Part shown: positions 1-64,000 of the stretch, piece after piece
Numbering within the stretch: the first letter of the stretch is position 1
Layout: every line of letters starts with the position of its first letter
NCBI GenBank assembly: GCA_951406725.2
Contig: OX597816.1
Span: 82,026,001-82,090,000, forward strand
Direction: 5' to 3'
Source of the DNA: Octopus vulgaris
Lineage: Eukaryota
Length of the DNA: 64,000 nt
Notes under the pieces: generated by a model
What the model saw: only the letters and a program-made list of their open reading frames with translations
Databases searched by the model: none
Told to the model about the DNA's origin: nothing
Translations under genes and position numbers: made by a program

Positions 1-22
1 AATCTCTTTATCTTCATTTTAG

Positions 23-1575
23 AATATCACCTGGTGACATGGTTACCGACGGAGATTTCAACAAAACAAAATCATGTGACTGAAACTTTATTCCCAACTA
101 CTTTTGAAGGAAATATAACTTCTTCGGGTAGTGCAATTCCGTCAACTGATGGACTTTCTACAAGCAGTTACAGCGAGGAAGAATTATTCAATGCAAGCAC
201 TCCGAGAGTGGAACTCAGTTCTGTACAGACTGTGGCATTAAACAGCAGTGATGTAACGACGCCGCCAGTGCAAATTAATGAGTCACTTCCCGAGAGTATA
301 TTACTGCAATATAACACGACTATCACCGAATCTTCATTATATGTAGACACGACCATTCAAAGTTATTTGATGACTACACTTGAACCAACCTATTACACTT
401 CTATTCTCACTCCTTTTTCTTCTTTATTCCTTTCACAAACGACTTCTTCCTTTCCTCTCTCTCCACCCTCTTCTTTGTCCTTGTCCTTCGCCTCCTCCAT
501 CTTATCTTTATCATTTCTATCATCCCCATCATTATCATTATCATCATCATCACCACCATCATCATCATTGATTTTAACTCCCCAATCAACATTACTGCTT
601 TCGGAGGACCAAAAGCAAACGTTGGACGTTTCTTTAGAATCCAGTTTATACCTTCATACAGTGACAAATGTTTCTAATCAGTTGAATTTACCATCGGTAT
701 CCACCATTAATCGTTCCTCGCTGTTTTCTACTGTCCATCCGGTTTCCTTAACTAACATGTTAACTACTCAGCCTACCAGTGTTTATTTCAATAGCTCTAA
801 AGTAGATCAAGATATATCAACATCACAAACAGCCCATCCGATAACTTACACTACAGAAAATTATTCTGATACGAAAACTGCATTTTCGTATCTCGAAACA
901 TTAGTAACAGAAATCATTAAATCATTAGAAATTACGTCTAGCATAACTTCTTTAAATAATGATTTCAGTGAATCTTCTTTCCAGCCAGCACTTGAATCGT
1001 CATATTTTACACAAGAATGGAGCTCTGCCAATCTAAATCCTTCTTTAAACCAGTTATCCGTGGCAACAATCTCCACAAGTAATAGCTTTACAACGTTACC
1101 TACAAATCAAATGAGTGAATCTTTATCCATAAATTCAGCAGAGACTGGTCTTTCCACATCAGATGATTACACAATAAGTTCAAGCCAATTAATCGCGGAT
1201 TCCAGCGAAAGTTTTACTGATTCTGGGAGTATTTTGATGTCGTATTTTGAAAATGAATTTGCAACCAGCCTGCTTACAGTTATCCCCAGTATCACCAATT
1301 CTAAATCGGGCCAGCTATTGACGCAGTTTACATCTGAAGACCAAGTAATACTTACTCCCAGTAACACAATTGATTGGACTTCATACACATCTGGGAAATT
1401 GATTTCAAGTAATCCAAGCAGTCAGTTTATTAGTAGCTTGTCCAGTAATATAATAAACTTCTCTCAAGAATTTAATGCATCCTTGAAACTGACATCCGGA
1501 ATTGTCTGGCAACCGGAATTACTCGATAAGACAACATCCCAGTATAAAGATGCTGAGTTACGAGTATGGGAATTT
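23..1575 (+). CDS. Exon 1 in window: Ser/Thr-rich mucin-like tract plus N-terminal part of SEA domain
   Basis: Acceptor tcttcattttag ends at 22; open S/T-rich frame (ORF 34..1629); ends FNASLKLTSGIVWQPELLDKTTSQYKDAELRVWEF then donor gtaagt at 1576 (phase 0). Confidence 0.9.
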
Positions 1576-3008
1576 GTAAGTATGCAATATTTTGCTTCAA
1601 ATATCTTTATAAAGATTTTGGGTCAATAAAATAATCTCTAATAACAATGAATTTGCTCAATCAACTATACCTCATTACTTACAAAACTTTGCCCTGGAGT
1701 AATTTGTAAAAATGTCAATATATAGTTCATTAGTAGAGAAAAGAGTCATTTGGAACTGGTTCATCAAGTTCCATAATTGCTATAGAATATCCCCTATATA
1801 TCAATAAGAATGTTCCATCAGAGCTGAATCATAAACTTCGATTGTTCTGAAATGTCGGTATTTTTGCCAATGTGTTAGTGGTTGAATCAAATCATCATAA
1901 AAATGGCAGTTCATTAGTTAATCTTTTCACAGAACACAAGATTCCAAAGACTTCTGTTAATTTTTTTTTAAAAAGCATTTAGCAAACCAGAGACAAACGC
2001 TTCCTTTGATTATGGCATTAATTTATAGAAGGCTACTTTTCAAAGCCTTGTACCTAATTTAAAGCCAAATAAGCCGAGTTGATATATAATTAAATATGTT
2101 GTCCACACGCAAATAGAAATGCTTGTCCAAGGAACTTGACAAAAGAACTTTAAACTGTATATCGACCTGACTGATTTTGTCAAGTGAGAGATAAAACATT
2201 AAAGTAAAATCATTGCAGTAGTTAGTCTTGACTTAACGTTTTGAGTTCATATCATTCGAAGTCAACTTTGAGTAACACTTCAATGGTCAATAAAATAAAT
2301 ATTAGAGACAACTGGAATCAATTCCATAACTGTTTCTTCGCGCAAATTGGGTTTGTGTCTGGTCAAAGGAAATATTATGATTAACATTTTTGAATAATTG
2401 AAAATGGGTTTGACTCACATATAATTCAAGAGAATCACATATAGCTCACTGACTCAGGTAATAACGTTTATTCATCTTAGTGAAACCTGTCTTTTGAGCC
2501 TTTTTTTTTTCATGAAAGGATAGATTCTTTTACTTTTATTTTTCGATAAACTTGGCAATGAATCTGTTAATTCCTATCTCTCGTTATTTTAAAATTAGAC
2601 ACAGCACTTTTAGAACGAAAAGAAATTGTTTTCCCACTGAAATATAAAGGAAACATAGTTACACATAGATATCAATCATTTTCAACAAAACAACGATTAA
2701 TCTATTTAGGGGTTATTTATTAGATTAACTGTTGGATCACCTGTGGCGATAAACTGTTATTTATAAACGTGGACATAATTTACCCACCAGTTGTTGATTA
2801 TTGTTTATGCAATGCATATCGTTTGAGCTTGGTGCATGACCGACTTAATTGAAGGTATAACTTAATAAAGAAATTACCTTCTTGACAGGATCATTCAATA
2901 TAACTCTCTATAATTTAGCAGCCAGTTCCACTTGGCGGCTATATTAGCGACATTATTCTACTCTCGTATCTATATAATTAAAGGAAATGAAGATGGGTTT
3001 GTGTGGAT

Positions 3009-3097
3009 GTGTCTATGTGTGCATGCACAAACGATGAAGAAGAGAGAAAGAGTGAGATAGTCCTTTGTTTCCTTCAATTATGTGCGTGTGGGGGATG

Positions 3098-3153
<56 letters not shown>

Positions 3154-3241
3154 CATCCCCCACACGCACGCACATAATTGAAGGAAACAAAGGACTATCT
3201 CACTCTTTCTCTCTTCCTCATCGTTTGTGCATGCACATATA

Positions 3242-3246
<5 letters not shown>
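3009..3246. repeat. Inverted duplication (about 90-bp arms) centred on a (TA)n tract
   Basis: 3009-3101 is the near-identical reverse complement of 3150-3246. Confidence 0.9.
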
Positions 3247-3324
<78 letters not shown>

Positions 3325-3377
3325 CATACATATATATATATTTATATATACATATATATATATGTATGTATATATAT

Positions 3378-3410
<33 letters not shown>

Positions 3411-3567
3411 CCGCTTCTTGGGGAATGATCTCCCTTTGCAAGATAGAGGACGCCGTGATGGCGTCGGCCTATCTGGTGACGTTGATGTTCGCCTGGGGCT
3501 AAATGCAACAGTGACACCCCCACCACCCTGCCCTGTCCCTAGCCATATTCAGTTGGCTAATATCCCT

Positions 3568-3573
<6 letters not shown>
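3411..3573 (+). mobile_element. Truncated copy of the hammerhead-carrying module at 29702-30167, inside (TA)n
   Basis: Shares gatctccctttgc...ctggtgacgt.gatgttcgcctggggctaaatgca...cccccaccaccc and the same right terminus next to (TA)n. Confidence 0.8.
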
Positions 3574-3658
<85 letters not shown>

Positions 3659-4352
3659 CACATATATATCCTATATTTAGCAAATATGGATTTTGTCAAG
3701 TTACAGTTTACTGATCCGTTGAGTGTTTTATAAGTAAGCTAACTAGTTTACTCGCTGTCATGAATGTCAGTTATCTCAACAGGAATAATAATTATATTAT
3801 ACTAATTATCGATTAATCCAGGATCCAGACAACCGTGAAGTCGCAGCTGACCTAGTCATTCAAGTGTTAATTGAATGGCTGTATTCTGTTACATCCACTT
3901 GACTCGGCGTTCATGCTCGATGCACAACAATTTTTAACGATGTTTGCAAGCCTCTCGGTCTGGGAAAACTGAAGCAGTTGATACCAAGCACGAGCATCAA
4001 CAAATAAACAAATAAATAAATAAATAAATAAATAAATAAAAGCGGGCCGAAAGGTAATCAGAATTGTGGTCTGGAATCCTGCAACAGAGTAAACTCTGCT
4101 AAAAGCACCCAAGAACTATCTGGTGGTATTAAACTAGGTGACATTTTATCGTGATGCCAGCAGTATGGAAGGGAATTTAAACGGATACACATGTATACTG
4201 GAATGAGGCTGAGTTTGTTGGTTTGGTAGATTGAGCAAAAAGAAATTTTGTCCAAATATTGTTTCTAGATGGCTTAATACATTCATACCGTAATAATCTT
4301 GAAGTCATTGAAATACATATACTACATTTTTATTCCCGTTTTACCTCATGGA

Positions 4353-4502
4353 TCCCAGTACTCAAGTGGTATTTATTTTATCGTTCCCGAGAGCATGAAA
4401 GGTAAAGTCGACCTCGGCGGAATTTGAACTCAGAACACAAAGACGGAAGAAATGCCGCTAAGCATTTACCCGGCGTGCTAACGATTCTGCCAGCTCGCCG
4501 CC
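4353..4502 (-). mobile_element. tRNA-derived SINE, family A
   Basis: Reverse complement of ggcggcgagctggcagaatcgttagc...gagttcaaattccgccgaggtcgact (B-box-like GTTCAAATT); also at 35990, 36346, 51842. Confidence 0.85.
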
Positions 4503-4570
4503 TTAAGGAAGTCTAATATTATCGAGACATGCCCGAAGTTGTCCTTGGTGTTCACCATGGCATTATTTAT

Positions 4571-4710
<140 letters not shown>

Positions 4711-5245
4711 TTATTCTCATTACATTAAATATGATGGCTGTAACATGAATGTGGTATATAGCCTTATTCCAGAACTGGTATGGTGATGGTAAGACAGGCG
4801 GTCATTAACAACATTCCTTCACCTTTTACTTTTCTTTCTTAAATTCTATTTCTGATTTGTTGCTGGTTTTCTCCTCCTTGAGAAAATTTTGTTCATAGCT
4901 CATTTTGGTTCCTTTTTTTAAATATTATTATTGTTTATAGTTTCTTGAAAGCCACAAAAATTGTCTTACATTTTTTTTTTACTTTCGTCCTATGAAAACC
5001 ATATTTTGATCTGTTTGTACATACGTGCCTACGTGTGTGCATAAAATATATATGTGTATGTGTGGGTGGACCAGCAACTTGAGATGTGATCATGTCCTTT
5101 CTGCTCCAAGCGCCAAATATTTTAGGAGAGTGATGTGTAACTTCATTTGTTTGAACGAATATGTAGTGTGTACTTGGTTTATCTTCAGTGGGCTTTATAT
5201 AAAATACATGCACACATACATATATATGCATTTTTTTTCTTGTAG

Positions 5246-5313
5246 ATAAATGCTGTTTTTGATGGGAGCAAATTGGCGGGCACCATAAAACGAATACGAA
5301 TACATGGCTTCCG
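5246..5313 (+). CDS. Exon 2: middle of SEA domain (INAVFDGSKLAGTIKRIRIHGFR)
   Basis: Acceptor ttttttttcttgtag, donor gtagtt at 5314; phase 0 in, phase 2 out, joins exon 3 to give GFR-EGSVVV; absent from the ORF track. Confidence 0.85.
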
Positions 5314-5745
5314 GTAGTTTATACATTATTTCTACATCTAAAATAACCAAAGTTGTTATGGTCAAACACTATTCACATTTTCACCCAATGTCTTAATTGT
5401 TTATGTGTATGAATAAAATCAAAATGTAATCACACTTTCGACTTTGCAAAACAAATAAATGAATAAATAACAACAATATTAACTTGAAACTCGTTTCAAG
5501 AGTGCCAGCATCATCTCTATTTTACGGGAATGCTTATAACTAGATTTAATTTTTAACTACTGCAGTCTATCTTCTATCTTCGTACCTGTCTTCTTACAGC
5601 TGTTTTTATGTCGAATTCTAAATAATCTGACCACAGCGCCTCTTTCGGCCATGTGAGTTATTTACTATAACAACGATGAAAAGCCACAACAAACCTGCTA
5701 ATTAATTTCCTGAGTCAACGAAGAGTTGATTTCTTCCTCTCCTTA

Positions 5746-6960
5746 TATTGAGTTGTCAGATAAACTCGTTTCATTTTATTTTTTCATTTACTTTATTCCT
5801 TACTTTTCACGAGCAAGTTTAGCAAATCAATTAATAATAAATTCTCCTTCAATATTTACAACTTCTTGTCAACGTTTTCAATGTCTTGACGGTAGAAATC
5901 ACTGAGTCTTGACCCGAAGTCATTAAGCACGTTTTCAGCTCCTTATCATTGCTGTACGAAACTCTTCGCAGATTGTGGGAGAGCGACAGAAAAGGTTGAT
6001 ATCTAGAAGGTGCTATATCAGGGGATACGGTAGGTACAACTGAGCTCTTGAATAGTATTTTTGGACAAATTAACCACATTGGTGCGAGCGTTGTCGTGTT
6101 GAAGAAATACGCCGTGTTCCCGATCGGGTTGTTTTAGCTGGATTGCCTTTTTGAGCTGTGCATATTTACTGAACGTAAACTCTGCATTGACCGTGTATTT
6201 GTTTTCAAGCATTTCATAGTGGATAAGCCCTTCGCAATCCGACCAAACACATCATTGTTTTGCATGAATGCAGCTTTGGTTTGGCTCGAGGTGTTGCTAG
6301 CTTGTCCGGGACTCAGCCATTCTTTCCTCTACTTCATATTGACGTAAAGTCACTATTTTTCATCGCCTGTGATGATGTGGCAAGGAAATCTCTGTGTTCA
6401 CGATTATCTTGGTATTGAGCGAGTAAACGGTTCGGAGCGTTTAGCACCCATGCGCCGAGCTTTTGGATCTTACCCAACGAGGAAAGTTAACGGGTGACGG
6501 TATCATGAGAGCATCCCATCTGCTGGGCCAATTCCTAAGTGGACTGGCGTGGACCCTTGTTAATGAGCTCGTTCAATCTATCCCGATTAAACTGAACAGG
6601 TCAGCCAGAACGCGGAAAGTCTGTGAGATCAAATTTCCTCTCCGTGAAAAGTGAAAACTATTTCTGTACAGTTCTTTCAGTAATAGTACCTTCTCCATAA
6701 ACAGTACAAATGTCTAGAGCAGCTGTGGTAGCACTGGAACCTTGATTAAAAGCGAAGAGAAGCAAGCGTCGAAAATGCTCATTTTTTTCTACTTGGCGCT
6801 CCGTCGTCATGTCAGAAAAGAGGTAAAACTTATTCAAATTTCAAAAATGATAAACTAAAGTTGTAGGGAAGAATAATGTTAAAACCATGAAAAACAACAA
6901 TAAAAATATTTTCTGTGTATATTCAAATAACACTGGAAAGAAACGAATGACGACTCAATA
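5746..6960 (-). mobile_element. Decayed mariner DNA transposon
   Basis: Minus-strand GVFLQHDNART and SPDIAPSRY (mariner HDNA and YSPDLAPSDY motifs); degenerate TIRs tattgagttgtca / tgacgactcaata. Confidence 0.8.
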
Positions 6961-7964
6961 TGTCAAGCTACCTGTTTGTTTGTGCAGGAAGGATTTAGTT
7001 TTTCATTAAGACCATAACATAGCAACAGTACCTAGATATGACATACCTATTTTTTCAGGGTGGCTATTTTGATTTATATTTTGGTAGTTAACAAAATGAC
7101 TACCCTCTCGAGGTAGACTAAAAAAAACAAAAAACAAAAACATAGATGATATCATCCTGCTTCTCCATCTTCTCTTAATCTTCCTTTTCTCTTTTTTCTC
7201 TTTATCCTCCTTTTCTCCTTTTCCTTTTCTAGCCCAAAACTGAATCACTTCTGTATGTTATGGCGAACAAAATGCAAAAAATGCAAGGTACAATTGATCT
7301 AGGCCTGTAGCAATAAGTTACTCGATTATTTATCGTCAACAGCAAAAGGTCACCGTGCATACATCACTTACTTCAGATTTACAAACTGCGTTAGTAGATT
7401 CTGAATACACGCCATTGTTTTATCCCCCGTATTCCCTTTCTAAATCTACGGACTCTTCCCTAGTCATAAAAATCCTATCAAGACGACTCTGCTATTTCTT
7501 GCTAAACAACTTCGTCTAACATGTTCACTTGTCATAAACTTATTTTATAGAAGAGAGTGGTCCTACCTTAGAGCTGAGTCCTCGGAATAATTTCGATTCA
7601 CGGTTGAAGTAAGCTCTCTACATCCGCATTCTTTACTCTCCTCCTGCTCTGGTTTTTAAAAGCATTGCCTTATGCCTAAAAAAGCTAATAATTATTATAA
7701 TTATTAACCCTAAAAACAAGAATGTGTAGAGGAAAATAAACATTTCAGTAAGCGGAATCTGAAACAAAGTTTTGAATTCCTATTAAAATATTTATCATTT
7801 CACTTATTTTGCTAACATTTTCTTGATAAAAATAAAATATAAACATCACAAATCCTATTCTTCTTCCCCATCTCTCTCTCTCCTCCCCCTCTCTCCTCCC
7901 CCTCTCTCCTCCACCTCTCTAATAATATAACTCATTAATCATGGATTATTTTTGTGGGTTGCAG

Positions 7965-8110
7965 TGAAGGAAGTGTTGTTGTTGACTTCGAAGTTTTGGT
8001 CAATGGAAGCAGTACTAATGAGCAATCTATTAAAGAGGAGTTCGTAACATCTTATAACAATTTGAATAACCCAGAGTTTGGTATCGATAGCCAACAAATT
8101 AATTTTACTG
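7965..8110 (+). CDS. Exon 3: C-terminal SEA domain with GSVVV motif
   Basis: ttgcag acceptor, EGSVVVDFEVLVNGSSTNEQSIKEEF...GIDSQQINFT, donor gtgagt at 8111 (phase 1). Confidence 0.9.
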
Positions 8111-9003
8111 GTGAGTTTTCCGTCGTTTTATTTATTCGGAATCTTCCTTGGTAAAATCATGGGGTGACTTATCACCGATAAAAAATATCGTAAATGACAC
8201 TTTGTTGCAAAATTCTCGATGTGTGTTCTATAAAGTTTAAAATCGTTTCCATCTTGTGTTTGTGATTCAGTATAGGATTATGGTTTTCGACGATGAGCAT
8301 CCTGCCTGCATTCTGCAGACACTAGTACCCTTTAATGCAATTGCTAGGCTGAATCAGTGAGGAAATGTGAGACAAGGCTAAACCATTAAATTGCAAATAC
8401 AGTCCATCCGAGGTAATTTCGCGCGGCTTCCATCTACCCAATTTCATGTAGATGACTTGGGTTGACTCGAGGATATGGTAGGAACATTTACACAAGATGC
8501 TGCGAAGTGAATTCGAACTATGGATCTTATTGCGAAATGAACTTCTTATTCACTCAACCATGCATGCTTCCAGGTGAGATATGATAAGTAAAAGAATGAC
8601 ATGGAGCGCCTTATTACTCTGACGTACGATACAACACGATTTAGGTACGAAAAATCTTGGAAAACTTCGGTGGAGTATTTTACAATTAGTTAAGGTCACT
8701 ATATGTTTCACCATATTTCAGAAATTAAAGAGATTTCAAAACCTTTGCACAATTTCACAAATGGAAACTGAAATAAAGTAGCTAGTATGTTTCTTTAGTA
8801 ACGAATATTTCTTTAAATTAGATTTCAAACTAAATTGGGAAAGGAATTACTATTGTTAATATTACTATTCATTGCATTGTTACATTTTATGATGCCACGC
8901 ATTCATTTAATCTAAACAGAGTGATAATTTCCTCTAACTGATGAGGAGTCATTGACTGTTTTGTCAGTAGACTGCTATTCAATCGATTCAATTCCCTATA
9001 TTA

Positions 9004-9114
<111 letters not shown>

Positions 9115-9555
9115 TGACTAATCTGTTTTGTTTTTTTCTCAATGAAAAATCTTATGGTTCATTATAAAATTAAATGTTAAACATTTTCTCAGGTCCAAAA
9201 AGTTCCTTGGGCTTGTGTTTGGGCTTGTGTTTATTTCCCTTCTTTTGAAGCATTAAATAAAGGAAAAACTGATTTCCTACTGTATAGGTCTGTCGCAAGT
9301 AATTTATCCAAACAATTTACTCATTGATTTTACATCGTAGCTGCTGATTACAGCGTTGAAAAATAGCATTTTGTGGTACCTGTATACCGCCATACTGGTC
9401 GTGTATAGACCTAGCCAAGGATGTTTAGATATTTGAGAAAAGAACATGAAATAGTACGAAGCGCTAAACTATAAGCTGGTTGTTCTGAAGCTTACTGACT
9501 CGGCCACCTGCAGCTATCACTATGTTTTATTTTCATCTTTATTTATACTTTTCAG

Positions 9556-10128
9556 ATTCAATGTCATTGCTTGCTACACACTTGACTTCAAACTTTTATG
9601 ATTCGTCGGACATTTCAACAGCTAATTCATTACAACACCAAACTGCTGTTACGCAGGAAATCGAAACTTCTACATTTTCTCCTCAAGTGAGTTTCACAGG
9701 AGATAAAATTTCATCGTTTATCAGTGAAACGTTAATGCTTACAACAGAGCAACTGAGTGTCACATTGCCTTCTTTGTCTGTCAATCCTCCTCAAGACACG
9801 CCATCTTTCTTTATCAGTCCATCTCAAGTTACACCACCTTTATCTCTTACTCATTCTCAAGCTATTTCTAATACAATTCATTCACAATATACGACTCCAG
9901 ATGCTACTAGTTTTTGGTTTGAAACTACTAATGAACCAATAACTTCAGTCATAAAAGCGAGCAGTTTATCGGAAGTTTTCCAGTCAAGTTCAAGATCCCA
10001 TTATGAGTCATTGAGCATTGCAAGCAATTTGGAAGGCATAACTTCAAGTGTTATCGAATCCCAAGAGAGCTCTATTGACTACAAAAGTAACTCGAACATT
10101 AGTCCAGCTTCTCAAGAGACGGCAGCAG
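9556..10128 (+). CDS. Exon 4: Ser/Thr/Pro-rich mucin-like tract
   Basis: ttttcag acceptor, 573 nt open frame (phase 1-1), donor cag|gtaata. Confidence 0.85.
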
Positions 10129-10479
10129 GTAATAAACTGTTTATAACTACTAGAACGCTAATATAGTAAGTTGTTACATGTCTGTATCCTTGTTCAATTA
10201 AAATGAAATATAAAATTACATGACTAAATCCATATCCATGATGTTTTTGTTTAGAGTTAGACAAGTCCCCGTTCAGCAGATTTATGATAAAAGACACTCC
10301 AACTACGCCATTACATCTTATTACGGCTATATAGCAGGTGGTGCAGTCACGTAGTAGTGATGAAGTGAAAATACTATACTTATATATCTATCTCTCGATA
10401 GTCAGCTATACGCATATGCATGAATACATGCATACATATCTCTCTCGATAGTCAACATACACATATGCATGAATACATA

Positions 10480-10557
<78 letters not shown>

Positions 10558-10562
10558 TATAT

Positions 10563-12327
10563 TAAATTAGAGATAAAACCAATATTGGGCAAATCAAACA
10601 GTGAAAATCATAAGCCAATACATAGAAATAAAATTAATTAAAAAATATATAAAAAATATATAAAAAATATAAAATATAAAAATCCAATTAAAATATTTAA
10701 ATTAAAGTTAATATTAAAAAAATTTATTTAAATTAATAAATTAAACTTATGAATTATAAATATATATATATTTTTTATTATTATTTTATTTAATTATTTA
10801 TTGTTTTTATTTATATTTTTTTAATATTTAATTTTTAATTTTTAATTTTTTTAATTTTTTAAAAAATAATTTTATATTTATTTATTTATTTATTTTTATA
10901 AACTATCAAAAAGTATTAAAAGTTTAATAAGATAAAGAGTAAAAACACTACGATCGTTTCATGCCCGTAACCAATTCGAATAACAATAATTTAAATTCAA
11001 TTAATAATTCGAGTTATGGTTACAGTCAATCTTCAGGTTAATTGTAATATTTTAATAAATAATCAAAAATATTTAAACAATATTTTTAAAGAAATAAATA
11101 ATATAATAAAGTTTCTTATAAAAAACTCTATTATCAAACTAGAAACTTAACGATTATGATTATATCAAAACAACGATTATAATGTTAAATATTAATTTTA
11201 ATTTTTAAGTATTAATTTTTAAGGTAAGAAACCCACCAATAATCTAATATCAGTAATAGTCAATATCTAATTACATAAATATTTTACAAAAAAAAATTAT
11301 TATTCATATTATTAAAATATAAAATATCAAATAAAATATATAAATGTATATAAATATATAATTAAGATCTAAATAATCTCTATAAATAAATATATATGCA
11401 CATATAATAAAGACCTAATAAATTAATTTTTCATATTTAAAGATGAAATAGCTAATTTCAAAAATACAAACTAACCATCTTAAACGAACGCTATAGTAAA
11501 TTAACTATCTTTATGTCTTTGGCTAAATAATAATTTACAAAAATCTTATCTTTAAAGTACTTAAAGAAATAATCAATTCGTAGTTATATAGTAACAAATA
11601 AATACTATAAATATATTTATCAATGGGAATAATGTAACTAGCAAATAACAATTTAAAAAGACAATATATAAGTTAAAATAATAATTATAAGAAATTTAAA
11701 ACTACAATTAATGCTATTAATACATGTATATACATGAATCTAACTTATACAAACTCATATACTTGCTATCAAACAACATATCTATCGCTAAGTAAATTCT
11801 TACGAATAAACTTAAAGTTAATATCTAATAATTATATAGAAAATTACGATAATTGGATATACAACGATATATACATAAAAAAACAATAATATTATACCAT
11901 AAGACTTATAAATATTAAAATTTAGAGATCTTAAATATAAATTTATACTTATCTTAGCGAAGTTTTGTAATGAACTAAAATTTTGAATCGGAAAACGTCT
12001 TTACAGCGTTTATAAGAATACTCGTGGAATTACGTTATTAGCAAAAAAAGAATAAATTACAAATTGAGATAGGGGTTGTGAGTGCAACCCACCATGGGAT
12101 AACATATATCCAATATACTGCCAGTAAAGCACCCAACAAAGTTAATACATAAATGTTAAGAATTGCGATGCAATTAATTCATTTATTGCATTATATGAGC
12201 GAAGGTAAAATGTTTTACCACAAATTTACAATACAAAATAAGAAAATGGAGGATTAATAAATTATGTGAATGGGTATTATCTACTAGTTGATTATTGATT
12301 AAGGTGTATTTCTCCATTTTCTTATTT

Positions 12328-12330
<3 letters not shown>
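10563..12330 (-). mobile_element. Very AT-rich non-coding PLE-LTR-like element bounded by (TA)n
   Basis: Terminal aaattagagataaaacc..aggcaaatcaaacagtgaaaa recurs near 46400 and 54920; contains a hammerhead motif. Confidence 0.55.
10947..11038 (-). ncRNA. Hammerhead ribozyme motif (minimal type I, long stem II)
   Basis: RC: ac CTGAAGA t tgactgtaacca...tggttacgggca t GAAA CGATCG TA gt; palindromic stem III; stem I only about 2 bp. Confidence 0.65.
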
Positions 12331-12379
<49 letters not shown>

Positions 12380-12395
12380 TGTGTGTAGATATATG

Positions 12396-12457
<62 letters not shown>

Positions 12458-12710
12458 CTATCTATCTATCTATCTATCTATACTACATATACATACATAT
12501 ACATACATACATACATACATACATACATACATACATAATACATTCCTACATACATACATGCATGTATGCATGCACGCACGCACACACATATGCATTAAAA
12601 AATAGAGATATATATAACAATTACCAATTCAAAAATTAAAATTAAAAGTTTATTAGCATAATACTATATTATATTTTATAATAATATAATAAATACTAAA
12701 TATTAAATAT

Positions 12711-12797
12711 AAATTACATACAATTGTTTCGCTTCTTACCCATAATATAATTATAAAAATCCATTGTTTGTGGTCAAGAATCTCATCAGTGTAATTT
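12711..12797 (-). ncRNA. Hammerhead ribozyme motif, intact core
   Basis: RC: aaattaca CTGATGA gattcttgacca...tgggtaagaagc GAAA CAATTG TA tgtaattt; 8-bp stem I, paired stem II, GUA triplet. Confidence 0.85.
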
Positions 12798-13353
12798 TTT
12801 ATACATGAGGATTCACAGATATATTTAAGGTCCCAGCGGTGAAAAAAATTATAAGAAAGTAAATACATTACTGTCTCTTTGTCAAAAAACAGGTAGTCTT
12901 CCACGTACTAAAGAGACTACCAAGAAGATAGATATAGCATCCGTATGAGTCATAGTGTTAAATAAACGAATTGCCGGATTTATTTTGATATTTCCTTTCA
13001 TAGGGGTTACACCCATATGCCTTTGAATAACACTGTTTGCAAAATATCAAAAAGGAGTGTAAGTGTACTATTGTTTGCATTGGTACGGATGGTCAGAGAT
13101 AACGAGAAGGATGTTAATATACAGAAGGAAGTGAAATACATTCGCAAACAATGAGGTACATTATATATAAACTAGTATAATCGTGTCGTTAAAATTGCCG
13201 ATAGAAAATGGCACGTCAAGACAGTAGGGGAAACCATTAATAAATGTTAGCAAACTAGTAAATATATGTACATATAAAGAATTGAAGCAGTTGAAGAATC
13301 AGATACGATTGTAACGTCTTGCTTGAAAATATCACCTACATAATATATGTGTA

Positions 13354-13394
<41 letters not shown>

Positions 13395-13453
13395 ACATTC
13401 GGACACAAGCACACATGTGTGCATATACATATATATGTACATATAAATACACG

Positions 13454-13534
<81 letters not shown>

Positions 13535-13741
13535 AAATAGAAAGATGAATTTTCTTGTTACAGATTATTCAAAAGTTTAACCGATACCTGGGTAGCAAAA
13601 ATCACAGCAGAAAAAAGCACGGTTGGAGATAAGACCATTTGGTGTTGCAACCGTGCGTTGGTGCGGATAATTGAAGTTTAATATTATTAGTGAATGGAAG
13701 AAATGGAGTTGAGAAGATTGTACAGAATTCCTTTTATTACA

Positions 13742-13821
13742 TTCTACACATGTTTCAAAGGCCACAAATTTCCAAATTCTGATTAAATAAGGGTACCATA
13801 TTGTGGCTTTCTCTTCAGGAA
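13742..13821 (-). ncRNA. Hammerhead motif, left arm of inverted repeat
   Basis: RC: ttc CTGAAGA gaaagccacaa...ttgtggccttt GAAA CATGTG TA gaa. Confidence 0.75.
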
Positions 13822-13868
13822 AAAACAGGAATTCCGTTGTTTTGTTCTGTCAACGGAATTCCTGTTTT

Positions 13869-13948
13869 TTCCTGAAGAGAAAGCCAGAATATGGTACCCT
13901 TATTTAATCAGAATTTGGAAATTTGTGGCCTTTGAAACATGTGTAGAA
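13869..13948 (+). ncRNA. Hammerhead motif, right arm of inverted repeat
   Basis: ttc CTGAAGA gaaagcca...tggccttt GAAA CATGTG TA gaa. Confidence 0.75.
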
Positions 13949-14003
13949 TGTAATAAAAGGAATTCTGTACAATCTTCGTTCAACTCCATTTCTTCCATTC
14001 ACT

Positions 14004-14068
<65 letters not shown>

Positions 14069-14214
14069 ATAAGCATACATATATACATACACACATATAT
14101 ACAAACATACATACATATCTACATAGAAACATATATACATATATATATACATGTGTGTGAGTGTGTGTGCGCGCGTGTGTGCATGTGTGTGCGTGTGTGT
14201 GCGCGTGTTAAATA

Positions 14215-15060
14215 AAATGAGACAACAAACCCAAGGCTGTGTGGAATTTTCAGGACATTTTTAGAGAGAAAGTTAGTCTTACAGCTGTTTCTGGAATATT
14301 AGGGATATCCCTTCATCAGAGACCATGTGAGATCGTTAAATAGAGGGAAATAGTATAGTTTAAAATAAGGAGTTATTTTGAAAAAGGATGGAAATAAGAA
14401 GTTTAAAGGGAAATAAGAGAATAAAAGTAAAAATAAAAATATACGTAGGATGTTATAGTTGCAGTTCCATTATTCAAAGAAAGTTGTGTGTAGAAGTGGT
14501 AGAAATGCATCTTGCTCATCGTATATAAATTCCGATAGGAGTTCATATTTTCTCATTACAAATGGAAAGTGTTGAGAAGTAGACTCTATATACTGTTCAT
14601 TCAAAGGGTCTTGTGTGAATGAAACTATGAGAATTTAGTGGTAGTATAAGTAGATAGAGTGGAGAGAAAAATATGTGCATGTTAAAATGAGGAGGATAGG
14701 TGAGGAAAGAAGAAAGAAAAAAGTGCAAGGGAAAAGAAAAAAAATGAAAAGAGAGCATTAGTTGGTGGTCAAGATATTATGAGCGGGCGGGAAAGGAGTA
14801 GGGGGGATTAAGAAAAGATAAGAATATAAGGAATGAATATGAGTGGGGAGTGAGAGGTGGGGATTATGTTTGAAAGGCACTAAGGTGGAGTGATAGGCAC
14901 ATAAAATGGTACAGTGGGGGTTATCAAAGTGAGTAGTAAACCTTAAAAAGGAAGGGAAGAATAATAAGATATAATGGTCAAGTTTCTAAAAATAGACAGA
15001 TGGGTTTATTGTAGTGGGTAAATGTGATAGTGGGGGATGAAGAATCAGAGAGAGAAAGAA
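14215..15060 (-). mobile_element. About 0.85-kb non-coding PLE-LTR-like element with terminal hammerhead
   Basis: Diverged reverse-complement homolog of about 40810-41665. Confidence 0.7.
14276..14323 (-). ncRNA. Minimal hammerhead motif, intact core
   Basis: RC: gtct CTGATGA a gggatat cccta atattcc a GAAA CAGCTG TA agac. Confidence 0.8.
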
Positions 15061-15179
15061 AGAAGTGTATATTGATATACGTACGCACACACACACATAC
15101 ATATACGTGTGTATATTAACTATTATATAGGCTCGCATACTTATGTACTTAAACCCATACGCATATATGCATATATATA

Positions 15180-15238
<59 letters not shown>

Positions 15239-15325
15239 ATCGTTTTCAGAAAAACATAAATTTGGAGATGACGCACACTCTAAGAAGTAGAGTAGTCTAT
15301 ATTTTTCCTAGTAAAGGCCGGTTTA

Positions 15326-15387
15326 TGGGGTTAACTGGGTTTCCCGTCCATAAAAAGTTTAAGTTTATGGCATATCCTCAGACCCCA
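15326..15387 (-). ncRNA. Partly degenerate hammerhead in the 3' region of a PLE
   Basis: RC: tggggt CTGAGGA tatg ccataaa..tttatgg acgg GAAA cccagt TA acccca; 6-bp stem I, imperfect stems II and III. Confidence 0.6.
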
Positions 15388-15499
15388 AGATCTGTTGGCC
15401 TGTGACATCTTTAATATATGGAGGGGAGAAGTCTGAATTAGCTCCCTTTGCCAATGACTATCGATTTCCGACCGTATTGCCATCGTTCAGCTGTGAGGG

Positions 15500-15850
15500 C
15501 AAACAATGGCGGATTATCTCCCACTCCCCAAAAGGCCAGCAGATGCAAACATGGCCCGAAAATCTTCGTTCTGGAGTTAAGTATAGCTCCTGGCTCGAGT
15601 GAGTCCCTTAGGATTCTCGTGCATTCGGATGTGCATAGCTTGCAGCGTTTCGTCCCGTTAATGTAGGGGCTTGGGTTTTCGAGGATTTTCCATGAGATCG
15701 AGTGTGGAACTCCGTCGTCTTTTAGTTGCCAAACGTGGCTGACCAGCGATGTTGCATATCTCCTTTTCGGGACTGTGAAGGAGGATCGATGGTGGGTAAA
15801 ACGTTTCTTGAATGAATTTCCGATACAACCAATAGATTATCGTGGACGCT
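15500..15850 (-). mobile_element. Penelope-like element GIY-YIG endonuclease C-terminal fragment
   Basis: Hand translation: GCIGNSFKKRFTHHRSSF...SLVSHVWQLKDDGVPHSISWKILENPSPYINGTKRCKLCTSE...LNSRTKIFGPCLH. Confidence 0.8.
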
Positions 15851-15864
15851 CGGTGTCGGTTCTG

Positions 15865-16170
15865 TACCTATTATTGTTGTTGTTGTTGTTGCCAATGTTG
15901 CTGCTGTTGTTGTGCTGCTGCTGTTGATGTAGTTGTAGCTGCCGATGTTGTTGTTGCTGTTGCTGCTGCTGCTGTTGACGCTGTGAACGATGTTGGTGTT
16001 GCTGCTGTTGTTGATGTTGTTGCTGTCGTTGCTGTCGCCGAAAATGTTGTTGTTGTTGTTGATGCTGCTGATGCTCATGCTGGTGATGCTGCTGATGATG
16101 TTGGACGCAACCACCACCTCCAGCGGCAGCACCACCAACAGCAGCCCCGGTACCAACACCAGCAGCCCAA
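15865..16170. repeat. Degenerate (TGT/TGC)n trinucleotide low-complexity tract
   Basis: Direct inspection; produces spurious poly-L/V/N ORFs. Confidence 0.9.
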
Positions 16171-16414
16171 TCTTGGGGTTAGTAGCCACCGCTCTTAATC
16201 ACTACGCCACATGGCGGAGTGGTTAACAAACAAGATGAGGACAAATATCTGTCAAATGTAAATAATATACGTTATGTGAACGATAATAATTTGAAAACAA
16301 GTGTTTAATATTTAATTTCATACATACAATTGTGTGTGTATGATAGAGAGAGAGAGAGAGAGAGAAAGAAAGAAAGAAAGAGAGAGAAACGGAGAGAGAG
16401 AGAGAAGGAGAGAG

Positions 16415-17620
16415 TATTTCTTTATTCACCATAAGGTTGAGAAAAAGAGGGGACAAAACAAACGTTGGAGTCAGGGTATCGAATGAGACGAAACATATGA
16501 ATAAACAAACAATTAAAATACATACAATTAAATGAGAATGAGTGAATAACAAAAAATGAAGCGGAGGACGTGGTTGACCCCACAAACCACATACTCACAC
16601 TGAAGACTTTGCTTTCTCCTTTTTCACATTCTTGATTAAACAGGTTCTTTCACTCGCAACATACTTGCTATAGACTTCCATCTTTTACGAAACACACTTT
16701 GCGACAGGCATTTCTTCTCCAGCCTTATTTTCCGTTTCATGTGGAAAACGAAAAAGTCGATTAGCTCGAGACTGGAGATAAACATGCCTGTTGCAATTCC
16801 TTTTACTCTCGTCTTCCACACTACTTCTTTCGCCATAGCAACTACCGAGAGAAAACAGGCTCGCTCCTCCCTATTCAGGGAGGTCGGCGGAACTATCTTC
16901 ATTACAGATTCGCTCGACAGTTGTACTCTTCTCGAATGCGACAGCAGGTGTTCGACATAAGCCCAGAGTTCAGTCACCTTGGGGCATTGCACAATCGCGT
17001 GCAGGACAGTTTCACTGTCCCTCTCACATCTTGCACAAACCGGCGAAGGTGCACACCCATGTCTAAAGAGCTTATCTCGAACCGGTAAAGCTCCTCTGTA
17101 ACATTGCCAGGCCAGGGACTTTTGGTAATTATCCATAGGCCCCGGACCGAATGTTCTTTGGAACAGGCTGGCCAGTTGATTTTCGTCGAAGCCCAGAGTT
17201 TCTCCTAGGACGTCGTCACACTTAAACTCTACTAACCCTCTATAGAAGAACGAGGTAGTACCCCCGCCACCGGCGTTGCCCGACTGGGAGAGAAGCACGA
17301 GTGCCTGATAGCACTCTGCATGCCACATGCCCAACCTCGGTCTACACTTGATCCATGGGTTCAGTTCGTTAAACGATGTGGAAATAACAGCTTGACGAAC
17401 GGAGACCACACCCGCTCACCGTCCAGGTAAATCCAGAGGTGCATAAGCCTGAGTGCATGTCTGCGCATTTTTAGCCACGGCATCCCTAACCCACCCTTCA
17501 GCGGCTTTTGGCAGCAAATAGAGCGCCTTACAAGAGGTCTGCTGCCCCTCCACAAAAAGCGAAAGAGCATGCGTTCCAGTTTGTTCAGCCACAAATCGGG
17601 GCAAGGCACGACGGTCAGGT
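16415..17620 (-). mobile_element. 5'-truncated L1/Tx1-clade LINE inserted in a (GA)n/(TC)n tract
   Basis: ORF2 C-terminus FRFLWRG...GGLGMP...CARCERDSETVLHAIVQC (CCHC finger); 16-bp TSD agagagaaggagagag at 16399-16414 and 17621-17636. Confidence 0.9.
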
Positions 17621-18214
17621 AGAGAGAAGGAGAGAGAGAGAGAGAAACTGATAAAGAAAATATAATTTACGATAAAAAAATGTTTATTTGAATTACAATA
17701 TCACCGTCTTCGGAGCAAAGCCATTAAATGCTGTCGCCTGCCTTGGCGTCTGCCACTGTCACCAACTCCCACTCCTTGTGTTGTTTTACTCTTCTTTCCC
17801 CACAAGCATGACCGACAGGTCACACTGCGTTTCAGTATATGTAAGATATATATACTCTTCTCTGATCGTTATGAGTGTGCAAGTGTGCCCTTCAAATGCA
17901 AACGATACACTTGTCAGACATCTATAGATATATATTTCTTTTACAAAATATCGTAGAATACAAAGTAATATCAAACCAGTTTCGTTCGACAACTTTATGA
18001 CTCAAACATTATACACTCCTAGAAATAAATACTAGACCGGGCGCAAAGGCATTTGATGTAATAAGCCGGGAGATATAAGTATTTATGCAAAACACGGCGT
18101 ATATTAAAAGACGTAACACTGGTACACAGATTTAAAGTAGCTAAATTGTTTTTAAACTAAAAATTAAAAAAACGATAGGTTAACTAATTTAGATACTTTA
18201 TGCGCGCGCGCGTG

Positions 18215-18295
18215 TGATTCGGCTATTCCGGTAGCCTGAGGAGACAGGCTCCGTCAGGGACCTGCAAAACTTGAAGTAGCACGGAATCCGAATCA
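18215..18295 (+). ncRNA. Hammerhead motif with extended bulged stem I; G12 mutated to A
   Basis: tgattcgg.attccg.t.gc CTGAGGA gacagg..cctgc AAAA CTTGAAG TA gcacggaatccgaatca. Confidence 0.65.
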
Positions 18296-18339
18296 AACTT
18301 TTTTGCTGTGTAGTGCCCTTTTCTTTTGTTTCTCTATTC

Positions 18340-18403
<64 letters not shown>

Positions 18404-18404
18404 T

Positions 18405-20810
18405 GGCTGTCTACTCATTATGCAGTGTCTGACCTATACCTTTTATCTATCATGGCGTCTGATATGGCTTTTAAAACCAGACACTGTATTGAAAAGGCAC
18501 CCATATATATTGCATATCTGATTTGGACTACAAGAGCTGCAGTTAAGCTCTGATCTTTGTGGATCTTGAAATGTCTTTTAAGGCCTCCGTTAGATTTGCA
18601 GATCTTATTGCATATATAGCATTGAAAGGTGTGCACAGGCATATAAGTAGAATAGTCGGTGGAGGTCCGTTTTTCATGGGTCCGCAAATGAGATTTGAAC
18701 CCAGCAAAAGAAAGGAATGGTCTGTCACAATCTGTGCACACAAAAAGGTCATTGTGATTCACCTTCTCGATCGTAACATTCTTCTTTAAATCTCTCTTGA
18801 GTCGTGAATGCGTTATCCTGGCCTCTTCAAACGCTTTCACTCTACTCCACACTTTTGTTCGTCATCCAGCTCGATCCGAAGCAAGACTTTCTATGTCCAT
18901 TCCAAGTGACTTCATGGTGGTCCTTATGCCGTCCTTAAACCTCTTTTTAGGTTTACACTGATAGCGTTTCCCCTCCGCTAACTCACCACAAAACAGCTGT
19001 TTGTGTATGCGTTCACCCGCCATTCGAAAAAATATGGCCAGACCATCTTATTGGGTTTTTCAGAATCATTGCTATAATTAAAGCGCTTATGAATAGAATC
19101 GGTGTCAGTCAGAAGCAAACGTCCATTTGCTGTTCTCACTGAGGCTATTGAATAAGATTTGGGGCCATATACCTCCTTAACATAAGAGTACAAACCCATG
19201 GCGTCATTTCTATCAGCTGCTTATTGTTCCCCTTTTGCTCTATCATTCCACCATTCCTATTTAATTTTCCTGAGAGCAGTTTGCACTTCCCCTTTCAGCT
19301 TTCTGAGTTGAGAAACAAGTGTGTTATCTAAGTTTTGTTTTTCTAAAAGCAGATCGTGAATTTCTGCTGATTTGTCAGAAAACCAGTCACTGGACTTATG
19401 TAATTTAAATCCCACTGACGAACTTGCAGCCTGAAATACTTTTGTTTTGAAACCTTACCATAAATTGCTTGGGTTAAGATTGATACTAACTATAGCATCT
19501 TTGCAAGTTGTTTGATAATTTGAAGTTTGCAACATTTATTATTTTTTTGTACCTTAGGACCATACAATCGACTTTTAAGCATTATCGAGAAATCTATTTT
19601 CCCACACACTAGACGGACGATGGTCAGTCCAGCTCTTTGCTCCTCTCACGGCCCAAACATTAGAAACACCTTTCATATCACGCTTTCTGACCAAAATATA
19701 ATCTATGAGATGCCAGTCCTTAGATCTTGTGGGCATCCAGGTAGTTTTATATTTATTTTTCTGCTTAAACAGAGTGTTGGTAACAACTAGATTACTCTCA
19801 GTACAAAACGTCAAAAGAGCTACTCCATTTTTATTACATTTTTCTATCCCATGTCGGTCTAAAACAGGCCATGAAACGTACTCATTTCCAACTCTTGCGT
19901 TGAAATCTTCCAATATGACCAGCTTGTCAGAAATTGGTACTTTTCTCAATAAATCTGCTAGATTGTCATAAAACTGTCCTACAGTTTCATCAGAATGGGA
20001 CATTGCTGGTGCATAAGTACTGACAACGGTAAGAAACCTACCTTTTATCAGTTTTATGCTGCATGACATGGTTCGTTCAGATATACCACTTGGAAATTCT
20101 GCAATGGAGGATACTAATGCATTCCTGAGAGCAAACCCAACACCAGATTCCCTACGCTGACCGTCAGAAGATAGTATATCCATAAGTAGGTTAATTTGTT
20201 TGACCCTCACCAGAGAGACGAATTTCTGGCCTCTTGTTGAAATTATCATCAAGGAGTGTGCGCACACTCCAACAGCAAAAATTCAGATGATGTTTATTTT
20301 TACTTCTTCTTGAAGATTGTTTGTCCACAGTGGCAGGATGACGACCGGGCCCAGCCTGTAACACATTGGGGCACCTGCTGAGCCTGGCCTGTTCCCCTGA
20401 CGTTCTCACCCTTTTTTGTTATTTACTGAATCTGTTTGAGACATTTTAGAGTAAGTTACAAGTGCATTTTTAGGTTTCTGCCAACCAATTCAATGATTTT
20501 ACTAAGATTTAGTGTACAGGAAGTACCTGTGCAGATGAATAATTTTCAGTAGGTGTAGCTTGCACTGCACTACCCTCACCTATTGGCCCAAGAAGACTTT
20601 TGCCGGTATGTCGTGAAAATTGACAAAACCTGGAACTTCCAAGACATCAGGATTTATTTTGGAGATTTCCTTCTCCTAGGTAGATTACCAACCAAGGTTA
20701 AAGAGCTTCTACCTGCCCACGAGGTAAGCTATCTCGTTCCAGACTCCAAACTGACACCCAAATGCTCTATAAAGTGATCAAATATCATTCCGGTGTCCGA
20801 CACGGAGCAA
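18405..20810 (-). mobile_element. Internally deleted RTE-clade LINE
   Basis: APE domain (SGVGFA, YAP, DFNARVG, HLIDY, WTDHR), post-RT WSGHI..KQLFCGEL..KKRFKD, and C2H2 fingers; RT core largely missing. Confidence 0.88.
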
Positions 20811-21073
20811 CTCATTCATACATAAAAAAAATGTAAGACGTGATTTAAAAATATAAATAAGATTTAAATATCAATAATATATATAAAAGCAAAAATATAC
20901 ATATATATACATATAAGAATATATATAAAAAAATAATATGTATATATTTACACATATTTGTTGATGGCCGTTGACTGCTCATGAGTTCCTTCGCCCTTTG
21001 ACGGGTCTTATTTTTCATCCCGCAGGATGTCCAACAACCACCCTCCTCACCAAGCAAGCCTGATAGGGTTGCC

Positions 21074-21108
<35 letters not shown>

Positions 21109-21594
21109 TGTATGTATGTATGTATGTATGTATGTATGTATGTATGTATGTATGTATGTACGTATGTATGTATGTATGTATGTATGCATGCATGTATATG
21201 TATATGTCTATATATTGAGAAAAAGGAGGCAGTCAGAATTTTGAATAATTTTTTATTAGCGCTTTCGTTCATTTATCGAACTCGTCAAGACAAAGTAAAT
21301 GCCAAAATGATAAAAACAGAACGTTTCCTTGTTCTTTAATGTGAATCGAATATATTTTGCTTTGTTTAGAAGGGGAGGAAAATATTTTTGTTGGGGGGGG
21401 GGGGCGGAAAGAGAGAAAGAAAAGCAAAGAGGGGGAAAATAGACAAGGAGAGAGAGGTTTCTTTTCAATTATACTGTTTGTTTTGGAGACAAGCGAGGAA
21501 GAAGAAAATTTTTTGGGAGCAGGACAATCAAGAAAGAGGAAGAAAAGTAAAGGGTGGGGAAAGATAGAGAGAGAAAGAGAGAGAGTGTGTGTGC

Positions 21595-21647
<53 letters not shown>

Positions 21648-22020
21648 CAAATTTTAGATGAATTCAAATACGCCAGGGATATATTTATTCTGTAAAAACA
21701 TATTTTCTCTGCGGTATACCACAAAAAAAAATTCTCGCTTTAGGCAAATGTGTTAAAAACACCAAACTCAGTTCAGAGTGTTCCCTATCGACTGGCAGAT
21801 GTATTTTGAGTTTTTTGTTATTTTCAGTACGAGATAACAAGTGAGTTAACCCTAATCTAATTGGAAGGCTGAGTTCTCTAAAAAGAAATCTATAAAGGAC
21901 AGCTATAGACCTCACGCGTCTGCCGCCAGGCTGGGAAAGAACATATGGATTGCGCACAAAGCGGTGCTGCAAAATAAATACACTTTAGATCAGTTTAAAT
22001 ATATTTGGGAGATATTTGAC

Positions 22021-22715
22021 CAGTGGCGGCTCGTAAATAAAATTAGTTGGGGTGCTGCTTCAGAAAATTTTTAGCCGTTGTTTTAATATTGTGTAAAAGG
22101 AAATAAACATAAAAAGAAAATTTATACATAAACTTGATCGGTTCGCGTTTTAGCCACTGCCGAATAGTGTGTTTAATGTGTTCACTGAACACCGCCGCGT
22201 ATTCCGTCTTGGTTTTCAAAAATCACCCTAAATTACAAAGTTACAAAATAGTGGTGGGGAGTCCCAATTTTCAAATCCTGGCAGCAACACTGGAAGTAAG
22301 ATAGTAATCTATCTTTATCACATTCAATAATATAAACACGTTTTTAAACAAAACACATGCAGAGTCAAAATAAAACACTAGCTTTCACCAGCACACTAGG
22401 GCCGGCACTGCGTGAACGACAGGGCTCTCTCTCCCTAGTGTGAAGCTTCCTATCTCGGACATATGAGCATGCGTACAACAGCCAAACACCGCGTCGCTGG
22501 AACTGTGAAGCGCACAGTTCTATACAAGGATTTTTGTATTTTTCTTTCATAAACTAGGAGATGGCTACTGACATTAAGCTTAAGGATTATATAATGTACA
22601 AGTATAAAGAAAGAATTAAAGTAAAAAGGATTCGTTATATTGAATGTTATCGATAATATAGAGTGGAAATAGGTGGTGCTGCAGTTCCGCAGTTCCTATA
22701 CACAAGCTACCATTG
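22021..22715. mobile_element. Non-autonomous hAT-type element
   Basis: CAGTGGCGGCTCGT / ACAAGCTACCATTG degenerate TIRs; 8-bp TSD tatttgac at 22013-22020 and 22716-22723. Confidence 0.85.
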
Positions 22716-23016
22716 TATTTGACCGAAGTTTCGTTTTCTCTTCAGGTATATACATATATGCATGCGTACATGCTTACAAACATACATACATACATACATA
22801 CATACATACATACATACATACATACATACATACATACATACAGCACTGACACACATATGTATATATATATATATAAATGGAGTTTAACGCAGGTATAATT
22901 CAAATACTTTTACTTCCGAAACGTGAGATTTTTTGCTACCCAGGTAACTATTTATCTATTTTTCCCTTGTTAATTGTTAACAAGGGAAAATACACTCATA
23001 TATATATATACATACA

Positions 23017-23103
<87 letters not shown>

Positions 23104-23110
<7 letters not shown>

Positions 23111-23211
23111 GATGGTTTGTTGCCAACGGTGTTTCTTCGGGCTAAATAGCAGTATCATTCTTCCCTTTCCTGGGACTGTCACATTAAGTTGGCAACAAAC
23201 CATCACTTTAT
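23104..23211. repeat. 24-bp inverted repeat next to (TA)n
   Basis: ataaagtgatggtttgttgccaac ... gttggcaacaaaccatcactttat. Confidence 0.9.
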
Positions 23212-23258
23212 CGTGCTGCTATTGTATAAGTCGCTCTGAGAGATTTAGGAATGTAATA

Positions 23259-23318
<60 letters not shown>

Positions 23319-23328
23319 GCATATATGT

Positions 23329-23675
23329 GATCGTTATAGTAAAATATAATTTGCAGAACTATACTCGAGACGTCCGCATGAGATTGAACATGCATATAGT
23401 TTTATCAATTACATTTGGGGTTATATTTCAAAAGGCTTCGATTTGGCGCGCCAAAATACCGGAAATAATTCTGCAGAAAATAATTCTCTGCAGTGAGAAT
23501 TGAATATTATTTTGCCGAGAATTATTTTCTGCAGAATTATTTCCGGTATTTTGGCGCGCCAAAACGAAGACTTTTGAACTATAGCCCCAATTGTAATTGG
23601 TAGAACTATATGCATTTCAATCTCATGCGGACGTTCCGTGTATAGTTCTGCAAATTATATTTTGCTATGACGATC
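23329..23675. mobile_element. Fully palindromic MITE or foldback element (about 347 bp)
   Basis: About 160-bp imperfect arms around a central spacer near 23490-23515; no TSD resolved. Confidence 0.8.
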
Positions 23676-24458
23676 TAACTGATGTAATGCAGGACATTTA
23701 TGTAAGTATTACGTAAATGGTAACAATGAAACCGGGTTTGTGATTAATCTTTATATTTTGTATCTTGTCATTTGTCTTGCTCGCTTACGTTCTGACGTTT
23801 GCTGAATTTTCTTGAGAACAATCTTTTCATAGTGGTCAGACCATATGGGGTCTACCTCTAGCATAATAGATGTCCACTAGTGGTCTTCCCTCTTATATGT
23901 ATGTAATATGATTTTTCTGAATCTTCAGATTTTTCAATATGCTAGGCCACTGGTTTTAAATTGATATTAATCAAATTAATATTCAATTTTTCACCCTTAT
24001 TATTTAAATATATATATATATATATAAGGAAAGAGAGAGGAGAGAAGGGGAAGAGACAAAGGGAGGAAAAGAAAGCAAGTGTTAGCGGAGGAGAGCCAGT
24101 GACGTGAACCTGTACACGAACGTGCGACCTAAATCTCTTTCAGATAGCACACAACCGTTTTAATAAAGAAAGAACACTTTGGCTAGTTTAACCCTAGATA
24201 TACAAATAAGAAATGAAAGGATATGATCACAGTGGGAACATCTTCAAGCGTACAGTTGATCAAATCTGATTGAAACTAAACAACAACAGTTTGTATATAG
24301 AAACATGTATGTTTGAAAAACATTAAAACATGGTCTCCCTTATGTGAACATATGCCATCATACAGACATAGAGGCAGAGAAAGAGAAGTTGGGGATATAC
24401 GTACGCATACGAATGTATACAAACACATATATACAGACGTACACACATATACATATAT

Positions 24459-25157
24459 TACTTGATTTCGAGCCGGGTCGTCTGCTGCTGGAGAGGACCG
24501 ACCAGGTAAAGGACCTGGGTATCTTGGTGGATTCTTCCTTTTCGCCTTCGGCCCAGTGCGTCCATGCTGCCAATAAAGCACGCGGAATTCTGTTTTTGAT
24601 TCGACGGTCATTCGGAATGCTCACAGCAGCCATATTCCTACCGCTCTATGTCACGCTGGTGAGACCCATATTGGAGTGCGGGATTCAAGCCTCTTCTCCT
24701 TATCTTCTCAAAGACATACATAATCTCGAAAGAGTCCAGAAGCTGGCTACCCGCATGGTTCTTGGTCTCAAGCATTTGTCTTATGAAGAAAGGCTGAAGA
24801 CGCTCGACCTTTATTCTCTAGAAAAACGACGACGCCGTGGTAATCTCAATCTTGCTCACAACATCATAAGCGGAAAGTGTAACCTTTCGAAAGAACTGTT
24901 CTTCACTCCTGCTCCAGAGCGTCTGCTGCGGGGTCACTCCGAAAAGCTCTATCTGTGACGATTTCATCTCAATCGAAGGAGGGGTGCTTTCTCCGTCTGA
25001 GTTGCGGATCCGTGGAATAAAGTGCCGGACGAGATAGTGAAGATGGCCTGAACTCTTTGCATGAACACCCTCCCTGTACATAACTCCATGTCCCCCTACA
25101 TGGCCTTGCTTTTTGCTTTTTCAGCCAAAAAATTAACTTAACTTAACTTAACTTAAC
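24459..25157 (+). mobile_element. CR1-clade LINE 3' fragment with (TTAAC)n tail
   Basis: KDLGILVD...LYVTLVRPILE...LERVQKLATRMV.GLKHLSYEERLKTLDLYSLEKRR.RG..RGHS; pentanucleotide tail. Confidence 0.9.
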
Positions 25158-25388
25158 TATATATAAATACCTGTGTGCGTGCGTGCGTGCGTGCGTGCGT
25201 GCGCGCGCGCGTGTTTATAGACACGATTTGCAGTCTCACCGAGATCGATTTTACTGTGCATTTTCCCGAAATAAAATTAAATATAATCGACTGTCCTTTG
25301 CTCCCAACAATCAATAAAGCTGATCACCAGTTTATGAAAAACTTCTGATCATAAAACGGTCAGGTAGATGAGGCTCTTTATAACTTAT

Positions 25389-25430
<42 letters not shown>

Positions 25431-26075
25431 CTATTTATATTGATGATATGGTTAACTGACACAAGTACAAGCACATAATTTTAGAAAGAGGTATGGGTCA
25501 ATTAAATCGCCTCCAATGCCTTTATTTATCGACCCAAGAAGAATTAAAAAGCAAAGTGAAGCTCAGTCGGATTTGAATTCATAGAGACTGATCGAATACT
25601 GGAAAAAAAAACCCAGCCTGACAAACGTCCAAACAATTCCTCTTGTCTACCATCCTAACTATATAATATATAATATAATCTTTAGCCCCTTGTGGGCAAT
25701 AAAGAAATATATGTAATATATATAATCATATGTAGAGAGGAAATGACCGAGTAGATAAGATGGATATTTATAACCAGCTCTTTGATGGTGAATTCATATC
25801 TGATATATATATTTAAGTCAGTTAAGACAAACTTTTCATGTAGCTCAGTACAAATGGCTGTTAGGAATGTTACTGGAAATTGAATGGGTAGTAGGAATTT
25901 TTATTTGTGATTGACTAGTATAAGATATTAGGAAAGGTGTTGAACTGAGGTATTACAGGAACCTTTGTATTTAATTATAAAGTTAACTTTTAAAATCTCT
26001 ACAATGAAGTTGTTAAATGCATTTTTTACATTTTTACTATATATTATTTTTTTATTTCTTATTTTATTTTTACAG

Positions 26076-28346
26076 ATCACGTCCCTCGAAGTACTTTACA
26101 AAATACTGAAGCCAATAGCACTGAATTTCCTCTTGATTCATCTCCTATATCACTGGATACAACATCGGTTGTAATAACAAATGCCATTATTTCCCAGGAT
26201 AAAAGTTTTTCAAGTAGTCCTACTCAAACTGACTCACTGGATTTTACAACAAGCTATTCTGCAGACCAATATTTTTCAAGTATTGAAGCTATTAAAAGTT
26301 TACTATCAGTTTCAACTAACGAGATTATTCGAACAAGTTCATTAGTATCCTTGACCGATGCATATTCATCTTTATCGATGTGGTATTCGAATGACGTTGC
26401 ACAAACCTACAGTTCATCATTGATCAGTACATTCGCAGAAACTGTGGGTACGAGCAGTTCGAAAGCTGAATCAAGTTTATTCAATCTAGACTTCTCTTCC
26501 ACTTCTCTGTCTGCTGATATGTCTTCAAAAAGCCAATCACTATTATATCATAGTCTGCTGCCCAGTACAATGTTATCAGTAGAAAATACTCCATCATTTA
26601 TACCTGTTACTTCCATTGTAGAAACAAATGGCTTTTCTTCGTCCATTTTTCTATCTATATTATCAATATCTTCAACTACATCTAAAATTCTATCTGAAAT
26701 ATTTACAAGCAGCCCGTTACAGCCATCTGATGCGTTAACTCACCTTATTACTAAAAGCAGTAACTTTGAAACACAGTATACAGAAAACATTGGGTCTACA
26801 TCTAATTCCAACAATGCAGAAGGTTCAGCAAGTTTGTTCATTCAAACCTCTTCATATAACCCAGTGACATCAACAAACATTAGTGCTTTAAATATATTGA
26901 ATACAGAAAGTTTGATTAGTCACAGCTCTATATTACCTTTTACTAATCTAAAAATTAGTAGTTTAACAACTTATGTAGCTGAAAGTCTACCGAGTTTCGT
27001 GAGTGATTTACACATACACTCTTCTGAATATCAAAGTATTGACTCATTTTCCTATGTATCGTTCCTGTCTACTAACAGTGTCAGTAACTCTCCACTGACT
27101 ACAATATATATGAACAGTAAAAATTCCCTGGAAACAAATTTATCTTACCTGCCTACAAACTCGGGTTTATTTTCTCTAGCTTTTCAGTCGACAACACCTA
27201 ATATAATCAGCAGCACACGATTTCAAACAGTTGAAGACGTGTCTGCCAGTTCTGTATCACCAGTAATATCTGAAGGAGTCTCACAATTAATCACAGATGA
27301 ATATTTTACGCAAAGTTCTCAATATGCCACACCTATATTTAGTCGTTATGCTACTAGTGGATGGGAATTGTCAAATAGCATTGACAGTACAGTAGAACAT
27401 TTTGAAAGAAGTGTTTCATTACAGACTTTTGTAGACGTTTACTCTTCAGTGTTCAGCAGTCAAACAGAAAGAACTGATGAATACAATACCACAGTGCAAA
27501 ATTCGGTTTCAAATCCTGATACCACTCTAACGGTGTTGTCAACTGTCTATTTAAATAATATAACAAATTCAAACGACATAACTTTATCTGTAACAGTTGG
27601 AGAATCAGGAATACAATCGGAACTACTAAATTCTTTTGAAAACAGTTTGCAGCAGAAATCTTCTGTTAATATTCTCCAATCAGAAAATGCGTCGGAATCC
27701 AGTCAGCTTTATATGGAGAAAACATTATCTGTTAACAATTTTCTAACTGATTCTCTTGGTAGTTTCTCCTCTGGAGACACAAAACAGCTAACTACCTTAC
27801 AGCTTACCGAAAAGACTCAAATGACGAGAGATTTTAGTTTCCAAACCGGAAGTAATGAACTGATGTATACTTCACCTTTCACCAGTACTGACGAATCTCA
27901 GCAATCAATGACTGACTATTTGACCCCCAGTTTTGAGTCAAATTTAATGTCAACAGTTGTTGCATCTCAACCAGTATATGAAACTGAATTTTCTTCGATA
28001 AGCATCATACTTAGTATAAACTCCAACATCAATTCCCAGCCGGTTACAAGTGGTTACCTCACTAATAAATTTTCCACTGCGATAAATACAGTTCCATACT
28101 CCGTTGGAACTCAGCAGCTCTACGCTTCAAGTGAATTTCTCTCAAAAACAAGAATTATTGACAGTTTTAGTGATTTTGCTACGTTACACTCAGAGAACTC
28201 TCAGAATAATTTTAAATCGGCCGAATTTAGCAGTTCATTCCGATTGGGAAGTGAAGATTTTGCAAGTAATACTTCACTATCGGTTTTAGAAATTCTTCCC
28301 ACAATTACAACCACTAATTTACCACAAGAAACAAAACACTTTACCG
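26076..28346 (+). CDS. Exon 5: long Ser/Thr-rich mucin-like tract (757 codons)
   Basis: attttatttttacag acceptor; frame continuous with ORF 26351..28426; donor acc g|gtaaat; phase 1-1. Confidence 0.88.
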
Positions 28347-28739
28347 GTAAATTTTTATTTAATAAAAATTGTTTTCTTATATTGTTAAATTTTCACAGAG
28401 TTTATTTACTGAGCATTTTACTATAGGCTAATCCAATTATAAACTAATCTACTTATTAGCATCAATCTTCACAATTTAAAGTCGTTAAGTTTTGTTTAAT
28501 AGTACAACATTAAATGGAAAATTCTGAGTTCAGATTACAATTTACAATAACAACGTTTTAAGTTTTACTGATTTGTAAAAATTTTGGGAAAATTAAAATA
28601 CTTCACAAGTAATACACTATCACAACTGTAAAAGAAGCCTGAATCCTCAAGTAAACATTCTCTAAAAATTTGCTCTATATTTAGTTATAAATAATTGGAA
28701 ATAATCCGTGATCTTTGGTAATATCAGATGAGATGTTTC

Positions 28740-29215
28740 ATTAGATTCTGTTGAGGTTGGTCAACGGAGAAGGAGCAGTGGCTGTGATCTTTGCGAACTG
28801 GTGAGATTGATGTGGTTGATGTTCAGTTTTACAATCAAGTAGTTTTTGTTTACATGGAAAAACCCTGGTTGAGAGGGAACCCTTAAGAACTTCAAGTCTG
28901 AAGAGAAACACTTAAACAAGAAATATTTAGTTGGGAAACTGAAAGATGAGATGTGGTAGTGATGATGAAAAGTAAAGATATGCGTGTCTGATGAGCGTGA
29001 GTAGAAATAGTATGTAAAAGCTACTTCAGAGAAGCAAAGGCTCATATAGTTTCAGTATACAAGGCATACAGAAGAAATGAGCCTTTGTTTGGTAAATAGT
29101 TGTGTCCCAAGATATGTGAGTAGTGCCAAATGATAGCTGCTTTCAAGAGGGTCAGTAAATGATATGGAGTGGCATATTTTCTGGCTAGTCTTAGGGATGT
29201 AATTTTGGCAATGTT
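28740..29215 (-). mobile_element. Old CR1/L2-like LINE 3' fragment
   Basis: NIAKI...RKYATPYHLLTLLKA...YSHILG resembles the post-RT LLTLYK..YCSHIW segment; heavily decayed. Confidence 0.45.
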
Positions 29216-29225
29216 ACACACACAC

Positions 29226-29281
<56 letters not shown>

Positions 29282-29285
<4 letters not shown>

Positions 29286-29588
29286 CACTCCGTCGGTTAT
29301 GACGACGTGGGTTCCAGTCGATCCGAGGGATGCAGTCAACCTGCTAGTGAAACTAACGTGCAAGTGGCTGAGCACTCCACGGACACGCATACCCTTAACA
29401 TGGCACTAAGGGAGATTCAGAATGACTCAGAATGTAACAAGGCTGGTCCTTTCAATTACAGGTGCTATTCATTTTTGCCAGGTGAGTGAAATGGAGAAAT
29501 GTGAAATAAAGTGTCTTGCTCAAGGACACAACGCGTCACCGGGAATTGAACTCACAACCTTACGACTCAGTCCCGCGTACTCTAGCCA

Positions 29589-29590
<2 letters not shown>
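29282..29590 (-). mobile_element. tRNA-derived SINE related to the 40388 copy
   Basis: RC contains gtgagttcaattcccgg..gtgtccttgagcaagacactttatttcac, shared with 40436-40495. Confidence 0.75.
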
Positions 29591-29624
<34 letters not shown>

Positions 29625-29668
29625 ACATATATATATGCACATACACTAAATATGTATATATAAACATG

Positions 29669-29701
<33 letters not shown>

Positions 29702-29703
<2 letters not shown>

Positions 29704-30162
29704 CTGGTGACGTCGATGTTCGCCTGGGGCTAAATGCATCAGTAACACCCCCACCACCCCGCCCTGACCCTAGTCACATTCAGATGGCTGATCCCTCTTA
29801 TGTTATAGAGCAGTTACTGTTTATATCTCGCCCAGAGATTTATTATTGTTTTCGAACAGATTTTCTACGCCAGTGACTGTGGTTACTGTGAAAATCTATA
29901 TATATCCAGCCTGCAGAGGAAGTCCCTCAACGAAGAGCGGTGCTTACCATACGTTGACAAGAGGCAATAACCTCGAAACCGGTCCGTGTGTAGTATCTAT
30001 ATCTTCGGGGAGGCTGATCTCCCTTTGCTGGCTGGCAAGGACACCGAGATGGTGTCAGCTCTTCTGGTGACGTCGATGTTCGCCTGGGGCTAAATGCATC
30101 AGTAACACCCCCACCACCCCGCCCTGACCCTAGCCACATTCAGATGGCTGATCCCTCTTATG

Positions 30163-30167
<5 letters not shown>
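29702..30167 (+). mobile_element. Hammerhead-carrying 360-bp-unit partial tandem (retrozyme/pLTR-like) within (TA)n
   Basis: 29702-29807 repeated at 30062-30167 (offset 360, one mismatch); (TA)n on both sides. Confidence 0.85.
29948..29990 (+). ncRNA. Minimal hammerhead with U3/A8 core variant
   Basis: catacg TTGACAA gagg caataa cctc GAAA CCGG TC cgtgtg; stems I and II fully paired, ACCGGT palindrome, GUC triplet. Confidence 0.8.
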
Positions 30168-30229
<62 letters not shown>

Positions 30230-30698
30230 CATATTTCGTCTCATGTTCATCTCCTGTGTCCCTGCCTCAAGGCTTTGTCTCTAGACACGCCAGCTCAACT
30301 TGATTCGTCTCTATCAATCGAAAGACACCTATTGTTATTTTCTTGTTACTTGTATTTGTAATTGTGTAACATTTTCTCCGTATTTTTCGTCTTGCTTTTG
30401 TTTTGTCTTTCGTGTTGTACACATTCGCTTGCTTTCTCCCAAAATATTTAGAGCTCTTAGCTTAGATCTTTGGGGCCAGCCAGATTTGAATAGTCCCAAG
30501 TGTAACCGGGCGAAACTAAGGATAATCTAGAAACTTGACTGAGGAGAGAAGGCCACGAATGACCCGTCCTTGTTTTTTCCTGTCCAAACGTGTACCGTCT
30601 ATCTGTCCGGATGTTTTACTGTCGTCTGTTGCGTTCTTGTTCCATTTAGAATTTATACATGCATACATACATACATACATATACACACATACACACAC

Positions 30699-30750
<52 letters not shown>

Positions 30751-33064
30751 CACATACATACATGCATGCATGCATACATACATACATACATACATACATA
30801 CATACATACATACATACATACATACATACATACATACATACATACATACATACATACATACATACATACAAAAGTCGAGGAGAGCCCTTCGTCAGAAAAA
30901 GGAATTTCTGACGAAGAGCCGGCCCAAAATATTAGATTTCTTTACCCTAGCAAAATAATATTTATTCCACTTTGCTGAGTTTTTATACACTCACTAATTT
31001 CATAGATTTTACTATTCCACTTTGATATTTAAAATATATTTTGGCTAACATTTACAAGAGTCAATTGGCAAAAGATGCTTTCTAAGGGAAAAGAATGTAT
31101 ATTGAATTTCATAACTTGATGAATAATATTCTCTTCCTTCCAGTGTTTCAAATGAAAATTAGCTGAAAACGAAAATCAAAACTGGACTTCATTTTTTTCT
31201 TAAATTGAACTGTAAATATCTGCATTGATGGGGAATATATTTCAAAATCGATCGTCTATATCTAACAGAAAAAAGAAAACCCTTATCTGAACAATAACTA
31301 TTGATTTGTTACAGTTGTTGCCAACCGTAACCATTCTGTCTCTAAAAGACTGCATTATCTAATATACCCTGTTCTTATTTAAGGCGAAATCATGTGATTT
31401 GAAGAAGAAGTGGCTGCTATTTCTAGCAACTTGGAAAACTATGCAGAAACTCTCTCGGTGGTTTGTAACTGTCTTGATCACTAACGTAAACACAAGAACG
31501 ACATTCGTTACAAAGAGCTATGAATCAAGGAAAGATCAGAAATACAAAACAAGAAAAATAAGTCGGTGATGGGCGAGGTAAAGACAGGGAAGGAGGAGAC
31601 GAGGGAATGATGTTGGGATGGAATAATGGTGGGAGAAAGGAAAGAAATGAAGAGAATAAACCATTGATTCTGTATCCCTTTAATTTTCCCTATGTTTACA
31701 CAAATTACCAGTTTCCAGCGACAATTATCTATTTATTTGTTTCGTAATTTTTTGCTTAGTATTATTTTATCTCTCTTTAATGATATCAGTTTCCTATTGA
31801 AAACAACAAACGAGCGATTCACAGATCTATCAAAGGGAAATACAATTATTTCGGCTCTCCCCCATTTGTATTTAATAGCCTTGCTTTAAAAATATCAATT
31901 TATGAAACTCTTTCTAGCTTCATATGGTCACCATTATAATTCATTTGTATATAATTGTTGGCAACTTGAATAGTTTCCTTTGGACGAAAGCTATATATCA
32001 CTGCAATTATTGTCTTGTCACATTACTATAACTAAACATTTTCTAATGTCGAACCTGCGCAGCATTTAACAATACCGTTATCTTGTTTCATACTATGTGA
32101 ACTAAATACCTAATTAACGAGCACAGGCATGGCTTTGTGGTTGAGAATTTCGCTTAGTAAATTTGGTTAACAGAAACTGCGCGTAGGAAGCTTTGTCGTT
32201 GGGACCATTGTTGTCCTTAGGATGTAGACTTAATCTCTCCTTTGGTTTTACGTACCTTTAACAGAGTTAGGCCAAGTTTCGGATGGGAGGATAACTTTCT
32301 GATTTCATCCTACCAGTTACGAAAACATAGGAAAAAGTCATGGACGCACACTTTTCTCTTCTAACCAATTAAAGAAAAAAGCTATTAGCGGTAGTTGCAG
32401 TATTTGTGACGAATAATAAATATCACATTCAACTTAAATTGAATGTGTTATCTAAATCGGCTTTAAATTGCTCTTAACGTCCAGTGATATACCATTTCAT
32501 GCTGACGACACGGGCTAATGAAACACTGACTATATCAACTGACTAAATAATCGTCTGCAATCGTGGATAGCACTACCGTCTCACGTGATTTCACTGTTTT
32601 GGGGGGAATCATCAGCAGCAGCCTGCCTCGCACCGAATGCCTGTACGAAAATCAGCCAAACTGATTTAGTATAATAATGGCCAATGGTATCGCAAAAAGC
32701 CAGTAATTTACATTTGAGGGTTTGCAATCGGAAGAGAATCTTGCGGTATTTATTTGTGCTACTTTATTTGCTGAGTTTAAACCATGCCGAGGTCGATTTT
32801 GCATACCAGGTCAATAAAATAAAGTAGCAGGAGTCTACTGTAGTTGAATAGATCGACTAAATCCATCCTCCATATTTTTTTGAGACATTGTACCTTCGTT
32901 AGAAATCAATAATAAACATTTGGGAGGGTGTAAATGACAGAATCGGTAGCGGAATGGTAAAAAATAGTGCAGTATCTAGTTACACATTTGTATGTTCTTA
33001 GTTGAAATTCTAACGAAGTGAGCTTTTCCTTCCATTCTAAACTGTATGTATGTATGTATGTATG

Positions 33065-33098
<34 letters not shown>

Positions 33099-33267
33099 TG
33101 TATGTATGTATAATCAAGGATAAAATTTATATAGAATTTTATCAAGTAACTAGCATATGATTAATCTCTCTTAGTTTTAGAGCCTTTTAGCGTTTTCTTC
33201 TAGCATGTGGTATTACTTGGTAGTTGCCCTTATAATTTTATAATTATATTCATAGAATTATATACTT

Positions 33268-33345
<78 letters not shown>

Positions 33346-34747
33346 TGTATGCATGTATGTATACATAGATAAACAGTATGTGAGAGAATGCGAAGTAAAC
33401 GTGGTATAGACATCCAAAAAGTAGTGTTCAATCAGATGAGAACTTAAAATCCAATTCCCTCATGCAAGGCTTGTGCCTCTGGGCAGATAAACACAAGTGA
33501 GCTTAATGCATTTATTTAAATGGAGTACAAAATACAGTTCACGGAATAAAGAAAGTAAACGAATAAGTTTTGTAAGAATCTCGCTTTCTCCCACTGACAA
33601 GATATGACTACTAGACAACTACTTTTGTTTACCTTCTTTGTGTATTCCGTAGTCTGTGTTTTTTAAAGAGACAGAGACAGAGACAGAGAGACAAAGAGGG
33701 AGGGGGAAGAGAAAGAAAGAAAGAAAGAAAGAGAGAGTGTTAGAGAGACAGAAGGAGAGAGAAATTAATCATATATCAATCAGGGAATGTATTTTGGAAT
33801 TATTACGAATGGCTTCATTTCTATTTTCCTCCGCGTTATCATCATCTTTGTTTTGTTCTAAGTCGAAAGACCTCATCCCTTTTTAATCTAAATCGTAGCA
33901 CCCAATACTCGTTTCTTGTTTGCTTCGTTTAGTCGCAAGACATTATCCTTTGTGTGTTAACTCATAAGACTTTGTGAAATACTAAGTCTTCAAACTTAGT
34001 GATTGCTTACAACGACTGGCACTTGCTGGACGGGAGATAAAGCGTTTTAGCACCGAAATCTTGCTGAAATCTATATAAACGGTTGATAAGGGGCATTTCC
34101 ACATTTTATTTTATCCTTTCTCGGTTCATTGCTGTTTACATCTTTTCACTTACAATTATGTTAATAGAATTGCCCTTTCACAGACCTACTCTACTCTTTC
34201 CTTTTTTTATCTTTCACATCTTCTCTCTCTGTTTCTTTCTTTTTTTCTACCTCTCGTTATTGCACCAGTACCCTGCTGCTGATCCTATTTTCCCCATCGT
34301 ACTACTTTCTCGTTCTTTTTTTTCATCAATTTCGAACAAACCACACATCTCCATTAGGTCATAAAAACTATGAATCATAAAACGTATAAATCATGAAATG
34401 CATTAACCAGGAAATATATGAGCTGTATACATTCAGAATAGTATTTCATGGTTTATATATTTCGTATCTGAAGAATTTGATTGTCCAGATATATTTCTTG
34501 CTTGATATGTCCCGAGAGTCTCAAAGATAGTTAACTTGAGGCCAAATTATGCAAACTACACTGATACAATTAAGCACACACACACATACACACACACGAT
34601 TGAGTGGACAATCGAAAGAATAGGACACTCAACACATTCAGTAGAATTTACATGTCTTTAAATCAGTTTGAGTCAAATCGAATCAAACCGAACCAAACTG
34701 TTTTAAATAATATGTATTGGATTTAGAAATCTTATTCTTCATTTCAG

Positions 34748-34867
34748 ATGTCGACGAATGTTCAAATGAGACAAGTTGCGGCATTAATTCGATATGTATG
34801 AACACACGTGGTAGTTATCAGTGTGAATGCAAAACAGGATATAAGAAAGTTGGAGACATTTGTCAAG
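34748..34867 (+). CDS. Exon 6: calcium-binding EGF domain
   Basis: atttcag|DVDECSNETSCGINSICMNTRGSYQCECKTGYKKVGDICQ|gtaggt; 6 Cys, DxDEC and CxNxxGSYxC motifs; phase 1-1. Confidence 0.93.
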
Positions 34868-35895
34868 GTAGGTACTTTGAATTGATGTTCTTTTCTAGTG
34901 TACTAAGAATCCAAGGACGTGTTAAATAGTGAACATATTCATTGATTTCACAAGGCTCGTAAAGTATGATAACACTTGACAAAATGCCTTTCATCTAATC
35001 ACATATTATCAGTTGAAATTCCATCAGGTTCGGTCATGCTTTTCATTTCTCCAGAATCGATAAAATAATATAGTAAGGAAGTGGGGTGGGGTCCATCAAA
35101 CTACCCACATCTCTTTCCAAACGATTGATTTTTCTAAGTCTTGTGCCGATGCAAGAAATCATTATCATTGATTTTTCAAAGTCGCTGGAGAATCAAGATC
35201 AAGAGAACGCCAACGTAAATGTTTTAAAATATTCTGGATACAATTACCAATGAGTCACAGAAATAAGCGCCTGTTATGTCTGAAATTAATTTACTCAACT
35301 ATATTAATCATTTTTGAATGTGTTTATGCCTTGTGCCTAGCTATAGTTACTGCACTAATGTCCTCGGGAAAGACATGCGTTAACCAACTTCCTGTTTTAA
35401 CCGTTGTAAAACTTTGAGCTTAAAATCCTACGCGAGAAATTGCGATTATGATTTTTATTATCATCATTAATATCTTCTCCATCCTCTTTCTCCTCATTAC
35501 CATCACTATCATAATCATGACCAGTAGCATCAACATAATCCTCTTTACCATCATCAGTACCATTACCGCCACCATCACCGCCACAGCCGCCGCAACAATC
35601 GCCACCACCGCAGCCACTGCCGCCACCGCCTCCGCCGCCGTCGTCATCGTCGTCGTTATTATGAAAGAGTAAAATCATTAGAGCGTAGACTTGTGTTTGT
35701 TCCGGGTCTTTACGTTCTGATTCCAAATCTGGTCGATGTCAGCTTTGCCTTTGATCCTTCTAGGGTTCGATCGACCAAAGTCCTAGTAAAGTACAGAGTT
35801 TGATTTAATGGACTAATCCCTGCTCCCAGATTTGTGACCCTTTTCCTCAGTTAGAAATTATTACAAGTGACTTAATACTAGTATTACATGTTCTC

Positions 35896-35935
35896 ATCAC
35901 TTTTCGGCCTTCTAGCTTAAGATCAAGGTGAAGTA
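35896..35935 (+). pseudogene. 3'-truncated U2 snRNA retrocopy (first about 40 nt)
   Basis: atcacttttcggccttctagcttaagatcaaggtgaagta versus U2 5' ATCGCTTCTCGGCCTTTTGGCTAAGATCAAGTGTAGTA; 14-bp TSD tattacatgtt(c/t)tc. Confidence 0.85.
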
Positions 35936-35989
35936 TATTACATGTTTTCGTACTTCCAATCGTTCTTGCGTATAGAGTTCTTCATATAT

Positions 35990-36200
35990 TGGTTTCTACT
36001 CTTTGGCACAAGGCCAGCAATTTCGTGAGAGGGCATAAGTCGATTACATCAACCCCAGTAATCAACTGGTATTTATTTTACCAACCCCTAAAGGATGAAA
36101 GGCGAAGTCGACCTCGACGGAATTTGAACTCAGAACGTTAAGACGGAAATACTGCTAAGCATTTTGCCTGGTATGCTAGCAATTCTGCCAACTCGCCGCC
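35990..36200 (-). mobile_element. SINE family A
   Basis: Homologous to the 4353 and 51842 copies. Confidence 0.85.
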
Positions 36201-36345
36201 TTAGAGTTGTTCATATACTAAGAGACAGGCCACATCAATAATCCACGACATCTATGCACAGGATATGAGGACTCCTAACACAGTTTGATTCTTCTCTTTA
36301 GTATTGTTCTTGCTTCGGTAGTGTAATATCATGTGACCATGCATA

Positions 36346-36545
36346 GTGGTGAGCTGCCAGAATCGTTAACACGCCGGACAAAATGCTTAGCGGTGTTTCG
36401 TCCGTCTTTATGTTCCGAGTTCAAATTCCGTCGAAGTTGACTTTACCTTTCAACCTTTCGGGATCGATAAAATAAGTACCAGTTGAGCACTGGGGTCTTA
36501 TGTAATCGGCTTACCTCTATCCTCTTGTGCCAAAATTTGAAACCA
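36346..36545 (+). mobile_element. SINE family A
   Basis: gagctgccagaatcgttaacacgccgg...gagttcaaattccgtcgaag...gataaaataagtaccag. Confidence 0.85.
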
Positions 36546-37527
36546 ATATCATCTTACCGTGGTACTTTGTCCCAGAAAACATCTGATCAAATGGTTTTTG
36601 ATACATCTGGGTATTTTCTGAACCCCATCTGTTCAAAAGAGTAATTTGATCTGATGATTGTATGTTTCCTTGTAAAAATACCAGTTGGTAACTTCCATTA
36701 CAGACTGAAGCAGGAATCAGGTGACAATTTTCTACTGTATTTCCTTGCCCTTTGATTTTTCGCAATCAAGCTTGTCCCTTAACCATCCATTCCAGAATAC
36801 TTCCTATATATCATTTCCGATTTGACCATGTAAATATTTCAGATGTTTCATCCAAAATTCTCGGATCCGATCTTGTCCTAGCGTTTTCCTGTTTAATAGT
36901 GTATTTACTTGCGGTAGAAGTTCGTGCCTAGTTTCAAGGGGAACTGAAGCGGCAATTTAAACTTTCTTTTTTCTATCTCTTGCCGTTGTTATGTTTATCT
37001 TTACATTTTCATTGCTATTGTTGTTTTCGTTTCCATTACAATTGACGCTTTTGTATTAATTGTCTTTCTTGTGTTTTCTATCGTTGTTGTCATTGTCGCA
37101 ACTGCTACTACTGCTACTCTCTTCAATTACAACAACCTCAGTAATATTGTTTGATGGAAGATGACTGCGAAAAACATTCATTTACAAAACCTCGTCCAAC
37201 TTCTTTTCTTACTGAGCAGCTGGCAAAAACAAAGCCATTATGAAAATTCTTCTATGCTTCCAAAAATGTTGTCACATATAGCAAGTAACAAAAAGTGCTC
37301 ATCAGTCTTTAAAAATAAAATGAACAAAAACAAACCTCTGAAAATGAAAACAAGAAACAAACTCGCGAAGCTTACAAGACACATCTTAACATTTAATAAA
37401 ACACAGTCCTGTTGGTCTCACAGGGAAAGCAGAGTTAACAATAAACAAGGTGGGAGTGAGTGACAATCAGAGAGGGTAAAGTAGGCGAAAAACATCGAAA
37501 AGTTTTGCTCTGAAGATCCCTGACATT

Positions 37528-37601
<74 letters not shown>

Positions 37602-37602
<1 letters not shown>

Positions 37603-37963
37603 CTAATAGAAATTGAAAAATGTGGCATCTCAAGGCGACTACAGTACCAGTGATTGTAGGATCTCTAGGAATGATAAAAAAAAGGTACTGAAACCTATTT
37701 GAAAATGATTCCAGGCTTACCATCCCTACAGGAAGTGCAAAAAATCGTATTAACTGGAACGGCTCATGTACTGAGAAGAGCATTATCGCTGTGAAAACAA
37801 CGTCCATCCATAATTTATTTATTTATTAATTTTTAAATACATATTTTATCTGTGAATTTGCGTGTGTAATCTGGGAATGCATACAATGAGCTTCTCTGCC
37901 CTAGGTGTATGGAAAACACTCGGCGAGAAACGGAAGAAAATTTGAAGAAAGAAGGAAACACAC
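37602..37963 (+). mobile_element. Short 3' fragment of an R4/Dong-clade LINE in (TAA)n
   Basis: MWHLKATTVPVIVGSLGMI...LQEVQKIVLTGTAHVLRRALSL*; (TAA)n on both sides. Confidence 0.85.
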
Positions 37964-38069
<106 letters not shown>

Positions 38070-38123
38070 ATAGTAATAGTAATAGTAATATTAATAGTAA
38101 TAGTAATAGTAATAGTAATAGTA

Positions 38124-38207
<84 letters not shown>

Positions 38208-38222
38208 TTGATGATGATGATG

Positions 38223-40091
<1,869 letters not shown>

Positions 40092-40259
40092 CTGCCAATT
40101 TTTATCGTAAATTGTATTTAGTTTATCAGTTTCAAATACACAAATATAAGTATATGTATCAAACTCTTTTGTTTTCAAAACATTACCGTTCACATAACAT
40201 ATATATATAAATATTACGCGAACGATATATATATACACACACGTGTGTGTGTATGTATG

Positions 40260-40319
<60 letters not shown>

Positions 40320-40387
40320 GATGTGTGTGTGTACATATATATATAAATATATATGCATATATACCTGTGGGCTTAAGTACATGTGAA

Positions 40388-40720
40388 GGCGCATGGCTCA
40401 GTGGTTAGAGCGTCGAGCTTACGATCGTGAGGTTGTGAGCTCGAATCCCGGACCGGGCTGCGTGTTGTGTTCTTGAGCAAGGCACTTTATTTCACGTTGC
40501 TCCAGTTCACTCAGCTGTAGAAATGAGTTGCGACGTCACTGGTGCCAAGCTGTATCGACCTTTGTCTTTCCCTTGGATAACACTGGTGGCGTGGAGAGGA
40601 GAGGCTGGTATGCATGGGCGACTGCTGGTCTTCCATAAACAACCTTGCCCAGACTTGTGTCTAGGAGGGTAACTTTCTAGGTGCAATCCCATGGTCATTC
40701 ATGACCGAAGGGGGTCTTTA
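40388..40720 (+). mobile_element. tRNA-derived SINE with Pol III A and B boxes
   Basis: TGGCTCAGTGG (A box) and GCTCGAATCC (B box), followed by a non-tRNA body. Confidence 0.88.
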
Positions 40721-40809
40721 CTTACTAAGTACATAAGTATGCAGGTCAATATAATGGTGCACATACACACGTATATGTATGTGTGCGCGCACGAGCGTAT
40801 ATCTATAAA

Positions 40810-41665
40810 CACATTTTTCTTTCTCTCTCTGATTCTTCAGCCAACACTATGACATTAGCTAGTACATTAAATAATTCTATTTTTAGAAGATTGACCATTA
40901 TATCTTATTATTCTTCCCTTCCTTTTTAAGGTTTATTACTCACTTTAGTAACCCTCTGTACGATTTTCTGTACCCATTCCTCCACCCTAGTGCCTTTCAA
41001 ACATATCACTCCACCTCCCACTCCTCCCACATATTCCTTCCTTAAATTCTTATCTCTTCCTATCCCTCTCCTACTCTTCTTTCACCCCCACCTCATAATA
41101 CCTTGACCACCATCTAACACTCCCTTTTCATTTTCTATTCCTCTTTCTTTCGTGCTTCTTTCCTCACCTATTCCTTTTGACTATTCTCATTTTATCATAC
41201 ATATATATTCTCTTCTCTCCATCTACTGAATGCTACCACTACGTTCTCAAAATTTCATTCACACCACAACTTCCTTTGAATGAACAGCACATGGAATCTG
41301 CGTCTTCACAGGTTCCATTAGTAATAACAAAATATGAACTCCTGTCGGAATTTACATACCACAGAAGCATTTCAACCATTTCTACACACCAGTTTCCTTG
41401 GATAATGGTACTGCAACTATTACATCTAGCATATATTTTAAATTTTACTTTCGTTCTCTTATTTCCCTTTATACTTCTTATTTCCATCCTTTTCTAAAGT
41501 AACTCTTTATACTGAACTCTACTGTTTCCCTCTATTTAAATCATCTCACGTCGTCTCTGATGAAGAGATATCCCTACTATCCCAGTAACAGCTGTAAGAC
41601 AAACGTTCTCTTTATAAATCTTCTGAAAATTCCACACAGCCTTGGCTTTGTTTCTCATTGCATTA
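40810..41665 (+). mobile_element. PLE-LTR-like non-coding element, same family as 14215-15060
   Basis: Reverse-complement similarity, for example tttccctctatttaa..tctcac..gtctctgatgaag..cagctgtaagac..aaaattccacacagccttgg. Confidence 0.7.
41553..41600 (+). ncRNA. Minimal hammerhead, GAAA mutated to GTAA (probably inactive)
   Basis: gtct CTGATGA agagatatccctactatccca GTAA CAGCTG TA agac. Confidence 0.7.
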
Positions 41666-41716
41666 TATATATATATATATACATATGTGTGTGTGTGTGT
41701 GTTGTGTGTGTGTATG

Positions 41717-41779
<63 letters not shown>

Positions 41780-41780
41780 T

Positions 41781-41829
<49 letters not shown>

Positions 41830-41887
41830 GTGTGAGCAATCATCTGAAAGTTTTTTGTGCATTTTGATGTTGACATAAGTTCCTTGC

Positions 41888-41970
41888 TTTTCCTGACGAG
41901 AAAGCGGCATAATGTACTCCTTATTCCTTCGCAATTAGGAATATGCAGCCTTCGAAACATATGTCGAAAA
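41888..41970 (+). ncRNA. Hammerhead motif, intact core, host sense strand
   Basis: ttttc CTGACGA gaaagcggcata...tatgcagccttc GAAA CATATG TC gaaaa; inside a ~190-bp module flanked by (TA)n. Confidence 0.85.
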
Positions 41971-42014
41971 TAAAGGAATTTTGTTAATTTGTCGTTCAGC
42001 TCCATTCTTTCATA

Positions 42015-42100
<86 letters not shown>

Positions 42101-42101
42101 A

Positions 42102-42155
<54 letters not shown>

Positions 42156-42438
42156 ATATATATATATATACATGCATACACACACGCACGCACACACACA
42201 CACACACACACACACATGTATCATGTGGCAATATTCTCAACCGAAACGTTACAACTGTATCTGATTATTCAAGTATTTCAATACTGTGTATGTGCAAATA
42301 TTTACTATATTATTGATATTTATCAATGGTTTCCCCCATTGTGTTGATGCGCCATTTTCTATAATTAATAAAATTGTCAGCAATTTTGATGACTCAGGTA
42401 TACTAGTAATAATTATAATTTGTCTTTCTCTTATTCAG

Positions 42439-42561
42439 ATGTTGATGAATGCGCCACAGGTGGACATAACTGCCCTCAAATATCAACGTGTATTAATACA
42501 GGGGGATCGTATCTCTGTAAATGTTTCTCAGGTTACGAAGATGTCGCGGGTAACTGCATAG
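42439..42561 (+). CDS. Exon 7: calcium-binding EGF domain
   Basis: ttattcag|[41 protein letters not shown]|gtgagt; translated by hand, not in the ORF track in this frame; phase 1-1. Confidence 0.93.
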
Positions 42562-43343
42562 GTGAGTAAAAGAATATTTTAAAAATTCAACTACTCATAT
42601 AAAATAAGTACAAACGCACCCACAAAACAGTCGCACATGCACGCAACAGCATGAGTATTTTGAATACATCAGTAGTCAACAAAGAAGCCTCTGAGTAGTT
42701 GTTGGACCTACAAGAAACAGCAGCTAATCCTGCCTCAGGCCTCAGTCTATTGTTTTGGAAAGAATGGGCTGTATTGAATAACGTAGCCTTGCATGCTCAT
42801 TGCTAGGAAAATAAGATGTTCGTGGTAAAGATTGTTAACCTCTTTTGGTCAATGAGGATTGACCTCGGGTTAAGCTGCAGCCATAGCAACAACAGCAGCC
42901 GTTCAAGAATTTGGACCTGGAGATCTCCATTTCCAGCGACTTTGAGGACCACCTCCCAGTGGTGTCGGGCGTCAACGAAGAGCCCTCGACTGCAACAAGA
43001 CGACCAGAGTTGTTTTTTTCCCAAGGTCTGGGGTCTCCTGGCCCTAAGCCCTAGACCACCACCTAATTACCCCTACCCGTCTTGTTGCTTAACAACAACA
43101 ACAGCAGCAGCAGCAACAGCAAATGCAGCATCAGCAGCAAAAACGACTACAACAAAAACAGTTCTATTGATTGTTCGATATCAATTCTTTTCTCCTTAGA
43201 ATTCTAGACCGAACCAGAGCTCTAGCAATTATGTGAACGATAAACGGTCACTGGAAAATATCATTCCAGCTGCCTCGACGCAAAGCCACGTATAATAGGT
43301 GTAAGGAAATTTCTTATAACGGTGTTTTTGTTCTATTTTCTAG

Positions 43344-43463
43344 ATATTGACGAGTGTCAGGAAAATATTTGTCCACTTCACTCTGATTGTATCAATACAG
43401 AAGGCTCATACAGTTGTCAATGCAAACTTGGTTACTATGAAATCAGAGAAAATAGATGCTCAG
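43344..43463 (+). CDS. Exon 8: calcium-binding EGF domain
   Basis: ttttctag|DIDECQENICPLHSDCINTEGSYSCQCKLGYYEIRENRCS|gtaatg; phase 1-1. Confidence 0.93.
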
Positions 43464-43914
43464 GTAATGGTTATTCCTTTACAATATTCTACCACCTCTT
43501 CGATCCCTGTCCGTCTCATTTTTTTAAATTTGTTTTTTCTTCCTTTCTTTACTCATTTCATTCACTTTTTTCTTACTAATTTCTTGTTTCTTTTTTTCTT
43601 AATCCCTGAATCGCATCATAGATTATTAAATTAATTTTAATTAAGAGCAATTTCTAGCTGTGCAGCAGAACATTTTGGCTTTAATCAACGATAGAAATAA
43701 TGTCTTTTGATTAATTGATTTATATGTTCTACTTGCATAATTTTTTTTTTTTTTTTGACAGTTATCAGATTTTCACTACTATAGGATAATGTCTGTGTAT
43801 TGACAAATATATAAACAGTTTGAAGGAAAATCCATAGTTTAATCTTGGCAAAGCTGATAATGCCTAACTCAGTCAAAATTGGAATCTTACAGCTGCTTTA
43901 GAACCAAGTTAAAG

Positions 43915-43950
<36 letters not shown>

Positions 43951-43969
43951 AACCTTATGGTGAATAAAG

Positions 43970-44016
<47 letters not shown>

Positions 44017-44084
44017 CTCACTTTCTCTTTCAATGTGTATGAGCATGCGTGCGTGTGTGCGCGCGTGCTTGTGTCTGTGTGTTT

Positions 44085-44440
44085 CTACGCCCTGAACAGC
44101 AGGTGCCTTTATAGCAAGTCTTTGTTGATTTAACAAAAGTTTTTGATACAGTTAACAGAGATGCAGTGTGGACAATACTCGAAAAAGTCGGGTGTCTCCA
44201 CCCCACAATTTGTCAGTATGTTTAAGCGGTTGTACCAAGACCTAAAGACTAGAGTCACCTTTAATGAAAAATTGTCTAACGAAGATCCGATTGATAATGG
44301 AGTAAAGCAAGGCGATATTCCTACTCCCACATTCTATTCGATATTCTTTGCTGTTCTACTTATGCATGCATTCCCGACTGTGCTAAAGCTGTCTTCTTGA
44401 AGTTTAGAACTACAGGAAGAGTCTTCGACTTGAGATGGAT
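44085..44440 (+). mobile_element. RTE-clade RT fragment
   Basis: KVFDTVNR and DNGVKQGDIPTPTFYSIFF motifs across frameshifts. Confidence 0.75.
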
Positions 44441-44615
44441 CAACTTCAATTCATGTTTTGATCTAGTCAGTCTCATACTACTCTGGAAGTTTACCTGCGC
44501 ATTCACAGGGTCATCAAACATGCCATAACTGGAGATCTTTGAGGGAGATTGTGCATATATACAGAATTCCTGTCATAGGATGTGGTGGGGAAATAAAAAT
44601 AAAAATAAAATAATA

Positions 44616-44699
<84 letters not shown>

Positions 44700-45075
44700 C
44701 ATACACATACATATACATATATGCTGTATATAAATATGTAAATGTATGTGTTTGCCTGTATGCATGAAGAGTACACTGATGAGTATAATGTATTAGTTTC
44801 TCCTTCATTACTGAGCAGTTTTACCGTTGGATAATATTCAAATTGTATGCGTTGGACTATCATTTTATTCACGCTCTCATTTAAAGAAAAAAATGGCGGT
44901 ATCGTGTATAGTGCGCGTAGAAATCAACAAGGGAGGTAACTCCTGAGCCTTTATTATATGGTAGCTTTCTTTGTATGTGATGTATATTTGATGTATGTAT
45001 GTATGTATGTATGTATGTATGTATGTATGTATGTATGTATGTATGTATGTATGTATATATATATATATATATATA

Positions 45076-46337
45076 CTAGCTGAAGGTGACCCGCTCTACG
45101 CGCGGGTAAGAATGTGGTTGTTACTTTCTGTTGCTTCTTTTCAGCATGTAAAAAAAAAAATGTGGCCGATTGCAGCGCCGCCTTGACTGGCTTTTGTGCT
45201 GGTGGCACGTAAAAAGCACCAACCGATCGTTGCCGCTGCCAGCCCCTCTGGCACCTGTGCCGGCGGCACGAAAAAAGCACCCACTACACTCACAGAGTGG
45301 TTGGCTTTAGGAAGGTCATCCACCTGTAGAAACACTGCCAGATCAGACTGGAGCCTGGTGCAGCCTCCTGGCTTCCCAGACCCCGGTCGAACTGTCCAAC
45401 CCGTGCTAGCACGGAAAACGGACGTTAAACGATGATGATGATGATGATTCTCCCTCTTTGTTTCTCTCTCCTTTCTCTCTCACTTTCCCACTCTCTTACT
45501 TTTCTTTTTTCTCGGACTCTCCCTCGCTTTCTCTTACTCTCTATCTTTATCTATCTCTCTCCCATTTATAAACAACAAAAGATCTTGAGTAAGTTGAGAA
45601 ATAAAATATTTAGAAAGATCAATCAGAAATATCAGGCAGTGGCAACGGAAAGGTCTGCTTCAAGACAGACAGCAAAACGCTAACATTTAAAAGGGACAGA
45701 CGAACTTGCGAGCTCAATAAAAATAATAAAATATTGGAAAGCAAAGTTTGAAGGGATAGAATCTGAGGATAGTAGAGTCACCATGGCTGACATTTCTTAA
45801 CGACGGACAGCAACGTATTGACAGTTTAACGGCTGGCGTAAAATTTTGAACTTGATGTAAAAGAAAATTCATAAACACCAAGTTTTGAAGTGATTCTTTC
45901 TCACGACAGTTGACTCACCATAGCAAGCATTCAAAACTTCTTCATCATGGACGGCAACACATTGACGATTAAAAGGCTGGCGCAAATTTTTTAGGTTGAT
46001 GTAACAGAGAATTCCTAAACACTCGCTCCTTTAAATTTTAATCCCCTTCCAGCCCCATTTAGACCCCTTTTCACATTTTGGTTAATATAACCCGGTTTCA
46101 TTCGGGTCTACTGGGGCCACATTTTATAAGATGAAGAATTTTGTCCTAGAGGTCACGCCTTTCATTTGAGGAAAAAAATAGTTGTCATGCAAACTTGCCA
46201 GCACTTTTAACATAGGTGTGCATATTTTCAGCTGAACCGACCGACCACATAATGCACGCATTATATATATATATATATGTGTGTGTGTATATATATGTGT
46301 GTGTGTGTGTGCACGCATTATATATACAAATGTATAC

Positions 46338-46389
<52 letters not shown>

Positions 46390-46668
46390 TATGTATAAAT
46401 TAAATTAGAGATAAAATCACTAATAGGCAAATCAACAGTGAAAAACCAAAAACAAAAACATAAAAATAAAAATATAATATAGAAAATATAGAAAATATAA
46501 AATTGAAAAATGTAAATTATTTAATTTAAAAAAAAAAATTAAATTATATTTATAATTTGTTTAAAAATATATATAACTATCAAAAAGTATTAAAAAGTTT
46601 AATATACATAAATACAGATATATATACACTTTGTATATATACATTATATATACGTATTTATATATAGA

Positions 46669-46699
<31 letters not shown>

Positions 46700-46974
46700 A
46701 ACAAACGCATTGATGTAACAGAGAATTGCTAAACACCAGCTCCTTTAAATTTTAATCCCCTTCCAGCCCCATTTAGACCCGTTTTCACATTTTGGTTAAT
46801 ATAACCCGATTTCATTCGGGTGTACTGGGGCCACATTTTATAAGATGAGGAATTTTGTCCTAGAAGTAACGCGTTTCATTTGAGGAAAAAAAATAGTTGT
46901 CATGCAAACTTGCCAGCACTTTTAACATAGGTGTGCATATTTTCAGCTGAACCGACCGACCACATAATGCACAC

Positions 46975-47067
<93 letters not shown>

Positions 47068-48357
47068 TTTAAGGGGATCAATAGTTTAATTAAAGATGTG
47101 TCTATACATGTATATATATATACAAAAGTATTAAGGAAAGACCCTTACAGGTCGTTCAACTCACTTGAAAAGAGCAGCCAAACTCAAAACCGCAAAAATA
47201 GTAGTAATTCTGAAAGCTAAAGGAGAAATAAAAACATTTATTCAGCTTTCAGAATTACTACTATTTTTGCGGTTTTGAGTTTGACTGCTCTTTTCAAGTG
47301 AGTTGAACGACCTGTAAGGGTCTTTCCTTAATACTTTTGTTTGAATATATTATATAGTCTGTGACTATTTCTATTTTCTCACTTGGCCGCTGGTTGCAGA
47401 AAATTTTTCTTGAATTTTTTTGCTACCCTATATTGATAAATGTATATATATATATATATATACATATGTATATATTGGCCTGCTCGCTTAGCCAGCGGGG
47501 TGGCATCATTCAAAGGCTAAAACAATGCAAAACGCATTGTGACCAGCGATGTGTAACAACATCTGATGGTCTGGTCGGTCACGTGATCACGTGATATGTA
47601 TATATACATGTGTATACATATATTTATACATGTGTATATATACATGTGTATACATATATATATATACATGTGTAATGTATACACATGTATATTTCTAAGG
47701 TAGCCCACGGGCATCGTCACCTCATTTTACATGTCCCTGTAAATTTTAAAAATATAATATAGAAAATATATAAAATTGAAAAATTTAAATTATTTAAATT
47801 TAAAATAAAAATTATTAAATTATATTTATAATTTGTTTAAAAATATATATAACTATCAAAAAGTATTAAAAAGTTTAATATACATAAATACAGATATATA
47901 CACTTTGTATATATACATTATATATACATATTTATATATCGAACACACACACACACATATATATAAATGAACGCAATTCATAATATTTGTTCTCATGATT
48001 GTGTGTTGTTTGTGGCAATGATAATTCTCCCTATGAATGCAGACAGATACATCAAAGAACGCCGTCTGACGAACTTATAAAGTGAAAGGGAGTTGATGGG
48101 AATACATTAAATAACGGTAGTGGAATTGTGAAAGTCATAAGTGAAGGGAAGTGAGAGGGTAATGGAGGAAGTAGCGTGAGTGAGGAAGATGGCCCCTAGC
48201 GACCACACCTTTTAAGATAGGGATTTCTAAGGTAGCCCACGGGCATCGTCACCTCATTCTACATGCCCCTGTAAATTTTGGAGCGAATCGGACGGGACGT
48301 AGTGGCATTGAAAGCGAGCCAAACGGTAAAAACGCATTTCACTTTTATATATAGAGA
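45076..48357 (-). mobile_element. Non-autonomous Helitron-like composite, copy 1
   Basis: RC 5' TCTCTATATATAAAA; 3' hairpin cccgcgcgtagagcggg followed by CTAG; carries a SINE-like tail and internal duplications. Confidence 0.75.
47122..47340. repeat. About 97-bp inverted repeat adjacent to (TA)n
   Basis: 47122-47218 versus 47244-47340, near-perfect reverse complements. Confidence 0.93.
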
Positions 48358-48768
48358 TAATTTTACCCTCACGGGCTATCCTTTACTGGAAAGCAATACT
48401 CTCGTATTGCATTACTATTTTCATTGAAACTTCTTCACTGTTCTCGTTCTGTTAACGTTTTGGCGTTCAAACGAGTGTGCTGGCATAGATGTGGCAACAT
48501 TTGAAATATTGTTGGCTGATGAGGATAAATCAAATATACGTTGGCAGACGTATTTTGAAGAATCTGAAACCGGTACCACATTATCCGTTTCTAGGTATTT
48601 CATTTTTCAGATGTTCTTCCTAGAGGTAAGACAAAATTTTTTCCTGTTTGTTGCACACACGCATCTTTGCTAATACATACGCAGTGAAGCTATACATTAG
48701 CGTCGTATTTATTACGTTCGCTATTTTCCAGTAAATATCGGTGCTTCGTTGTGCCATTTATTTACTTT

Positions 48769-48837
<69 letters not shown>

Positions 48838-48839
<2 letters not shown>

Positions 48840-48992
48840 GGAACTTTTCAAAATTTTCGCTGCGTTAGTTTTGAATTATGACATTGGGCTATGTGTGTCA
48901 AGTTTCATCAGAATCGGTTGAAAGCCGTGGTCAGGGTGAGGGTACAAGCAAACAGACACACAGAAACACGACAGACAAACTGCCGTTTATAT

Positions 48993-48997
<5 letters not shown>
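48838..48997 (-). mobile_element. 5' fragment of the 49853 Helitron family
   Basis: Reverse complement of about 49855-50015. Confidence 0.8.
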
Positions 48998-49039
<42 letters not shown>

Positions 49040-49197
49040 TAATTGCCAACCAAGCGTGGTATCCTATGCAGGACAGTGCTACTGACGTTTATAGCCCCAG
49101 GAAGACATCTCCTCTAACTAGCTAACGACACACATTCTGTGTCCGATTAGTATTTGCGATGGGAGGTCATCGCTCCCATCTCTAGCTTTACGTGATA

Positions 49198-49242
49198 CAC
49201 ACGGACTCGAGTTTCTGGGTGGTTACCCGTCCTCAGCGTGTA
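49198..49242 (-). ncRNA. Minimal hammerhead, intact core
   Basis: RC: tacacg CTGAGGA c gggt aacc accc a GAAA CTCGAG TC cgtgtg. Confidence 0.85.
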
Positions 49243-49821
49243 TTTTCATCCCTGGCTTTCTTCACTGGCTTGTTGTGAAAGTTCTAAGCTCTCAGATGAA
49301 TTATAACTTGAAAAAGATAGCTACTTAGTAATATAAAAATCAAGAATAAACTAAAAATGTTTTAAACTAAATCATAAATAATAGAAAAAGCAACAGAAAC
49401 TAAGATTCTCTTGTGATATACTGGAAATAATAGTTAAAATATTTTAGGAAGGGAGATATGGAAAAGCGATTACTCAACAGGATTAATGAGATGCCAGGAC
49501 TTCAACAATATAGTTTATATTTCTGTAATACATCTATATGGTACATAAAATAGTCTTCACACTGCATTGTTCTATGGCTTGATTTTCTTTCTAATTCTCC
49601 ATTTAAACGTACAACCCTTTTTTTGCTCACTTTGAGCCACCAAATATAATCCAATAAAATTGTAGATGTTTTTACTTTTTCTTTCCAATCGAGGCAGTGG
49701 AGTTAACATAACAGTTTCTGAATATTTCTTCAGTCATTTCCATTGTTTCGTTGTTGTTTCAGGGTCTAACTTCTTCCTATACCATTGCTTTGGAGTTCTT
49801 GTGCGGTTAAGTGGGCACGTG

Positions 49822-49852
<31 letters not shown>

Positions 49853-49857
<5 letters not shown>

Positions 49858-50239
49858 CTATATATAAACGGCAGTTTGTCTGTGCGTGTTTCTGTGTGTC
49901 TGTTTTCTCGTACCCTCACCCTGACCACGGCTTTCAACCGATTCTGATGAAACTTGACACACACATAGCCCAATGTCATAATTCAAAACTAACGCAGCGA
50001 AAATTTTGAAAAGTTAACCCCAGTTCTGAAAAAATCGATAAATTCGACATGGGGTCGAGAATAAAAAAAACACAAACCACAGACTGTCTAGGGACGCAAC
50101 TCAACCTTTTTTTACTCTCAAAAAAAAATTTACCATAATTTTTTTTCCATTTTTTTGCTATTTTTTGGCTATAACTCTCTAAAAATGCTTTATAGTTATT
50201 TCCCTTACAAACCTGAGCAACGCCGGGCGATACTGCTAG
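49853..50239 (+). mobile_element. Non-autonomous Helitron
   Basis: TCTCTCTATATATAAA start; cctgagcaacgccggg hairpin then CTAG; A|T target in (TA)n. Confidence 0.85.
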
Positions 50240-50333
<94 letters not shown>

Positions 50334-50359
50334 CATATTTATATATGTGTGTGTGTTGG

Positions 50360-50590
50360 TTATCTACTTTTCATGCAGAGTCTGACCACGTCTTGTACTT
50401 ACACCTCAGATCCATCATGGCGTCTGATGTGGGTTTTTAAACCAGACATTTTATTGAAAAGACACCCACATAGAGTGCATATCTGATTTGGACCACCAAG
50501 AGCTGCAGTTAAGTTCTGATCTTTGTGGATCTTAAGATGTCTTTGAGGCCTCCGTTAGATTTGCAGACATGGCATTGAAAGGTGTGCACA
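50360..50590 (-). mobile_element. 3' end fragment of the RTE family seen at 18405
   Basis: Close match to 18410-18640. Confidence 0.8.
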
Positions 50591-50713
50591 AAATCATATG
50601 AGTATGTGTGTGTGTACGTATGTATATATACACGCACATGTGTATGTATATATATGTATATATATAAGCATACATGTATATATGTACGCATATACGCATA
50701 TATACCTACGGAA

Positions 50714-50767
<54 letters not shown>

Positions 50768-51244
50768 ACACACACCACACACACACACACACACACAATC
50801 ATATATGCATACATATACAAGCGGTGCATTGCAGACGTTTTGAGACTTTTTTAAGAGAGGAAGTTACAACTTTCCTAGATTACTCTAATTTTAGTATAAC
50901 ATTACTATGCATCTAACAAGGTTGACCTGCCAACATTTTTTAATTCTAAACAGGAAATGGCTGTAATAGCACTTTGCACATACCCTACTAAAGACTGCCT
51001 GTTACAACTAACTTGCAGAATGCACTCAGGACATGAAAACAGTTTGGAAGCTTGCTATGCAATAAAATTTTCTGTTATACTGGGCAAAACACTACATGAG
51101 CCGAGCATCCGTTTTCCGCTGGCAAAAGAGATTCAAGGACGGTAGAGAGAAGGTGAGAGACGATGAACGCTGTGAGTGGTAGTGGAACGTTAGAATATCA
51201 GAGCTGGTTGAGAACATTTGCAATTTTCTAGATGAAGACTATTC

Positions 51245-51460
51245 TTCTTTTTTCTTCTTTTTACTTGTTTCAGTCATTTGACTGCGGCTATGCTGGAGCA
51301 CCGCCTTTAGTCGAACAAATCGACCCCCAGGACTTATTCTTTGTTAGCCTAGTACTTATTCTATCGGTCTCTTTTGCCGAACCGCTAAGTTACGGCAACG
51401 TAAACACACCAGCATCGGTTGTCAAGCGATGCTGGGGGACAAACACAGACACACAAACAT

Positions 51461-51523
<63 letters not shown>

Positions 51524-51687
51524 TACGACGGGCTTCTTTCAGTTTCTGTCTACCAAATCGACTCACAAGGCTTTGGTCGTCCCGAGGCTATAGTAGAAGA
51601 CACTTGCCCAAGGTGCAACGCAGTGGGACTCAACCCAGAACCATGTGGTTGGTAAGCAAGCTACTTACCACACAGCCACTCCTGCGT
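51245..51687 (-). mobile_element. Full-length SINE family B with internal microsatellite
   Basis: tRNA-like head (gtggctgtgtggtaag..ggttgagtccc), internal (TA)/(TG) tract, tail ..gactgaaacaagtaaaaag. Confidence 0.85.
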
Positions 51688-51841
51688 ATCTATAAAGACA
51701 ATAAGCATACAGTTTCATGTTGGTTTAGCAAATGTACACTGAATTTTCATGAAGATTTGAATAGTTTTTTTTCCCAGAGTGTTCAGTGACGAACGGAAGG
51801 AAAGACGCGTTGGTGACAGCAGGGAGATGCTTCACCTCATA

Positions 51842-52072
51842 GGCGGCGAGCTAGCAGAATCGTTAGCGCGCCGGGTGAAATGCGTAGCCGTATTTCGTCT
51901 GCCGTTACATTCTGAGTTCAAATTCCGCCGAGGTCGACTTTGCCTTTCATCCTTTCTGGGTCGATAAATTAAGTACCAGTTACGCACTGGGGTCGATGTA
52001 ATCGACTTAATCCGTTTGTCTGTCCTCGTTTGTCCCCTCTGTGTTTAGCCCCTTGTGGGTAGTAAAGAAATA
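51842..52072 (+). mobile_element. Full-length SINE family A
   Basis: ggcggcgagctagcagaatcgttagc...gagttcaaattcc...tagccccttgtgggtagtaaagaaata. Confidence 0.88.
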
Positions 52073-53154
52073 TATCTTCAACCCAAAACTATTTGAGTCT
52101 CTCGAGACCTGTTATGGATCTACTTTTATGATGCAGAGTCAAGAGACAGAGTGCCCAATAGAAGCATCCTGGCCACCCCATGGCCAAGAAGGCCAGGCAA
52201 AACAAGTCCACCGTAAAACTCATGATGAACTTCTTTTCGATTGCAAGGGCGTTATCAACATCCACTGAATTCCTTCTGGCCACACAGTCAAGAAAGTGTA
52301 CTTTGTAGGGGCTTAGCAGCAGTTCAGGAAGAGTTTTCTCGCAAAAAACTAAAGGTCTTCCAATAGGGTCAATGACATTGCCCTAGTTTATATTTCCATC
52401 CTGGTAGCCAACTACTTAACAGATGTGCATTAAAACTGCCTCTCGTCCACCCAACAATCCTTACTCCCAGTGGCATCTAGTTCTTTCCCAAGCTGAAGAA
52501 CCCCAGGAGTAGTCGTTTTGAAAACATTGAAGAAAATATAGTGAGTGTCCTGGATTCACATTAAAGGACTTTCATGCGGCCTTCTTCGAAATTAATAAAT
52601 GTCCCTCTTGAAAGTCTCGAAATTTCTGGAATGCACCTTGTATGTATGTGAGTGTATATATATACAGATACACACACACAAATACACTATATATATATAT
52701 GTATGCGTGTGTGTGTGTGCTTGTATGTATGTGTGTGTGTGTGTGTGTGTGTGTATAGAATTTGTTTCGAATTTGTGTGAATGTGCATAGAATAATATAT
52801 CAGTTGAATAAAATTAAAACATGGTCTGGTTTTCACGTTTTTTTTATTATAGTATTTTAACATTAAAAAAATATTTTGTAATGCTCATAAAGTTAAATTA
52901 GCACTTTCACACATAGTGTAATCATCAAATTTCAAATGCGTTTAACTGACAGTTGAGTTCTTGACAACTTTAGTACTTCTTAGAATGGTCCAACAAGTTG
53001 AATTTTTAGAATACCTTTTTGACCAATCCGCATGTATATTAAACATCACGTTTTGCCAGGCGAACCGATATTCTGTAATTTGTTTATATTCATATGCTAG
53101 AAATATATTTTAATCCACATCATTAACTGGTTGTTATATTATTGCTGTTATTTC

Positions 53155-53490
53155 AGTTCAGAACAGGTTTGAACATTTTAATAAATCGTTTTTCTTTTAT
53201 CTTTCTTCCAACCTCAATTGTGCCACGTAGTTTGTGGAAAGGAAAAATTAGAAACATTTTTTAACCACATGTCTCTATATGTTCACTCAATGGAATTTGG
53301 CGAACATTGGTGTTCCGGATTTGTTGTCTGTGGACTCGTGAGCGTTCTGATGATGCATTCCCAGTCTTACCTATATATAGTTCCTCGCAATTCGGGTATT
53401 TAATGCAGTAGATCAAATTTTTGCTATTGCAGTTCGCATCTGCTTTTGCGAAAATTATACTATTATTTCTCTTTCTCTTTTTATGCATTC
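53155..53490 (-). mobile_element. PLE GIY-YIG endonuclease fragment
   Basis: CNSKNLIYCIKYPNCEELYIGKTG...RVHRQQI...LSEHIETC. Confidence 0.8.
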
Positions 53491-55006
53491 TCTAATAAGA
53501 ATATCGTACTACACCTACTAATAACTAATTATAAGTATGTACATACATATATACATGCATGTGTGTATGTATAGTATGTATATGTATGCATACATGGGTG
53601 TGTATGTATATATGTAAATGTATATATATATATATACTAGCTGAAGGTGACCCGCTCTACGCGCGGGTAAGAGTGTGGGTGTTACTTTCTGTTGCTTCCT
53701 TTCAGCACGTAAAAAGCACCATCCGAACGTGGCCGATTGCAGCACCGCCTTGACTTGCTTCTGTGCCGGTGGCACGTAAAAAGCACCAACCGATCGTTGC
53801 CACTGCGAGCCCCCTGGCACCAGTGCCGGCGGCACGAAAAAAGCACTCACTACACTCACAGAGTGGTTGGCGTTAGGAAGATCATCCACCTGTAGAAACA
53901 CTGCCAGATCAGACTGGAGCCTGGTGCAACCTCCTGGCTTCCGAGACCCCGGTCACACTGCCCAACCCGTGCTAGCACGGAAAACGGACGTTAAATGATG
54001 ATGATGATGATGATTCTCCCTCTTTGTTTCTCTCTCCTTTCTCTCTCACTTTCCCACTCTCTTACTTTCGTTTCTCTCGGACTCTCCCTCGCTTTCTCTT
54101 ACTCTCTATCTTTATCTATCTCTCTCCCATTTATAAACAACAGAAGAACTTGAGTAAGTTGAGAAATAAAATATTTAGAAAGATCAATCAGAAATATGAG
54201 GCAGTGGCAATGGAAAGGTCTGCTTCAAGGCAGACAGCAAAACGCTAACATTTAAAAGGGACAGACGAACTTGCGAGCTCAATAAAAATAATAAAATATT
54301 GGAAACCAAAGTTTGAAGGGATAGAATCTGAGGATAGTAGAGTTACCATGGCTGGCATTTGTTAACGACAGACAGCAACGTAGTGACAGTTTAACGGCTG
54401 GCGTAAAATTTTGAACTTAATGTAAAAGAAAATTCGTAAACACCAAGTTTTTAAGTGATTCTTTCTCACGACAGTAGACTCACCATGGCAAGCATTCAAA
54501 ACTTCTTTATCATGGACGGCAAAAACATTGACGATTAAAAGGCTGGCGCAAATTTTTTAGCTTGATGTAACAGAGAATTCCTAAACACCCACTCCTAGAA
54601 ATTTTAATCCCCTTCCAGCCCCATTTAGACCCCTTTTCACATTTTGGTTAATATAACCCGATTTCATTCGGGTCTACTGGGGCCACATTTTATAAGATGA
54701 TGAATTTTGTCCTAGAGGTGACGCCTTTCATTTGAGGAACAAAATAGTTGTCATGCAAACTTGTCAGCACCTTTAACATAGGTGTGCATATTTTCAGCTG
54801 AATCAACCGACTACGTAATGCACACATTATATATATATATGTATATATATATATATGTGTGTGTGTGTGCACGCATTATATATACAAATGTATACAAATG
54901 AGATATATATCTGTATAAATTAAATTAGAGATAAAACCACTAATAGGCAAATCAAACAGTGAAAAAACAAAAACATAAAAAAAGAAAATATAACATAGAA
55001 AATATA

Positions 55007-55523
55007 TCTATATATATAAAACTGTAGTTGTGTGAGTGTCTGTCCCCTTCGATTTAGATTCCTAACTACTCGCACATTTTGCGGTGCAGTTTAACCAAAT
55101 TCGGGTATCTTATAGTCGTGATTCATATCGAGCCCGTCTGGCTATTAGCGCGCGTCTACGATGAGTCGACGATTTTAAAAATAATTTAACATCATTTTTT
55201 ATTCCATTTTAATGCATAATTTTTCGTGTGTCGATGGCGGCGGAGTTGGCGTCCACGCTCACATCTGCACCTGTTTGCTTCTCCCTCGTGAAGCTGTGGG
55301 GAAGGGAGTGTAAGGAAATCAACGTCGTAAAGCGTTGTCAAGGAGACCAGCGTTCTTTTAGAACAACGACTTCATGGCTTGAAGACATTGAATCAACGAT
55401 TTAAAAAAAAAATTACCATCACTTTTTATTCCATTTTTAATGCATTTTTTGCTATAACTCTCTAAAAATGCATATATAGTTATTTCCCTTACAAACCCGA
55501 GCAACGCCGGGCGATACTGCTAG
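55007..55523 (+). mobile_element. Nested non-autonomous Helitron
   Basis: TCTATATATATAAA ... cccgagcaacgccggg cgatactg CTAG. Confidence 0.85.
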
Positions 55524-56022
55524 TCTTTATATATAAAAGTAAGGTTGTGTGTCTGTCTCCTACGATTTAGATTCCTAACCACTCCCACATTTTGCGGTGC
55601 AGTGTAACCAAAACCGGGTATCTTATAGTCGTGATTCATATCGAGCCCTTCTGGGTATTAGCGCGCGTCTACGATGAGTCTACGATTTAAAAAAAAATTT
55701 ACCATCATTTTTTATTCCATTTTAATGCATTTTTTGCTATTATATAAGGGAAGTAACTCTCTAAAAATGTCTACGATGAGTCAACGATTAAAAAAAAATT
55801 ACCATCATTTTTTATTCCATTTTAATGCATTTTTCGCTATTATATAAGGGAAGTAACTCTCTAAAAATGTCTACGATGAGTCAACGATTTAAAAAAAAAT
55901 TACTATCATTTTTTATTCCATTTTTAATGCATTTTTTGCTATTCTTTTTGCTATAACTCACTAAAAATGCTTATATAGTTATTTCCCTTACAAACCCGAG
56001 CAACGCCGGGCGATACTGCTAG
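55524..56022 (+). mobile_element. Second nested Helitron, head-to-tail with the previous one, with internal ~100-bp tandem repeats
   Basis: CTAG|TCTTTATATATAAA junction; identical 3' hairpin and CTAG. Confidence 0.85.
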
Positions 56023-56867
56023 TAAAATATAAAATTGAAAACTTTAAATTATTTAAATTGAAAATAAAAATTATTAAATTATATTTATAATTTGTTTAAA
56101 AATATATATAACTATGAAAAAGTATGAAAAAGTTTAATATACATAAATACAGATATATACACTTTGTATATATACATTATATATACATATTTATATATAG
56201 AACACACACATACATTATATATACATATTTATATATAGAACACACACACACATACATTATATATACATATTTATATATAGAACACACACACACACATACA
56301 TTATATATACATATTTATATATAGAACACACACACACACACACACATACATTATATATACATATTTATATATAGAACACACACACACACACACATACATT
56401 ATATATACATATTTATATATATAAAACACACACACACACACACATATAAATGAACGCAAGAATATCTGATTCATAATATTTGTTCTCATGCTCGTGTGTT
56501 GTTTGTTGGTGACAGACATATACTTAAAAGAACGTCGCCGAAGTGATAGGAAGGTAGGAAACAGAGTCAGTGAAAAAGAAAGGAAATAGCGATAGTGACA
56601 GATACTTTAAATAACCGTAGTGGACTTCTGAAAGTTATGAAGAGGAGTAAGAGAGGGAAAGGAGGAAATAGGGTGAGTGAGGAAGATGGCCCCTAGCAAC
56701 CACACCTTTTAAGATAGGGATTTCTAAGGTAGCCCACGCGCATCGTCACCTCATTCTACATGTCCCTGTAAATTTTGGAGCGAATCGGACGGGATGAGTG
56801 GCATTGAAAGCGAACCAAGCGGTAAAAACGCATTTCAGTTTTATATATATAGATTTTATATATAGAG

Positions 56868-56930
<63 letters not shown>

Positions 56931-57003
56931 GTATATGTGTGTGTATGTATGTATGTATGTATATATATTTATATATGCATAAATCAGCCCTATGAACTTG
57001 TTG

Positions 57004-57074
<71 letters not shown>

Positions 57075-57789
57075 CACATTATGTTTATATATGTATGCTT
57101 GTATATATGTAATATCACGTAATAGTTTCACTTTTAACAGTTCACTATTAGTGACAGTATTAAAAGTGAAGCTATTATCTCACATTACAATTGAGATGTT
57201 ATTGTTTCACTTTTGACACGTAATACCGAAACAGTCTGAGTAACTGTTCCCGGCTCGCATTAAGCAAGAAGTTTAAAATGTTTTTGGCCGATGATTCAGA
57301 CATTCACATTACAACCACTCAGTTTCAGGTTCGATCCTCGTGCGGGGCATCTTGAGCAATTGTCATTATCTATAACCTCAGATCAATCTATACCTTGTGA
57401 GTGAAAATGGGTTGATGGAAACTGCATAGAAGCCTGGCTCCGCCTGCAAAATAAGGTTATGGGTGCTCTTGTCTGTAAAATGCTTATCCACTTGCACGCT
57501 AGTTCACAATTCATTGGTCAAACGGAGGATATTACAGAAGACACAGAAAGTATTTAACTATTGAATCGAACTCTGAATTACATGATTGGAAAGCGGATGT
57601 TTGAGCCATAATAGGTGTGCTTGTGGCCACACAACTCTAAATGTAGTAGAAAACCTTCAGATGTTAGATAAAAAGGTCATTTATGATAAATACATTTTTT
57701 GTTCCATATTTATTTATTTATATTTCTATCACTTCTATCAATATATTCAAGATTTGGGTTTTTCCAACGCAAAATTATTTATCTAAAGA

Positions 57790-58640
57790 TCATCCGCTCT
57801 TTGTTGACATTGACAATAATTGTCAAGTACTGCATTAAGGTCAGTCGATTATATCTTATTCTGAAGATTCGTAGATCCTGTTTCTTGCATTCAGCTCTGT
57901 CTTGAGTATTGTCCTTACCCTGCTATAACATTCTCTTCTGATCCTTTCCCTCATCACTGAATGTTTGATCCCGTCCCCTTCAAATACCCCTAGGTATTTG
58001 GAGCTCTCCGCTGGTTCTATTCCTTTATGACATTCTGCTGGTCAAGATTAACGTTAGATGTTTCTGTCATTTTTCCTTTCATAAAGGTAGCTTTTGCACA
58101 TTTATCGAGGCCAAATTGCATTCTGATGTCATCACTGAATTGTTTAACAATCGCTAGTAAGCGCTGTAGTTGTTGGTCATTTTTTGCAAAGTTTTATATC
58201 GTCCGTGTAAATGAGATGATTTATATTTTTATCAAACATTTTACAGCTGTATTGTACATCCTCGAGCAATTTCAAAAGAGGCATTAAAGCTAGACAAAAG
58301 AGGAGTATTGGTAGAGAGTCAACACCCCTGGAAAATTCCACATGAAATTTTTACATCTCCAGTATTGAGAAATTCATTGTTACTGTTCAAAGTTAGTGTG
58401 GTTCTCCATGATCTCATATTTACAGACAAGAAGTTTCGCAGAGTGGGTGCTATTTTATACATTTCCAGACATTTCTTTATCCAGCTATGCGGTAGACTAT
58501 CAAAAGCGTATTTATAGTCTATCCAGGCTATCGACAAGATTTTGTGTCGTTTGTGACAATCTTCTAAGATCATCTTATTGATGAGTAGCTGATCTTTACA
58601 ACCATAGGAGCCACGTTTACATCCTTTTTGCTCTATAGGT
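57790..58640 (-). mobile_element. R4/Dong-clade RT fragment
   Basis: [40 protein letters not shown]; one end matches 38300-38590. Confidence 0.85.
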
Positions 58641-58786
58641 ATATTTAGTCAAGATAGATGTTAGCATTGTTGTTAAGCAGGTTATGGGTCTATAACTTTT
58701 TGGTTCATTTATTACTTCACTTTTTGACATCTTGGCATCCTGTTACTTATATATATATATACTTATATATATATATATATATATAC

Positions 58787-59003
58787 TCTTTTACTCTTTT
58801 ACTCTTTTACTTGTTTCAGTCATTTGACTGCGGCCATGCTGGTGCACTGCCTTTAGTCGAGCAACTCGACCCCGGGACTTATTCTTTGTAAGCCCAGTAC
58901 TTATTCCATCGTCACTTAGCGAACCGCTAAGTGACGGGGACATAAACACACCAGCATCGGTTGTCAAGCGATGTTGGGGGGACAAACACAGACATACAAG
59001 CAT

Positions 59004-59092
<89 letters not shown>

Positions 59093-59253
59093 CGCAGGAG
59101 TGGCTGTGTGGTAAGTAGCTTGTTTACCAACCACATGGCTCCGGGTTCCGTCCCACTGCATGGCACTTTGGGCAAGTGTCTTCTACTATAGCCTCGGGAC
59201 GACCAAAGCCTTGTGAGTGGATTTGGTAGACGGAAACTGAAAGAAGCCCGTCG
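58787..59253. mobile_element. SINE family B with tail on - strand and head on + strand
   Basis: 58787-59010 is the tail (-) and 59091-59253 is the head (+); the head is bounded by (TA)n on both sides. Confidence 0.8.
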
Positions 59254-59257
59254 TATA

Positions 59258-59366
<109 letters not shown>

Positions 59367-59861
59367 CTTCAGCTACATATGCAGCTCACGAAAAACCAAT
59401 ATTTAGTCTAGGGTGTTTATCACTATTCTCTAAAATAAAACATTCGACTACTTGTTTTCTTCTATATTTCCATAGCAATACAATTATTTAAAGCTTCTAT
59501 TGAAATACTTGAACTGGAAGGCACTCCGGTTACGTTTACAAACGTGATGAACACTTCAACCTCCCCAAGCTACCAAACTATTACACGTCATATAAAGTCA
59601 TTGGTAAGTTTTTATGTATTATCTTTTAATCGTTTATTTTGTCATTTTCTCCAAACATGTAATCTATTTTAGTACGATCTGAAAACAACAAGAAAAATAA
59701 ACCTCTAGGTATAAGTCGATCTCCAAGAAATAGCAGTCAAATGTCCTTTAAACTTGACACTTACCCCAACTAGCTTTGCACTGACCTGGTGTCACGAATA
59801 CAACCATCTGGATGCTGAATTTATCTATCTATCTGTCTATCTGCATGTATGTGTGTGTATG

Positions 59862-59966
<105 letters not shown>

Positions 59967-60419
59967 ATAAGGAAGAATGCTAAATTGAAAGTACATTTTA
60001 ATAAAAATGGATGTATGAAAAATTAAAAACGAAAAAAGAAATCAAAACGGCTTTCATTGCAAGGCAAATTTTCAAGATTTGGAAGGGGAAAAATATTTAC
60101 AAAAAGAAATTTACTATGTTTTTTTCAAAAAAAATAATAATACAAATATACAAAAATTAATAAATAAGTATATCAATACATTGTAGAGTCTTTATGCTTT
60201 TAGAGTTCAATATTAGTCCTCGGAAAAACTTCTTTGGAGGGTTAGGATGCATGTGTTTAAGTGTAGTGTTTTGTTTGAAAAACTTGGGTGTTTGTGTGTC
60301 AAAACAGGAAATGGTGTGGGAGTTATCCAGTTCCTGTGAATAAGGGGAGACAATTCTGCAGATTTTATACTCTTTAATTGGAATGCTGGATTTTTTGTCA
60401 AACAGGGTGCTTATATCAA

Positions 60420-61495
60420 TTTTTTGTCAGACAGGATGCTAGAAAAAGGAATATGGTCACCGTGGAGTTTGCATATTAAGAAACGTTTGGAATTTTTCAA
60501 TAAAAATATTCTCCTTGTTGATTCTTTCTTGTGTAGAGATTCTGTCTTTACATTGATAGAAAGGGAATATATGAAATTTGGGATTTTTATTTCTAGTGCA
60601 AGAGTCTATGTGGCTATTGAGTGTAATTTGACGGTATTGTGGGAGATTTATCTGTTCTTTCTGGACTGCTACTCTTCTGCGTAAAGGAAGGCTCGTTTGT
60701 CCAGCATAATTGTGTTGGCAACCGGCGCATGTAAGAACGTAGATGAGGTTCTCGGAGGAACAGAAGTTGGTCTTGATTTTAAACTTTGTTCCTTGTTTGA
60801 AAGTAAATTCAGAGCCTTCAAGTAGGAAGGGGCAGGTACTACAGTTAGGGCGTGCACATTTTTTAACTGATGGGGTGGATGTGGGGTGTGAAGTTTGGTA
60901 TTTGTTAAGAGTTTTTTCAAAGATTTATGTTTCCTTTTGCATTTAAGGATTTTATGGACAGGAAGGGGAGGTTTTGTATGATTGTGGTGTATGCTTCGAT
61001 GTTTTGGGGGTTGTGGGTGAAAATGTAAGGAAGTATTTTGAGGTTGGGTGTGTTACTGTGCTGGGTGGTTTTCAGTGTATTATTGTCGAGTTCTTTGGCA
61101 CGTTTTATTCCATAGTCTATGAGTGTGGGGGATATTGGCGTTGTAATAATGTTTTTTTGAGGTCTTGAAGGCGTATATCTCGAGTTTTTGGATTCGAGAC
61201 AATGGTGCATATCCTTTTAGCTAAGTTGAAGTGGATATTTATCTTGGTGTGTTTTGGGTGGCATGAACTGAAGAGGGTTGTAGGTTTGTGGTAGATGTCT
61301 GTTATGATTTGGTTGTTAGGTGTTTTTATTATTGGGAGATCAAAGAAAGGGAGATGATGTTTGCTGAATTCCATAGTGAATTGAATGTTGGGATGTATGT
61401 TGTTCAGTGTGGTTTTGAATTCCAGAAGCTTTTCATAAGATTCTTTCCATAATATGAAACAATCATCTAGGTATCTTTTCCAGTTTTCCATTAAG
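60420..61495 (-). mobile_element. Decayed Penelope-like element (RT C-terminal half plus GIY-YIG)
   Basis: WKRYLDDCFILW..LNNIHPNIQFTME..LPFFDL..TDIYHKPT..SCHPKHTK; downstream NLIYVLTCAGCQHNYAGQT. Confidence 0.85.
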
Positions 61496-61867
61496 TAGAT
61501 ATATAGACATATACATATATATATGGTATGTATGTATGCATGTATGTATGTATGTATGTATGTATATATATACTATGTGTGTGTGTGTTTGTATGTGTAC
61601 TGTTTACAGTTACGTTATAGGTGGTATCAGCAAAAAATGTACACCATCCAGTGAGAAATAAATATCATTGAATATACACAGTTTACAAGAGAGCTATTAC
61701 TAATTTCATACTTTAGAGATACAATACTTTGGTAGATTTATATAACATGACATGTATCTCCAAGCAGAGAAAACATGAGAAAACACGAGAAGAAAACATG
61801 CGAGGAAGATTGATGCAAAAGTGGAACGAGAAGAAAGAAAAGGAAAGGAAGAAAACCAAGATCTTCG

Positions 61868-63247
61868 GGTTAATATAGGGCGTTACGATTATCAGAAAAT
61901 CAAAAAAAAAATGTGTGTAATAGGTGTAAAACAACGTCCTATGAACGAATATGAAAAACAAAATTCGCGCACGCGAAAGGGGTGGTGGGGGAGAGGCCTC
62001 GGAAAATTCACATCGGGAAGTTCCGAAAGCGTCTGAGGGGCTGACCCGGGCACCAAAAAAAAAAAAATAGTGTAATATGTGTAAAACAACTTGCTCTAAA
62101 CGAATATGAAAAAAAAAGGTGGGGGAGAAAGAGGGGTGGGGGAGAGGCTTCGGAAAATTTATATCGGGAATTTCCGAAAGCGTCTGAACCGGGCACAAAA
62201 ACAAAAACAAAAACAGCGTTAATATTCACATTCATGTGCACAGTTAAACACACTTACATACAAACAGTCACGCATGCATAATACAGAACGGAACACATAA
62301 ATGAAGGATGCATTACTTAGTATATATTACATCTAGAGAATTTTGATTAATAAGTCAAATATGCAAATTATAAAGATAATTAATTGCTTTACTAAACAGT
62401 GTTGTAAAGGTGAAAAAATAAATTTGGGAAAAAAATACACGCCAAAACTAATTAATAAAGGATAATTAGGGAAGGATTGACACAAAATAATTATTTTTTC
62501 TGTCTCTTTTTTCTGATAAATGCATCTTAATAAGTGAGAAGAATTGCATATATCTGAACTATTTCAAAGAAAAGCATAAATTTAATGTTTAAAATAGCTT
62601 TAACCAAGGAATGAGATCCAACATTTCTTCACTTTTTCCAGAATTTCTTCTCTTTATTATTTTTTTTTTTTTTGCGAAATATGTACAAAAATACGGAGTT
62701 TATGATTCATGTGTGGGTGTGTGTTCTTGATACTCGTTTAGAACAAGTAGTTTTACACCAATTACACTATTTTTTCTTAGTTTAAAGGCCGTGGACTGAA
62801 GATGTGAAATTTCCGAAGCCTCTCCCCCACCCCCCTTTCGCGAGCGCGAATTTTTTTTTTCATAGTCGTTTATAGCAAGTTGTTTTACACCTATTACGCT
62901 GTTTTTATTTTTGTTTTTGTGCCCGGTTCAGACGCTTTCGGAAATTCCCGATATAAATTTTCCGAAGCCTCTCCCCCACCCCTCTTTCTCCCCCACCCTT
63001 TTTTTTCACATTCGTTTAGAGCAAGTTGTTTTACACATATTACACTATTTTTTTTTTGTTTTGGTGCCCGGGTCAGCCCCTCAGACGCTTTCGGAACTTC
63101 CCGATGTGAATTTTCCGAGGCCTCTCCCCCACCCCCTTTCGCGTGCGCGAATTTTTTTTTTCATATTCGTTCATAGGAAGTTGTTTTACACCTATTACAC
63201 ACATTTTTTTTTTGATTTTCTGATAATCGTAACGCCCTATATTAACC
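61868..63247. mobile_element. Non-autonomous DNA transposon with ~350-bp TIRs, Merlin-like
   Basis: GGTTAATATAGGGCGTTACG... termini; 8-bp TSD gatcttcg at 61860-61867 and 63248-63255; subterminal tandem repeats. Confidence 0.85.
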
Positions 63248-63719
63248 GATCTTCGTCCTCTTTGTCTGTAGAATCAATTGATTTACTGGTGCAGAATAAT
63301 ATAACAGGGAGGAAGCCAAAGTCTGTGAGATAACTACTCAGTCCGGAACGAGTGATAACCTCCAGTTCGGTAAAGAAACTTGTCTATGTGCTTGCATTTG
63401 CTAAAAATTTCGGATCTGGAATTAAGTAGTGTAGTGGAAATCTTGGACCTAAAAAAAGACTGTATGATCTTTCAGCAGCATATAAGTTGCATCTTTTTGA
63501 TCCACTTATATATGATGTAAATTTCTTCACGATTCCCTACTTGATTTTATGTGGTATTCAACTGGTCTTTAGATCCCATACATGGCTAGTTAACTTAGTG
63601 GTTTTATTTTTATCTGAAAGAAGACAAGTATTTTGCATGACGACTATTGAAAATGTTTTCGCATAAATCGACGTAATTTTTCTAAACTATATCGTCTTGG
63701 AGCACAGTTGTAAGTTCGG

Positions 63720-64000
63720 CTACTGTTAAAGTTAGCTATAGTTACCTCCCCCAATATAGGGTCAATAATACTCAATCACAATAAATATAAATACACCAGA
63801 AACACCCTTGAAAGACAATACAACTGTAGATCCCCAAACCGCTGCCCTTTAAACGGCTATCTCGAGAAAATTTCGTATAGAAGACCAAGACCACAGACCC
63901 CAATGGAGTAGCAAAGACGTATAATTCTAAGACAGGTAACTCATTCAAGGAAAGGTATACGCAACATCTGGTACTATTCAGAGACAAAAAATAAAAATAC
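63720..64000 (+). mobile_element. PLE linker/GIY-YIG fragment running off the window
   Basis: TVKVSYSYLP.NIGSIILNHN..NCRSPNRCPLNG...TGNSFKERYTQH. Confidence 0.7.

What the first reader, a model, noticed from the sequence alone, without database searches (positions are those of the whole stretch)
29948..29990. Hammerhead with a U3-A8 double substitution in the catalytic core
Seen: the core reads UUGACAA instead of CUGAnGA, while stem I (catacg/cgtgtg), stem II (gagg/cctc), GAAA and GUC are intact. The related motif at 49198 has nearly the same stem I and a canonical core. Known: C3 and G8 form a tertiary Watson-Crick pair, and U3-A8 preserves it. Inference: a natural compensatory variant under selection. 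Caveat: G8>A alone fits CpG decay, so the pair could be a coincidence.
Basis: partly seen in the sequence, partly recalled or inferred. Interest (0 to 1): 0.75.

Follow-up and report, generated by a model that had tools for sequence, protein, structure and literature searches.

The report
Retrozyme family shuffling its ribozyme core
This is one copy of a protein-free jumping repeat whose hammerhead-shaped, likely self-cutting RNA has an already known U-A swap in a core base pair; hundreds of copies share the swap, but related families spread with other, probably weaker, cores, so the swap is likely tolerated rather than specially selected.

Summary
The motif is real: a type I hammerhead (29948-29990) with U3 and A8, inside a 360-nt non-coding unit plus a 106-nt terminal repeat, inserted in a TA microsatellite. 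It is not decay of this copy: 87 of 88 exact subfamily matches genome-wide are U3-A8. The element is a non-LTR retrozyme with Penelope-type insertions; natural U3-A8 is published (PMC3088659, PMC4209133). The superfamily (about 3,900 pattern matches) spread with C3-G8 (1161), U3-A8 (500), U3-G8 (362) and C4 cores (1737); C3-A8 (31) is mostly scattered decay, but a distant older subfamily amplified with C3-A8. G5, A6, A9, G12-A14 show only decay-level change. So the catalytic skeleton is conserved while positions 3, 4, 7, 8 wander. Position 8 changed four times between subfamilies, always beside U3, which fits pairing logic but is not significant (about p 0.2). The C4 subfamily has longer arrays than an age-matched sister (2.96 vs 1.62 ribozymes per site), hinting that slower cutting helps spread. 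Cleavage is untested. This scan noted the family and the four pair versions before on other DNA of this genome.

The parts
29702..30167 (+). Whole insertion: one 360-nt non-coding unit plus 106 nt of the next unit (1.3 units; pseudo-LTR-like direct repeat 29702-29807 / 30062-30167)
   Evidence: Direct repeat 99% identical, spacing 360; 77 matches from 40 scored of 1614 candidates, full-length ones 95-99% identical
29931..29947 (+). Distal stem I, 5' arm, ending in a 3-nt bulge (29945-29947) predicted to dock with loop II
   Evidence: RNAfold; Rfam HH9 alignment keeps the bulge; docking is inferred
29948..29953 (+). Proximal stem I, 5' arm
   Evidence: inner pair probability 0.95
29954..29960 (+). 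Core strand U3-U4-G5-A6-C7-A8-A9 (U3 = 29954, A8 = 29959)
   Evidence: subfamily state in 87 of 88 matches
29961..29974 (+). Stem II (4 bp, canonical G10.1-C11.1) with 6-nt loop
   Evidence: pair probability 0.99-1.0
29975..29984 (+). G12-A13-A14-A15.1, palindromic stem III (29978-29983) and C17; predicted cut between 29984 and 29985
   Evidence: palindrome self-duplex -8.3 kcal/mol; cut site from hammerhead numbering (established knowledge)
29985..30006 (+). Stem I 3' arms; this copy has a private two-base change at 29998-29999 (double CpG-type decay) that opens two pairs of the distal stem
   Evidence: Only the window copy has both letters among the 61 aligned rows; folds of window copy and L014 compared
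29671..29701 (.). TA microsatellite at the 5' junction (target)
30164..30223 (.). TA microsatellite at the 3' junction (target)
   Evidence: 13 of 15 distinct subfamily sites whose 3' end matched the probe run into a TA tract
49037..49242 (-). Older relative of the same superfamily with a C3-G8 hammerhead (49242-49198) and a C10.1-A11.1 mismatch
   Evidence: nhmmer E 1.2e-47 to the superfamily profile

Best explanation
The motif is the type I hammerhead of a 360-nt non-coding repeat with thousands of relatives in this genome, and its U3-A8 core is the inherited state of one young subfamily in a lineage that likely needs a working but not optimal ribozyme. Shown: repeat structure, copy counts, TA-tract insertion, tandem and 5'-inverted copies, conservation of G5/A6/A9/G12-A14 and variation at 3/4/7/8 among subfamilies. 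Inferred: tandem copies are transcribed; two hammerheads dimerise through the palindromic stem III and cut out a unit-length RNA, which is likely circularised; a Penelope-type reverse transcriptase/GIY-YIG endonuclease supplied in trans copies it into TA tracts. U3-A8 likely keeps the tertiary 3-8 pair and cutting, but U-G, C-A and C4 cores also supported spread, so selection on this pair is loose. The window copy has only one hammerhead and is probably a dead-end insertion in an intron.
For: 87 of 88 subfamily matches are U3-A8, 1 is C3-A8, none has G8. Genome-wide: C3-G8 1161, U3-A8 500, U3-G8 362, C3-A8 31, other 33 of 2087 (by subtraction). Freeing G12/A13/A14 adds 75 matches to 2054 (control 5). 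Freeing 4/5/6/9 gives 3950 (control 35), of which C4 explains up to 1737, leaving about 160-190 for G5, A6, A9 and purines at 4. On a tree of 19 subfamily groups (1.8 substitutions/site), 76 of the 233 columns not fixed by my pattern never change, so six unchanged catalytic sites would arise by chance about 0.001 of the time (my arithmetic). Window-subfamily hammerhead has the best predicted fold of 14 copies tested (stem I 0.95, stem II 0.99). Unit folds as a compact circle, z -3.1. 38 of 205 sites show head-to-head inverted copies, none tail-to-tail, as described for Penelope-like elements (PMC8557442 passages). Natural U3-A8 is reported, and the swap was active in vitro according to PMC3088659 section 8.
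Against: No cleavage, circle or transcript was shown. In one type III hammerhead only the C3G/G8C swap rescued; all other doubles in that region, which includes U3-A8, had low activity (PMC9901934 passages). No autonomous partner was found: Penelope-like fragments lie within the fetched flanks of 7 distinct sites among 290 loci, each at a different spacing. Conservation of G5, A6, A9, G12-A14 could reflect a protein-binding fold rather than chemistry. Some Penelope clades spread with no hammerhead. A15.1-C17 and inner stem I were fixed in every pattern and so are untested.
Confidence: 0.7

Rival explanations
1. Strict compensation: a Watson-Crick 3-8 pair is required, and U3 and A8 were fixed together to keep full activity.
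For: Within this superfamily C3-A8 never forms a subfamily (25 scattered copies); the four subfamily-level changes at position 8 all lie among U3 groups; position 3 is always a pyrimidine and 8 a purine in amplified groups.
Against: U3-G8 forms several young subfamilies (362 copies). In a distant older family, C3-A8 is the state of 11 separate sites that share their own stem I letters, beside 17 C3-G8 sites. The U3 part is about two-thirds of tree length, so 4 of 4 changes there has p near 0.2 (my arithmetic).
Confidence: 0.14
2. The hammerhead no longer needs to cut; its fold is kept as a handle for the Penelope protein or as part of a structured RNA, and the core drifts.
For: The largest subfamily carries C4 (1737 matches) and is predicted to misfold as a monomer (inner stem I 0.22-0.24); 10.1-11.1 is often a mismatch in subfamilies; Naiad and most Chlamys elements spread without hammerheads.
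Against: The general base G12 and G5, A6, A9, A13, A14, which are single-stranded and matter for catalysis (established knowledge), show only decay-level variation, while freely varying position 7 changes most (7 changes).
Confidence: 0.14
3. U3 and A8 are two independent decay mutations in one dead copy of a C3-G8 family.
For: G8>A in a C7-G8 context is CpG decay and does occur as singles in the young C3-G8 subfamily (3 copies); this copy has a double CpG-type change at 29998-29999.
Against: 87 of 88 subfamily matches share U3-A8 and none has G8; U3 majority with A8/G8 mixture is also seen in runs labelled as three organisms.
Confidence: 0.01

Closest known systems
Metazoan non-LTR retrozymes (Cervera and de la Pena 2020, PMC7229834: passages and section 14 read; Li, Clavereau and Pollet 2026, bioRxiv 10.64898/2026.07.22.740005: part 1 of 5 and passages read)
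   Same: Non-coding 150-450-bp units (mussel 350-390 bp) with one type I hammerhead each, tandem copies, compact predicted circle.
   Different: Circles not shown here. The passages read report no series of core states among subfamilies; descriptors with a canonical core would miss about two-thirds of these copies (U3-A8, U3-G8, C4).
U3-A8 minimal hammerheads of Schistosoma Cercyon Penelope-like elements (Cervera and de la Pena 2014, PMC4209133: parts 1-2 of 4 read)
   Same: Same U3-A8 covariation (about 1,300 hits there), palindromic stem III for dimer action, copies nearby on opposite strands.
   Different: Those are minimal motifs with long stem II in pLTRs of coding elements; this is a canonical-shape type I motif (6-bp stem I, 4-bp stem II, bulge/loop elements) in a non-coding unit.
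Natural core variants of hammerheads (Perreault et al. 2011, PMC3088659: passages and section 8 read)
   Same: U3-A8 covariation found in nature; swap reported active in vitro; U10.1-U11.1 tolerated.
   Different: There they are rare single examples; here U3-A8, U3-G8 and C4 are states of amplified subfamilies with hundreds to over a thousand copies.
Rfam RF02275 Hammerhead_HH9
   Same: Aligns full length with the stem I bulge and loop II letters (E 1.3e-5).
   Different: 28.8 bits, below the 52-bit gathering score; HH9 is a single-copy intronic amniote ribozyme (recalled) with a longer stem III.
EN+ Penelope-like elements (Craig et al. 2021, PMC8557442: passages read)
   Same: 5' truncation, partial tandems forming pLTRs, inverted 5' copies, microsatellite bias including (TA)n.
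   Different: No reading frame here; the mobilising element was not identified.

Membership tests
Type I hammerhead ribozyme | Three stems around the core, open end at stem I | tested here: met
   stem III is only 2 bp with a palindrome
Type I hammerhead ribozyme | Core U4-G5-A6-N7-x-A9, G12-A13-A14, A15.1-U16.1, H17 | tested here: met
   All present
Type I hammerhead ribozyme | Watson-Crick pair between 3 and 8 (usually C3-G8) | tested here: met
   U3-A8 can pair; C3-G8 itself is not present; variant published
Type I hammerhead ribozyme | Rfam gathering score | tested here: not met
   HH9 28.8 bits against 52; no other hammerhead model listed
Type I hammerhead ribozyme | Self-cleavage at position 17 | not testable with these tools
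   Needs a cleavage assay
Metazoan non-LTR retrozyme | 150-450-bp non-coding unit with one type I hammerhead | tested here: met
   360-nt unit; no ORF of 110 aa or more overlaps 29702-30167
Metazoan non-LTR retrozyme | Dispersed and tandem copies with hammerheads in consecutive units | tested here: met
   Family level: 88 matches at 67 sites, up to 4 per site. The window copy itself has one hammerhead
Metazoan non-LTR retrozyme | Highly self-paired unit | tested here: met
   Circular fold -111.9 kcal/mol, z -3.1 against 100 dinucleotide shuffles
Metazoan non-LTR retrozyme | Accumulates as circular RNA | tested here: inconclusive
   Unit-length contigs that run back on themselves in one run guessed to be RNA fit circles or tandem copies equally
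Non-autonomous Penelope-like element | Partial tandems, inverted 5' copies, microsatellite targets | tested here: met
   38 of 205 sites head-to-head, none tail-to-tail; 13 of 15 3' ends in TA tracts
Non-autonomous Penelope-like element | Shared terminal sequence with an autonomous RT/GIY-YIG element | tested here: inconclusive
   No consistent fusion in 290 loci with flanks of about 0.7-1.5 kb; no genome-wide search for the partner was run

The most novel reading that the evidence does not exclude
This superfamily is a natural evolution experiment on a ribozyme core: one master lineage passed through C3-G8, C3-C4-G8, U3-A8, U3-G8, U3-A8 and back to C3-C4-G8 while keeping the catalytic residues, and selection tunes cutting downwards, because slower cleavage lets circles or multimers survive reverse transcription and so yields longer arrays and more copies. 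The most abundant young subfamily carries U4C and has the longest arrays.
Probability: 0.25. Interest if true: 0.7.

Novelty: new member of a known kind. Interest (0 to 1): 0.4.

Why it matters
The U3-A8 swap alone is known. What is useful is the allelic series: age-dated subfamilies in one genome that differ at core positions 3, 4 and 8 and at the 10.1-11.1 pair, with countable copy numbers and array lengths. It makes an open question testable: do hammerheads in Penelope-like elements and retrozymes need to cut, and how fast? It also shows that canonical-core descriptors would miss most copies of this superfamily (1161 of about 3,900 matches are canonical C3-U4-G8).

Tried and rejected
Whole-window Rfam scan listed only simple-repeat hits among the 150 of 231 shown; the focused scan found HH9. 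First tree was discarded: non-homologous upstream flanks distorted it. The copy-level tree nested C3-G8 copies of the CTGCAG lineage inside U3-A8 copies, the reverse of the subfamily trees; I trust the latter more, but the order at that step is not settled and recombination between subfamilies was not tested. The idea that U3-G8 was the stepping stone from C3-G8 to U3-A8 is not shown: the first U3 group on the tree is U3-A8, and either order gives the same count of changes. Expression: no RNA holder listed; the four runs laid are only guessed to be RNA and are contigs, so they show no strand, ends or level. Search for an autonomous partner in fetched flanks gave nothing consistent; Pfam gave no hit for the window's three Penelope-like fragments, so their identity is recalled, not tested. 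Kinetic papers on the 3-8 pair (Przybilski and Hammann 2007; Nelson and Uhlenbeck 2008; Lee and York 2008) were not held. Array length as a proxy for weak cutting does not mark U3-A8 as weak: U3-A8 and U3-G8 sites (1.3-1.6) are not longer than young C3-G8 sites (1.88). Rows dropped: 12 of 231 copies before the tree; 293 hits reduced to 212 (one per site and core state), 12 more dropped as short; 132 of 200 rows entered the 19 groups; the last, possibly truncated, site of a listing was left out for the C4 and young C3-G8 sets.

Full report
Observation. The window reads a complete type I hammerhead at 29948-29990 on the plus strand with U at position 3 (29954) and A at position 8 (29959). Stem I continues past a 3-nt bulge for about 12 more pairs, and Rfam HH9 aligns over 29936-30006 at E 1.3e-5, under its gathering score. 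Stem III is a 2-bp stem on a 6-nt palindrome that is predicted to pair between two copies, the dimer arrangement described for metazoan type I hammerheads (PMC4209133). The motif at 49242-49198 is on the minus strand, has C3-G8 and a mismatch at 10.1-11.1, and is a distant older relative.

The element. The hammerhead lies in a 360-nt unit followed by 106 nt of the next unit (29702-30167), between TA tracts. The genome is 2.8 Gb in 227 contigs; I take it to be octopus-like from size and repeat landscape (inference). A DNA search returned 77 matches from 40 scored of 1614 candidates, the full-length ones 95-99% identical. Of 15 distinct subfamily sites whose 3' end matched my probe, 13 run into a TA tract. 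Of 205 sites in my loci, 148 had one pattern match, 19 tandem only, 38 head-to-head inverted, none tail-to-tail. These are the insertion marks described for Penelope-like elements (PMC8557442 passages). The unit folds as a compact circle (z -3.1). This matches metazoan non-LTR retrozymes (PMC7229834), proposed to derive from Penelope-like elements (bioRxiv 10.64898/2026.07.22.740005). The copy probably sits in an intron, between a long Ser/Thr-rich frame (25994-28426) and an EGF exon near 43340 (inference).

Is U3-A8 decay? No. With positions 3 and 8 free, 87 of 88 exact subfamily matches are U3-A8, one is C3-A8 and none has G8. Runs labelled as three organisms show a U3 majority and an A8/G8 mixture at these places, so the states are likely shared with related species.

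The wider superfamily. A looser pattern gives 2087 matches against 1 for the control: C3-G8 1161, U3-A8 500, U3-G8 362, C3-A8 31, 33 other by subtraction. U3-G8 forms its own young subfamilies. Of the 31 C3-A8 matches, 25 are scattered across subfamilies at a decay-like rate; 6 belong to a distant family. A search with one of those showed that it has two subgroups with different stem I letters: one C3-G8 (17 separate sites with the same stem III) and one C3-A8 (11 separate sites after merging duplicated loci; one search counts 23 C3-A8 and 19 C3-G8 rows). So a mismatch master also amplified, which counts against strict compensation.

Which core positions are conserved? Freeing G12, A13, A14 adds 75 matches to 2054 (control 5), about 1% per site. 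Freeing positions 4, 5, 6 and 9 nearly doubles the count to 3950 (control 35); 1737 matches have C4, leaving about 160-190 for the rest. The largest subfamily therefore has a C3-C4-G5-A6-Y7-G8-A9 core, and older C4 groups occur in two other branches. On a tree of 19 groups holding 132 of 200 copies, built without positions 3, 4 and 8 (total 1.8 substitutions per site), the fewest changes are 2 at position 3, 3 at position 4, 7 at position 7 and 5 at position 8; one of the five comes from three decay copies that my C3-A8 search pulled in. 76 of 233 columns not fixed by the pattern never change, so six unchanged catalytic sites have a chance near 0.001 (my arithmetic). A15.1 to C17 and inner stem I were fixed in all patterns and are untested.

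History. The oldest groups are C3-G8 (median non-CpG divergence 0.04-0.05), and the distant families attach among C3-G8 copies. The groups form a ladder with most key branches at 95-100: C3-G8 and C3-C4-G8, then U3-A8, U3-G8, the window's U3-A8 group (divergence 0.014-0.018), a cluster alternating U3-A8 and U3-G8, and a young C3-C4-G8 group sister to a U3-G8 group. All four subfamily-level changes at position 8 lie among U3 groups, as pairing logic predicts, but that part is about two-thirds of the tree, so p is near 0.2. The copy-level tree reversed the order at the first step, recombination was not tested, and the direction of single changes is open.

Array length. From the first-100 listings, ribozymes per site average 2.96 (27 sites, max 12) for the young C4 group, 1.62 (32 sites) for its U3-G8 sisters (p 0.007), 1.60 (20 sites) for a U3-A8 group, 1.88 (26 sites) for the young C3-G8 group and 1.31 (67 sites, stricter pattern) for the window group. 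Ages of these groups are similar (0.005-0.016). The C4 hammerhead is predicted to misfold more (inner stem I 0.22-0.24), whereas the window type has the best predicted fold of 14 copies tested. This is one evolutionary contrast and only a hint.

Literature. Natural U3-A8 is reported, with in vitro activity cited (PMC3088659 section 8), and in about 1,300 Schistosoma Penelope hammerheads (PMC4209133); that paper also found low activity of minimal motifs. In a pairwise scan of one type III hammerhead only the G3-C8 swap rescued (PMC9901934 passages), so activity of U3-A8 depends on context. PMC3884650 and PMC7151607 (passages) confirm the C3-G8 pair and that rare core variants lower rates. A natural U4C viroid variant with reduced activity is recalled, not read. 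Nine paper searches listed no report of a cephalopod retrozyme or of a subfamily series of core states; subscription journals and supplements were not seen.

Verdict. A real U3-A8 hammerhead in a young retrozyme subfamily: a new member of a known kind with a known variant. The added value is the dated allelic series and the success of the C4 core. Earlier notes of this scan on other DNA of this genome reached similar readings.

Noticed in passing
G000 C1:31009478-31013489; C1:75379567-75382314; C1:141725921-141728423 (L254-L265, L290): The most abundant subfamily has a U4C core (C3-C4-G8; 1737 C4 matches) and forms head-to-head arrays of up to 12 units; all units of one array share the same letter at position 7, as expected from one template.
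   Followed up: partly
L060, L213-L216, L220, L221, L229, L232, L052: A distant older family has a subgroup in which C3-A8 is the shared state at 11 separate sites, beside a C3-G8 subgroup.
   Followed up: partly
L053 (G000 C13:26023257): The single C3-A8 copy of the window subfamily shares three variants with the deepest contig (depth 219) of run X5, which is only guessed to be RNA; it may be carried in a host transcript.
   Followed up: partly
window 29705-30157 laid on run X1: Contigs of 390 and 373 letters run back on themselves by one unit (360+30, 343+30), which fits circles or tandem copies.
   Followed up: partly
subfamily stem II: The 10.1-11.1 pair varies among subfamilies (G-C, G-U, U-U, C-A); both switches at position 3 coincide with a switch at position 4 (CC versus UU), with almost no mixed copies (1 U3-C4 in 100 listed).
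   Followed up: no
window 14274-14325 (-) and 15438-15836 (-): A second, unrelated canonical-core hammerhead-like motif lies about 1.1 kb downstream of a frame that looks like a Penelope GIY-YIG end (recalled; no Pfam hit).
   Followed up: no
window 60457-61572 (-): Broken frames resembling a Penelope-like RT and GIY-YIG region (recalled; no Pfam hit).
   Followed up: partly
window 3419-3572 (+) and 23118-23206 (+): Two 3'-end fragments of the same superfamily without the hammerhead.
   Followed up: no
window 25994-28426 (+), 9489-10166 (+), 43244-43579 (+): Long Ser/Thr-rich open frames and a calcium-binding EGF exon suggest a mucin-like or adhesion host gene whose introns hold the repeats.
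   Followed up: no
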